From NCBI GenBank assembly GCA_023334545.1, contig JAADVB010000029.1, positions 46,818-110,817 on the forward strand: a stretch of 64,000 nt of DNA. Reading direction: 5' to 3'. Both the position numbers and the translations under genes were made by a program. Positions within the stretch are counted from its first letter, which is position 1. Every line of letters begins with the position of its first letter. The notes beneath the pieces were generated by a model. That model was not told the DNA's origin. It did no database searches and saw nothing but the letters and a program-made list of their open reading frames with translations. The stretch comes from Salisapilia sapeloensis CBS 127946. Taxonomy: Eukaryota; Protista; Oomycota. Below are positions 1-64,000 of the stretch, piece by piece.

Positions 1-2351
1 AAAATGCTAGTGAATCGTCGGATAAAGAGATCATTATTGCATTTGCTTCGAATGACCATGGTATCATGCTTCAAGATAGCTTTGACTTGGATGTCAAGTA
101 TTCGGTGCTACTTGGTATCCAAGTCCCTAGAGTCTACCTAATTGCACAACATGAAAAGGATGATGGAGAGGCTCCAAGCAGCTATTTACGAGCCAAGATC
201 ATGCGTGACTTTGTTGGGTTTGATAAAGTCGATGAGACTGCTCGCCAAGCTTTGATCGACTTTTGCTATTACATGACAATTGGAAACATGGATGAAGCAT
301 ACCGGAGTGTCAAGCTTATTGAAAATCCATCCGTGTGGGAAAATATGGCGCACATGTGCGTCAAGACGAAGCGACTAGATGTTGCAGAAGTATGCCTTGG
401 TAACATGGGCCATGCTCGTGGTGCTGCAGCAGTTCAGGAAGCGAAGAAAGAACCACAGATCGAAGTACCAGTGGCAATGGTCGCTATTCAGCTTGGTCTT
501 TTAGATGATGCAGCGCGGTTGTATCGCGAGTGTGGTCGATACGATCTGCTGAACAAACTGTATCAAGCAAGTGGATACTGGCAGAAAGCCACAAAGATCG
601 CTACAAAGCAAGATCGAGTTCACCTAAAGACAACTTACTATGAGCTCGCTCAGCACTACGAAGAGATGGGCGACCTCGAAGGAGCGATTACTGCATATGA
701 AGATGCTGGTACGCATCACAAAGACGTTCCTCGTATGCTGTACAAAGCGGGCAAGATGGAGATGCTACAAAAGTACATTACCACAAGTAAAAATCGTGAC
801 TTGCTCATTTGGTGGGCTCAATTCCAAGAGAGTAAAGGGAATCTGGACAAAGCGATCGAGACTTATGAACGAGCGGATGACATCCTATCCGTTGTACGCG
901 TACTATGCTACAAAGGAGAGTACAAGCCAGCCGTCAAGCTTGTGCAGTCTAGTGGACATCGTGGTGCCGCTTATCACCTCGCAAGACAGTTTGAGCTTCA
1001 AGAAGATGTCCAAAGCGCCATCCATTTCTTCGCGAAAGGAGGTTGTTACAACCATGCCATTCGCCTCGCAAAGGAACACCACTTTGATGCAGAGCTAATG
1101 AGCTTTGCCGTTCGGAGCAAGCAGAGCGATATGCTGGAGTGCGCTGCTTACTTTGAAAATCGAGGTGATATGGCCAAGGCAGTGCAGCTTTATCAACGCG
1201 GTGGTAATCTGAGCAAAGCACTTGATTTGTGCTTCCAAGCACAGCTCTTTGACGAATTACATCATCTTACGGACGAACTCGGCTCTGCGGATGCATCTCC
1301 AGTCATTGTCAAGAAGTGTGCTGCATTTTTCGTCGCAAATTTACAGTACGAAAAAGCGGTGCACATGTACTTGCGTTTATCCAGACTGGTGGAAGCTCTT
1401 GATATTTGCCTCGAACATAACGTCAAGGTGACGGAAGAGATGGCAGAGCAGATGACTCCAGCAAAAGATGACAAAACTGTGGACAAGAAGCGTCGTGTGG
1501 AGGTACTTCAAAAGCTCGCCAAGTGCTGCAAACAGCAAGGATTGTACCACTTGGCAACGAAGAAGTATACACAGGCTGGAAACAAGCTCAAAGCCATGAA
1601 ATGCCTTCTCAAGTCGGGCGATACGGAGAAAGTCATTTTCTTTGCCAACGTATCGCGCAACAACGAGATCTTCATCCTTGCTGCCAACTACCTCCAAACT
1701 CTAGATTGGCGACAAGATGCTGAAATCCTCAAACATATTGTGACTTTTTACTCTAAAGCAAAAGCTACTGAACAGCTCGCTGCATTCTATGATTCTTGTG
1801 CTCAAATGGAAATTGAAGAGTATCGCAACTACGCAAAGGCAACCAATGCTATTAAGGAGGCGATCAAAGTGATCACAAAGTCTCGTGGTGATGGCCGTGA
1901 AAAACTTCTTGCGCGATACGAAACCAAGTTATCACTGATGGAGCAGTTTGTCGATGCGAGAGCTTTATGGAAACAAAACAGAGCAGAAGCAGTTTCTGTC
2001 ATTACGAAACTACTAGAGGAACCAGACATTGCAGACGCCATTCGAATAGGTGATGGATATGGAATGCTTGTGGAAAGTGCGTACGCTAATGGAGACTTTT
2101 CACAATGCGCCACTCTACTCCAAATGATGCAACGTAAAGGAATTACTATAAAAGCGTACGTGGATACAAGAGTTCTACGGAGTGTCGAAGAGCATATGAG
2201 AGGCCTTAATTCTGCACAGGAAGCTGATGGGAAGACCGGATCAACTAGCACGGGTAGCGAAGTCAAAGGCGCAAAAGGCAGTGATAACGATGCTGAAGAA
2301 GAAATTGATGAAGATGGAGAGATGGAGGAAGACATCGAGGAAGAGGATTAA
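1..2351 (+). CDS. IFT140: Intraflagellar transport protein 140 (IFT-A), C-terminal TPR region; 5'-partial
   Basis: Frame is open from position 3 (NASESSDKEIIIAFASNDHGIMLQDSF). Characteristic segments MRDFVGFDKVDETARQALIDFCYYMTIGNMDEAYRSVKLI, VWENMAHMCVKTKRLDVAEVCLGNMGHARGA and YTQAGNKLKAMKCLLKSGDTEKVIFFANVSR; acidic tail; TAA at 2349-2351. Confidence 0.95.
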   Translation, partial: NASESSDKEIIIAFASNDHGIMLQDSFDLDVKYSVLLGIQVPRVYLIAQHEKDDGEAPSSYLRAKIMRDFVGFDKVDETARQALIDFCYYMTIGNMDEAYRSVKLIENPSVWENMAHMCVKTKRLDVAEVCLGNMGHARGAAAVQEAKKEPQIEVPVAMVAIQLGLLDDAARLYRECGRYDLLNKLYQASGYWQKATKIATKQDRVHLKTTYYELAQHYEEMGDLEGAITAYEDAGTHHKDVPRMLYKAGKMEMLQKYITTSKNRDLLIWWAQFQESKGNLDKAIETYERADDILSVVRVLCYKGEYKPAVKLVQSSGHRGAAYHLARQFELQEDVQSAIHFFAKGGCYNHAIRLAKEHHFDAELMSFAVRSKQSDMLECAAYFENRGDMAKAVQLYQRGGNLSKALDLCFQAQLFDELHHLTDELGSADASPVIVKKCAAFFVANLQYEKAVHMYLRLSRLVEALDICLEHNVKVTEEMAEQMTPAKDDKTVDKKRRVEVLQKLAKCCKQQGLYHLATKKYTQAGNKLKAMKCLLKSGDTEKVIFFANVSRNNEIFILAANYLQTLDWRQDAEILKHIVTFYSKAKATEQLAAFYDSCAQMEIEEYRNYAKATNAIKEAIKVITKSRGDGREKLLARYETKLSLMEQFVDARALWKQNRAEAVSVITKLLEEPDIADAIRIGDGYGMLVESAYANGDFSQCATLLQMMQRKGITIKAYVDTRVLRSVEEHMRGLNSAQEADGKTGSTSTGSEVKGAKGSDNDAEEEIDEDGEMEEDIEEED

Positions 2352-2424
2352 ATTGAAACACACAAACGCTTATCCGTTACATAGACTAATTTCTTTTAGA
2401 ATCCACGTCCAATTTACGACTACT

Positions 2425-3714
2425 ATGTCAGATAACCATGCATCAACTTTATCTTCAAAAGCCTTTGTCATCCCAGAACCTGAACTCACACCTTACTTGA
2501 CTTGCCAGCGATGCAATTGCGTCTCTTTCATCGACGTGAACCGTGTCCGCCCCAAGGGTGCTGATTTTAGCACATCGGATGTCTCCACTTATGAGCAACT
2601 GCCTGTATGTATTGGATGCGGATCGACAAAGTATCTCCGTGCTGGTATCGTCAGTTTTCAAGGACAGATAGAAGCTGCACGGAAGGCAGCAAAAGAATTT
2701 GAACGAAAGCGGATACCTGCCACGGCGTTACTCCAACGGATGGCAAGAGGGTTTCTTGGTCGAAAGGAATATCAGCGTCGTCTTCGAGCGAAAAAGCGAA
2801 GAGAGAGACGAATTTACCTCGCGGCTACGTGTATCCAGTCCTACATTCGAGGTGTGCAAGCGAGACGTCGAAGTATCATTGAGCGGTGTCTAAGCATAAT
2901 CCGACGAGTTCATCCGAAATTACTTTCGTATGCTATATCGAGATCGTATCCGAGTGACAAAGAAGTGTTCTGGTATAAAAACCAGTCCGAGTTACGTGTT
3001 CTCTTTTGGAATTACCGTGAATTTGTACGCCGGTCTGGCGGACGCCCGACGCTATTGAAAGTGGAAACCAATATTATTGAAATCACGAAACGAATACTCC
3101 AACGAGAATATGTTCTGGTATCTCGGATCCAAGCTGCTTGGAGAAGCCTTACGACCCGATTAGTATTCCTGGAGTTCCGTCGACAACAAGGTTGGTATCG
3201 AAGTATCCGGCAATCTCCCGCCATCAGGATCCAACGACTATTCCGAGGACATACTGCCAGGAAAAAGTGTAGTGCACTGCAGGCTGTTCGCAATTATCCT
3301 GTGTATCAACAGCAGTACAAGGACCATCGTCGCGTTATTGCAAATGCAAAATTGTCCAAAGAGCATCGTGCTCGATTGATCGCATCCTACAGACGCGACT
3401 ATCAATTTGACAAGACCAAAAGGATGCTCTATCCTCACTCACACGAACAAAGAGTAGTCACTAAAGTCTCTACGCAAAATCAACTACCATCTAAAGACGC
3501 GCATGAAGATCACCCAACGTACTCACTGAAAGACAAGGCACATGCGACTGATTTAACACATCGATTTTCCCAGCTTACTGTACATAGTGAAAAATTTCTA
3601 GAGGCAAAACGACAAGTCGAACGTGTTAAAAGCCGTAAATTACGAGGTCCTCAACTGCATATACGAAAGGCCAAGCAATACGCGCTGCCCAATGCGCCGG
3701 AAGAGATCACATGA
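2425..3714 (+). CDS. IQ-motif (calmodulin-binding) protein with N-terminal Cys pairs (possible zinc ribbon)
   Basis: Four IQ-like motifs (LLQRMARGFLGRK, CIQSYIRGVQARR, RIQAAWRSLTTR, RIQRLFRGHTARK) plus CQRCNC...CIGCG. The ORF-track start (2227) overlaps IFT140, so ATG 2425 (MSDNHAS) is preferred. Confidence 0.75.
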   Translation: MSDNHASTLSSKAFVIPEPELTPYLTCQRCNCVSFIDVNRVRPKGADFSTSDVSTYEQLPVCIGCGSTKYLRAGIVSFQGQIEAARKAAKEFERKRIPATALLQRMARGFLGRKEYQRRLRAKKRRERRIYLAATCIQSYIRGVQARRRSIIERCLSIIRRVHPKLLSYAISRSYPSDKEVFWYKNQSELRVLFWNYREFVRRSGGRPTLLKVETNIIEITKRILQREYVLVSRIQAAWRSLTTRLVFLEFRRQQGWYRSIRQSPAIRIQRLFRGHTARKKCSALQAVRNYPVYQQQYKDHRRVIANAKLSKEHRARLIASYRRDYQFDKTKRMLYPHSHEQRVVTKVSTQNQLPSKDAHEDHPTYSLKDKAHATDLTHRFSQLTVHSEKFLEAKRQVERVKSRKLRGPQLHIRKAKQYALPNAPEEIT

Positions 3715-3854
3715 ATGTGAATGAAATTGTACTCAGATATCATATCCATCCAATCTGTATCCGTCAATAAATTATCTACCAATTAGAAGACAATTAGAGA
3801 CCCTCCATTTCACACTCGTATTCTACCATTAAACGCATCTCGAGCTCTACTTAG

Positions 3855-5475
3855 ATGGCTATGTCTACACAGCAGTACTCGGTCGTGACGTTTGGTTGCG
3901 GCGATGATGGACAGCTCGGTCGAGGTGACCGGCCGAAAGAAGTATACACGGGAATTGAAGAGGTGTCTGGTGCGAATTTCCCGCAGTCCGTGGAACTGGC
4001 TGCGGACATTGATCTCATCGCGATCTCCTGTGGATCTCGCCACACCATGGCACTCACATCCTCCGGAGATGTCTACTCTTGGGGATGGGGAATGGTACAC
4101 ATCCCTTTATTCTGTAGTAATATGATCTCTTGACTCAATTGCTCTGGAGTAGATGGGTCAATTGGGTCATGGCACACTGCAGAACGCCTCGGCACCAACG
4201 AAAATTCAATTCTTTGCTGATGCAGGCATTCAAATCGGCTACATTTCCTGCGGTGGTTGCCACTCTGCTGCAGTCACGAAAGACGGTTCGTACATGCATA
4301 AATTTCCGACATGAAGTCTATCTAATGCCATCAATAGGTGAACTGTACATGTGGGGAGAATCTCACTGGAGTCAACTCGGTCTTCCGAAAGACAGTATCA
4401 ATACCCACCACTCTCTTCCAACCAAGTGTATCGTCGGAAATGAAGACGCACCAGAACGAATTGTTAAAATTAGTTGTGGTACATCTACTAGCTACATTTC
4501 TATATAAATACTTTCTTACGTCATCATTAGGAGGAGCACACACGGCAGCTCTAACGGATGAAGGTCGTGTCTACACCTGGGGCCGATGTGACAGTGGACA
4601 ACTCGGCATCGGTCGATCCTGGGTTTCCGTATCGGACGACGAAGGATCTATGGGCGTCAGTCAACCAAGACTCGTGGATGACTTTGATGGCGAGTCTGTT
4701 GTACAGGTGGCTTGTGGTGCTTTCCATACGGCAGCTGTCACGTCCTCCGGCAAGGTCTACGTCTGGGGTAAAGAGGACTTTGGTATGCTTGGCACAAGTC
4801 ACGTCAAAGACATTCAGCGTCCACAACGTGTTACGTTCTTCGACGACATCCCTGCCCTGTAAGACTTCGCATCCAGTGCACTGATACAGAGACTAATGCC
4901 TCTCCTCTTGTAGACGTGTTTCATGTGGCGGATGGCACACTGTCGTCGTCGCACGATCCGGCGCTTGCTACTCGTTTGGACGAGGAGAATACGGACGACT
5001 TGGCTTGGGCGATACCAAGAGCCGATCAGCGCCTCAACTGGTATCTTATCGTCTCGACTCCTTTTATGTAGATGGAAAACTAATGGAGGGTGACGTAGGT
5101 GGAAGCGTTAAAGGACAAATTTGTGGTCCAGGCTGCTTGCGGAGGTTCCCACACACTGTTCCTAACGAGTGACGGCGAGGCGTACAGTGCTGGACGAGCC
5201 GAGTATGTGGTTTGTGTTATTCAATTATTATGCAGACGACTGATGTAGATGGATATAGTCACGGTCGATTGGGACACCCGGAGTTGAAGACGACGCTGGT
5301 GCCGCAGCTGATGGAAGAAGTGAGTCCTCACGGTTTACCGATTCGCCAAGTTTCCACAGGAGGTGCACACTCGGCTGCGTTGTTACACTCATCGCATGTG
5401 CTTTTTTCACCGTTGATTACTCCCCAAGCGACGGATAATACTGTTCCTCCGATTAAGTCGTCCGATTCAGCATGA
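3855..5475 (+). CDS. RCC1-repeat (UVR8/HERC-like) beta-propeller protein, multi-exon
   Basis: RCC1 repeats spread over frames: TFGCGDDGQLGRG, ISCGSRHTMALTSSGDVYSWGWG, GGAHTAALTDEGRVYTWGRCDSGQLGIG, VACGAFHTAAVTSSGKVYVWGKEDFGMLG, HGRLGHP...QVSTGGAHSAAL. Short GT-AG introns link them (e.g. near 4102-4151 and 4859-4912). About 7 exons; internal boundaries approximate. Confidence 0.85.
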
Positions 5476-7356
5476 AATCTTAGACGTACAGAGGGTAAAG
5501 AGGAATAGAGGTTGGATCTTGTCTCTTCTGCACACTTTTCCACGTCCAGTAGCATGGTGTATATTTTAGTTCTTACTGGTAATCTTAAAGCTTGGATTAT
5601 CGATCTAATAATTCTCGCTGACAAAGGAAGGATAGGACACCTGGACGACTATATTGTAGTTGTATGGGATGCTTTTAAAGTATATCTTTCACTTGTAGAG
5701 ATGAGAAACCTGAGCTAGTACTGAATTCGCTGGACTAAACTACCAGAGAGAACTCGTTAATCATTTAAAAGATACATTTTATAAAGCCAGGGTTTGGAAG
5801 ACAATCATGTAGAATAGATGGACGTTTATGTTTTCGTCTCTTTTCATAATGGTAACATCGCTTATTGATAGTGATTGTCATAAAGCAATTTGACGGGCGT
5901 GTATTCCATGGCATACATTTATCTTGACACATAATTATATCGCATTCGTCAGCTCTTCAAAGGTGAAGTTGTCAAATTTGTAAGTTGCAAACTAGTTTTA
6001 GCTGATTTAATAAAGATATATTTTGTTTGACCGGTGGCACATTTCCGCTATAGCAATACAGTTAGACCGTGTTCGTGTTGAGTACCGATTGTGCAAAATT
6101 GGGGGTTCAGCTTTTGTAGTTCTATTCCTGATAGTCAAATCGAGCAATGCCGCGTTTGCTGAGAATAGCCGATTGTGGCTTGCCACTTGCCATTGGAAAC
6201 CTAGCGTAGCACTTCTATACAGCCTTCCTGCCAAACTAGGAGTGCAGGAACAAGTGATCGTTCGTCTTGGATGCAATCATGAGGAAGCCATCTTCGAGAA
6301 GACTTCAAGGCACGCCTGGTGCTCGACATGTGCAAATTTGAAAAAGCGCGCGAAAGGCTTGGTGAGCTTTTCGCTTTACTTGCGCTAGTTAGCTCTTCGC
6401 TATTATTTCGGAGCAGATGTAGTACAGTGGTGGATGAAATAATTGGTTGATATTTTCGACTCACACTGTACATCGTCCCTCTGAATTAGCTTTTTTTCAA
6501 AGATTCATTTTTTAAATTTATCTTTGGAATCCATGTTGGACTTTCCTTCTGAATTAGCGAAGAGCTCAGTGTTGCAAATAAATCGAATGCAGCTTCAACT
6601 TGAAAGGCTTCGCTGATCTACCATGATAAGCTCGACACTAGTCCCGCCAAGACATGACAGAGGAACGGACGATGCACGTGGATAGGAGCGGAAAGGTGGA
6701 TAGCGACATAAGAATAGGCCGACACCAAATACTTGGGTGTTGATTTCAATTATATTTCATGTGGGTTTGTTCGCAAAATGTCTAGTATATATGATACCTG
6801 ATTATCTGCCCAACGAACACGGCCTTAATGCGTAACTAAGTTTAGCTTACGGATAAAGTGGATCCTATGTTGTTCACGGACTAAATGATATCTCAAAGCA
6901 TGGTGTATTCAAGCAAGCATTTGTCTATTCTTGCTTGCTTTTGGTTATGTTGCGAGGTTGACTTTTCGGCACACTGACGATTTGCCCTCTAGTAGTACCC
7001 TGCTTTCTTATCTCCATACATTATGACCATGATATATGAAGGCTGATAGGTAAATGGACGGGAACAATTTCAAATCCTGATAAAAGTAGCTTTGCATGCA
7101 ACAAGTCCGCTCAAGCTGGTCCTTGCTGAAATTCTGGTAGAATTCGTCACCGTCAATTTTGCTCGAAACTTCTAGGCAATCAATTATCTCGTCTTTATCT
7201 CTAGCTACTTAGATACCGGCTATTCGACTACCAATTCATTGACTCTAAGATGGCTATATCATCATAACTTATGCCACTATGCATCTTGGAATGTGAGAAA
7301 TTGCATGTGGCATGTATCAATCACCGATCAAGTCTCGATCGTTTATATTTCAACCT

Positions 7357-7725
7357 TTAGCTACTCTGAGGCGTCAGCAGATCGTCATCGGAGGTGAGAA
7401 ACCTGTTATGGGCATTGGCATAAAGTTTGTAGGTAACAATTCCGATCGCGGCAGCACCAACGACGGAGCCAACTACAACTGCCGCCACAGCTCCAGTTTC
7501 CATTGCTGAGCCCTCCGATTCGCCCTCGTCTTCTTTCGTAAAGGCAGCATCTGTCACAATGGCAGTTGAGGTCGGATGAGACGGCGAGGAGCCGGCTGCC
7601 ATTTCTTCAGAACTGGAGTCATTGGATAAGGGAGCTGATCTTAGCAATGGACAAGGCGTCTTTTGTCCTTGAGTGACCGCAGTGAATAGCCCCGCAAAGA
7701 GTGTCAAGCATTGCCAAGTCTTCAT
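7357..7725 (-). CDS. Small single-pass type I membrane protein (signal peptide, Ser/acidic ectodomain, TM helix, short tail)
   Basis: MKTWQCLTLFAGLFTAVTQG looks like a signal peptide; GAVAAVVVGSVVGAAAIGIVTYKLY is a TM segment followed by basic/aromatic residues. ATG at 7725. Confidence 0.65.
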   Translation of the reverse strand: MKTWQCLTLFAGLFTAVTQGQKTPCPLLRSAPLSNDSSSEEMAAGSSPSHPTSTAIVTDAAFTKEDEGESEGSAMETGAVAAVVVGSVVGAAAIGIVTYKLYANAHNRFLTSDDDLLTPQSS

Positions 7726-8120
7726 TTGATCTTTTTCGCTCCGATTAACAAGGATTCTGATAGCCACTTATCCGACACATCTTTTAGATGTGCAGGAACC
7801 CGACGTCGTCCCGGCCATGGACACCTCTTGAAGGTATCTCAAGTTAATCAACCTTTTGTTCGACCAAGAAACCAACGCTAGACCTTATTAATTTAGTCTT
7901 ATTTATTATTAACGCCGACTTTCATCATGTCTATAATCACTAAAGAAAATGAAAAGAGCATGTTTAATATTCGTTTGAATCCTGCGCCAGTGCTGCCCCC
8001 ATGTGGCTCAGGACCACAAGCTGATCTGTCTAACTCGAGTTTATAGCTCAAAATATAGTTTCTTTGTAGGAGACAGGAGATATATAGCTTTTAAGTGATT
8101 TTACATAGAAAGGGTACATT

Positions 8121-9618
8121 TTGCTCAATATGGATGTTGAAAACTATGGATGCGACCAACATCTTCCTGGAATGGACCGAGATTACGCGGGAGACTTGCG
8201 TCGGAGCAACCCAAGCAGTGCATCTGCACGACCTACTACTGTCGATTCTAGTAAGCAGAATGGTCATGGCCATCGTATAATACGACATCCATCGAACTTG
8301 AGCTATGACACAGTGGAGGTGAAGCAAGAGCTGTTGGACGAACTACAGACCGATAGCAACTCGGCACCTCCATCAACGAGTAATGGGCTAATCATTCCAT
8401 TTGTCGCGCCTCTTCTAGACGTGTCCACTACCAGATATGTTCTTGTGGATGAGGGTCGTTCGCCAAGACAATTTAAAGGAGATTTGCCTCGCATGCTGCA
8501 AGCAATGCACGAGTTCTCGTCCAAGTACAGATCCGTTGCATTCTTCCAATGCGTATCAGACAAGTATGCTAGCTTAACTTATGGATATTCAGGTACATAT
8601 TTATCTTCTCTTCCTATCAAGTCTATCAAGTATGATAGGGTCATGCATATCTAGACATGGACACTTCGCCTGCGTATCTTGCGACTATCGAAAGGCTCCT
8701 TCATCAAGTCCACAAGAGTATCTTGTCAGATGGCGATGCTGGACTGGAAGGCATCGATATATGCTTCAGTAACATTCCATGCATTAATAATTGACAAGAG
8801 TAGGATCTAATCATGTATCTTGAACGATAGTTGCTGCGATTGAAAAGAACTGGGATAGTGTCCACAACTTTTACTCTCGCGCGCAGTCAAAAGCAGCGAA
8901 TAATACCTCGATTACCTCATTAAGTGACACGTACAAACAACAAGGTTCTTCCGAAGTGAGGTTGACCGTAAAGCCTCCATCATCTCGAGTGTCTTCAAAA
9001 GGAGATGACACGTGCAATACAGACATCTCTAGTACCTGTAGTGAAACAGCTCTTCCAAACACGACATCCTATACCTCTAGTACTACAGTCAGCGAAGACC
9101 ATAGTAGACAGAAGGAGGAAGAGTTCGACGGCGATGAGTCTGCCAAAGATCCAGGACTCAAAACTGCAGCGAGTGACTTGAGCGAGTCTGTGGACGACGA
9201 GCTGATGTACACAGATCTTCAGCGTCTTACTCAAAAGCTAGAAGAGCGTAGGCAGTCTCTAAAAGAGCAAGAGGAGGCATACAAATCAGAAGTCGAGCGT
9301 TTGCGTCAGGTAACGACCAAGATCCGACTCGCCAAGAAGAAGCTTAAGCGACTACGGAAAAAAGAAAAGGAAAGGAAACGTTTACGTCGGGAGATGGAAG
9401 AAGTAGAAAAGCACAAACATGACGAAGAAAGCGGGAGTGCGTGCAGGAAAGCTCGGAAAAAGATGGAAAAGTACAAGAACGACGTGTACTGGCGATGGCA
9501 GTTGCTCCAGTCCGAAGCCCATCGATACGATCTTCTCGTCGATCAGAAACTCCAGGAGCTCCGACGCGAGTACAATAGCGTGAGTTTCTTCCCGACGGAT
9601 GATTTTCTTCAGTCATAG
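8121..9618 (+). CDS. Hypothetical protein with C-terminal charged coiled coil, 3 exons
   Basis: ORFs 8121-8654, about 8655-8769 and about 8831-9618 join through GT-AG introns (about 8593-8654 and 8770-8830) into one frame (YGYS|DMDTSPAYLATIERLLHQV...ICF|IAAIEKNWDSVHNFY). K/E/R-rich heptads near the C-terminus. Confidence 0.65.
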
Positions 9619-9723
9619 GACAACGTCTTCCTCGCCAAAGTTATAAGAAGGCATTAGTTGCGTGTAAAATGCATTCTTTTTCGTGTTCAATGTACCTTGT
9701 TCCTAAACTGTTTCTCGTCCGTC

Positions 9724-12700
9724 TTAAAGCACCGATGGGTGCAACGTGTACTGTGGTTCCTTTTGATTACGTAGGCGAGACACTTCCGAGAAGATGCGCT
9801 GGTGCAGCCACAACGACTCGAGGTACTGGTACCGCGCATGGTCTAAGCGCAGTGGCCGACCACGCTGCAGTCCAACATCTTCCTCTCCATGGTCATCCAC
9901 GTACGGACATGGGAAGTGGGCAGCCATACTGCCGCCAATGATAGCCACACGACACTGGTCCAGCAGCAGCACGATACCGACGCCGCCACCACACTCGATC
10001 GCGTGACGAGTACACTCTCCGACGGTCTGACCAGTGGAGATGATCGGGTTCGAGCAGCATGCGTCGCCACAGCACAGCAGGTCGCCACACAAGAGACAGA
10101 CGGCACCATCACTTGGCTTGTCTCCGCAGTTCTCGCACGACTTATCTGACATGGCAGAGTAGAGCTCATCATAGTGCGCCGGGAGTTCAATCAGTCGCGG
10201 CGTCTCCTTGACATCCCGTACGATGAAGAGGCTCGCCATGAAGTTCTCGCTCGCACCCTCTGCATGGTCGCACTTGCTCGAGTTACTCGGAGGTTTCAGT
10301 TGTTGCTTGCTCTGCATGCGATCGAGACACCAGCGCCACACGTGTTCCAGTGCCGGTCGATCTGCCTGGACTAGGTCCTGCAGATTAGGAGTCGACACCA
10401 AGTTGGCATGTGCTCTCGCAGCTTCATCACCCAAGAGACATCGAGCGAACATCTTCATACGACGAATTAGTAGACGATTGCCATCCAAGATCGGCTCCAG
10501 TCGATGCGCAATGTCCTTGACACTCGGTGGCATGAGTTCTTCCGGGATCAAGTCTTCTACCTCCTCAGCTTCCGCCATGAACTGGAGCACCAAGAGAGCA
10601 TAGTAGCTTTCATTCGCTTCTCCCTTGAACTTCGACACGAGTTTATGTAAAGCATCACGAGGCTTGACACGCGGCTTGGTCGTCCGGCTCGTTCTTCCTG
10701 CCATATTACGAATATTCTTCCAGTCGTTACGTGTCCGTGGTCCCTTCTTCCGCTTTCCATACGCAGACGTTAAAAACGACGGCAGATCATGCTCTCGATA
10801 GTCCTTATCAGCTGTAAGTGGAGGCTCTCGCTTACGTTCTTGTAGGAACTCAGTATACAGTCGCTGCAATAGATCCGCTGCAGAGAAGACTGGGAGCAAC
10901 TGCCAGATCATATTCGTGTCTTTCGCTAGCACAGACGAAATGACAAAGCAAGTGAACGGATCTGCTTCAAGCAACCCACGCACTGTCGGTCGTAAACATG
11001 CATCGACAGTACTCAGGAGCGTCGTGTACTTGCGAAAGTCTCTCCTCGTTTCCATATTCACCGGACACGCACGTCGAGCTGTTTCCCACACGATCTTGGC
11101 GTCAGCACAGTGTTCCAACAGTCCAAATGACCAGCGACAGAACTTTGTAACAGACTTGAGCGACGCTAACTCCTTCTCTAACGTCGGTGGACAGTCATCT
11201 ACAAGCGGTTCAAACGTCTGCTTTCCTTCACTCTCCTTATCTGCAACGAGGAGGAAGGATGCGACGGAGAAGGCGCATGCAGGCCATAAGAACGGACCGC
11301 CCTTCTCGAGACTCCCATGCGGTTCCCATAAGTTCGACTCAAAGTACGATCGCCATTGGTTATGCGCAGACGTCCCAGCTCGTTGCCATTCACTCCCTTG
11401 ACCAAGCACAGGACGACACCAGTCCGACGCTTGATCTCGATTCTGAATCACTGTCGGCCACGCATGCATCTTCCTAGCGACCGGCACCATGGCCTTGACT
11501 TCAATGTCTTTATCGACCCCAGACGGATCGGACAGCGGGAGTAAAAAGTTACAAAGCGTCTTGCAGAGCGGACATAAGAACTGGTTCATCATCGAATCTG
11601 GATCAATCGCCTGGACACCATCGAAGTCTTCCCCTCGAATCGCCTTGTCATGCAAAGAAGTGATATACCGGTCCAAGCAGCTCATGTGCACGGCATGCTG
11701 GCACGTACGTACGTGAAGTCCACATGGCGTTGGATCTAGCTTGACACACGTATGCGAATGGAATTCGAGACCAGGAGGTCCACCAAACCGACGCGAGAAA
11801 GGATCTGTCGCAAAGTACTCTTCCTCATCTTCTTCACTATCAAAGTCATACGCTTCGTCTTCTATCGCGTGACGCACGTGCAACGATCTCGCCATCGCAG
11901 CACTCTCGCCATCACTCACAGCCGTTGGAGGTTCCGGTGCAGGCGACGGGGGCGTCAGACTTGAGTTATCCTGCCATTCAATCGCTGCATCCTCCATCGC
12001 TTCTGTTTGTGCAGGAGCTACAGGTGTCGGAGCTGTCGTGTTCGCTTGAGGCTGCGTCTGTCCACGTCTGCGAGCTGCTCGAGGACTCTGACGCTGCTGC
12101 CGATGACGTGCACGTGCAGCAAGGATCGCCAGATTCGGATGTGGTTCATCTATTTCGATCCCTTCGTCGTCAAAGCCTTCATCCGATCCCCACGCATGGA
12201 CATGGGGGAATGGTCGAATGTGAGAAGCACGTGCAGGCACACCAGCATCACCATACGACAGTCCCATACGTACGCACAGGTTGCGCACACTAATTCTCAC
12301 GTCTTCTCCATCACCTTCCACTAGCGCAATCGACGGATCTGGACGGAACCCTGTCGCTAAGACAGTCGACTGATGGACATACGCTGTCACACCCATCTCA
12401 TGCTGCTTGGACGAGTCGTGGCAGAGGATGCACTTGGGTCCTTCTTCCTCTGGTTTATGTCGCTTCGATGCTTCTTGCGCCGTATCCTCCGACAGTCGAC
12501 GCTTCCGACTCGACTCTTCCGCCTCCATCTTTTCTTCCGTCTCGTCTTCATCCTCCATCTTGGACATCATCGCCTGGAATGCCTGCTGCTGCTTCGCCAT
12601 CGCGTCCATCGCTCGCTTCCTCGCTTGTGCCTTCCGATCTTCCAATGTCGGTGCTTCCTTTTTTACCGCTCCATCACTCTCGTTCTTCTTCTCATCACCC

Positions 12701-15700
12701 GAGCGTTTCTCTTCTAGCTGAGCCAAGAGGTCTCGACAGGCGGAAGATCGGTCTTTGAGAGCAAAGACGATCCAACCTAAAGACCCCTTCTGTTCACTAT
12801 CAAACCCGGTCTTGGGTGTGTGATGCAGACGATAAATCAAATGGACGACAGACATATTATCCAGCGACTTGTTCAATGCACATAATTGGTTCCAGTACTC
12901 TTCATTCGCACTACGTGATGCAGTATGGATGCCATGTACGACGAGATGAAGACATGTCGACACGACTGCATCCGATACATCCGTCTCAACGGAACTGGTA
13001 CTCGTCTCGGCACGCAAGACTTTCCATAAGACGATCTGGATAAAGTATACAGCCGACTTGCACGTCAAAATATCTTGAACCGGACGTAAAAACGCGACAG
13101 GCATTCTCGCTGCTTGCAACGGCTCTGGCGGTGGAGACGAAGGATCTTGCTTCGACTGCATCAACTTCCGGCTAACAGTCCACCGATCTCGTGCAAGCTC
13201 ATGCTTCTCTCGATTCAGATGCAAAAAGTAAGGATTATACTTCTCCAACAGCCCTTCCTTGAGTTCATAGCGTCCAGGCTCGATACCGGACGGAGGGACA
13301 AAGTCCGCGACTTCCGAAAGCACGTTCTCGAGCCTCGGGATCGTCACGTCATCTTGACCTGATGGTAGGATCGCTAGTTCAAACAACCTGCTGAAGGACG
13401 ACGGTTTCGCACACAAATGTTGCAGCATTTCATCTGCCAAGAACTCGTGCTCCAGGTCCTTCCCGACGCTACTCGGGAGGTTCGTTCCTAACACGATAAT
13501 CAGACGCAAGAACTCTTCGAGCATCTGAAGCGCTTGTTGTGTGTCGACACCAGGTTCAAGTAAAGCGTAATCCATATCCTTAATCGCTTTCTTCGCCGAT
13601 CCACTCGGTTTATCTAATGGCGGCTGGACGTCTGGACGAATAAAGTACGTTGCCAATTGGAATCGATCTAGTAGCTTGGATAGAACATCATCCGGTCCAG
13701 AAGCGAGGATACCAAGCTGCAAGAGAAAGACATCTGCGTCTTGATAATGAAGACAATACGGCAGCGCAGAGTAGTTATACACTTGTGCAGACATATTCTC
13801 ATCGCCATTCCGACGCCAGAGTTTCGACTGGATCTGCGCTTTAAACACTAGCGCTCGCATCGGCATTTCGATCAAATTCATATAAGCTGAAGCATCCAAT
13901 TGATCCAGTCCAAAGACCTTTAAGAAAGCTTCAGGACTCGACAACTCATCCGTAAAGTCTGGTTTTAATAAAGCCAAGTGACGAATGGACGTCGACAAGT
14001 ACCTGTGCAACGGTTGATGGAACGAGACAGGTTGGCAAGCAACGTTATAGTCGTAGCTAAGGACTGTACGCACCGAGCTCTTCTTCGTCTTGCCACTTCC
14101 TCCGACGCCAGCGATTTCATCCACCGCACGCAACTTCTTCACTTGAATACCATCGTTTATCGCGGCTGAGCGATTCAGAGCGCGACTAGTGATAGGAGCA
14201 ATGAGCTCTGCAACCGTCAGTAGTCGCGCACGCATCTCGTCACGAGTAAAGTCTCGCCAGGTGAGAGGGAAGATCGAGTGCATGCGAATGCCAAGATTAA
14301 ACATACTCAACCAACTATCCGGCTCGTACTCGACGTGGCTCTCTCCAACACCACGTCGCGTCTGCACATCAGCGTTCTGAAGTAACTCGAGCGATGCCAG
14401 CCACGCCTCTAGGTTCCGACGATCACACACGAGTTCATTCGCCATTCCACGGACGTTGAAGACGTACTCGAGGTTATCCGTACAGTGCTTATACTTTTGA
14501 CTACTAAGCGCAGCGTCTTCAACGTTAAGCACTCGATCCTGCGTTCGTATCGCCGAGTTAAAGATCGTCTCGAGAGCTTTTAAAAGCACAGGAACAATCT
14601 CCGGTCGTTCTGGGTGTTGTCGAGCTTGTTCTCGCGTGTATCGTGTGACAAGAGGCGGGACCGTTAGGAATTGGACAGCAAAGTCAAAGACCGTATCTCG
14701 AGAGTTTGCTAGTCCATGCAAAAACGAGTTCGTCAGGTCTTGATAGTTCTCCACGTACGACTCGAGCATACTAGTACGAAAGCGAGTGTCTAGAAGATGT
14801 TCGCGAAGAAGACTGTGCACTTCGTTACTCGCAGTCTTGCTTAAAGCACAGTCATATCGGACGATCAAGTCTAACGCCGAGCTCGGACGAGAGGATCGTC
14901 CTTCCATCGATGCGTGGGTAGAAAACTTACGAATGACGTCAGTACAACCATCACGAATGCTCTGGTGGTGCGTATACACGGACGTCTGCGTCACTTGGTC
15001 GATAAAGACCTGGATGAGTTGGTTATCAAAGGTCGCATCAACTTTCGCATTTGAAGTCGTGGCAGCATCCTTTGGTGGCGGATAGGAATACAATTCGCTC
15101 GTGACAGTCTTCATTTCATTCACCCATTGCGACATGGTCTTATCGACAGATACGACCGATCGAATGATGTCGATAAACTCTGGTTTAAGCTTCGACTGGT
15201 ACTCAGTTAAAAAGTCCTTGACCGTCTTATCTGGATACAATGGCGTCGGAAGAGCATCCATACGTTCACTGACACTCGTACGAGGCTTCTGGAGTGCTTC
15301 GGACACGACTTCAGCAAGACCATCGGACAAGGTACTAATACGCTGGAGACTCTGCATACTGTGCAAGAGCATTCGACGCTGGGATTTCCACCATGAAGGA
15401 AGTACCGACACGTTCGTAGGTTTCTTCGCAATACTCGCAGCCGTGGCAATGCAATGCAGCAGCTCCTTTTCGAGAATAACCACGTCGCTACTTTCATCAT
15501 TCTCTCGAATGAGACTGCGGATTCGAGGTCGAGACATGCCGAGCGTACTCTCGAGATTGCGTAACGTATCATCTAGATGCGTCACGTCGTCCGTATGGAG
15601 GTGGACACCAAAGCGTTTGAATTTCTCCACATTCGCACTTTCGCCATTCGTCTTACTTTCATTCTCTGATCGAGCACGAGTAGCGTCTCTAGCACTGCTT

Positions 15701-16806
15701 TCATTTGATCTAGACGTCTCGTTCGTGTGTCGAGTCGAACGAGACGATGGGTTCCACAGAGATAGATCACCCCGGTACTCTGGTGGTCGTCGATCACCAA
15801 AGACAGACATCTCGAGCGACGTGTAAAAGTCCGATGACTGCATGTCCATGGACTGTGCTTCCTGCTTCAGAGGTGGTGACAACTCTTCCAACGCAGACGT
15901 TGGAATGTTACGAGCAAACACTTCCATGGCATTTGCTAATTCGAAACCATTGTGTAGCACGAGTAAAGAGTCATAGATCTGCTCGACGACAGTATCGACA
16001 GCGATAGGCGCCGCCGTCGCTATCGCCTTCGGAAGCTTTTGCTTTCGAGTTCCAGGTGTCTCATTCGCTTTCACACCTGGATGCTTCGAACAAAAGCCAC
16101 TCGGTTTCCATGCCTTCATTCATATTTGTCAATAATCTATCCTAAAGAATTCATGATACAAGATAAACGTACATGAGGATCTCCACAGTCGCATGAACTT
16201 CCTGCTGTCGTTCGTTGGAAGTAGACGTCATGTCCAGCATGATCACTAATCGATAAATCCACATTAGAGCATGGTATTATCCGTTTTTTAGTAGAATACA
16301 TACCTATGCATGAAGCAATCTTTACAAGTGACACAGGTCGTATCGACCTGACAAGTACGACAGCTATAGGCGATTTCATCTGCGCCAAAGATAGCGCCAC
16401 AGACGCGCTTGCGAGCAGTCCGTTGGAGCCTCGCGACGATTTCAATCGGTTGGCGACTCTTGTCTTTCGCACCAGCACACAGCGCCGTGACCATCGTAAA
16501 GAGCGTGTCTATGGAAATATACCTCTCTCCACCAACCAAAATGCCTCCTTGGCTTTTGTTACAGCCACCGTCCATCATGTATTTGGCCAGGACAGCATAC
16601 TGGAGCACTTGCTGCAGCTCTTCCTGCTGAAACCGTCGCTGTCTCTGCGTACCAGTCTCCTTCGGTGCCTTTCCGACAGTCTTGGCGACCTCGGTCGCAC
16701 TCCTTTTCTTGTCAGCAGCCTTCTTACTCTCCTGCTGACTCTTGGCTTTCTCGACGGCCGACTTGGGCTTCGCCGACACTTTCTTCTTATCACGTAGAGT
16801 GACCAT
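9724..16806 (-). CDS. UBR1: UBR1/UBR2/PRT6-type N-recognin E3 ubiquitin ligase, 3 exons
   Basis: The UBR-box is split by introns 16246-16303 and 16114-16172 (VCGAIFGADEIAYSCRTCQVDTTCVTCKDCFMH|SDHAGHDVY...SCDCGDPH|AWKPSGFCSKH). Also VSFHQPLHRYLS, a split RING-H2 (CILC...TCQHAVHMSC...CPLC) and the C-terminal domain (CLLCG...CGGGVG...PYVDDHGEEDVGLQRGRPLRL). Confidence 0.93.
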
Positions 16807-17874
16807 TTCGTCTGTATTTATACCTAGATGTGTTGAATGCAATGCGTCTACCCTCTGGTGCCACCACAGACGTTCGCTGCCGCCTTCTCCGCTTCCAACT
16901 CGATAGACGGCCGAAGTGAATTTTCAACCAATCTTCGCCTGGTCGTCTTTATCAGTGTTAGAATGAGGAAATGTAACATCTTCAAGAAAGTATGGGTGGA
17001 TCGGAATAAAAGAAGAAATCTTCAAGAGGCAGACATAAGAGTTTTGACGAAATGGGAGGACCGAAGCAAACTTTAGACAGAATGTGAAACCTTGAATGCG
17101 ATGGGAGTATGCACCTAGGAAAACGAGTGGTAAGCGTACATGAAGACAATGAAGGACCAGATCTGGAATAGATAGTTAATGAAGAAGGAGTCAAGGATGA
17201 AGCCTATGACTAGATTAAATGTTTGAATCCTAGGTTGATCTGTTCTATATCCCGGAGGTTAAATGAATTGAGTTTGTATGTGATACTAGAGAGGCTGTAT
17301 ACTCATCAAACACTAGACTAGGAACAGTTTGGCGTACTAGTTTTCTTTTAATCGAATGTATATTTGCTATTCAGTTCGAAGAAGCGAAAGCTTCGTTTTA
17401 GTAAATGATGTGCTTTTACCGGAAATCAGTGTATCCTTTCGACTTTAATAGCAAGCTCTTTGCAACAAAATTTATCGATCATTGCGATGCATAAGTTGAA
17501 ATGAGTTGTTCATAGTACCATTTCAGTTATACACTGAGAGTTCATTCCCATCTTAAGCTTTATTTCGATATCTATGGCGGCATTGGCAAGCTTTCGCTTC
17601 AAATTACTTGGAAATCTGTAAATGCACAAATTTTTACCTTCACTTGGTCCGAAAGGTACTCATTACCGGTAATCTAATGCGACCACCGCTCTGTTACCCT
17701 CTTTTACCCTTTGCACCTGGCATCTTTAATTCATAAGCTCCACTAGATGTGCTTCCTACTTGTTGGCTTAGTTGCATACTCTCATCATGTCAAAGGTTTC
17801 ACATTTTGTCGGAAGTTTGCTCACATGCTCCCATTCTGTCGACTACTCTCGCATCTGTCCCTTCAAGTTCATGA

Positions 17875-18922
17875 ATGGACGTGTCCGTTGTCCATAGCGA
17901 TCAACTGCATGTGGCAGAAGTGAGAGTTGTAGATGATACGAAGGATGTGGTGATGAAACATGCAATGGATTCGTTTGGTCGAATGGATACATTGCGACTG
18001 AGATTATCAAAGGAAGAGGTAGATGAGGTGGACATAGTACGAGTGGAGTTGTGGGATGGCATGATCGAGGACTTGGTATCGGACCAAAATCCTTCGTTCT
18101 TACGACTACGAGGCGAAGTACGAATTGATATGAAGCAGTGGAAGAAAGATGGTGCATGTCGGACGCGATTCTATCAAGTAGAATCGCATGATCCTCATGA
18201 GGTTTCAACATGCCCAGAAGATAGCAAGTTTCTATCTTCCAACTCACATATCGATCCTACCCGTCTCTACTTCCAAGTGAAGCTTGATCGACTACGACAA
18301 AAGCAACATCAGCCAAAGCAAACAAGCAATAAAGATGTCGAGCAAGCCTACGCTTCTGATTTCCACTTTGTCCTTCCGAATCGAAATGTCAAGTACAGCC
18401 GTCCATTTCAACGCACTCAAGCCAGCGAGATCTTCACCAAGGTATCTTGCTCACATGCCATTCCAAATTCAATAGCTAGATCTAGAACGTAGAACCAAGT
18501 GGAGCGTCTTCATGACCTTTTGCCAGCCGTCTTATACGGCAAAACTACCGATGACAATATGAACAAACGATTGTCTCGATCTAGACTCCTTCTCCAATTC
18601 GCATGTCAGTACACGAGCTACTGTACTCACAGCCTTGAAACATATTCCATGTACGCTATCTCCGTCCTTATTTATACCAACAATGATCCTAACGCCTTGT
18701 AACACTAGAAACCTCGATGCGAGACTACATAAGCTACGTGATAGAAAGCAGTATTTACAAGACAAACGACGTCGCTTACGATTGAACCTCGAGTCCTATC
18801 GTCAGCAGCTAGACACAATCACATCTTCCCTCTCTACCTTGCAAAAACTATGCAATCAAGTGGACCCATCTCTACCTTCCGACACACTAGCCTGCACATT
18901 CTGTTCCATATCCAATGAATAA
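17875..18922 (+). CDS. Hypothetical protein, multi-exon, with C-terminal coiled coil
   Basis: A 205-codon ORF, then an intron at about 18442-18492 to NQVERLHDLLPAVLYGK, and a last exon NLDARLHKLRDRKQYLQDKRRRLRLNLESYRQQL ending TAA 18922. Internal splicing uncertain. Confidence 0.55.
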
Positions 18923-18979
18923 AACGTTTCTTGCCATTCAAAGCCAAACTACCGACATACACGTCACTCTTCATTTCAT

Positions 18980-20466
18980 CTAACTCGCACCACTCTTCCG
19001 CTGGTTTCTCGCCATCTTCATCTGGCGCACCTTTTCCCGTCTCGCTTCCAACTCCTGCTTCTTCTTCTCTTCCACCTGTCGTTTGGCATCCTCCCGCTGT
19101 TTCTTCGCTGCCTCCCGTGCCTTTTGCTCTCGCTCTACCTTGGTCTGCTTGAGTTTCATGGCTTGCTCTCTCCTGGTTTCATATCGTTGCCTCTTCTCTT
19201 CCGCTGTCTTCGCTACGGAAGGTCTCGGATTCGCGCTTGATGGAGTCGTAGGCGTCGTAGAGTTGGTGCTAGACACCGATGACGTGCGAGATACTGGAGG
19301 TTTCGATGCTGCAGTCGGAGCAGAAGATACTCGAGGTGTCGACGTCTTCGTCTGCTTTGACGTGGGAGCGGACTTGTTGTACTGCCCATAGCCAGAGCTC
19401 TTCGGTCGTGCAAGTGCAGATCTGCCTCTAGAAGATGTGGAAGAGTCTACACTCGCTCTAGAGTCGGTCATTTTCGATGAAGTGGATGATGCTGGAGTAC
19501 CTGCTGCCAATGCCGATCGGTTTGTACGAGGCGCTGGCGTCGTCGTTTTCGATAACGATGGCTTCTTCGCCGTCGTCAACGCTGATTTTGGTCTCGGAGT
19601 AGTTGTCTTCTTTACTGTAGAAGGAGAAGCTTTGGCTGCTGCTGCATTCTTCGCTGTCGAAGCTGAAGCTTTCGACGCTGCAGTTGGACGTGTGACGCTC
19701 TGTCGTTGCGGTGGCGACGGCTTCGACGGAACTGGTTTGGACACTGGTTTCTGTCGCGTAGGCCTCGAAACGCTCATAGGCGACTGCTTTGGAGCTGGCG
19801 CGTGTTTTGTGAGATGGTCCAACTGGTCCAATGACTTGAGATCTGCTAGGTCTAACGTATTTCCTCGACCACTGGAGGAAGTTGGCGTCGGCACATCCTT
19901 TTGCATCCATCCACCACTTTCTTCTGACCCGATTTCACTGTACACATGTTCCTGATCGGCGTCGTGATTGTCATCCCAGCGAGAGAGACTGTCCGACGTC
20001 GGTGTCTGTGTAAATTGTTCGCCTTCTACTTCCTCCGGTACATTCTCTTCATTCCACTTGCGTCGAACATGATGCGATTCAGAGATGGCACTGCGTGGAG
20101 AAGCAGCAGCATTCCAATCGATTTTCCCCTTTGATGGTAGCGACTGAGGCGCCTTGGCCATTGCTTCCTGATGCTTATTCGTAAGAATCTACTCCATCCA
20201 TTACCACATGAACACCATCAAATCTAGTCGCTAAACGTCTAGAAGAGTACCATTTCCGCTGTGTGGTGTAGCTTGACCGCGACTTCCTCTGGTAGGAAAA
20301 TCTGCTCCCCATCGCTCTGAATGTTATTATACGCTTCGATGATCAAGTCTTCCAGCGCCTCTTGCGAAAGCGAATTCTTATCAGCGTCTACAATTTGCTC
20401 CATCTCCTGCGATCGATTGCTTGCATTCAAGTCATTCTCTTCCTCGTTGTCATACGAGTACTCCAT
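18980..20466 (-). CDS. Low-complexity S/T/P/K-rich protein with acidic N-terminus and basic C-terminal coiled coil, 2 exons
   Basis: ORF 20239-20466 joins ORF 18980-20161 through a phase-0 GT...CAG intron of about 80 nt (AEM|EAMAKAP). The C-terminus EEKRQRYETRREQAMKLKQ... is coiled-coil-like. Confidence 0.7.
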
Positions 20467-20566
20467 CCCTCCTCCTTAAAATTCAAAAAATGACTCGCGT
20501 ACAGTATACATCCCATGAGTAATCTTAAAGAGTCGGAAGCTTAATGTATATTTGCATTGGTAATTT

Positions 20567-22264
20567 CTACACCATTTCCTGCTTCTCGCTATGACTAGTC
20601 GTACTCACAAGTCCATGTCGATTCGTACGCATGGGATTCGACATACCACGTTGTGTATGGCCACCAAATAATGGTTGCATGTGCTTCCGATCAAACTCTT
20701 CCCAACTACGTAATAATGATGCCATGCACCCATGCTCCGCGATATCCATCCACCGATCACGATAGCCAGGATGGCGCAATCGCTGCTCCCAATTGCTGTC
20801 GTATTCATCATCACTCGAGCTTTCTTTCGCAGATTCTTTATCTTCATTTCCATTTTCCTCTTCCGTCGTCTCCTTCTGATTCTGAACGCCTTCCATCGTC
20901 ACGTCCTTCTGACTTCTCGTTGACGTTTCGGAAGCCGTGTCCACTTCCTCCTCATCTTTCTTATGCGCTAGTCCGAGCATGGATAAAAATGGACCTGTGA
21001 GTCCACCAACGACAAGTGTCGTGAACATAACGACAGCTAGTGTCGTGGATTCAATGAGCTTTCGATGGGAATTGCCGTGAGAATCCTTATACGACCAGCT
21101 CTTCGCGAGAGCAAATGCCATGGATCCACGCAGACCAGACACCCAAATGACTGTCATGTGAGACAATGGGATCTTCTGATCTTGGGATCGAGAGCAGTTT
21201 GAAAGACCCAGCAAAGGAAAGATATTCACGAAACGAGCGACAAAGCAAGCTCCTAGTGCTACGAAAATCAACGACCAACTGATCTGGTCGCCATGCAGAG
21301 CCGTGCCAGCGTTCTCTTCATTATGTCCGACAAAGAGCATGACGATAGACACGCCCATAAAGACATAGACTATCGTCTCAGAGATGAAGGCAGCAGTGCG
21401 TAACAAGTGACGGAACGTATGCTGAGCTTCCTTAGACACTGTATGATACTGATAGTGGGCTGTCATCGTACCAGAGATAAAGATCGCAACGATACCACTG
21501 AGGTCCAATGCGACCGTTACAAAGTACGTGAGTAGGCTGACGATGAGGACGAGAGAAATCTCGTACGTGGGGTAGTGACGTAGCATCGACAGGAACTCGC
21601 GTTTAAGAAGGTATCCGCCCGCTAGCGTGATGAGGCCGCCTGCAAGCAAGGAGCAAAAGAACATGCCACCAGTGTTTGCTGCTACGAGCAAAACTTGCTT
21701 TCCTGTGAACTCATGATCAGGTTGCCATTTTTGGAGCGTCTGATACAGAGCAATGGCGACGGCATCGTTCAAGACGCTTTCGCCGAAGACTAGATTAAAG
21801 AGAAGAGGAGGAGCGTTCAGCTTGCTAAAGACCCCAAGCGTAGCGACAGGGTCCACAGCACTTAGTAAGGCGCCAAAGAGGCACATTTCGACCCATGAAA
21901 GGTTGGGTACGAGGCCGTAGTAACCTGCAGCGTAGAGCATACCGCCAGTGGCACAGGCCGATACGATTGTTCCGATAATAGATGTAGACAGGATGGCTGG
22001 AAAGTTGCGGAAGAAAGCACGTCTTTTCACGGCAAACCCACTCTCGTAGATGATCGGCGGTAGTAAAACGTCAAAGAAGAGGTCGTTATCGAGGTTCAAG
22101 TGTGCGTCGAGACTGTTCGTCGCCCATAGCACGAGTCCGACTAATAATCCGATGATTAACGCAAATCCGCTATGAGACAAGAGCATCACCGAGTACTGGT
22201 CCAATGCAAAGGACACGAGTACCAGGAGAAGCAAGAGCACGAGGATCAATATCGTCTCCTCCAT
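20567..22264 (-). CDS. Na+/H+ exchanger, CPA1 family (NHE6-9/NHX-like)
   Basis: LFFDVLLPPIIYESG, LFGALLSAVDPVATLGVF, LVFGESVLNDAVAI, WVSGLRGSMAFALA; multiple TM helices; single exon. Confidence 0.93.
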   Translation of the reverse strand: MEETILILVLLLLLVLVSFALDQYSVMLLSHSGFALIIGLLVGLVLWATNSLDAHLNLDNDLFFDVLLPPIIYESGFAVKRRAFFRNFPAILSTSIIGTIVSACATGGMLYAAGYYGLVPNLSWVEMCLFGALLSAVDPVATLGVFSKLNAPPLLFNLVFGESVLNDAVAIALYQTLQKWQPDHEFTGKQVLLVAANTGGMFFCSLLAGGLITLAGGYLLKREFLSMLRHYPTYEISLVLIVSLLTYFVTVALDLSGIVAIFISGTMTAHYQYHTVSKEAQHTFRHLLRTAAFISETIVYVFMGVSIVMLFVGHNEENAGTALHGDQISWSLIFVALGACFVARFVNIFPLLGLSNCSRSQDQKIPLSHMTVIWVSGLRGSMAFALAKSWSYKDSHGNSHRKLIESTTLAVVMFTTLVVGGLTGPFLSMLGLAHKKDEEEVDTASETSTRSQKDVTMEGVQNQKETTEEENGNEDKESAKESSSDDEYDSNWEQRLRHPGYRDRWMDIAEHGCMASLLRSWEEFDRKHMQPLFGGHTQRGMSNPMRTNRHGLVSTTSHSEKQEMV

Positions 22265-22420
22265 CTCGTGCTGCTAATTGAATACTGCACGTCTTGCCAC
22301 CTCAGCAAATTCACAAATGGCCAATGAAAAATCCAGTTGGAAGCATAGTTGCAATATCATTGGGTGATAAACTAATGGGTTCGCAAAGATCTTGAAAGGA
22401 TGTTTATGCTTATCCTCGAT

Positions 22421-23630
22421 CTACTTGGTAGGCTTCGGCAGACGAGCTTTACGGAAGCGCACAAACGGGAAGATAGCTGCAGCTACGCTGAATGCATACC
22501 TAGTCATCCAAAGGTTAGATGGAGTGTATAGAGATTGTGGATAAGATAAGTACCAGGTGATGGCATAGCCGGCATGCTTTTCCGGTGTCATGTAAAACTC
22601 CATGTAGTTGTGAATCTTCTTACGTAAAGGCGACGCGAGCGTCACATTCTGCTTTTCATCCTCATCCGCTATAGAATTGTTAATCTATACCTACTTGAAG
22701 ATATAGAATAAGAGGTATATACCGAGTGAATCGAGGATGACTGGAAGTTCAGGCATGTCGACGCCCATGGCCTTTGCCATCTCTTCGTCGTTCAGGTAGT
22801 AAAAGTGGCGGCGATCCACTTCATTATCCGGTGTAAATTGGCCTCTCTACAAACCTTGACCAATTAAGTCCCGATCTATCTTTTTAGAATTCAAAACTAC
22901 CTCCTCTCCATGACGCAAGACACCTGTGATGGACACTGGACCAGGCATTTCCTTCTTGTCCATAGCCATGTGCTCATCCAATCGTTCTTTAGGTAGCCAT
23001 CCTCGGTTCACAATGATCGGCGTACCACCGAAGCGTTCCAATAACGTGTAGACGTATCCACCAGAGCGTACGCTGGCAACGCTATCCGTCTCCTCTGCTG
23101 GAGCCGATCGAGGATACAAGTAATACGTGCTGCCAGGCTTGAATTCACCATCGACTTTCAGTCGACGGAACTCGATATCATCACTAGCATCCACGTTAGA
23201 CACCTGTATTACACCAGCTATGAGTTTTGCACTGTACATGTTGCTACTGGCAGTTGCATTCGATGCCAACGGGACTGCAGCCTCCTTGAGCTGCTTGGAA
23301 CGTTCGGCAATCAAATCCACTTTCCAAAAGTAGCGTTGCGTCTGCATAAATTGTTACCAATCTGAAACTACAGCTTTAAGTACCAGTACGCACCTGCCAT
23401 GTGCCTAAATAAGCCGTTCCAGCCGCCTAATGCATGAGTTAATACCGACATTCTCGGCCATTGCGACGTCTACGTACCACAAGGGAGAAGAAGGCGATAC
23501 CGGCATATCGCGTTGCATTACTTTCACTCTGCACATTCTCCGATGCATTTGCAGTTGAAGCAGAGCGCGTAGGAACGAGTGATGACACACGTCCTCGGAG
23601 TCGTGATGGCCGTAGCAATCGCTGCATCAT
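22421..23630 (-). CDS. SURF1: SURF1/Shy1 cytochrome c oxidase assembly factor, about 6 exons
   Basis: Arg-rich presequence MMQRLLRPSRLRGR; spliced LGTWQ|TQRYFWKVDLI; IEFRRLKVDGEF; IIVNRGWLP; ITGVLRHGEE; C-terminal HAGYAITW|YAFSVAAAIF. Confidence 0.9.
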
Positions 23631-23642
23631 TTCTTTTGTTTT

Positions 23643-23663
23643 GAATGAAGTTCGAATGAAGTT
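23643..23663 (-). promoter_or_regulatory. Tandem 10-mer (AACTTCATTC x2 on the minus strand), oomycete Initiator-like element upstream of SURF1
   Basis: GAATGAAGTT occurs at 23643-23652 and 23654-23663 inside the 110-bp divergent SURF1/methyltransferase gap. The reverse complement contains TCATTC, resembling the oomycete Inr core. Confidence 0.35.
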
Positions 23664-23740
23664 AGAAACAAGTACAGGTAGTTGCTCTTTTTAATTAAAC
23701 TGTCTGACACGAAGGTTTGTCAATTGGTCACCTACGCGCT

Positions 23741-24895
23741 ATGCCGACTGCGGATGGACATCTCTTGGGCAATTTCCATGCCTATTACAACTTTAATCCT
23801 GTTCAAGAGCGACTGAGATTCTTAAGATGCCCGAATGGACAAGCACTTGTGAAAGCGTTGAGACAAGATGAACAAAAGGAGGTGGATGGGCCACCGGAAC
23901 CAGTCGTCATCGTTGATATTGGGTGCAATGAAGGTATTTATGACCATATATATCATTTGGATCTGTTTAATGAACGATTTGTAGGTAAATTGACGATGGG
24001 GTTTTATAACGAGGTTGCTGGACGAAAGTCTGAGGAAGCAATGTCTTCGACAGACGTCGTGCACTTTGATCCAGAAGCGATTGGCAAGGTGAATAATCTT
24101 TGCCAGCAGACAAAAACCCAAGTAGATTATCGAATCAAAGAAGATAAAGACACTGCTCATCAGCATTGGTACCTCTGTGAACTTTTCTTTGATGGAGAGC
24201 ACGTTGGGAGTGGATCTGGCGTGTCAAAGAAAGTGGCCAAATCGAAGGCTGCAAGTATGGCTCTAGCCAGCAATCCCACCCAGTCTACCGCAAACACAGA
24301 CACAGATAATACAAAAGAACTCACGGATTTGTCTTCCTGTGATGGCAAACGGCGATCTATCTTCCTGTTAGGCGTAGATATTGACAATGAGTTGATTGAC
24401 AAGGCCAAGAAAGAGAAGAAAGCGGTAGATGAAGGAGACGTTATCGACTTTCAGTGCTTGGATCTATCCACGGTAACTGCATTTGACCAAGAACTCACTT
24501 CTTTTGCGCACGCAGCGCTTGGGACAAAGCGAGAGCGGCCATACACTCTAGTGACGTGCTTTAGTGTAACCATGTGGGTACATTTGAATCATGGAGATGA
24601 TGGTTTATGGCGCTTCTTAGACCGCATTAGCTCTATAACAGAACACTTGGTCTTGGAGCCACAACCGTGGAAGTGTTATCGTAACGCTGTGAACCGACTG
24701 AAGCGGCGAAAGCATCCCATCCCAGACTCATTCACCCAACTCTCTGTGCGTCAGGATGTGTTTGAACGCATCAATGCGTTTTTACTCGAAAGCGGCCGCT
24801 TTCGATGGAAAGCAAACTTTGGCACGACCAACTGGTCTCGTCCAATGTGGCTCTATAGTCGACGTAAAGTACCGCATGTTAAATACATGGAATAG
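23741..24895 (+). CDS. Bin3/BCDIN3-family SAM-dependent RNA 5'-phosphate methyltransferase with an inserted dsRNA-binding domain
   Basis: GNFHAYYNFNP..ERL; motif I VDIGCNEG|KLT after removing intron 23934-23984; LLGVDIDNELIDKA; CFSVTMWVHLNHGDDGLWRFL; LVLEPQPWKCYRNAVNRL. A dsRBD-like segment lies at about 24068-24270. Confidence 0.88.
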   Translation: MPTADGHLLGNFHAYYNFNPVQERLRFLRCPNGQALVKALRQDEQKEVDGPPEPVVIVDIGCNEGIYDHIYHLDLFNERFVGKLTMGFYNEVAGRKSEEAMSSTDVVHFDPEAIGKVNNLCQQTKTQVDYRIKEDKDTAHQHWYLCELFFDGEHVGSGSGVSKKVAKSKAASMALASNPTQSTANTDTDNTKELTDLSSCDGKRRSIFLLGVDIDNELIDKAKKEKKAVDEGDVIDFQCLDLSTVTAFDQELTSFAHAALGTKRERPYTLVTCFSVTMWVHLNHGDDGLWRFLDRISSITEHLVLEPQPWKCYRNAVNRLKRRKHPIPDSFTQLSVRQDVFERINAFLLESGRFRWKANFGTTNWSRPMWLYSRRKVPHVKYME

Positions 24896-25582
24896 TTGCT
24901 TGTTATGATCTGAGTTTACTGGATTTCGTTCCATAGAGGCCTTGCATCGGCTGCTATTCCATATAAATCATGAGCTATATCCAGTACCCACTTCTCTATT
25001 TCGCATTGTTTCTATTCTTTTTGACCGCACAACACTATATGAAGGAACTTTACGATGTCTGCATTCCTGCTAACTACTGTTTTCAATGTCTATATCCACG
25101 ATTTTCTAGACATCTTTCAATTGAAATGGAAATGCAGGACGAGTGTAGTCGAGGTGATTACTATTTATTCAAAGCTGTCCAGTAACCGAAGTACGAAGCA
25201 TTTCGAAACGCATACTAGATCGTGCTACTATGATCTATGTGCATCCAAGGGCAGAGAGATACAGCAAATATGAAGTTTCCTTCTATACATGTATAAATTA
25301 ACTAGACGAAATCTGGAAGCTTATTCCTACAAGAACAACCAATGCACAAATTCCACTACTAACATAGCCATAAATTAAAGCACAACAAATACAATATATG
25401 CAGCATCGAACTCTTTCACCTGTACTCTATCCACTCGTATGCTCCAAAGTCCACATCCAAGCCCATCTCGTGGAAAAAATAAAATCAGATAGTCTTTTCT
25501 TTCCTCTGATATTTGAAGTTCGAACAAAAGTCGACAAAAGCTCATTCGATAGCCATCAGCAGGTACACGAGTACATCTAGGC

Positions 25583-27534
25583 ATGAAAAGTCAAGAGACA
25601 ACGGATGCCGGATGGAAGTCTAAGATACCACAATTCGTTACCTTTGCAGCCTTTGTAATCTTCGGTATCTCGTCCTGGGTCATGACGGATGGTATGTATA
25701 AGCACCAATCGTACTGTATCGCAGCCTTATTAAAGCGTTGGAGGATGATATAGTCACGTATTTGGAGCTCAATGCATTTCTACAAGAGCTACCGGAAGAG
25801 TATAGTATTAACGCTTACGCGGTATGCCATCGTCTATGTATTTTTGCTTGATGACAAGACTAATGGCTGCTTCAGATTTTTGCACTCGAGTCCACCAACA
25901 TCTATCCGATCCTCTACGTGCTTCTGAACTCGAACCAAAAGTATGTTCGTCAAACGACCGTCATTTGGGTCATCCTGTCGCTCGGCATCCTAGTTGCTGC
26001 ACTCATGAGCGGTCTGTGGGATCAGACTGCCGTCATTTTCGGTGAGGAACACAGTGTTCCCATGCTCGTAGTACGTCCATGCATATGATCCAATGTCAAT
26101 CATGCTGCTCACCTCTATACACTGTAGTTAACACACTTTGGAGGCGTCGTAAGTACGCTTTCCAGCGTCGTCTTCTACCCGTATGTGTCTCAGTACCCAT
26201 CGATTTACACAAGTGCCTTGGGCACGGGCGAAGGTCTCAGCGGCGCCGTCTCTGGATTCTTGGCTGTCATCCAGCAACCATTCTCTCAAGACGACATGGT
26301 CTTCTCCGTCAGCCTCTTCTACATCATCTCCGGTAACTCTTATCTCCTCTTTATCGATATTCATAATGTTTGAAATTTCTTGGAAGCTTGTATCCTTAGT
26401 GCCTCTCTATCTGCTTTTGCATTCCTACAACTGCATCCATACCCTCGTCTTGTTCAGTCCGGTGGACATGACAGCGGAAAGTCTACGGAGAATCCAACGG
26501 TTGCAGACGACTCATCTGCAGATGATATTGAAAATGGTAATGCACCTCCTCTATTCACACTTGCATATGATCGTGCGGAGGAAGAGGAGACTCCGTCTGC
26601 TGATGAAAGCACGTTATTGATTTCTCATGAAGCAAAGAAGAGTCAAAAGGACAAAACGGAGGAGGAACAAGGCAAAGTCACTACGCCTGTATCCAAAACG
26701 AAACTCTTCCGTGGCGCATGGTGGCTACTCTCGTGTCAGTTGGCCATTGCTGCACTGGAATTTGGAGTCTTACCATCCGTCATGCCGTATGTCTACAAGA
26801 AATTTGCCGTACGTCCTCTCCTAATACGCTAAAAAAGGTCATTAGTCTGAAGTGTCCTTAATCCAATAGCCAGGAGACAATACGGAGGAGTCCACTGCTA
26901 CGATACAAACAGTTGCCAGCGTCACTGGCTTTGTCTTTGATCCCATATTCCGTCTTTCAACAACGTCAGTATTGCATCCTTTGCCAGTAGCTCTAGATAT
27001 GCTTCTGACACTTGCTCTGATTGTAGACGCTTTCGGTACTACCACGTTGGCAGGATGACTTTGATCTTTGCCTGCATCGCGGTACTTCCTTTCATTCGTC
27101 TGCTTCTAATATTCCATAGACCTCATGCGTGCTGTCTATAGACGTTGCTCTTGTGTCTATCCTTGACGCCACATCCAATCTTAAGCAACTACCACTACGG
27201 TTTCATACTTCGTAAGATTAGTTGATACTTGTCTCTCCATGCGAGAACCTGACAATTACTGTTAGCACTGGTGTGTCACGTCACCTACATGGTCGGAGCT
27301 GCATACACGAACACAATGATCTTCCTCACTCTGAAACACACCAAAGGTCTGTCCTCCATCTACTATCATGCGTACATCATTAACCCGTTTGTCTTACTTG
27401 CAGAGGCGCATGAGGATCAGCGTAATGCTCACTTCTTATACCAATGGAACGGCCTCGCAACACAAATCGGTGGTCTTGTGGGTACTTGCATCATCTTTCC
27501 GCTCGTGTATTTTCAAGAAGACCTTTTCCAGTAG
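25583..27534 (+). CDS. SLC52-like (riboflavin transporter family) multi-pass membrane protein, many short exons
   Basis: Spliced N-terminus FVIFGISSWVMTD|VTYLELNAFLQELPEEYSINAYA resembles SLC52 FGMGSW...VELP...LPEGW. SSVVFYPYVSQYPSIYTSALGTGEGLSG resembles the SLC52 SSVxFLPF...FFxGQGLSA region. Hydrophobic helices throughout; ends LVYFQEDLFQ-TAG. Confidence 0.7.
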
Positions 27535-27597
27535 CGATTGCCATGTAAATGCACCTTTCGCTTTATTATACGATACGGTATAAGATCTACGCTCCAT

Positions 27598-29243
27598 CTA
27601 CTTCTTCCCCTTCCCTTTGTGCTTCGAAGTCTTTGAACTAGCCGATGGCTTGGTCTCGATTTCAATCGTCCCGCCTTGAATATCCTGCTTATGCGCACTC
27701 TGCTCCACTTTGCTCTGCGTATCGAGATAAAACATCAAGTCTCGCACCTATCAACCTTGACGTCAGTACAGTAGACACTTGTAACTGTACTGAATAACGT
27801 ACTTGGCTCTCTAAATCCGCAATCCGATGCGTACTCTCTCGTTCCGACTTTGCCTGATTGTCTTTCAAAAGCTGTATCTGTTCCTCCCACTGCTTCTTAT
27901 TCTCCAAAAGCTGCATATTCAGCTCTCTACATACATGATAAGTCCGACAACTTTATACATTGAAGAGGAGGAGACTACCTGACAAAAGTCAGCTCCTTCT
28001 CCAGCTTTGTCGACTTGGCTACTAGTGCTTCATTCGCTTTCTTCAGCTGCTTCTTCTCATGCTCCAATGCACTGACTGCTCGTCGAGAACCTGCTGCTGC
28101 TGCCTCCTGTAGCTTCTGCTCGTAGTATATGCGCTGCTCTTCCAACTGACTCGTTAACAAGTGATTGTACTCTACAGCTAGCTTTTCTAGTTTCTGATGC
28201 TCCTCTTCCTCTAGCTCTGCAGTCGTTGGAGGAGGCAGCTGAGACCTTTCGCCACTATGATTATTCGGACTTGGAAACTCGACGAACTTGCCGTCTTGCT
28301 TATTCAAAATCAGTCGATGGACGTATCCGTCTCCAGCGTAGTCCCACACACGCTGTGTTTCTAGCTCGAGAGAGTACGTGTGATACGTCTCGTGGTAATG
28401 CTGCTTGGCATGCTCTCCAGAGTACCGACCACAGCCGATGTGACCGCAGATGAGACAAATCCATAGATGCTCTACAGTGCCACAAACTTCACATGCAGAC
28501 TCATCGTCACCATGGCTGTAGCGACATACAGGACAACTAGAGCCTTCCCATCGGAAGAGGCAGTCGCAGTGGAATGTATGATTGCATAGTGTCGTTAAAA
28601 TGCCGGAAGCAGTGGCATCAAGACGATCGAGGCATACAGCACAAGTGGGAATTTCAGTCAAGCCTGAAGGAGGAGGTGGTAGCAACCGATCTACGGATTT
28701 AGTAGAGGTAATTAACGCTTCTTCCTTGACGTCGATCTTCTCTTCATCCGATGCGGCGATTACATTCGTGTCGGACGGCAGTGGGTCGAACTCAATCGAC
28801 CGTACAAAGACGATATTGCAACGATCTTGCTCAATTGAATTGAAGAACTGTCCGTCATGGTTCATAAAGAACTGATCGGCATGTTCTTGCTCTGTGAATT
28901 GGAGCAATGCCATGCAATTATCTCGTTCTGAATCCCGTAAGATGCGTACGAGTTCAATATGGGCACGATATCCAGCAATAAAATTCAGCAAGTCCACTGG
29001 CGACATATGCGTCGGCACGGATATAATACACACGAGCGTACTCCGTTCCGTTGGCAATTCCGGTACGATCGAAGTCGATGGTGTGACACGAGGAGGCGAG
29101 TGCTCCGTCACGCGAAAGAAACGCAATTTGCCAGTATTCACACGCACGCGTGGGTTACCAGTAAGAAAGGAAGCATCAATTTCCTGTTCATCATCTTCCT
29201 TCCTCTCTTCATTCGCCACATCCTGCACATGCACTTGGAACAT
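27598..29243 (-). CDS. BRAP: BRAP2/IMP/Etp1-type E3 ligase (BRAP2 domain, RING-H2, UBP-type zinc finger, coiled coil), 3 exons
   Basis: CAVCLDRLD...LCNHTFHCDCLFRWEGSSCPVCRY; CEVCGTVEHLWICLICGHIGCGRYSGEHAKQHY...ETQRVWDYAGDGYVHRL; last exon VRDLMFYLDTQ...KGKGKK-TAG. Confidence 0.93.
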
Positions 29244-29421
29244 ACTCGCTTGTACCGTTGTACCACCTGCACGTACCAAAAGCTGTCCGATCAGAAACGA
29301 AAATCCAGTCGAAATTAATTATAGAGTGAGCTTGATTTTCTACTTTCTATTTCTTTATTTGTCACCCAAGAGGTACATCGTCATACCGCGTTTTATTCTT
29401 TCCAAGAGAAGGTCGACTGAT

Positions 29422-31190
29422 ATGTACGATAGCAGACAGAACTACCACGGAATGCAAGCGAATCCATACGCCGAGCCGTACGTTGTTTTCATGAGAAAGG
29501 TGGAGATGTATTTAATTGTGTCATGAAAAGGTACATGGTCCAAGCCCAACCGGTGGATGGTCCGATGCAGCCGTCTGCTACGCCGATGAAGCCGTACGTG
29601 TCTTGCATAGCAGAATAGTGATGGTATTAATGTCAGACGTAGAGATAAAGAACCCGCCAAGGGGTTTCGCGACTGGCCATTCGCCATCCTCTTCATTCTA
29701 AACATCGGTGCAATCGTCGCCTTTGCCGTACGTTACGCATCTTCCTCTCCTGATTTATGGATCTGACGTTTAAACTAGGTCATGTGGGGCAAAGAAGCTG
29801 TCTCAGATGACAATGGTGATACGTTCTGGATCCCGAATAACGCCATGATCACCGTCCTGGCCATCATGCTCGGCATGGCTGGCTTCTCCTTCGCCCTCTC
29901 GCTGCTCTTTGTGAAACTCATCACAGCCTACGCTCGTGTCATGATCCACTTTGTACTGTGGTTCAACGTCGGCATCGCAGTTCTCATCGCTGTCTACGGA
30001 TTCTACTATGGAAGCTTTCTCATGGGCATCTTTGGCGCCATCTTCGCTCTCCTCAGCGCTTGTTACGCTCGCATGGTCGTCCACCGCATCCCATTCGCTG
30101 TTGCCAACTTGCGTGTAGCGGAGGCTGCTATCTCGAAACACAAGTCCACGTATCTCGTTGCGCTCATGTTCACAGTCGTGCAAGTCGGATGGGTAGCACT
30201 ATGGATCATCTCGTTCTTAGGCGTCGTGACGCAGCTGGATAATGATACGAACAACCGTCGCCGACTCTTTACAAGCAATTACGATTCAAACCAGACACGA
30301 TCGAACTCGCAGAACCCATCGGCTGTCAACTATGTCGTCTTCTTCTTCATGCTCCTGTCCTTTTACTGGGGCATCCAAGTCTTTAAGAACATGGGACACA
30401 CAACGATCACAGGTACTGTCGCTTCCTTCTGGTACGCTTCTGACTCGAAAGGAGCCACTGGATCAGCTTTGAAACGTGCTGCCACCACTTCCTTTGGATC
30501 TATTTGCTTTGGAAGCCTAATCGTTGCTATCATCCAGGCACTCCGATCGGTACGATACTCGTTTACTACACCTATGCTATCGTATTTATCTTGTGGACAT
30601 AGCTGGCTCAAAGCGCGCGTGATGAAGGCAGTGTCTTGGCGTGCATCGCCGACTGCCTCTTGTCTATCTTGCAAGGGATTATCGAATATATTAACCGATG
30701 GGCTTATGTCTACGTCGGTGTCTACGGGTACAAGTTCACCCAGGCCGGGAAGGCTGTCTTTGAGCTCTTCCAGAACCGTGGATGGGATGCGATTATCAAC
30801 GATGACCTCATTGGCAACGTCCTAGGCTTCGCAGCGCTCTGTGTCGGTACGTTTTTGGTTATTAAACCGTCCTTTCATGTATTCTAAAGCTCTGAATCTG
30901 TAGGGTTGATCTGCGCTGCTGCTGGAGCCATCATCTCGGAGACATCCAGCCTTGTTTCCTTTGAAAGCAGCGCCACGATTCTGGCGATCCTCGGCTTGTT
31001 CGTTGGCATGGGTGTGGCCATCACGCCGTTGGCTGTGATCGATAGCTCGGTCGCGACCATTTTCGTCTGCTTTGCAGAGGACCCGGCAGCCTTTATGAAC
31101 TCCCATCCGGAGTTATACCAACCACTGGTGACCGAATGGCACAATCTATATCCAGAGCTCATGGTCCAGGCAGGTTACTGGCACGCTTAA
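29422..31190 (+). CDS. Choline transporter-like protein (CTL/SLC44/Pns1 family), multi-exon
   Basis: Spliced KGFRDWPFAILFILN; ATTSFGSICFGSLIVAIIQALR; IEYINRWAYVYVGVYGYKFTQAGKAVFELFQNRGWDAIINDDL; IDSSVATIFVCFAEDP. Confidence 0.9.
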
Positions 31191-31507
31191 ATTCTGTGAA
31201 TAACACACAAAGCTTTCTATAATGCATCTGGGAAGAGGAAGGCCTATAAGGCAGATCACATCTTTTTCTTTTTTTCGATTCGACCTGCTTCTCTTTTCTT
31301 TTCAATCAATTCTTCTGTAGGCGTGCGGACGACTTTCGTACAACCTCGATAGTATTTGAGTTGCATACAATTTCTGATAGTAACATGATAATGTCGCTCG
31401 TAGAACTATAATGTAATTTCTGCACGATATACTTTAATTAAGTGCTTTTTTGGCGGGAAAACACGACCCAATTAACGAAGTGGTGAACGCAGTTGAGCGG
31501 GGTCGAG

Positions 31508-34500
31508 ATGCATCTCAAGCAAGTGGTGATTTGCGGATTCCGCAGCTACCGTGATGAAATCCACGTCGCGCCTTTTAGTCCCGAGCACAACGTCGTGCTT
31601 GGCCGTAATGGCAGTGGCAAGTCCAACTTTTTCGACGCCATTCGCTTTGCGCTCTTGTCCGGTCGCTTTGCTAATCTACGACCAGAGGACCGACAAGCTT
31701 TATTGCACGAAGGTGCTGGGCGACATGTCATGTCTGCATATGTCGAAGTGATCTTTGACAATGAAGACGGACGTTTGCAAGTAGATGCTCATGAAGTCGT
31801 GCTGCGTCGTACGATTGGTGTCAAGAAAGATGAGTTCATGCTGAATAAAAAGTCAATTACAAAGAGTGATGTGATTCAGATGCTGGAAGGTGCTGGATTC
31901 TCACGTGCGAATCCGTACTATATCGTCCAACAAGGTAAAATCAACGCTCTCGCTGTCATGAAAGAGCATGAGCGATTGGAACTTTTAAAGGAAGTTGCTG
32001 GCACGAACGTCTATGAGGATCGGCGACAAGAGTCACTTCAGATACTCCAAGACTCGAAGAATAAGCAGCAGACGGTTGATCAGTCCATCGAGTACATTGA
32101 GGAACGTCTCCAGGAACTAGAAAACGAGAAAGAAGAGCTTGTGCAGTTCCAACAGCTCGATCGAGAACAACGTGCATTGGCCTATACGATGCACCAACAA
32201 GAGCTACGGGATGTACGTATCGAATTACAGGCTGTAGATCAGGAAAAGGACCAGGATTCCGCGAAATCGACTGAATTGCGAGACAAGCAGCTACGACTAA
32301 CGAATGAACTGCAGCAACTGGAAGCAAATGAACAGAGTAAGAAAGCAGATACGTCAATCTTACAGGAACAAAAGAGTCGTGTGGAAGCTGAGAAGAAGGA
32401 ATTGATGGAAAATCTGTATCAGCTCCAGTTGGAAGTCGCAGAACTTGGTGAAAGCGCTTCTTCTGGTTCATCTCGCCGTTCTCAATTATCACGAGAGCTT
32501 AGTGCGTTAGAACGTAGTATCCAAGACCGTACGAAGCAATTGAAAGAACAGATCGTACCGGAAATTAATCGTATCGAGGAAGAGCATGAGCAAGTGCTAC
32601 AGACATGTCGAGAGCAAAGTGCTCAGTCCGAACAACTAATTGCTCGACAAAGTCGTTCCACTCAATTCAATACACAGGAAGAGCGTGATACGTACTTGCG
32701 TAATGAAATCAAGGAACTCGAGACACTCGTAGAACGCAAGCGACAGGATGCAGCAGCAGTCCAAGCATCCACACAAGCCTTAGACGACGCAATGAAAGAA
32801 GCGGAAGAGCACATTCAGGAACAGGAAAGCCAGCTACAGACCTATCGCGACACGATCGAACGTCTGAATAGCGAGATTGTCGAGCTGAAGGAACAACGGA
32901 ATGCTCTATCGGAACAGCGCAAGGACAAGTGGCGGACGGAGAACCAGCTCGATCAAGACGTTCGACAGCTCACAGAGACAGTGTCGAGAGGTGAGAGTGT
33001 GCTGCATAGCACCATGGCGAGCGACGTACGTCGTGGGCTCGAAGCCGTGCGTGAGATGAGCTCCAGCGGGCGTGTGCGTGGCATCTACGGTCCGATCATC
33101 GAACTCGTAGAGCCGATGGACGAACGCTTTTGCATCGCAGTGGATGAAGCTGCTGGATCCTCTCTCTTCCACGTCGTCGTGGACTCGGATGAGACAGCTG
33201 CCAAAGCCATGAAGGAGCTAGAAAAGGAGAGTAAAGGTCGACTTACGTTCCTACCGTTGAATCGTCTACAAGTAGCTGATCATCTGCTCTATCCTCAAAG
33301 TGAAGACGTGATGCCACTACTCGAGAGACTCGAGTACCCTTCGGAAGTGGAGAAAGCAGTCCGTTCGGTCTTTGGGAAGAAACTCTTGTGCCGGAATCTC
33401 GACGCATGTGTCCAATATGCAGAGCAGACGGATATGGATTGTCTTACCTTGGATGGAGACGTTGTCCATCGACGAGGAGCGTTAAATGGTGGATTCAAGG
33501 AGCTCCGTCGGTCTCGTACGAAAGCCATGATGGAAGTACGTGCGGCCAAAAAGGAACTCGAGACAGCATCGAGTCGAGCGAAGGAAGTAAAGGAGGAAGC
33601 ACAGCAGACGGATCAACAAGTCGCTCATCTCGTGGGTGAGATCCAGAAGAAGAATGGTGAGAAACAACACACGTTGTCTTCGTATGAGCAACTCTGTGAT
33701 GAACTCGCAGCGTCTAAAAAACGTCTCGAGAACGATCGATTAAGTCGAGAGCACAAGATCGCATCGATCAAAAGTCAAGAGGAGGAACGACAGGATTTAG
33801 AGACGACGATCGCTTCGTATAGACAAGAGCTCGAGTCGGAGATGCAAGCGGATCTTAGCTCACAAGAAAGTGAGAGTCTGCATCAATTATCCAGTAGCCT
33901 CGCTGCGCTGCGTAAGCAAGAGCGAGAGCTACGGAATCGAAAGGAAGAGCTACGTGCTCGTAAAGACGGAGTGGAAGCTGTCTTATCAGAGAACTTGTTC
34001 AAACGTCGGAATGAGCTACGGCGTGAACTCGGTCAGGAAGGATTAGAACAAGTGACGTTGCATGAACAAGATGGAGAGCTACGTGCAAAGCAGTTGGATA
34101 TGGAAAATGCGGATGCACTCGTCCAGCAGAACGCTTTGGAACTTGCGAGTATTGAAAAGCGATCGAGGGAACTGCAGGATGATGTCGCTTCCGGTCAAGT
34201 GCGTCAACAGGAAATTAAGACAGAGCTCGAGACTGTTGAAGAAGAGCTGGAGCAAGAGCAGCATGAGACGGAAAAGATCTACAGCCGTCGTAGTCGATTG
34301 CTCCAACGCCATGACGTTGCGATGCGAGAGATCCAGGCCCTAGGGACACTACCATCGTCCGAGTTGGAAAAGTTTAAGGACCTCCCACTCAAGCAAGTTG
34401 CCAAGCAGTATCGAGATAAGAAAGAGCAGCTACGTGCGTTTAGTCATGTCAATGGCAAAGCGTTAGACCAATACGTGAGTTTTAGTACGAAGAGAGGGAC

Positions 34501-35213
34501 GTTGGTCGAGCGCAAGCGAGAGTTAGAAGACGCGTACACGTCTATTCAAGACTTGATGGAGGTGCTAGATCAACGAAAGGATGAAGCGATCCTCAAGACC
34601 TTTAAAGGTGTGTCGCATCACTTTTCCGAAGTCTTCCAAGAGCTCGTGCCGACAGGTGAAGGGAAGATGCTGATCATTCGAGACGACCCGAGTCAGTCGC
34701 AAGAGTCGACGGAAGGAGAGAACACACCAACGAATGCTCGCGTTGAGTCCTTCTCTGGTGTCCAGATCAAAGTGAACTTCCGAGGGGAAGGAGACTCGTA
34801 CTTGATGCAGCAACTCTCTGGCGGACAAAAGTCACTCGTAGCACTCGCGTTCATCTTTGCCATCCAACGATGTGATCCAGCGCCATTCTATCTGTTTGAT
34901 GAAATCGACCAAGCATTAGACACGAACCATCGAGCAGCAGTAGCGAGACTCATTCAACGCCAGGCACATTCTTCTGAGAACCCGGCACAGGTACTTGTTA
35001 ACTCCTATGATGCTATCTATCCTTCTTACGTGTCTGCTGTAGTTTATCACGTCGACGTTTGGACATGAACTGGTAAAGGTTGCTGACCAGTTCTACGGCA
35101 TTGGTTTCCAAGACAAAGTCAGTCAAGTGTACACGATGACTCCGGAAGACTCGCTCGACTTTATCAGTAACATCATTGCGGAAGAAGATGTGACGAATGA
35201 TACGAACAAGTAG
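31508..35213 (+). CDS. SMC3: Cohesin subunit SMC3, 2 exons
   Basis: MHLKQVVICGFRSYRD; Walker A GRNGSGKSNFF; RRTIGVKKDEF (Eco1 acetylation KK); hinge; signature LSGGQKS; FYLFDEIDQALD. An intron at about 34991-35043 leads to FITSTFGHELVKVADQFYGI...TAG 35213. Confidence 0.95.
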
Positions 35214-35287
35214 CTTCTTTTCTCTTTTAAATGCGTCGGGAATACATATTCAAGCACGACGGCTTCGTTTCTTAGTCCTATCGTACT

Positions 35288-36784
35288 CTAGTCGTTATGA
35301 CGCACGCGTTTACCACCACGACGTAGCTGCAGCGTATCGCGTTCCTCTGCTTGCTTCGACACGAACGCTTGGGTTAAAGCAGCTAGTGCGTCGGTAGTAA
35401 CTGGCCATTGAAGAGCTGCCTTTGGATTCTGCCAGAAGAAGACACTCGTGTCGAAAGACGCAATGCGCCAACGAGTCTTTCGAATGTGCTGCTTTCCTTC
35501 GCAGTAGCCATGATCCTTTTGCTCTATGAGCAAATGGTGTTTGTTGAAGCGACTTTCGTTGAGCACACGCCATCCCTAGGATGATACAACGTTAGTAGTC
35601 GATTAATGGTAAGTGGAGGATGTGTCCTACCTCGGTGTTCTTCCAGGCAGGAATAATAACGATGAAAGCGAGAGCCTTGTCACTCTTTTCCAACAATTGA
35701 GTCATGTGATCCGCCATTCGTTTAATGAGCTTTGGCACGAACGGAGGATTCGCTTCGTAGCATCTGCATACAGAAGAGGTGAGCTATAAGTAGGTAGTAT
35801 ATGGCGCAGATACATACCCTTCACGAGGTGAGAACTCAAAGAAACTACCGACACTACCGAAGACATGGTCTGTATCTAAGAAAGCACTACAGAACGGAGC
35901 GTATCGGCAGTTGAGTGGTGAAGCAAAGCATTCCATTCGACACTCGAAGTGTTCTAAGAGGACATCAAAGCACTCTTCATTGAGTGCAGCTTGAAATCCA
36001 CCTCCATCTAGACTGTCGTAACGGAGTAGAAGACAGAAGACGGCGCTTTCGAACTGATATTTTCCTGGCGGAGTGGTGCTGTCCACATCTTGCTGACGTT
36101 CGTACAGGATGCGGAGCTTGGTGTAATGAGCTGTGCTGAGTTTGACAGAGAAATGACCGTACGAGAGCTCGACCATAGCGTCTTGCTCGGTCACTTTTAC
36201 ATGGCGCTTCTTTCCTACGACAAACGTCTGCTGTTGGAACTTTCGGAGCATCTTGTCCGATAGTTTCGTGAGCTTCTTGCATTGGCGCTTTGCTCCGGAC
36301 TTAGTGGCTCCAGCCTTGAGCAGCTCGTCTTGCAGTCCAGTAAAGTTGCTTTCTCCATGTGGAATCAACGGGTCTTTCTACTCTACCTCGTTACTCCATG
36401 CTTTTCTAAATGGTAATGATAAAAGGACTCTACCTCCGCGACGGTAAGTTGGGAAGTGAACTGCCATGTTTCCAAGACCGAGTTTGGTAATTCCGATAGT
36501 CCTAAATCTTCACCAATGCTCTTGATCTTGGCACATAAGGATCGTACAACCTGTTGTCTAGCAATTTCAAGTGACGGATGCGACTCATACGCCTCCGCTC
36601 GCTTCGCCACGCTCTTGACAATACTCGCTGGCAAGTCCATCGTAACATTTGGATTCCAAATCCCAAGTCCATCCACCTCTTCCTCTCTCTGTCTCTTTTT
36701 AGGTTGCACATCCGCCTCCTCTCTATTCGAAGACACATTGCCGGTGGCATGTGCCATCGAGTCTAGGATGTCGTCCAAGTCCAT
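35288..36784 (-). CDS. PCIF1: PCIF1/CAPAM-like cap-specific adenosine N6-methyltransferase, 4 exons
   Basis: HYTKLRILY...VFCLLLRYDSLDGGGFQAALNEECFDVL...ECFASPLNCRYAPFCSAFLDTDHVFGSVGSFF; spliced G|CYEANPPF (NPPF at 35739-35750); LAFIVIIPAW; HGYCEGKQH. Confidence 0.88.
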
Positions 36785-36939
36785 ATTCGATTGTACTGCC
36801 AATCAGGTCGTGTCATCCACTAAAACGTAGGCAATCGTTACAAATTAAGTAATAATTAAAGTGTCATCGACTGGCTGGCAGCACCTCCGACACCTTAACG
36901 ACCTAGAAGCTCATTTTGAGTTTTTGATCGCAGATCAGC

Positions 36940-38109
36940 ATGGGTCACCGAAAGTTTGAGGCTCCTCGCCACGGTCACTTGGGTTTCTTGCCCAAGAAGC
37001 GTACCAAGCACCACCGTGGTCGCGTACGCAAGTTCCCGAAGGACGACCAGTCCAAGCAGTGCCACTTGACGGCCTTCATGGGCTACAAGGCTGGTATGAC
37101 CCACGTTTTGCGTGAGGTCGACCGACCTGGCTCCAAGCTCCACAAGCGTGAAGTCGTCGAGGCTGTCAGCATCGTCGAGACGCCCCCTATGGTCGTCGTC
37201 GGTGTTGTCGGCTACCTCGAGACGCCGCGTGGCATGCGTACGCTCACGACGGTCTTCGCGGAGCACTTGAGCGAGGAGGTCAAGCGTCGCTTCTACAAGA
37301 ACTGGTACCGTTCCAAGCGCAAGGCTTTCACCAAGTACGCTAAGAAGTACCAGACGAGCCCGGCCGAGATCGAGAACGAGATCAACCGTATGAAGAAGTA
37401 CTGCCAGGTCGTCCGTGTCATTGCTCACACGCAGATCCGTAAGGTCAACCTTCGTCAGAAGAAGGCCCACGTCATGGAGATCCAGGTCAACGGTGGCTCT
37501 GTCTCCGAGAAGGTCGACTTCGCCAAGTCGCTCTTCGAGAAGCAGGTCCCGGTCTCTGCCGTCTTCGCCAAGGACGAGATGATCGACATTTCGGGTGTCA
37601 CCAAGGGTCACGGATTCGAAGGTGTTGTTACCCGTTGGGGTGTCTCCCGTCTTCCGCGTAAGACGCACCGTGGTCTCCGTAAGGTCGCCTGTATCGGTGC
37701 GTGGCACCCTGCCCGCGTTCGTTTCACCGTCCCGCGTGCCGGTCAGAACGGTTACCACCACCGTACGGAGATGAACAAGAAGATCTACCGTATTGGTGCC
37801 GCTGGCGACGCCAAGTCGTGCCAGACGGAGGCTGACCTGACGGAGAAGACGATCACGCCGCTTGGTGGCTTCCCCCACTACGGTATCGTGAACGAAGACT
37901 GGCTCATGATCAAGGGTGCCATCGTCGGTGCCAAGAAGCGTCCGTTGACGCTCCGCAAGTCCAACTTGACGCACACCAAGCGCTCTGCGTTGGAGGAGAT
38001 TAAGCTCAAGTTCATCGATACGTCGTCCAAGCTCGGCCACGGTCGTTTCCAGACCGCCGAAGAAAAGGACAAGTTCCTTGGACCGCTTGCGAGCCGCAAC
38101 CGTGCCTAA
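36940..38109 (+). CDS. RPL3: 60S ribosomal protein L3 (uL3)
   Basis: [21 protein letters not shown]...[20 protein letters not shown]...[16 protein letters not shown]; intronless; strong C-ending codon bias. Confidence 0.98.
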
Positions 38110-38173
38110 GTCGCGAAAGAATCAAAGACCTACTGCGCTCAAACGTTGTTTTTTAATCTTTTTCTCTTTTGTT

Positions 38174-39598
38174 TTATTCGAGTTTCTTCTTTTCCAAAGG
38201 TTTTGACACGAGACTGACGTCCGTACGGAAGAGGATCATGCAGATGAGGAAGAAGAGGAGGAAGGCTGAGACGAGGAGCAAAGGTTCATGCAGCATGAAC
38301 CACTGAGGATAGTCGAATGTGACTTCGAAAGGCACATTGTGAGCACTGATCAGGTTCTCCTTACGGAGGATGATGACTGGACGACCGACCGCTGGCGTGT
38401 CGAGATACGTCTGTCGTGTCGTTCGTTCCTCGGATTCGACGCTGAAAGGAACGTTGACATGGATGTTTGTGCTGCCTTCAGGGAGGATAACCTTGACGGT
38501 CAGATCGTCCACGACTGCATCCTTAAGAGACGTAGAAAAGTCGGTCTTGAGACGGAAGGCATCGCCGACGTGCGTCAGGAGCGAGTGCGTCGGGACAGCG
38601 TAACCCAAGTAGAACTGCGTTCGCCAGCCGCCGAAAAGCGGGAAGCGAGGACGAAGCTCCAGGTCTTGGCTCGTGCTCATCGGTCGCAAACGAGACGTCG
38701 AGATGTTGCCAATCTGATCACGATAGTACACGTTGACAGCATCTTTCGGGAGCTGTGCGTGGAGCTCTTGGAACGAGTTTCCCGTGTCACCTCGGAAGGT
38801 AAAGTCGAAGCGAGAGAAGCCTCCTTCCAATCGAGCGCCAGTGTGTTCCATATCAAAGACTTCTTCCACGGACACTCGACCCCACATGGACACTTCAATC
38901 TCACGCACGAGGTTGGTGACGGTCATGAATGGCGCGTTGGACTTGAAATGGACAAGAAGGTCCTTGTTAGCGACGTTGGAAGATGCGGATACGTCTTCAT
39001 ACGGTCCGTATGTGATCGATCCACCTTTACGAACGGTCGGCTGGATCTCTGTAAAGCTCTCGACGCGACTCGATGGCAATTTGAGCTTAGTCGTCTGGGA
39101 TTTCGTGTCGTACGGACTGGAAAACGTCGGTGCGTCTTCAAAAATCACGAGCTGGTCTTCACTCTGACGGATCTGAGCTGGTAGAGGCGTCAGCATGCGT
39201 GTAAAGTACATGGTCAGCTTCATTTTCGACGACTCTCCTGCAGATACGGCAGCAGGGAGTGTGACAGCGTACTCTTGGACACCTTGGTGACGTTCCTTGG
39301 GTGTGACAGCACACGTTGTTGCATCACTCTTTGCAGTTACATACGAAAGCCTCTCACTTTTGTCCATCGGAAGTGTGAAGATATAGTCCGTGACAGGAGC
39401 ATCGGCATCAACGAACTCTATATCCACTTGCTCCCGAACAACATGCTTCGTAAGATCGAGCACACGTTTCACCTACATCTCAAAGATAAATAAAACCAAC
39501 ACCATAGAGTCACCTATATCTATTACATTGGAGTTGATAGGCACAGCTTGTACGGATGCCACAAGCACCGCAACGAGCAAGAGGAAGAGCACTCGCAT
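38174..39598 (-). CDS. RPN1: Oligosaccharyltransferase subunit ribophorin I (RPN1/OST1), 2 exons
   Basis: Signal peptide MRVLFLLLVAVLVASVQA; REIEVSMWGRVSVEE; GGFSRFDF; YYRDQIGNISTSRLR; LRPRFPLFGGWRTQF; YLDT...RP; C-terminal TM HEPLLLVSAFLLFF. Confidence 0.93.
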
Positions 39599-39731
39599 AC
39601 TTGATGCCGCGTGTTTTGGATTTAGACGTATCTCTTCCGAATGATCATTGGTCTAATATCCACCTTCTTTCTACCAATCAAAGGCGTATTGTTCTAGCCA
39701 CTCGTTCGATTGATATTTGCAAAAGTTGATA

Positions 39732-40316
39732 ATGTTGCGTCGAGTGGTCTCTAGGAGTGCGTCAGCGGCTCGACGATCTGCTGCTCGTCGATCCCAGGTT
39801 GCATGGTTCTCGGATGATGCCCCGAAGGCTAGTGAAGAGACCCCTGTCGTCGAAGATGAATTGGCGATTACGCCCAAGGTTCAGAAGGTCGTGGATCAGA
39901 TCCTCGAGCTGAACATGGTCGAGATCATGGAGCTTTCTACTGCCATTCAGGTATTTCTACTTGTACATAGAAGTTCTAGGGTGTTTTATTCATTTGCAAT
40001 GGTTGTATAGCAAAAATTCAACCTTCCGGATGTGAGTGCCATGGGTGCCATGGGTGGTGGCGGCGGAGGTGCGCCTGCTGAGGAAGCACCAAAGGAAGAG
40101 AAGACGCAGTTTGATGTGAAATTGGCCAGCTTTGACGCCAAGAGCAAGATTAAGGTCATCAAGGAAGTGCGTGCGATCACCGGTCTTGGACTGAAGGAAG
40201 CCAAGGAGCTCGTCGAGAACGTGCCGGGCGTACTAAAGAAGGACATGAAGAAGGAGGAGGCCGATGAGATTGTTGCTAAGCTAGCCGAGGTTGGTGCCGT
40301 CGTCGAACTCGAATAG
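39732..40316 (+). CDS. MRPL12: Mitochondrial ribosomal protein L7/L12 (bL12m), 2 exons
   Basis: Arg/Ser-rich presequence [15 protein letters not shown]; [36 protein letters not shown]...GAVVELE; intron at about 39951-40010. Confidence 0.92.
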
Positions 40317-40466
40317 AAAAAAAACGATACGAAACATGAACAAAACGTACTTAGACAAGTGGTTTGAGCATGCATGTGCATGTCGTATGTAGGAGATCTA
40401 TAGGAATTTGTAGCTAGAGTATAGTTAGGAGATCTCTTGCCTTTTGTATGGAGCTGACAACTAAAG

Positions 40467-42536
40467 ATGAAACGAAAGCAGGAAGATGGCGAACACGGTC
40501 CGATCGATACGAAGAAGCGGCGAAAGTGCCCGTACTTGGACACGATTAATCCACAAGTACTAGACTTTGACTTTGAAAAAGTATGCTCCGTCAGTCTGTC
40601 CGATCAGAACGTCTATGCATGTCTTGTGTGTGGCAAATACTTCACCGGACGTGGTCAAAACACGCATGCGTTCACTCATTCTGTACAAGCCGGTCACCAC
40701 GTCTTTATAAACCTTCAAAATGATCGTGTCTATTGTCTTCCAGGTACATTGCATTTTGTATTCACTACCAACCATTGATTTATACTAAGCACAGCTTTTC
40801 GATAGACAATTACGAAGTCGTGGACAACACTTTACAGCCCGTGAAGAATGCTTTGCGTCCTACTTTCTCCAAAGACGAAGTTGCAAAGTTAGATGAGAAC
40901 CGTTTGTTGTGCCAGGACGCCTTTGGTGTTTCATATCTGCCAGGTACGACCCTGTCGATCTAATCTAGTCGGTAGCATCAAGCTCATACCGTCGTTACGT
41001 AGGCTTCATCGGTCTGAACAACTTGACAAAGACAGACTACATCAATGTAGTCGTACAAGCTTTGGCACACGTACCTCCTCTTCGTGATTACTTTTTGTTA
41101 TCCTCCACCAAGGACGATGCAAAGAGGTCACCACTGGCAATCGCTTTTGGCGAATTACTGCGAAAAATGTGGAGTCCTCACAATTTCAAAAACACCATCA
41201 GTCCACATGAATTCGTACAGGAAGTGTCTGAAAGCAGTAAGAAGCGTTTTCAGATTGGAAAACAGAATGAAAGCTTTGAATTCCTTTCCTGGCTTTTAAA
41301 CGAACTCCATCGGGTACGTCTCTCATCATACTAAACATATGCCTAGTAGAAGTACTTAGTTGTGGAATGATGTAGGGACTGGGAGGAACACATAAGAAGG
41401 GTAGTAGCATCATCCACAAGTGTTTCCAAGGACTTGTGGAAGTCGAGAGTACGGACTCGGCTGAGGGAGCTGAAGAGGAGGAAGAGGAGGGCGACAATAG
41501 CAATGTTATCACAAAGAAGAACAAATCATCTTTCTTGTATGTATACATATTAATATAAGATAATAAAAGCACGACTGACAGTATCGAGGGCAATAGGCTC
41601 TTGTCACTTGATCTTCCATCCACACCTCTGTTCAAGGACTCGCAAGGCGGCAACATCATCCCGCAGGTACAATCCGGTATATATTCTTCGTACTAGCACT
41701 TCTAATGCTCGGATGCCGATAGATTCCTCTCTTTACAGTTTTGGAAAAGTATGATGGACTTCACACGACTGTAAGTTAACCTCTTCTACTTTTACAAACA
41801 TCAAGTTATTAACCTTCATATGCGATGCAGCACGTATTGCAAGATGAAAAGCGATTGAAGAAACGTTATCGGATTGAAAAACTACCTCCTTACCTCATTT
41901 TCCACGTCAAACGCTTTACACGCAACAACTTTTTCGTGGAAAAGAACCCGACGATCGTCAACTTTCCAGTGAAAAACTTGGAATTAAAAGACTATCTTCA
42001 TCTCGAACGGACAATCCCATCCAAAGAAGAGCTAGAACAAACGTACGTCCTCTAGTCTACATAATTTCCACACTACTCACACCTGCGTGTAGATCCATAT
42101 CCGACCTAAAGAAGATGCTAAAGAAAGCAGGTCAATCGTCCAAGGTACCCTCCCACTCTATGACCATCCTATCCGCTTGTCTTATTATGTTTGTAGGGAT
42201 GTACGGAGAAGTCGGATCTGGTCGATAAACTCGTAGAAGCGGCTAATCCTCCGACTAAGTACAATTTGGTCGCCAACATCTGCCATGACAGTCCCGTGAA
42301 CGCAGGTCGGGAGACCGCTGTGCGGACGAATCCTCTGACGGAGGGCAGCTACCGTGTCCATGTCCAGAACAAGGTACAACATCCATACCCACAACTACTA
42401 TCCTTTGTTCTGATCTTGTTCCTAGGCTACGGAGCAATGGTATGAGATCCAGGATTTACATGTCCAAGAGACCATGCCACAGCAGATTGGTGTCTCGGAA
42501 TCGTACATGATGATCTACGAACGGAAACTGTCGTAG
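40467..42536 (+). CDS. USP39: U4/U6.U5 tri-snRNP protein USP39/Sad1 (UBP zinc finger plus inactive USP domain), about 9 exons
   Basis: CPYLDTIN..VLDFDFEKVCSVSLS..NVYACLVCGKYFTGRG; GLNNLTKTDYINVVVQAL (Asp at the catalytic Cys position); LPPYLIFHVKRFTRNNFFVEKNPTIVNFP; KYNLVANICHD; ends SESYMMIYERKLS-TAG. Confidence 0.92.
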
Positions 42537-42579
42537 GTCTAGGATCCCAACAAAGTCTCTTTTTGAACATACATCAAGC

Positions 42580-44133
42580 CTACGCACTGATACCAAACTC
42601 ATCGTTCCACTCTTCCATCGCACGCAAACTTTCTTTCGATACACTCGGTCGCACGCGTTGTAAAGCTGCTCGAAAGTCCTGAATATGAATCGGTCGAACG
42701 TCCTTTGATGTCGCTTGGGCAAGTCGAGGACCAAGTGCTCGAATCGGACCGAGCGCTGCATCCTTACATAGGGCTTTGAGATCGCTACCAGAGTAGCCTT
42801 GTGTCGCCTGTACGACCTCGTTCATCTCTCGAGATGACATGGACCATGGCTGTGACTGCAAAAGGTGTCGAAGCAATCCTTCTCTTGATTTTGCCTCTGG
42901 GAGCGGAACTAGTACTCTACTTTAGACACGTGATGGGTGCTTATAGAGGTGGAGATACGTACCGTAGATGCGCTTTTCTAGACGCCGGATGATGGCATCG
43001 TCGAGCTCTTGTGGGAGGTTGGTGGCAGCCATGACGAGGATCCGATCGTCTTGAGATGATGCTGCACCATCTAATTCCATAAAGAACTGGTTCTTTATAC
43101 GACGACTGGCATCGTTCTCAGAGCTTGAGCGACTACCAAGCAACGCGTCGACTTCATCTAGAAAGACGACTGCCGGCTGGAGCTCTCTTGCCATTTCAAA
43201 TAAGGCTCGTACTAGTTTTTCACCTTCACCAACCCATTTGGACGTAAGTGTCGACGCAGAGATACTAGAGTGGATACATGACAGGTGGGTGGGAAGTAGG
43301 ATAAGGAGGGATGCAAAGGTATGTACTTGAAGAAAGTTGCGCTCGACTCGGTTGCTACAGCTTTTGCCAGTAGTGTTTTTCCTATTTGATGGCATCACGC
43401 TTATCGTTTCTATTAAAGTGGACGGCGGATAGCTGGTACGGTACCTGTGCCTGGAGGACCGAAGAGCAGAACGCCTCGAGGAGGTGACCGTAAGCCTGTG
43501 AAGAGGTCGGGTCGAAGGGTAGGATAGATCACAGCTTCCTATATCTCTATCAGTATCAACCTGTCTACTTTTATATGGTTGGGACGAACCTGAAGAACCT
43601 GCTTGGCCAAGTCTAAGCCGGATATGTCGTTCCAAGTGACCGCCGGCGATCGGTCCATGACTTCATCTAGAATAGTATGCGCATATTGCGTGTCCTTTCG
43701 TCTGTGTTTTGATATATTCCGATTCTCTTTGCTCTGCAAAGGTGCTTTCTAACAAGAGTGAGCTACTAGCATCTCGGACGCTCAAAGACTGCAGGCAAGT
43801 ACCTTTGTATTAGATGCCACTATATTTCGTTGTTCGTTCAGCCATTTCTTCAAGTACTCAGCTCTAGACATGTAGTCATGGATTTTGCTGCGTAGCTGTG
43901 TTTGCTCATCGCCAGATAGCTCTACGTCAGGTATAAATGGGATGTCACCTTGAAAAGGTTTAGAAGAGGTAGAGCATACGTTGCGCACAGTTCATCATCT
44001 TTTCAATCGCATTTGCATAAAGTTCGACTGCCTGATCGTATTGACCAGCTTCATCCGCTTCAATAGCATGCTGGATGGCAGTACGCATCTCGTCTTCTCG
44101 GCTGTCGCCTACTAGCGCTCGCAGGAGGAACAT
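42580..44133 (-). CDS. MIT-domain AAA ATPase of the spastin/fidgetin-like (microtubule-severing) family, multi-exon
   Basis: N-terminal MIT-like [26 protein letters not shown]; [17 protein letters not shown]; [11 protein letters not shown]; [35 protein letters not shown]; [21 protein letters not shown]; [19 protein letters not shown]. Confidence 0.85.
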
Positions 44134-44252
44134 TGCTCGTGTTTTATGCCCAATATGATCCCTTTTTGACCTTCATAAATAAGGAAAAACTTGAAATAGC
44201 CAAAATATATGATATCTCATTGCACAAATAGCAATTTTAAACCTAAAAACTA

Positions 44253-45141
44253 ATGATGCTGGGAGCTCTACGATCGACGCTGCGCTCGGCGGCAATTCAA
44301 GCGCCTCGGAATCTCTCCGTGCGCTTTGCAACAATCAATGGTACGCCATCAACTACAGAAGAAAGTATTTAGTGCGTAATAACGTTTTATTCCTCCTATG
44401 TACCGCTAGGCAATCAAGTCCGAACGGGTATGGCATTAGACCTGGATGGAAAGATTTATCGTGTCACCAAGAGCCAACACACCAAGCCTGGAAAAGGAGG
44501 CGCTTACGTCCAAGTATACCTTCCACCAATATTGCGTCGTATACGTTTATTTAGACCTTTTGTGTATCCGTGCGCAATTAGTGCGACTTGAAGGAGATCA
44601 AGACAGGCAATAGAATGAGCAAACGGTTTCGAGCGGCTGAAAGTGTGCAGAAGGCACCGCTTACGCAAGACCAATTCTTCCAGTATCTTTACTCGGACGG
44701 ATCCAACCTCGTACTAATGCACAACGACACGTTTGAACAGGTACATCAGAATGTATTGACAATGCTTTCCTCCTTCTTATTCAAATCTCCAGATGGAGTT
44801 ACCACAAGACATGTTCGAACCTCGGCAACTGGAGTTTCTCATCGAAGGCATGAACCTTTCACTCCAGATCATTGATGGCGACGTCATTTGGGCCAACATG
44901 CCAGACAATGTGACACTTGCCGTGACGGTAGCTTTGCTCTTGTTGATGTTCGCTTGTCTTGTACTGAGTATACTTGTGCCATTTTTAGAAAACGACACCC
45001 AAGGGTGTGGCAGATACAGCGCTCAGTGTCAAGGACGCGACGCTCGAGAATGGTGCAGTGGTCAAAGTCCCGCTCTTTATCGAGATCGGAAATCAGGTCA
45101 AGGTGTCGACACAGGACGGAACGTACTTGGATAAGTTGTAA
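44253..45141 (+). CDS. efp: Translation elongation factor P with N-terminal organellar (probably mitochondrial) presequence, 5 exons
   Basis: Spliced MMLGALRSTLRSAAIQAPRNLSVRFATIN|GNQVRTGMALDLDGKIYRVTKSQHTKPGKGGAYVQ|CDLKEIKTGNRMSKRFR...FQYLYSDG...MHNDTFEQ|...KDATLENGAVVKVPLFIEIGNQVKVSTQDGTYLDKL. The spliceosomal introns show it is nuclear. Confidence 0.9.
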
Positions 45142-45366
45142 GACAAGAGGATTAGAACACGTTACTCCTACCCTTGCTTCCTTTCACCCTAGAAACCTGA
45201 TCTTTTCTCGTCCTCCTCTCTTCGAAACTGAAATCTCTGGTACACAATACTTGGAAACCGTGCAAACGTGCTCCATCCCGTTGCCAGTTCCGATTCTTTC
45301 TGCCAACAGCAGGTGTGTTCGACAATCGATTTCTCATCGTTCTGCCACATTTTAAAAAAAGCGACG

Positions 45367-45618
45367 ATGGAAGATACGAATAAAGCAATTGCGACGGATC
45401 TACTGCCATCACCGGCGCCTCTGAATGATAACGCTTCTGCCCATGGCGTCGCGACGTATCTAATCCGGAAGCCGTTTGAGCAGCGGCATCGCACTGACTC
45501 GGCAGACAACGCCCTCGCACTGCAGCAGGAAAAATCACATGCAACTGAATCGAAATGTAAGGACAAGCAGCCTGACCAGGAACCAGCAAGTCAGTCCGAG
45601 GAAGCACCAGCTAGCTAA
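45367..45618 (+). CDS. Possible small hydrophilic protein (83 aa)
   Basis: ATG 45367 (MEDTNKAIATDLLP) to TAG 45618 fills an otherwise empty gap; no recognisable motif. Confidence 0.3.
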   Translation: MEDTNKAIATDLLPSPAPLNDNASAHGVATYLIRKPFEQRHRTDSADNALALQQEKSHATESKCKDKQPDQEPASQSEEAPAS

Positions 45619-45855
45619 GTACCAAGGCTGCGCGTGGCAGACCCAGCTCGGTACATCGCCGTACCCCCTTCTACCATTGCATAGATTGCGTGCTGAGACG
45701 TCGAGTTCAATAGAAACAGATAGTAAACGAAATATACTACGTGAATGTGAACCCAAGCATCCAATCTCGATAAAGTAGATCCGAGAGGGAGTACTAGATG
45801 GTCTCGTCACAGGTTATGTACCCGCCACACACTAATTCGCGAGACACTGACGAAA

Positions 45856-47190
45856 ATGTCGACCCAGCCGACGTCCTCGAGTGTCGCTGCGTCACGGTCC
45901 ACTGATCTGCATCAACGAGCAGCGGATGCCGCCAAAGTATGCCCGCACACACACTCTCTACCTATATCAGGTCTAATACCTCTGGATGTATTGTAGTTTC
46001 TAAATGCAGACAGGAAGATGTCGTCACAAGACGTTCAGGCCATGCTTCAGAAGAATGAAGCCGAGATACGTGGCTGGGCATCCCTACACAAGCAAGAACG
46101 TATGCCTCCTCTACAATCTTACCTGTGCATCCTACTAATATAGTAATAGCTCCAAAGCAACGTACGGAAGAGCATAAAGAATGGTTACGGAAGTGTATGC
46201 TGCTTCGAAAGCAAATCGGTGCTCGATTAGAAATGCTGGCTTCTCTAGCTGATAAGCAAGTGAGCGACAAGTCCAGTCCACATCAGTCACCCAATCAGTC
46301 GGCTGTTGCGAATCAAAGCCATCCAAGCCAAGCTACAGTACATACGAACAGCTATAAATCTCCACAGGCGACTGGAAATCCTCATCCAAATCCAATCAAC
46401 GCCAACAACAAAGGTACGATCAAGTAGCAGTACGTGATATTCCTCTTAGCTGATGTTATGGATAGTTCGGAGTGCCAATCCACCTCCCGCAAGCCGACAG
46501 CAGACACCAGTTCAGCCAGTAGCTACTTCCAACAATGCATCCCGGAGCTCCCAAGCGCACTCAAACGCTAACGTATCGGCCTCGATGCCCATGATGATGA
46601 CACCGCAACAGCAGCAAGCGATGATGATGATGAACAACTCTATGCGTATGGGTATGCCGATGAATATGAACATGGCTGCACCATTCATGGGGATGCAAAT
46701 GCCGAATATGTCCATGCCGATGAACACCAATACTTCCATGGGTATGTTCGATCCGAACGCTATGAATGCTTTCAACAATCCGAATGGGAATAACTCGATG
46801 GCAGGCTTCAATCCTGCCCAAGGGTTTAACATGAACCAAAACTTCCAACCGCAGACGTCGCAGGCGTTTGACGGCGGCTACCCACTCATGCAAAACCAGC
46901 AAATGGTCAATCAAATGAACAATGGATACCAAGCCATGGGTCGAAATGATACTCAGGCCATGCCGAATATGTCTTATGGCATGAATATGCCCAACCCACA
47001 GCCGATGCATATGTCCAATGGTGGGAATCGGCAGCAACAGCAGACACAGCAACCACAACGACAGCAGCTGCAGCAACAACAAGCAAGTAATAGCGAAGCG
47101 ATTCCATTTCCAGGTGACGACGCACTATCACCCGGAGATGCCTCTACTTTCTTTGATGGACTACCGGACGATGTGTTCAGTAATATATAA
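45856..47190 (+). CDS. SSXT-like (SS18/GIF) N-terminal domain plus M/N/Q/P-rich low-complexity protein, 4 exons
   Basis: Introns at 45937-45996, about 46099-46150 and about 46416-46464 give SSQDVQAMLQKNEAEI...CMLLRKQIGARLEMLASLADKQ, followed by an M/N/Q-rich tail (MMMTPQQQQAMMMMNNSMRMGMPMNMNM). Confidence 0.6.
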
Positions 47191-47319
47191 TTGAGCTGTA
47201 CACTCCCTCTCCTTCGCCTTCATGCATGTAATTACTAGATCATAGCGGACTTATCTGATTACAAGTTTCAGTACTGTCATCTCGATCCACAGTAGTCTGG
47301 AACATCATTCTGATGTAAT

Positions 47320-47811
47320 TCATGAATGCCTTCGAAGTAGTGGCAACGGGTCGATGGATCCGGTAAGCGTGCTTGGGGTGCTATCACTACTAGCAAGCAC
47401 TGTATGGACTTGATCCAGCTGATTAAGTCGTTTATTGAGGAGGTAGTGATCTCGTGTATTCATCGGCCTTTGCTGTAAGGATCGCTCCTGGCTCTTGCAA
47501 TTTTTTCCAGATCGATCATCCGATGTCACTGGCTGCTTTTTATTCGTTCGAGTCAAGTCCTGATGAATAGACGAGACTATGGGTGGGCGCAGAGTAGGTA
47601 GAAGAAGCTTTATCTTTGATGAAGATAGGCTTTGCTGCCTTTTAGGAGAGTACATGCCCTTCTTTCCATCTTGATTGCAATACTTTTCACTCTGTTCAAG
47701 CTCCTCATACCGGTGTAGGAAAAAAGATGGAGATGCTGTGGAAATGTCGACGCCAATAAAATCATCATAGCGAAACAACTCTTTGTGCTTATGAAAGAAA
47801 GATAGGTCCAT
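47320..47811 (-). CDS. Hypothetical protein (163 aa)
   Basis: ATG-initiated ORF occupying the gap between two genes; no motif recognised. Confidence 0.45.
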   Translation of the reverse strand: MDLSFFHKHKELFRYDDFIGVDISTASPSFFLHRYEELEQSEKYCNQDGKKGMYSPKRQQSLSSSKIKLLLPTLRPPIVSSIHQDLTRTNKKQPVTSDDRSGKNCKSQERSLQQRPMNTRDHYLLNKRLNQLDQVHTVLASSDSTPSTLTGSIDPLPLLRRHS

Positions 47812-47891
47812 CCGTGTGATTCGACAAGGTGAAATATCAATGAAACGATCCCAGGTCTATTTTCAATCGACCTCTTCCAACTTTTGTCAAG

Positions 47892-48632
47892 ATGGAGCAC
47901 ACGACGTCAATCGATTCGTTTGCTTCCTCATTGTCAATATCAACCTCTGTCCAGATCGGAAATAGCACCTATTCTCCAGGCGATGCTTACGTAGAAGCCA
48001 TTTTACCTCTTCCTTTGACCGATGCTGCCTTGGGCTCGGCGTCCCAGTCGTCACTAAAGAGCGTCAAACAAGGTACATCGAGTTCATCTAGTTTTAGTCG
48101 GAAGAAGAAAGGAAAGCATATGAGTCTAGCAACGCATCCAGCGGTGGTTATAGCAAAGGAGCGATGCCGTTCAGAGGCAAAGACAGGGGATATTCGTATC
48201 GTCACGGATGATGAAGTAGTCGGTGAGTGCGTCGAGGTTGTTGGTCAAGAAGCAGAGATTGTGTTTACTGCACGTAACATATTCCGCTACCTAGTGTTCT
48301 TTGTTAAACACCTCGGTCGATTCATTGACATCAGCATCGGTCTAGTCGATGACAAACAGACATTCCGTCGTATCACGCTTACAAACTCGCGGAGTCTAGC
48401 CAAGGTCGACAACAAGGTGTGTCAGCTACCCCTGGTAACCGGTGATAAGCCAGGATGGAGACATGTCTGCATTGATCTCCAAGATATGACACAGCAAGCG
48501 TTTGGTACCAAACACATGACGACAGCGCAGGTTCGTATACGAGGAACCTGTCGTCTCCTTCGGGCTTACTTTCAAGAAGAAATGTACTATCACGATGAAC
48601 TACCAATCCACCTTCAATTCCAAAGAGCGTAA
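47892..48632 (+). CDS. CFAP20/BUG22-domain (DUF667) protein, divergent paralog
   Basis: YLVFFVKHLGRFIDISIGLVDDKQTFRRITLTN...CQLPL...GWRHVCIDLQDMTQQAFGT...CRLLRAYFQEEMYYHDELP parallels CFAP20 FLVMIIKNLKKYF...LDDKNVRRRF...GWNQI...[20 protein letters not shown]. Confidence 0.8.
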   Translation: MEHTTSIDSFASSLSISTSVQIGNSTYSPGDAYVEAILPLPLTDAALGSASQSSLKSVKQGTSSSSSFSRKKKGKHMSLATHPAVVIAKERCRSEAKTGDIRIVTDDEVVGECVEVVGQEAEIVFTARNIFRYLVFFVKHLGRFIDISIGLVDDKQTFRRITLTNSRSLAKVDNKVCQLPLVTGDKPGWRHVCIDLQDMTQQAFGTKHMTTAQVRIRGTCRLLRAYFQEEMYYHDELPIHLQFQRA

Positions 48633-48685
48633 GGCAAGGCATTTAGTTTTCGTACTGACACAAGACGTCTCTATATTTGCTTTGT

Positions 48686-49487
48686 TTAAGGGATCTCTCG
48701 GTACGGTGTTACGTCACGATAGCACGAGTCAAACACTTTATCGATGCACTCGTCCTCCTGTTGGACATGGGTGTGGTTAGACTAGTCTCTACTTCAATAA
48801 GAATACATCGTGTGCGACTTACTCGTCCTTTGCATGCTTCGTGATTCGCAATTGATAGCTTGGCACGTCGACGCACACAGATCTGCGTTTACAAGTGGTT
48901 ATAAGGGAACTCGTACAACAAGTTGTATGCCACATACCTGATGTTGCTTGGCGACGTTTAAGTTCTTGCGAAGGTATTCGTACTTCCAATTGCAGTCGCC
49001 ACTCAATGCTGCGGCTCGTATCTCACTGCACGCGTAATGCTCGCAATTGTTCCAGTCGATCTTAGCACGACAGTGGTCGAATGCATGAATGAGTTCATGT
49101 GCAACTGTTCGGTCCATCCACTCCTGGTCAGTAATGTGGTTCTGACACAGCAATACCTATCGCCACACGTGTAAGCTGGAATCAGATGACACCATAGACG
49201 AGAGAAGCATACACCAGGTCGACCGTTGTCGTCTAGTTGGAAACCACCATTAATCTCTCCATCACAGTCTTCACTCTTGAAGAACCCAGGTCGCAAAGGG
49301 CATCCCATCTTCTCCATCATATTCACGAGAAATCCAACTCGTGAGCCTACATACCACAATGACTACACTATCCAAGCCATACATACTTTTATATGAACGT
49401 ACATTTTTCCAGTGTCTTCTCACGCATCGATTCACACTTCGCATGACGTTTCTGCTCATCCGTCTGTCCAGCATTACCGCCGGCCAT
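48686..49487 (-). CDS. ATP23: Mitochondrial inner-membrane metalloprotease ATP23, 5 exons
   Basis: LCQNHI...[40 protein letters not shown] (HExxH); spliced [11 protein letters not shown]...[16 protein letters not shown]; TAA at 48686-48688. Confidence 0.92.
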
Positions 49488-49668
49488 TCCCCGTAGGACG
49501 TCCATTCAAATCAAAATGTAATTCGTGTCCAACTTACGTTGTCAATCAGGTCCGTCTCAGTCGTACTTACCTGAAACCACTCGGGATTTGTATCGAAGGA
49601 GCTCGCCACCAAGCAGAAGCGCATTTGCGGTCAAGAAAGCTCGACCCCAAGCAGCCCCTTGATCTACT

Positions 49669-50971
49669 ATGTTCCGCCGATCGACATCGACGCTATTGGC
49701 GCCGCGAGCGCGCATGTTCAGCGCCGCCAAGAAGAAGGGCGACGTCAAGTTCGAGTTCGGCTCGTCCTTCCAGCTCCACCGTATGGTCATTGAGAACAAG
49801 TAGCTCGCACTTTGTGCTCATGTCATGTTCATAGGTCTCGACGAGGGTCCGCAAGAGTACGCCATGAGCAACCGTGAAGAATTGCTCGAGTACTACCGTC
49901 TCATGTACCGCATGCGTCGTATGGAAATCACTTGTGACAACGAATACAAGGTATAAGCACGAGCTTCTTCGGTCATCTCTAGCAACTCAATTTCCCTCCT
50001 AGGCGCGTAACATTCGTGGTTTCTGCCACTTGTACGACGGCCAAGAAGCCGTCGCAACTGGTGTCGAAGCTGCGCTCGACCGCACTGACTCGTGGATCAC
50101 ATCCTACCGTAGCCACTGCATCATGCTTGCTCGCGGAGGCAACGTCAAGAGCATCTTAGGTGAACTCTTCGGTTCTGCCGCTGGTGCCATTGACGGCAAG
50201 GGTGGTTCGATGCACTTCTACAACAAAGAGAACAACTTCTACGGTGGTCAGGGTATCGTCGGCGCCCAAGTGCCCGTCGGAGCCGGTCTCGCTTTCGCCA
50301 ACAAGTACAACCACAAGGGTGACGGCCTGATGCCGTGTGCCATCACCATGTTCGGAGATGGTGCCGCCAACCAAGGTCAGGTCTGGGAAGCTGCCAACAT
50401 GGCAGCGCTCTGGAAGCTCCCGGCCATCTTCTGCATTGAGAACAACCAGTATGGCATGGGTACGTCCGTCGAGCGTTCATCGAGCAACACCGAGTACTAC
50501 ACGATGGGTAACAAGATCCCTGGTATCAAGTGCGACGGTATGGACGTCTTGGCTGTGCGTGAGTGCGCTAAGTTCCTCAAGAAGTGGACTGGCGAAGGCA
50601 ACGGACCGATCTACGTCGAAATGAACACGTACCGATACCACGGTCACTCTATGTCCGACCCTGGTGTCACCTACCGTGACCGTGAAGAGGTGTCGCAGAT
50701 GCGTGCTGCTCGCGACCCGATCGAGCTCACCAAGAAGCGCATGCTAGACCACAACCTCGCGACGTCGGACGAGCTCAAGGAGATTGAGAAGGAGATCCGT
50801 GCCGAAGTGACGCAGGCCACCAAGGAAGCTAAGGCTGCCGGCGAACCGAGCCCCGAGATCGCCACCAAGGACGTGTACACGGACGGCAACGGCGGCAACG
50901 AGTACCCTCCGTTCGTCCGCTTCCCGGACTACGCCAAGAGCATCTTTTACGGCAAGCCCAAGGCTCCCTAA
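49669..50971 (+). CDS. PDHA1: Pyruvate dehydrogenase E1 alpha subunit, mitochondrial, 3 exons
   Basis: Presequence [18 protein letters not shown]; [14 protein letters not shown]|[16 protein letters not shown]; GKGGSMH; [17 protein letters not shown] (TPP motif); [13 protein letters not shown]. Confidence 0.96.
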
Positions 50972-51058
50972 GCGTCTCTTCTCGATATTTTGAAACGAAT
51001 ATACGAAGAGCGACAAGCTTTTGCACCAAACTGTATTGCTTAACTTATATACGACGAG

Positions 51059-52942
51059 CTACATGCTCTCCTGCGACCCGCTCCCGGCTTGTTGCAGTTG
51101 AGCGTCCACGACAGCACTCTCTGTCTGGATGGCTTCGACGGATTGAGACAAGAGCAGCACTTGACGCTCGAGCTCGATCTTATTCGAAGAGTGCTTGTTG
51201 TTGGATGGGTGACTAATGTCCGTTGCAGGAACCTTGTCCAGTATCCCGGCAGCATCTAAAGCTCTTCGTCGCTGCTCATACATCTGGATGCGGTTCTTGG
51301 ACAACCGACGAGCTCGTTGTGCAATTTTATTCGCTAAACGTGCTTGCTCGATAATACCAGACGCATGCTTCCGAGCGCATTCGAATACTTCCATAGCGTC
51401 TTCGTCGTATAACGATAGATGGACGTTTGGTAGTGGTGATGACAGATCGTCGGAAGAGCAGGGAGATACGGTCGGACTGTCGATGGATGACAAGTGGCCA
51501 GAATCATCCGTCCCGAGGTCACTGTAGTCATCACTTTGCGTCACGACCGAGCGCTCGCTTTCAGGACTATTACGCATCTTATACTGTCGAAAGGCTTCGA
51601 TTGAAATGGCTAGGTCGGCTGGACTGCCTCGACGACGAGATGCAAAGAGCGACGAGCCCTTGCACTTGACTAGTCCGTCGCTGAACGATCGATGAGGAAA
51701 GCTTGCTTTCGGTAGCAACGGTGTGTCTGCTGCCTCGGAGAACATCTTGTACTCGTTCAAGCGCTTCTTGACGGAATCCATCAAGTCGTCATAAGATCGA
51801 CGCTTACGAGCGCTGTCGATACGCTTCATCGACTTGACACTAGAGCTTGGAGACAGATCGCTGCTATGAACGGAGGATGTGTCACAAGACTGCATCTGGC
51901 GAGAAGTGCTACGAGCCTCCAAGACACACGCAGTACACACCCGTAGCTGCCTCTCACCCACATCCGGTACACGTGCATTACGCAGAGAGCTACAGCTACT
52001 ACAGATGCGTTGTCCACACTTGAGGCAATTGTACTTGCGACGAAGGACACAGAAACTCTTCTCACAGATACGACAGTGATCGAGTTCGCTGACAGGAATA
52101 GCTTGCTGAGGTAAGACGATACTCTCCTGATGTGCTCGGAACGTCTCAACGTACTTAAGGAACCCATTGACACTCTTGTCAACATGAGATTGGATGGCCG
52201 AGTTGGCTGCCCATGCTGGTAGGTCTCCACCTTGAGCAAAGGAGCAAGTGTAACTCAGCCTTAACTCTCCTGGTTTCTTCGTTTCGTGACACATAAAGGC
52301 AAAGAGAGGTACAACATCTCGGCAGTACTTGCTACTTTCTGAGAATCGAGAGTCATTCGGAAGATCAACGGACTCGGTTACACGCAACGCAGCCTTCTGG
52401 CCATTCGCGTCTTCGATCAAATCGACGTACTCGAGCATGACCAAGTCTCGGTCCTTTGTGAAGGTACGAGGACTCTTATACGCTGCCCATTTCAACGAAA
52501 CGTATCGATGAGGAGCCTCTGGAGTCGGCTCGAGAATGTTCTCGAGCACAGCTCCGTCTAAAAAGTCACTCGACAGGAGCCCCATCATCTTTTTATACGA
52601 CTCAGTTGTGTTCGTGATCATGGACTCAGCTACGTCCTCGATGTTACAACTGAATTTGGATACGGCATGGACATTGCACGGGACGTCGCAGTCGGCTCGA
52701 AAGAGCGACATGCCGTGTCGTTCATGGACAAGTCTCCATGGGACGCCTCCGAGCATATCTGTCGTCTCCAGTAGTCGTTCAGTCATGCCTTTGGCCACGT
52801 GAGCAAGTCGTTCACGCTCCTTGTCGCTGACAAAGTCGTCCGTTTGGAGCAGCGCTTCCGCCAACGTAGCGTCCGAGTCCAACGTGTAGACATCTGGATG
52901 TGCTACGAGGGACTCGACCTTGTACTGCGAGTGAAACTGCAT
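51059..52942 (-). CDS. START-like lipid-binding domain plus FYVE-type zinc finger protein
   Basis: START-like core (WRLVHERHGMSLF...DFLDGAVLENI...LKWAAYKSP..TKDRDLVMLEY); FYVE-like CRICEKSFCVLRRKYNCLKCGQRICSSCS...RVCTAC; ATG 52942 (MQFHSQY). Confidence 0.8.
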   Translation of the reverse strand: MQFHSQYKVESLVAHPDVYTLDSDATLAEALLQTDDFVSDKERERLAHVAKGMTERLLETTDMLGGVPWRLVHERHGMSLFRADCDVPCNVHAVSKFSCNIEDVAESMITNTTESYKKMMGLLSSDFLDGAVLENILEPTPEAPHRYVSLKWAAYKSPRTFTKDRDLVMLEYVDLIEDANGQKAALRVTESVDLPNDSRFSESSKYCRDVVPLFAFMCHETKKPGELRLSYTCSFAQGGDLPAWAANSAIQSHVDKSVNGFLKYVETFRAHQESIVLPQQAIPVSELDHCRICEKSFCVLRRKYNCLKCGQRICSSCSSLRNARVPDVGERQLRVCTACVLEARSTSRQMQSCDTSSVHSSDLSPSSSVKSMKRIDSARKRRSYDDLMDSVKKRLNEYKMFSEAADTPLLPKASFPHRSFSDGLVKCKGSSLFASRRRGSPADLAISIEAFRQYKMRNSPESERSVVTQSDDYSDLGTDDSGHLSSIDSPTVSPCSSDDLSSPLPNVHLSLYDEDAMEVFECARKHASGIIEQARLANKIAQRARRLSKNRIQMYEQRRRALDAAGILDKVPATDISHPSNNKHSSNKIELERQVLLLSQSVEAIQTESAVVDAQLQQAGSGSQESM

Positions 52943-53177
52943 GGTGCTGTTGCAATCGGTTGGAAGATGGCGGAATGAAGCAAGGAAAGACACCTGGGCG
53001 TCCACTGACGTGCCGTCCCAACCCAGACCAAGTAGAAAAAAGTAAAAGCTAATTCTTCCTTTTCGAAACGAGCAGGCGACGACTTCCTGGCGACGCTCTG
53101 GACATCTCCACGTCGGGACTTGCCGTAGAAGAATAAGTAACTGACCATTAAACTTAAAAGAGCATATTCTCATGTTG

Positions 53178-54508
53178 TTATCGACTCGAGTTCGGCTGAT
53201 CTACTGGCGGACCACCGATGCCATAGGCGCAGATTAAACACTCTTGACTTTGCCAATGATACGATCCGTTCGAGACGTCAAAGCCGACGGAGAATTCAGC
53301 ACAATATCGATCGTACAGAGCTTCCCACTCTTTCAAAGCTACAATCTCGTACTGCTTGGATCTTGTGATGCCGAATCTAGCGCACGTAGATAAATATAGG
53401 AACAATTACACAATAAAGAATGACGGATGTACCCTTGCGTCGTCTGTAGAGACTGCTCGAGGGAAAAGCCTGAGAGGAACATGGTGATGTAGGGAGGGAT
53501 GATAGACCGTTTGTGGGCGAGACACACGAGCTCGGCGTTTAAGATTGGTCCAGGCATATCATCCGACAGACTTTGGACATACTTGCGCCATCTCGTCAGC
53601 CACTTCTTTGGCACGAGATAGTATGACTTGCCAGATGCATTCCGTAAATTCACACGAGTATTCCCTCTCGTTGAATCCGGGGAAAAGAGTTCTTTCGGAT
53701 ACCCCGTCTTGCGGAAAAGGAGGTCGAAGAGAGCGTTTGAGCCATTGATCTCATTCGCAAATCGCTCAGTCTTGCGTCGATTCGTTTCTTCATCCTGTGC
53801 ATCGATTTCCTGTCGACATTTATAGCACTCTTGTGCGTCTAAAGCAAAGCTCTTTAAATCTCCTGTGAATATATCTACTTTGTCTACAGTAGCTTCTGGT
53901 AGTATCGCTCGTTTCGAATGACCGATGCATCTACTTGCAGGTAGAAGCTGCAAGTGGCTGCACATGATAAGCTCGCCTGCTTCTCGACATGCTTCTGCTT
54001 GTTTGTCGTGAAAACCTGTCCAGGGCTTGGCACTGGAAGGTGTAAGAATCTGTGTCGCTTGCTTCCCTCTAGGCTTTCGCTTCTTGGCTGCTCGCTCCCT
54101 TTGCTGCTGCTTCTTCTTCGTGTCACGAAACTGTGTGATGTACTGCTCGTACAAGAGCGCTCGCTTGCGCCATGCGGACACCCATGCCTTGCTTACGAGC
54201 ACCGAAGACGATGCTTGCCAACTACCAGCATCCTCGAAAGAACCCATTGGCGTACTGGTCAATACCTGCTTGACATACAGTACTTCAGCAGCGCGTATTG
54301 TGAGTGCATTCCGCGGCCAACGAGCATCATCGCTGCGTAAGAAGCCGACGACGTGACCATAGTCCTGTGCGATCACATACTCGATAGCGTCCTTTACGGT
54401 CGAAGATAGAGTGGACAAGGCTCTACAGGTCATTGCCACATGCCCAACGTCCCGTGCTGTAAGACACTTGAAGACCGAGGACAATGCAGTGGCTGGTAGA
54501 TGCTCCAT
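53178..54508 (-). CDS. F-box-like N-terminus plus USP48-type DUSP-like domains, 2 exons
   Basis: MEHLPATALSSVFKCLTARDVGHVAMTCRAL fits the F-box pattern. VLVSKAWVSAWRK and YYLVPKKWLTRWRKYV...PGPILNAELVCLAH are DUSP-like. An intron of about 55 nt near 53370-53425 leads to GFGITRSKQYEIVALKEWEALY. Confidence 0.6.
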
Positions 54509-54563
54509 GCCTGATGAGATTCGCAGTGTGAAAACAACTTCACTTTTGTATGCAATAGACGAG

Positions 54564-57215
54564 ATGGCGAATGGAGAGCACTGGAGACTGCAGCTAGCAC
54601 CAGTAACTGACCCTCGTGCTGCCATTGCTCCAGCTACGTGGACTGCTAGCTCTACTAGGGATGCCATTGTAAAAACGCAGCCTCGTGTTCTGCATTGCAT
54701 TGAAGGACAAGCAGTCAAGGTACTCCGAAAGCTCTTCAGCTTGCTGATCTACCTCGCATAGCTCATTTATTATGTTGATAGCTGGTCATTCGGTCGAACA
54801 TCCCTATTGTCAGCTTTACAATGCACCAGAGTCATTACCATGTCCTCGTGGCGACTGCAGACGGCACGATCTGGGAAGTTTATCCGCCGATGGACCAACT
54901 ATACGTCATGAAGACCATCGATCTATCTGCTGCACAGGACTCTAAGCTCTTTAAAGTAGTTGGAACTATACCTGGCGTACAAGCGATTTTTTGCGTACAG
55001 CATGCTAACCTACCAGTGGTAGTATGCACGAGCTACCTCAGTCCGACGACCTTACTTTATGGTAACGACTTCTCTTCTTCGTTAGAAGTAAACGAGTTAG
55101 AAGGAGACCAGTCGACTACTCTACTAGCTCTAAGTGGTACTGACCAAGTGTATCAACCACTACTTTCATGGTTGTTTCCTCATACGGACGTAAACAGCAA
55201 AATCGTTTTATTCCAGGGCGATGTGGATGCATCACTTCGCTTCGCACTCGTTAGCAGAGATAAGAATGAGCTCAAGATAGAGCAAAGCAAGGTGTTCCTG
55301 CGTACTCAGCACGCTATCCATCACATCATGACGTTTGCATCTTCATCTGATGGAAAGATAGATTCTATACTCGTACTCGGCGCGAAAGGAGGTGTATCTA
55401 TCTTGACACCTCCGACAGCAGAACATACAACTTCTCCAGTAGAAAGCTCTGTCTTTGCCTTTCGCGCACCAGTAAAGGATATAGTCTATATTCCTTCCAT
55501 ATCGTCTTTCATCTATTGTTACCGAGGCAAAATCTTCGTCCTTAAAGCCTCCGACGTGATGGCACAGCGAAAGCGAACGGCACAACATGCTGACTTACGC
55601 CAACTACTTGACTACTTTGCAGCTCAGCTACCACTTCCATCAGACTGTGTTGCCCTATCATGGCATGCATCAGCCACTTCCCTCTACCTACTCGCCCGAA
55701 GTGGTCGTGTGACTGGGATACATTCAGCAGCTTTAACCGAAATGCTGCAAAGCGTGTTTCCATCTACATCGACAGTACCTAGCGAGTCTTCTACGCAATC
55801 TCGCATCAAGTCGACGTTAGAACGTATTGGACAGATCTCGTCCGAGTCATACGACCTCCGGTCGAGATCGTCATCGCTAGACGATACGCTCCGACGTCTC
55901 CACTCAGCACTCCAAGTACTAGCTCACTTTAAAACCAAAGGTTTCCTTCACATGCCATATACATCGCATATGAATATATTAACAGGATGCTCTAGGTGCT
56001 GTATCGATCGTCGGATGGCATGTCAAGCCAACGCTTGTGGCTACAGGAAGCTTTTCACATAGAAATACAGTCCATCTAGCCTGTCAAGTACGTCTCCATG
56101 GCTGTGAAAAGTATATACAAGACCAACCAGCATGGTCTTTCCATATAAACCTCCGTACAAGAGCGACAAACTATGCAAACTATGTGATTCCAGTGGAAGA
56201 TCAGCTTTGGAAGGAGTCTTTCCAGGACATTGAGATCCTATTAGATGCTGACATGCTCCTGCTTGAGACAGATGGAGTCCTCACCATGTCCTGTGGACTC
56301 GTCTTTGAGTCGGACGCTACTGCCACGGACGCAGTACGCTTTGAACTACCGATCGTAGTCAAGCATACGATCCACCTCGCACAAGTAAGCGAGTTGATGG
56401 ATGAAAAAGCCATAAAAGACACATCAACAGACGCAAGGGTAGATCCGAGTCTAACTCAGTGGTCACTTGTGGCTTCTAATGCCAAGAACTCGGTGCTGAC
56501 CACTGCATTGCAAGACCTATCAGCACTACCCTCTTCCGCTCGCATGTCCATTACACTTCCCATCTACGCTCCAAATGGTGGCAATCGGGAAGATGTGGAT
56601 GAGGCTGTGGTTGGTATCATCTCTCAGCTCATCGATGCAGACGATGAGCATGTCCGGGAGTTTATCCATTCGAGCCACGGCAAGGTCTCCGTTACCTTCA
56701 GATCCAGTCATGGACACGTCCTGTCGCTCCGTGGCGCGTTTAGTGGTATCTCGAGTCTCCCAGGGCTTCGTCCGTTCCAGCTGACGTTACAGAGCGGAGA
56801 TCAGCGCCAGCTTGCCTCGGTTCGGCCATTTTCTTTCTTGTCCTGTATAAGTGTGAAGGATGTCAATTGTGTGTCGTAGGTTCGTGCGAGGTTACTCGTG
56901 GTCCTGAGTGCGCTGCAAGATACTGGCTTCTTGCTGTCTAAAGAGCGTGCAGCGCAGTTGGGCGTTGAGATCCATCCTTATAAAGCCGAATTAGCACAGC
57001 TGGAGACGACCGTGCAGGTATCTTATCTCCTTGCAATGATCTAAATATCAGGCTCATGGATACTCGGATAGAATGTTACGCAGTGCTCTTTGGCACATGG
57101 AGATACAGTCTCGAGCGACGAGTTGATTCGTCGCGTGGCAGCGGTTGCTCAAGTCGAGATCGAAGCGATGCAGACCTATTTTCGGACACGGGTACTCGTG
57201 AACCAACTTTCTTAG
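54564..57215 (+). CDS. FAAP100-like (Fanconi anemia core complex) beta-propeller/coiled-coil protein, about 5 exons
   Basis: LFPHTD...IVLFQGDVDASLRF...DSILVLGAKGGVSIL and QSRIKSTLERIGQISSESYDLRSRSSSLDDTLRRLHSALQV resemble recalled FAAP100 segments (VLCGLPDGQL...CLVAFGHHGRMLAI; KIKELLSGIGNISERVSFLKKAVDQRNKAL). First intron at about 54721-54781 is in frame. Confidence 0.6.
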
Positions 57216-57548
57216 AACGTACCTCCTATCACTGCCACCCAAGCGTAGCTGGCATCGTCCTCTCGTTCTTAACAAAATGCCAATACGCGATTAAAAGTGA
57301 ATTTAGTCTCGCCAAAGTGTTACTTTGCTCGCCCCTTCCGTCTGTTTTGCTCCGTCTCTCGGTCAAGATGTCACCCTCGCGTGTCCAAAAGAGTCGACCA
57401 GATTCCGTCTCGTGTCAAATGTTACGTACATGTACTCCTGTTTTGGCACGAGCAGAAGAGCGTCGTTTGAGGCACAGTTCATTAGCCAATTCGTCACGGC
57501 AGCGAGCTTCGTGCGCTTCATTCTTGCTATAAGTCCAGATAGAAGACC

Positions 57549-60500
57549 ATGCAGCGTGCGGAGGACCTTCGGGCGTGGGTCTGTGAAGTCACGGAGCAGA
57601 GCGACAGCGGGGATCACCTGTCGCTCATGCTCCAGGACGGACAGCTCCTGTGTCTCCTCGCCAATGCGCTCGACCCGGAGGCGAATTTACGCATGAATAA
57701 GCTTAGTACAGCCTTCCACTCGAAAGCAAACATCCAATCGTTCGTGGACTGGTGTCGTCGCATCGGCGTGCGAGACGCACAACTCTTTCGTGTCGACGAT
57801 CTTTTCACAGGCGACGACTTTGAGGCCGTTCTACAGACGCTATCGCTCCTATTCGAAAAGTTCGGTGGACTAGGCTTTAGTGACGACGACGAGGATAGGA
57901 GTAGTATGGAAGAAGGACCGTTGTCGGACCGGACGTCTGCGACGAGTTCGCCAGCACAACAACTTCCCGACAGTCCTGTCATGTCTCCAGTACATAGTAA
58001 CACGAGCGAACTGAATGACGCGGACGAACCGGCGAAGAAGAAGGGTAAGAACACATTCACAAAACTCGTGACGGGCGGATTCTTTGGTAGAAAGAAGAAG
58101 GGGAAGAAGACTGACGACGAGGAGACGCCCGACTCGCCCAAAGGCACGCCACCCATGTCTCCCTCTAGTCCTGCTTCTCCACCGCCATCTTCAGAAGCTG
58201 CTCCGATTAACAACAAGTTAAACAACTTCCTCAACCAAGTGCCGCCACCCAAGGAAGAGCCTTTGGAACACATACAGCGACCTTCCGGACCACCAAAGCG
58301 AGCGAGTCTCAAGCGGCGACCTACTTCGATTAAAAACCCAGCACCACCATCCACTCCCCCTAAGTCGAGTACGAGGAAGAGTGTTGCGTCGACGCCACCA
58401 CCCCCTGCATCCCCGAAAGAACCAGTGAAAGAAGAAAAAGACCAACAAGTGGCTTCTGGTGCATCGGACGCTCGTAACAAATTCGCTGCGTTCATGCGAT
58501 CAAACCCTCCGACAGTGAAGAACAGTAACGTGGAAGCATCAAAACCTACGCCAGCAGCCAGTCTAGCAGCGTTTAAGCAAAAGATACCAACGGCGTCGTC
58601 TCCAAAGATCCCTCCACCAACGTCGCCGACGCCGGAACAGGACGAAACTCCGTCAAAAGAACCAGTGGTGGAGCGCAAGCGTCAGACGAGCGACGAGTTC
58701 GCTGCGAGAAGAGCAGCTTTCTCACCTAAATCGGCCAGTAAGACACCTCCGAAAGGTTTCAACTCTAACTCAGTTGCGCCAGCTCCAAAGCCTGCTCCGG
58801 TGTCAATTCCAAAGTCTACTCCTGCTCCTGCTCCTGCTCCCGCTCCTGCTCCTACATCAGCTCCCAAGTCTGCGCCTGGAAACAAGCTCCAGAGCTTCTT
58901 ACAGGCCACGCCACCTGCTTCGACGTCGTCTACATCGTCCAAACCGCGTACAGAGTCCAAGCTCGCTGCCTTCTTGGCTAGCACGAACGGTGCGCCTACT
59001 CCAGCTGCCACGCAGTCGAATGCGTTTGACTCGACCAGATCTTTATCGTCGTCTAAATCGACCGTGAACTCATCTCCATCCTCTTCGTTCTTGAAAGACA
59101 AGCCACCACAGTCTGCACCTAGTGGTATTCCATCGATCCCAGTCGCATCTTCGATTGCCGAAAGTTCTCCATCCATGAGTCCCAAGTCGTCTCGATTCCC
59201 ATTCACACCTCGTCAACCGATTGCTCGGTCGACAGGCAAATGTGACTATGTCCGACGACGACGAACATACTTTGATGGTCGAGAACGTCGACGAGCGCAC
59301 TTTAGTCTGGAAGAAAAGCGATCTGCGTTCATGGATGAACAGTTGGCGATTAAACAAGAGCAGATGAAACAACAGGATGGCGGGGGTGATTCGAAACAGA
59401 ACCTTATCGTCCAAGGTGTCCAATGCTACGTCCCGGATGAAAAGCATGTCTGGTTACTTGCTGAAGTCGTGGACTATAACGAACGCTCGAATAAAGTCAC
59501 AGTCGATGCGACGCTTGACTCTGGTGATGTCGAGCAACGTGTCATCGATCTAAATGATCCCAAGATGATTCGTGCATTAGCTGGTCCGACGGCCAAGAAA
59601 GTCGAGTCTCTACCTGTCGCGATCTTCCAGGAGAATCCGGATGGAGTCGATGACATGCAGCTACTCCGATACTTGAATGAACCCTCCATCTTGTTCAATC
59701 TAAAACAACGATTCGATGGATCACACCCGTACACGTACACGAACGAGATTGTGATTGCCGTGAACCCGTACAAGTGGATTCCAGACTTGTACGGAGATCA
59801 CTTGCATGACCAATACCTCCATAAGGCTCGAGACACCGTCGCTCCTCACGTCTACGCGACGTCTGCAGCTGCGTACAAGCACATGACGAACAACAGTGTG
59901 AATCAGTCGATCCTCGTGAGTGGTGAGTCTGGAGCAGGGAAGACCGAGACAACAAAGATCGTAATGAACCACTTGGCGTCAGTAGCAGGAGGACGCATGG
60001 ACAAGACGATCGCAAGAGTCATTGACGTAAACCCTCTTCTCGAATCCTTTGGTAACGCCAAGACGACTCGGAATGATAACAGTAGTCGCTTCGGCAAGTT
60101 CACACAGCTCCAGTTCTCCGAGAGCGGCAAGCTCATTGGTGCCAAGTGCGAGACGTATTTGCTAGAAAAGTCTCGTGTCGTTACGATCGCTGAAGGAGAG
60201 CGCAACTATCACATCTTCTACCAACTACTAGCAGGTCTAACGCCAAAGGAACAGCAGACGTGCCATCTAGAATCGAGCTTTGCCTACAAGTACACTGGAG
60301 CATTAAAGGACATGTCGATCCCTGGTTTAGACGACAAGGAGTGGCTGGACGGAACACGCAAGTCTCTATCTCTCGTCGGTCTTGATGAAGATGCGCAAAA
60401 GGTTCTCTTTGGTGTCCTTGCAGGTATCCTCTTGCTCGGAGAAGTGGACTTTGAAGCGAGTGGAGAGGAAGGCTCGAAGATCTCGACGCAAGATACGTTG

Positions 60501-62288
60501 GCACACATTGCCGATGACTTCGGTCTGCCGACGGAACGTATTGAACAGGCGCTATGCAACCGGACGGTCGTGACGCGGAACGATGCCGTGACTGTCCCGT
60601 TAGCTCCTGTGGAAGCGATGGAGAATCGAGATGCATTGGCCAAGACGGTGTACTCGAAGATGTTTGACTGGATGGTCCGTATGATCAACGATGCCATTAG
60701 TTCCGATGAGACGCAGATCAACGGTCAGATCGGTATCTTGGATATCTTTGGCTTTGAACACTTTAAGCATAATTCGTTCGAACAATTCTGCATCAATTAT
60801 GCGAACGAAAAGCTGCAGCAAAAGTTCACGATCGATGTGTTCAAATCCGTCGAAGATGAGTACATTCGGGAAGGTCTGTCGTATGAACACATTCAGTATC
60901 AGGATAATAAGGGGATTGTCGATGTCATTGAAGGCAAACTCGGTATCATTGCGCTCATGAACGATCATTTGCGTCAACCACGTGGGACGGAAGAAGCACT
61001 TGTGAATAAGATTCGTACGAATCATGAAAAGGTTCAAGGGAAACCGAATGAACACATTGGTTTCCCACGCGTCAAACGAACGCAATTCCTCATTAATCAC
61101 TACGCAGGGACTGTCACGTACGAGACGGTTGGGTTTATGGAAAAGCATCGCGACACATTACAGAACGACTTGTTAGAACTGATTACATCAAGTAACATTC
61201 CGATGCTCACGAGTCTCTTTGATGATCCGACAGCGACGACTGGTAGTGGTAGAGGTCCAAAGAGTCTCGGGTCGCAGTTCAAAGTCTCGCTGTCGTCTCT
61301 CATGGACAATATCAAGTCGACGAAAAGCCATTACGTCCGTTGCATTAAACCGAACTCGACCAAGAGTCCGACGGAGTTTGATAAGAGCATGGTCGTGGAA
61401 CAACTACGATCTGCTGGTGTCATCGAAGCCATTCGAATCACACGATCTGGATACCCGAGTCGACTCACACCGGATGAACTTGCGAAACGATATTGTATCA
61501 TGTTCCCTCCATCCATGCACAGCCCGGACGTCCGACGCACGTGCAATGTCTTTATGGAATCCATCGGTCGGAAGTCGCCGGTGGAGTATCAAATGGGCAA
61601 GACACTCGTCTACTTCCGAAATGGCGTTATGGAAGAATTGGAGGCGATGAAGTCCGACTTTATGTACTATGAAGCGACTTGCATCCAACGCGTTGTCCTT
61701 GGCTTTATCGAACGACGGCGACTGGCGAAAAAGATCCGTGCGGCGATTGTTTTGCAGTCGTACTCGCGCATGGCGTTGGAGAAACACGAGTTCTTGTTCC
61801 ACCGCGATGCGATCATCTCGATCCAGCGTGCTTATAGGAGATACAAAAGCGTCTACGTACCTGTGGAAGAGGAGGTACCAATCGAAGACGAGCTCAAGAT
61901 CGACAAGGATGAAGAGGAGATTGATGAGACCGACGACGATGATGCCGCCAGTGACCTGAGCAGTGTGCCTCGTACACGTCCGAAGATGGAGCGCTCGTCA
62001 GCGTTTAATTCCAAGTCGTTGCAGAGTGCAAGTAGCCAAGAAGAGCACTCGAGACATGATCGTCGCAGTAGTGTGCGTCGACTAAGTACTTTGTCGACAC
62101 AGGCGAAGACGTTGTTGAAGAAGAAACGATCTAATAGCATAAATGGCGAAGGGACGTGGTTGGAGGAAGAGAATACGAAGCTCAAGGTGGAGAATCGGAA
62201 CCTCAAGTACGATCTCGAGCTCATGCGCGAGCAATGCATTGAGCTCCAGGCGATTATTCTTGAGATCAATAAGAGCCGAAAGAGATAA
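57549..62288 (+). CDS. Myosin with N-terminal calponin-homology domain, Pro/Ser-rich linker, motor, IQ motifs and short tail
   Basis: CH domain: LRAWVCEV...LQDGQLLCLLANAL...NIQSFVDWCRRIG...LF...DLF...VLQTL. Motor: GESGAGKTET, LESFGNAKTTRNDNSSRFGKF, ILDIFGFEHFKHNSFEQFCINYANEKLQ, HYVRCIKPN. IQ-like CIQRVVLGFIERR, VLQSYSRM, SIQRAYRRY. One uninterrupted ORF. Confidence 0.92.
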   Translation: MQRAEDLRAWVCEVTEQSDSGDHLSLMLQDGQLLCLLANALDPEANLRMNKLSTAFHSKANIQSFVDWCRRIGVRDAQLFRVDDLFTGDDFEAVLQTLSLLFEKFGGLGFSDDDEDRSSMEEGPLSDRTSATSSPAQQLPDSPVMSPVHSNTSELNDADEPAKKKGKNTFTKLVTGGFFGRKKKGKKTDDEETPDSPKGTPPMSPSSPASPPPSSEAAPINNKLNNFLNQVPPPKEEPLEHIQRPSGPPKRASLKRRPTSIKNPAPPSTPPKSSTRKSVASTPPPPASPKEPVKEEKDQQVASGASDARNKFAAFMRSNPPTVKNSNVEASKPTPAASLAAFKQKIPTASSPKIPPPTSPTPEQDETPSKEPVVERKRQTSDEFAARRAAFSPKSASKTPPKGFNSNSVAPAPKPAPVSIPKSTPAPAPAPAPAPTSAPKSAPGNKLQSFLQATPPASTSSTSSKPRTESKLAAFLASTNGAPTPAATQSNAFDSTRSLSSSKSTVNSSPSSSFLKDKPPQSAPSGIPSIPVASSIAESSPSMSPKSSRFPFTPRQPIARSTGKCDYVRRRRTYFDGRERRRAHFSLEEKRSAFMDEQLAIKQEQMKQQDGGGDSKQNLIVQGVQCYVPDEKHVWLLAEVVDYNERSNKVTVDATLDSGDVEQRVIDLNDPKMIRALAGPTAKKVESLPVAIFQENPDGVDDMQLLRYLNEPSILFNLKQRFDGSHPYTYTNEIVIAVNPYKWIPDLYGDHLHDQYLHKARDTVAPHVYATSAAAYKHMTNNSVNQSILVSGESGAGKTETTKIVMNHLASVAGGRMDKTIARVIDVNPLLESFGNAKTTRNDNSSRFGKFTQLQFSESGKLIGAKCETYLLEKSRVVTIAEGERNYHIFYQLLAGLTPKEQQTCHLESSFAYKYTGALKDMSIPGLDDKEWLDGTRKSLSLVGLDEDAQKVLFGVLAGILLLGEVDFEASGEEGSKISTQDTLAHIADDFGLPTERIEQALCNRTVVTRNDAVTVPLAPVEAMENRDALAKTVYSKMFDWMVRMINDAISSDETQINGQIGILDIFGFEHFKHNSFEQFCINYANEKLQQKFTIDVFKSVEDEYIREGLSYEHIQYQDNKGIVDVIEGKLGIIALMNDHLRQPRGTEEALVNKIRTNHEKVQGKPNEHIGFPRVKRTQFLINHYAGTVTYETVGFMEKHRDTLQNDLLELITSSNIPMLTSLFDDPTATTGSGRGPKSLGSQFKVSLSSLMDNIKSTKSHYVRCIKPNSTKSPTEFDKSMVVEQLRSAGVIEAIRITRSGYPSRLTPDELAKRYCIMFPPSMHSPDVRRTCNVFMESIGRKSPVEYQMGKTLVYFRNGVMEELEAMKSDFMYYEATCIQRVVLGFIERRRLAKKIRAAIVLQSYSRMALEKHEFLFHRDAIISIQRAYRRYKSVYVPVEEEVPIEDELKIDKDEEEIDETDDDDAASDLSSVPRTRPKMERSSAFNSKSLQSASSQEEHSRHDRRSSVRRLSTLSTQAKTLLKKKRSNSINGEGTWLEEENTKLKVENRNLKYDLELMREQCIELQAIILEINKSRKR
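58821..58853 (+). repeat. In-frame hexamer microsatellite (CCTGCT)n encoding PAPAPAPAPAP
   Basis: cctgct cctgct cctgct cccgct cctgct cct, read directly within the myosin linker. Confidence 0.85.
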
Positions 62289-62379
62289 AGTTGTCGAATT
62301 TTGTAACAAGTGAGGATGAACAAAGAGAAAGCATTTAGTAGCGTATACGTCTCTCTTGTCCCTTGCGTCCTAGTACAAG

Positions 62380-63662
62380 ATGGTAGAGGAGCGAGGCACC
62401 TGCGCGAGCTTCCCAATAGATCGGTACAAGATCGGTACAGTGCATCCCTACCAGCATTTCGCCAAGTGCATTCGGGAGAGGAAGGTCGAAGCGGCTACTG
62501 TACGCTCCACTGGTCTTACAATGTCTTTGCTCATGCCGGACATCAATCTTCGTCGAAATCCTCGACATCTTACGGTACATCATGCACTTCTACTTTGTAT
62601 CGAATACCATTTATATCCTGCATATCAGGCTTATTGGCACCAGCTCGATGGAAAGCCAATGCGAACACGGCGTTCTCATACCAAGCGCAGTCACAAATCC
62701 TCTCGACGGGATCGAAAGAAACAAGAGGAAGAGCAGCATGAAACGCACTCGAATGGTAGTTCACAAGAAACCATCACGGAGAACCCAATCTCTCCACCTG
62801 CGTCGCCTAATCCAGAACGGGAAGAAGCACCAGACACGCTGGCTTCCGTCTTGAATGAAGTGCTGTATAATCAAGGTAGTCGGACGGAACTCGACTTTAC
62901 CCACTTGGCACGTACACAAAAGAAATTGAAAGCAGAAGGAGGCTCGCTCTTAGCTCGCGTACTGACATCGAACCATACGATCTATCGTGTCATCTTGTCA
63001 CATCATGACATTGGAGCAGACGGTGCGCGAGCCTTCTCACGCATGCTCTGTGTGAACACTACGCTCGAGTACGTCGATCTGAGCTGGAACCAATTGACGG
63101 ATGAAGGAGCTGAAAGCATCGCACAGGCTCTCTACGGAGATGATACGGTGTCCACTTTGATACTGCGAGGCAACAAGATTACTGACAACGGTGCGCTTAA
63201 GCTAGCGGAAGCACTTAAATGCAACTTGACAGTGCGTCATCTCGACCTCTCGCAGAACGACATGACTGCTTTTGGTGCCGATGCCTTGCGCTCTGTCGCG
63301 CGCATGAACGAAGTGCTCGAGACGATCGATCTAACCCAGAACTATGTCCCTCATCCCGTGCAGGACGAGATTAACGCCATTCTTTGCCATCCAAGGTACG
63401 GTCAAGTACTCTATATGACCCAGCTGTCTTCCTTCTTACCTTTGTTGCTCTCTATAGACCGATGGGACAGCACTCGACAAGCGAGAACCAGCACGACATA
63501 CCGCATGCAACTGTTGCTAGTCAGTCCACTGCTTTCGATTCGTGCTCCAGTGGTTTCCTCAGCATCTCCAATATGACACGTGCCGATGACGAAGTAAGTG
63601 GTGCTGTAAGCGCCTCAGATGCAATTCCTGAAAGCGAGACGGATGATGAAGGCTGGGTCTAG
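62380..63662 (+). CDS. Leucine-rich repeat protein (RNI-like/NLRC3-type repeats), 2 exons
   Basis: LSHHDIGADGARAFSRML..NTTLEYVDLSWNQLTDEGAESIAQAL..TLILRGNKITDNGALKLAEALK.NLTVRHLDLSQNDM. An intron at about 63396-63457 leads to PMGQHSTSE...DDEGWV-TAG. Start codon uncertain. Confidence 0.8.
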
Positions 63663-63877
63663 CTTGACGATGGAACTATTGGCATTTCCATGTTTTGACA
63701 TTGTATATGATTGCATTTACCACCAGCTTTCGTTCTTAGCGGTGATGAATTGAAATTACATGAATAAAGATTTTGCATGAATGAATCGAGTTCCTCTGTC
63801 TGTGAATAGTAACCATCTAAAGCTATGATACCTTTGTATGGAATCAAGATGAATCACTCGTAAAGACCAATCGCTTC

Positions 63878-64000
63878 CTACTTTCCAGTCGCGATTAAGT
63901 CCCAGGCAGCTTGGATGTACTCGTGGATATGGTCGACTTCACCCCACACGTCGCCTTCACTTCCCGAAATGCAAGACATCTTGCTCCAGTCCATACACCC
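63878..64000 (-). CDS. 3' end of an unidentified gene entering from beyond the window
   Basis: The minus frame is open from the window edge: GCMDWSKMSCISGSEGDVWGEVDHIHEYIQAAWDLIATGK-TAG. Confidence 0.35.
   Translation of the reverse strand, partial: GCMDWSKMSCISGSEGDVWGEVDHIHEYIQAAWDLIATGK

Follow-up and report, generated by a model that had tools for sequence, protein, structure and literature searches.

[quoted passage not shown] This question is raised by a gene at positions 23741-24895 of the window, the whole 64,000-nucleotide stretch of Salisapilia sapeloensis DNA analysed here; all coordinates refer to its forward strand. Oomycetes include Phytophthora, the downy mildews, Albugo and Saprolegnia, and small RNAs matter for their virulence and gene silencing. 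Since a 5'-methylphosphate would hide RNAs from standard ligation-based libraries, a real second class of substrates could have escaped notice. The substrates of human BCDIN3D are disputed, with pre-miRNAs and tRNA-His as the two candidates, and the role of 5'-phosphate methylation has been called enigmatic (PMC7026607). A natural BCDIN3D-dsRBD fusion that extends across a lineage provides a way into the question of what selects the substrate, be it the length or the type of the helix. An earlier note on this DNA had described the gene as a Bin3/BCDIN3D enzyme with an inserted dsRBD, and had proposed an undescribed branch of RNA silencing or antiviral defence.

The gene is expressed and spliced. 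It consists of two exons in an open reading frame (ORF) without an internal stop. Exon 1 (23741..23933) starts with the ATG at 23741, which is also the start point of the homologues in the alignment, and encodes the N-terminal α0 region, strand 1 and SAM motif I as far as VDIGCNE and the first base of the following Gly codon. The corresponding block in the RNA-derived contigs begins at 23741/23742 and stops at 23933. The intron (23934..23984) is 51 nt long with GT..AG borders, in-frame and stop-free, and its retention would add 17 amino acids within motif I. It is skipped in RNA-derived contigs from three runs (X1, X2 and X3), its 17 amino acids are missing from all 17 aligned homologues, and they show pLDDT values below 50 in the AlphaFold model of the unspliced ORF, while the intron-free P. 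sojae homologue gives a confident model across the motif I region. Exon 2 (23985..24895) encodes helix A, linker 1, the dsRBD, linker 2 and strands 2-7, and ends with the stop codon TAG at 24893-24895. The RNA-derived contigs cover 23985 to about 24889 continuously, without any other joint, and the whole insert is retained in the mRNA. The spliced product comprises 367 amino acids. The residue numbers used here are those of the unspliced ORF, on which the searches and fold predictions were run, together with the intron-free P. sojae homologue.

The catalytic core was assigned by profile, sequence and fold comparison. The Pfam Bin3 profile (PF06859) matched residues 268-373 over profile positions 1-108 of 109 (E 5.9e-21; 75.5 bits, where the cut-off is 27). 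The sequence match to human BCDIN3D (6l8u) was 4.8e-30 and that to MePCE was 2e-8, and query residues 9-67 and 205-375 were aligned to residues 39-88 and 102-265 of the 6l8u chain, respectively. When we superposed the AlphaFold model on human BCDIN3D using VIA-align, the Z score was 22.9 with an rmsd of 2.8 Å over 225 of 228 residues at 35% identity, whereas the Z score against MePCE was 17.1; the Foldseek TMt values were 0.81 and approximately 0.54, respectively. The genome contains two Bin3 genes, and the other one, on contig C1233, is of the MePCE type (4e-26 to MePCE versus 5e-4 to BCDIN3D). Based on the clearly better match to BCDIN3D and the presence of this separate gene, MePCE-type identity is ruled out, so that the Bin3/BCDIN3D assignment of the earlier note is narrowed to BCDIN3D. 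The window protein is the only BCDIN3D-type enzyme found in the genome, and its sequence predicts an RNA 5'-monophosphate methyltransferase.

The residues of the active site point in the same direction. The stretch GNFxxYYxFxxxxxR (G10-R24; 23768..23812) is conserved, with invariant columns in an 18-sequence alignment, and corresponds to the α0 helix of BCDIN3D and MePCE, which contacts the 5'-phosphate (human Y37 and F40) and SAM (human R46) (PMC7026607). In the alignment to 6l8u, the equivalents of these three residues are Y15, F18 and R24. Helix A of the Rossmann fold (K83-G93; 23987..24019), which is helical over residues 83-92 in the model and is aligned to human DLSVALYKHFL, is the final core element before the insert. 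The core resumes with strands 2-7 and the Bin3 signature (24353..24865), which contain the ribose and adenine residues D213 and I214 as well as D241, S275, W279, Q308, R367 and the α6' helix (K311-R322). The SAM residues R46, D72, G74, N76, D110, I111, D135, S165 and I166 of the human enzyme correspond to R24, D59, G61, N63, D213, I214, D241, S275 and V276, respectively, and the sole change in this set, Ile to Val, is conservative. The 5'-phosphate contacts Y37, W169, Q198 and R257 correspond to Y15, W279, Q308 and R367, and the stacking residue F40 to F18. W279 and Q308 are invariant across 85 sequences; conservation of Y15, F18 and R367 is complete in the 18-sequence alignment and amounts to at least 90% in the set of 85. 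Liu et al. 2020 (PMC7026607) proved Y37, F40, R46, D72, G74, N76, D110, I111, D135, S165, W169, Q198 and R257 to be essential in hBCDIN3D, and the window protein retains all of them. In the α6' helix, human K201, R204, R208, R209, R211 and K212 are replaced by K311, R314, N318, R319, K321 and R322, so that five of the six positions are basic. Finally, query residues 351-375 are aligned without gaps to residues 241-265 of the 6l8u chain. This ungapped β6-β7 alignment indicates a short loop of the BCDIN3D type, without the α7 helix of MePCE, and such a short loop admits a monophosphate to the pocket (PMC7026607).

The alignment blocks with BCDIN3D end at query residue 67 and resume at 205, giving an insert of about 111 amino acids (residues 94-204) in the loop between helix A and strand 2, which is composed of linker 1, the dsRBD and linker 2. 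This agrees with the earlier note, which had estimated about 120 amino acids between the motif I string DIGCNEGKLT and the strand LLGVDID; both strings are present, the former after removal of the 51-nt intron, and the dsRBD string quoted there lies at about 24068-24265. Linker 1 (residues 94-107; 24020..24061) is poorly conserved (24% mean pairwise identity; pLDDT about 65-82). The dsRBD (residues 108-178; 24062..24274) was delineated by Pfam, AlphaFold and Foldseek. The dsrm profile (PF00035) matched residues 114-176 over profile positions 2-64 of 66 (E 1.2e-10; 42.2 bits, where the cut-off is 23), so that both domains named in the earlier note exceed the curated Pfam cut-offs. The window dsRBD is the top dsrm match genome-wide, and the genome contains only about three such matches. 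In the AlphaFold model, residues 112-177 take the α-β-β-β-α arrangement with pLDDT above 90 (α1, 112-123; β1, 128-135; β2, 143-150; β3, 153-160; α2, 163-177), the model of the P. sojae homologue has the same layout, and Foldseek matched the domain to the solved dsRBDs 1di2 (TMt 0.78, rmsd 1.9), 6htu (0.74) and 1x48 (0.66). The sequence SKKVAKSKAA (S162-A171; 24224..24253) at the start of helix α2 contains the dsRNA-contact motif KKxAK, and K163, K164, A166, K167 and the loop residue H140 are each kept in 38-44 of the 44 dsRBD-bearing relatives. The region 1 contact in helix α1 is Glu or Asp in 41 of the 44 relatives and N119 in the window protein, with N118 and Q122 conserved, and Gln occupies position 141, where Arg is usual. 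Linker 2 (residues 179-204; 24275..24352) is of low complexity, varies in length with many gaps and shows 16% mean pairwise identity and pLDDT of about 59-67. The mean pairwise identity of the dsRBD is 51%, compared with 57% for the enzyme core and 16-24% for the linkers. As judged from sequence and model, the inserted domain is predicted to be a canonical type A (RNA-binding) dsRBD within the Rossmann fold. The pTM values of 0.85-0.86 for the window and P. sojae models are not sufficient to place the dsRBD with respect to the catalytic pocket.

The combination of a Bin3 domain with an inserted dsRBD is common to all oomycetes sampled, with the insert conserved in frame, and the animal BCDIN3D sequences in the alignment are empty at the insert columns, as the earlier note had stated. 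The suggestion that the architecture is undescribed, however, does not hold: about 60 oomycete proteins carry it under annotations such as 'Double stranded RNA binding' and 'RNA methyltransferase', and Table 2 of Matari & Blair 2014 (PMC4030286) lists PITG_03262 as 'dsRNA-binding protein w/ Bin3' under RNA silencing, a placing that rests on domain content and no experiment. In the full-text literature searched we found no functional study of dsRBD-Bin3 proteins, and the 2014 table was the sole mention. The gene is thus an orthologue in a catalogued family, and what is new lies in its structural and genomic context rather than its architecture. It shares 35-45% identity with the oomycete orthologues across 97-100% of the length, and the position of the insert is the same. 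In a tree calculated from the methyltransferase columns only, the window protein nests within the oomycete dsRBD-Bin3 clade (SH-aLRT 96), and the 44 dsRBD-bearing proteins need two state changes, with starred branches compatible with a single change; P0055, P0061 and P0065 bear the dsRBD, yet fall outside the core oomycete clade. We infer that the helix A/strand 2 loop acquired the dsRBD at some point in oomycete evolution, or before it.

Based on these observations, we suggest that the protein is the BCDIN3D orthologue of its lineage, to which a tethered helix clamp has been added, and that its main substrate is most probably cytoplasmic tRNA-His, a reading to which we give a probability of roughly 0.55. 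It draws on the sole BCDIN3D orthologue, the retention of the residues that Liu et al. [quoted passage not shown] The tRNA-His gene of this genome, located in a tRNA-Ala/tRNA-His pair, encodes a G at -1 opposite A73. Searches of the assembly for the N-terminal and the C-terminal domain of Thg1 found neither, although its fragmentation (22.4 Mb in 1365 contigs) means that this does not prove absence of the enzyme. In the proposed mechanism, an RNA helix would present the recessed 5'-monophosphate nucleotide of its end to the core, which would draw it into the SAM pocket, where the 5' end would be captured by the conserved α0 wedge, the Tyr/Trp/Gln/Arg phosphate contacts and the basic α6' helix. 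The tethered dsRBD would hold the A-form helix farther along the same RNA, and this grip would raise the affinity and favour substrates whose stacked helix reaches about 12 base pairs or more. The stacked acceptor and T arms of tRNA-His, with the gene-encoded G-1 opposite A73, would offer such a helix, and other helical 5'-phosphate ends, such as hairpins and Dicer products, might be acted on as a second activity. In the Rossmann topology, the loop between helix A and strand 2 lies on the face opposite the SAM pocket, so that the clamp depends on linker length; the linkers, of about 14 and 26 amino acids, are plausibly long enough. The animal enzyme handles tRNA-His without a dsRBD, so the domain is unnecessary for that job, and it may point to a different or wider substrate range.

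An alternative role lies in RNA silencing: guided by its dsRBD, the enzyme would be brought to long dsRNA, hairpin precursors or siRNA duplexes, and methylation of their 5'-monophosphate would block recognition by the 5' pocket of Dicer or the MID domain of AGO, or 5'-to-3' decay. It would thereby serve oomycete RNAi or antiviral defence as a brake or as a step that sorts RNAs. We regard this as possible rather than probable. A canonical dsRBD with conserved dsRNA contacts, the strongest of the few dsrm matches, would fit it, as would the two AGO/Piwi genes and the Dicer/Drosha-like tandem RNase III genes of the genome. HEN1 provides a precedent, in that the combination of dsRBD and methyltransferase is workable for marking the ends of small-RNA duplexes. 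Xhemalce et al. in 2012 reportedly first described human BCDIN3D as methylating pre-miR-145 and thereby hindering Dicer, and a 5'-phosphate recessed by a 3' overhang would be common to tRNA acceptor ends, pre-miRNAs and Dicer products. On the other hand, the gene is the sole one of its type and retains every tRNA-His-related residue, the filing of its orthologue under silencing by Matari & Blair 2014 (PMC4030286) reflects a domain name, and the literature searched yielded no small-RNA link to dsRBD-Bin3 proteins. The neighbouring genes (SURF1, a Na/H exchanger and BRAP2) are housekeeping, and the gene neighbourhood therefore gives no functional hint. The specific proposal that a dsRBD-guided BCDIN3D methylates 5'-monophosphates on the substrates or products of Dicer, or on dsRNA ends from viruses or transposons, and so hides these RNAs from Dicer, AGO and ligation-based sequencing is rather doubtful; if true, RNA silencing in oomycetes, a major group of pathogens of plants and animals, would have a hidden layer of regulation. 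The tRNA-His reading fits at least as well as a role in siRNA or viral dsRNA metabolism, and is plainer.

The dsRBD might instead serve mainly in protein-protein contacts or localisation, for example by attaching the enzyme to Dicer or to a different complex that processes RNA. Some dsRBDs of the TRBP/Loqs type act as protein-docking modules, and the flexible linkers would suit such a role. Nevertheless, the KKxAK and loop-2 His contacts have usually been lost from type B (protein-binding) dsRBDs, and their retention here in 38-44 of the 44 relatives argues for RNA binding, which makes a docking module improbable. It could also be supposed that a missed intron or fusion with a neighbouring gene accounts for the insert, with a plain BCDIN3D as the true protein, or, as the earlier note had considered, that the insert is spliced out. 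The one in-frame, stop-free intron of the gene speaks for this and nothing else does; against it, the RNA-derived contigs of three runs span the entire insert without a joint, the frame is kept in about 60 oomycete proteins, and a relative 90-95% identical (X5 record 9) carries the insert ungapped. An artefact of the gene model is ruled out on this evidence, its remaining probability being negligible.

Compared with known systems, the window protein, preferably read as a tRNA-His methyltransferase with a helix clamp, resembles human BCDIN3D (PDB 6L8U) in its fold, its SAM and 5'-phosphate residues, its short β6-β7 loop and its basic α6' helix. The human, fly, fish and frog enzymes comprise about 230-290 amino acids, and the place of the roughly 111 amino acids of the window protein is taken in them by a short disordered loop (residues 92-99). 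This loop, the site of the dsRBD insertion, was deleted from human BCDIN3D for crystallization, leaving 25% of the activity (PMC7026607). MePCE/Bin3 (PDB 5UNA and 6DCB), which caps the γ-phosphate of 7SK and U6, shares the Bin3 superfamily and the α0 helix, but its longer β6-β7 segment is absent from the window protein. PITG_03262 and its orthologues, known as a catalogue entry, have the same architecture and insert position, whereas the window copy is divergent (best identity 45%), is alone in the alignment with a 51-nt intron, and has N119 and Q141 in place of the Glu/Asp and Arg of most oomycete relatives. Human Dus2 (PMC4627097, PMC6451096) is likewise a tRNA-modifying enzyme with a canonical dsRBD, which is a tRNA-binding module that contacts both the acceptor stem and T arm and requires an N-terminal extension to bind tRNA (PMC6451096). 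Its catalytic domain is unrelated, and its dsRBD is C-terminal rather than inserted. Plant HEN1, the 2'-O-methyltransferase of small-RNA 3' ends, also combines dsRBDs with a SAM methyltransferase in one chain and marks the end of a helical small RNA; however, it acts at the 3'-terminal ribose and belongs to another methyltransferase family with another domain order, while the window protein is of the 5'-phosphate type.

The methyltransferase gene occupies an open frame of 384 codons at window 23741-24895 on the forward strand. A 51-nt segment with GT..AG ends at 23934-23984 is in frame and stop-free, and it splits the SAM motif I string between DIGCNEG and KLT. The 17 residues encoded by this segment are missing from 17 of 17 aligned homologues and show pLDDT values below 50 in the AlphaFold2 model of the unspliced ORF, and in one study the contigs of three public runs leave out precisely these bases, indicating that 23934-23984 is an intron. 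The methyltransferase contigs also lack two introns of the divergent neighbour, a SURF1-family gene at 22847-23674 on the reverse strand, which is arranged head-to-head with start codons at 23630 and 23741, about 110 nt apart. Since these introns (23342-23393 and 23426-23476, CT..AC on the forward strand), removed in contigs of four runs, are skipped too, the contigs are RNA-derived, despite the absence of an RNA label on the runs. Downstream of the methyltransferase intron the contigs are unbroken from 23985 to about 24889, and thus the whole insert is retained in the mRNA, giving a mature protein of 367 aa; splicing out of the insert, which the earlier note had named as a threat to its proposal, was not seen in these contigs. 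The dsRBD-bearing methyltransferase gene is expressed, with the insert in its mRNA. The unspliced ORF, whose residue numbering is used throughout, served for the analyses, with an intron-free homologue as the control.

The RNA-derived contigs of all four runs have their 3' ends at 24874-24889, just short of the TAG stop at 24893-24895, and no contig covers window 24933-25400; the 3' UTR must be very short or have escaped assembly. One contig (record 6 of run X3) joins the transcripts of SURF1 and the methyltransferase, two genes on opposite strands, by skipping 103 nt with CT..AC ends (23633-23735); the introns of either gene are missing from it as well. This join, found in one run only, is probably an assembly chimera.

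The earlier note had placed a dsRBD-containing insert between SAM motif I and the next strand, and this proved correct in every respect, including its coordinates. Both Bin3 (PF06859, 5.9e-21, aa 268-373) and dsrm (PF00035, 1.2e-10, aa 114-176) scored above the curated Pfam cut-offs. The best sequence match among solved structures was human BCDIN3D (6L8U, 4.8e-30; MePCE, 2e-8), with query residues 9-67 and 205-375 aligned to chain residues 39-88 and 102-265, respectively. In the AlphaFold2 model built from 85 sequences (mean pLDDT 86, pTM 0.86), strand 1 (aa 55-60) and helix A (83-92) are followed by a linker (94-107), a dsRBD with pLDDT above 90 (α 112-123, β 128-135, β 143-150, β 153-160, α 163-177), a second linker (179-204) and strand 2 (207-213), the linkers being predicted with lower confidence. 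The predicted model of the intron-free Phytophthora sojae homologue shows the identical order of elements (pLDDT 89). Foldseek gave BCDIN3D as the top match (E 2e-13, TMt 0.81), and matched the dsRBD to those of Xlrbpa (1DI2, TMt 0.78, rmsd 1.9), Staufen1 (6HTU, 0.74) and PKR (1X48, 0.66). VIA-align superposed 225 of 228 residues on BCDIN3D (Z 22.9, rmsd 2.8 Å), and gave a Z of 17.1 to MePCE.

Human BCDIN3D was crystallized only once three flexible, poorly conserved stretches had been removed, one of which is the internal loop 92-99; the truncated enzyme retained about 25% of the activity (Liu et al. 2020, PMC7026607). Because this loop is deleted, the chain numbering of 6L8U is offset by 8 before the loop and by 0 after it, and with these offsets the identities are correct for every residue named in that paper. 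The oomycete dsRBD and its linkers sit exactly at the position of residues 92-99, where helix A is joined to strand 2. From general Rossmann-fold topology we infer that this loop is on the opposite side of the sheet from the SAM pocket, so that the dsRBD would be a tethered module outside the pocket.

We then mapped the human positions whose mutation abolished or crippled the enzyme (PMC7026607) onto the window protein. Human Y37, F40, R46, D72, G74, N76, D110, I111, D135, S165, W169, Q198 and R257 correspond to Y15, F18, R24, D59, G61, N63, D213, I214, D241, S275, W279, Q308 and R367, respectively, and most of them are invariant or nearly so in 85 sequences. The basic α6' helix carries K311, R314, N318, R319, K321 and R322 at the positions of human K201, R204, R208, R209, R211 and K212. 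The short β6-β7 loop of BCDIN3D admits a monophosphate, but not a triphosphate, to the methyl donor (PMC7026607), and the gapless alignment of this stretch indicates that the window protein has the short loop as well. Judging from these alignments, the BCDIN3D-type catalytic core is intact.

Conservation of the dsRBD was counted in 44 dsRBD-bearing relatives. Each position of the region-3 motif S-K-K-V-A-K-x-K-A-A is retained in 38-44 of them, the loop-2 His (H140) in 40, and N118 and Q122 of helix 1 in 43 and 42, respectively. On average, two of these sequences are identical at 51% of positions in the dsRBD and 57% in the enzyme core, but at only 16-24% in the linkers. At the level of sequence, such conservation is typical of a type A (RNA-binding) dsRBD that is under selection and attached by flexible tethers. 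The window dsRBD, the strongest of about three dsrm matches genome-wide, deviates at two positions that are probably less critical (N119 for E/D and Q141 for R). A 2025 run labelled "organism B" (X5) contains both genes over window 23300-24874; they are 90-95% identical, most of the differences being synonymous, which points to a separate study having sampled an organism closely related to the source. Its dsRBD part is gap-free, and 21 of the 33 differences listed for the C-terminal half are synonymous, including all in the conserved core.

The genome (22.4 Mb, 1365 contigs) contains two Bin3 genes. The other, on a 2.9-kb contig at about 700-1464 (+) of G000:C1233:1-2940, is of MePCE type (4.3e-26 to MePCE 5UNA, 5e-4 to BCDIN3D), and therefore the dsRBD-bearing gene, the only BCDIN3D-type gene found, is presumably the BCDIN3D orthologue. 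The MePCE-type gene is split by at least one intron and shares its contig with a Sm-like and a mitochondrial-carrier-like ORF. The neighbours of the dsRBD-bearing gene (SURF1, Na/H exchanger, SLC52-like and BRAP2) give no functional hint.

Human BCDIN3D requires G-1 opposite A73, an eight-pair acceptor helix and a 5'-monophosphate. A tRNA-Ala(AGC) and tRNA-His(GTG) pair lies at L019:135-280 (G000:C1300:20734-20879), in which tRNA-His (L019:209-280) has A73 as its discriminator; these identity elements are thus available in this genome. G-1 (L019:208) directly follows the tRNA-Ala discriminator A (L019:207) and precedes tRNA-His, indicating that the genome encodes it; once the 3' end of tRNA-Ala is processed, it would be left as an exposed 5'-monophosphate. 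The tRNA-His string occurs at five places, mostly at contig ends. Six-frame searches of this incomplete, fragmented assembly gave no match to Thg1 (PF04446) or Thg1C (PF14413), and the missing Thg1 match fits an encoded G-1. Of the RNAi machinery, the genome contains two Piwi-domain genes and Dicer/Drosha-like tandem RNase III genes.

We suggest that the catalytic core would receive a recessed 5'-monophosphate nucleotide at a helix end while the dsRBD would hold that RNA by its A-form helix, which might raise affinity and favour longer helices. The most likely main substrate is, in our view, tRNA-His (probability roughly 0.55), since no other orthologue was found, the residues tied to the reaction are all present, and the dsRBD of human Dus2 is a precedent as a proven binder of the tRNA acceptor/T-arm (PMC6451096). 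The RNA-silencing role proposed in the earlier note, with the dsRBD directing 5' methylation to silencing substrates, is a serious though less probable alternative. In animals tRNA-His is methylated by an enzyme that has no dsRBD, and the extra domain may thus mean extra substrates; the recessed 5'-phosphate with a 3' overhang is a geometry found also in pre-miRNAs and Dicer products. A dsRBD serving mainly for protein docking is more doubtful still, because its RNA contacts are conserved.

A word-based protein search revealed about 60 proteins of identical architecture, with the insert at the same position, in Phytophthora, Peronospora, Hyaloperonospora, Bremia, Plasmopara, Pythium, Globisporangium, Albugo, Aphanomyces, Saprolegnia, Achlya and Thraustotheca. 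When only the methyltransferase columns were used for tree building, the window protein was nested among the oomycete sequences (SH-aLRT 96) and placed weakly next to Albugo (SH-aLRT 85), and the database proteins P0055, P0061 and P0065, which also bear a dsRBD, branched just outside the core clade. Two state changes suffice for the 44 dsRBD-bearing rows, and the starred branches are compatible with one, which allows a single origin of the insertion. A metagenomic Bin3 protein of 401 aa (P0064), annotated with an RRM (PF00076) and no dsRBD, suggests that this methyltransferase family was fused independently to another type of RNA-binding domain.

The oomycete relatives are 33-45% identical to the window protein, several are already annotated 'Double stranded RNA binding' or 'RNA methyltransferase', and PITG_03262 of Phytophthora infestans is catalogued, under RNA silencing, as a dsRNA-binding protein with Bin3 (Matari & Blair 2014, PMC4030286). 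Beyond this entry, a full-text search of a literature library found no paper naming the gene or the dsRBD/Bin3 combination. The architecture is thus uncharacterised, but not undescribed. Animal BCDIN3D proteins, of about 230-290 aa, have no dsRBD and leave the insert columns empty, in agreement with that note. With respect to public knowledge, the window protein adds one more orthologue to an oomycete family already catalogued. It resembles human Dus2 in that its dsRBD may act as a tRNA-binding module (PMC6451096), and it is an unstudied variant of the characterised BCDIN3D enzymes, which it resembles in its catalytic residues while adding a dsRBD on tethers.
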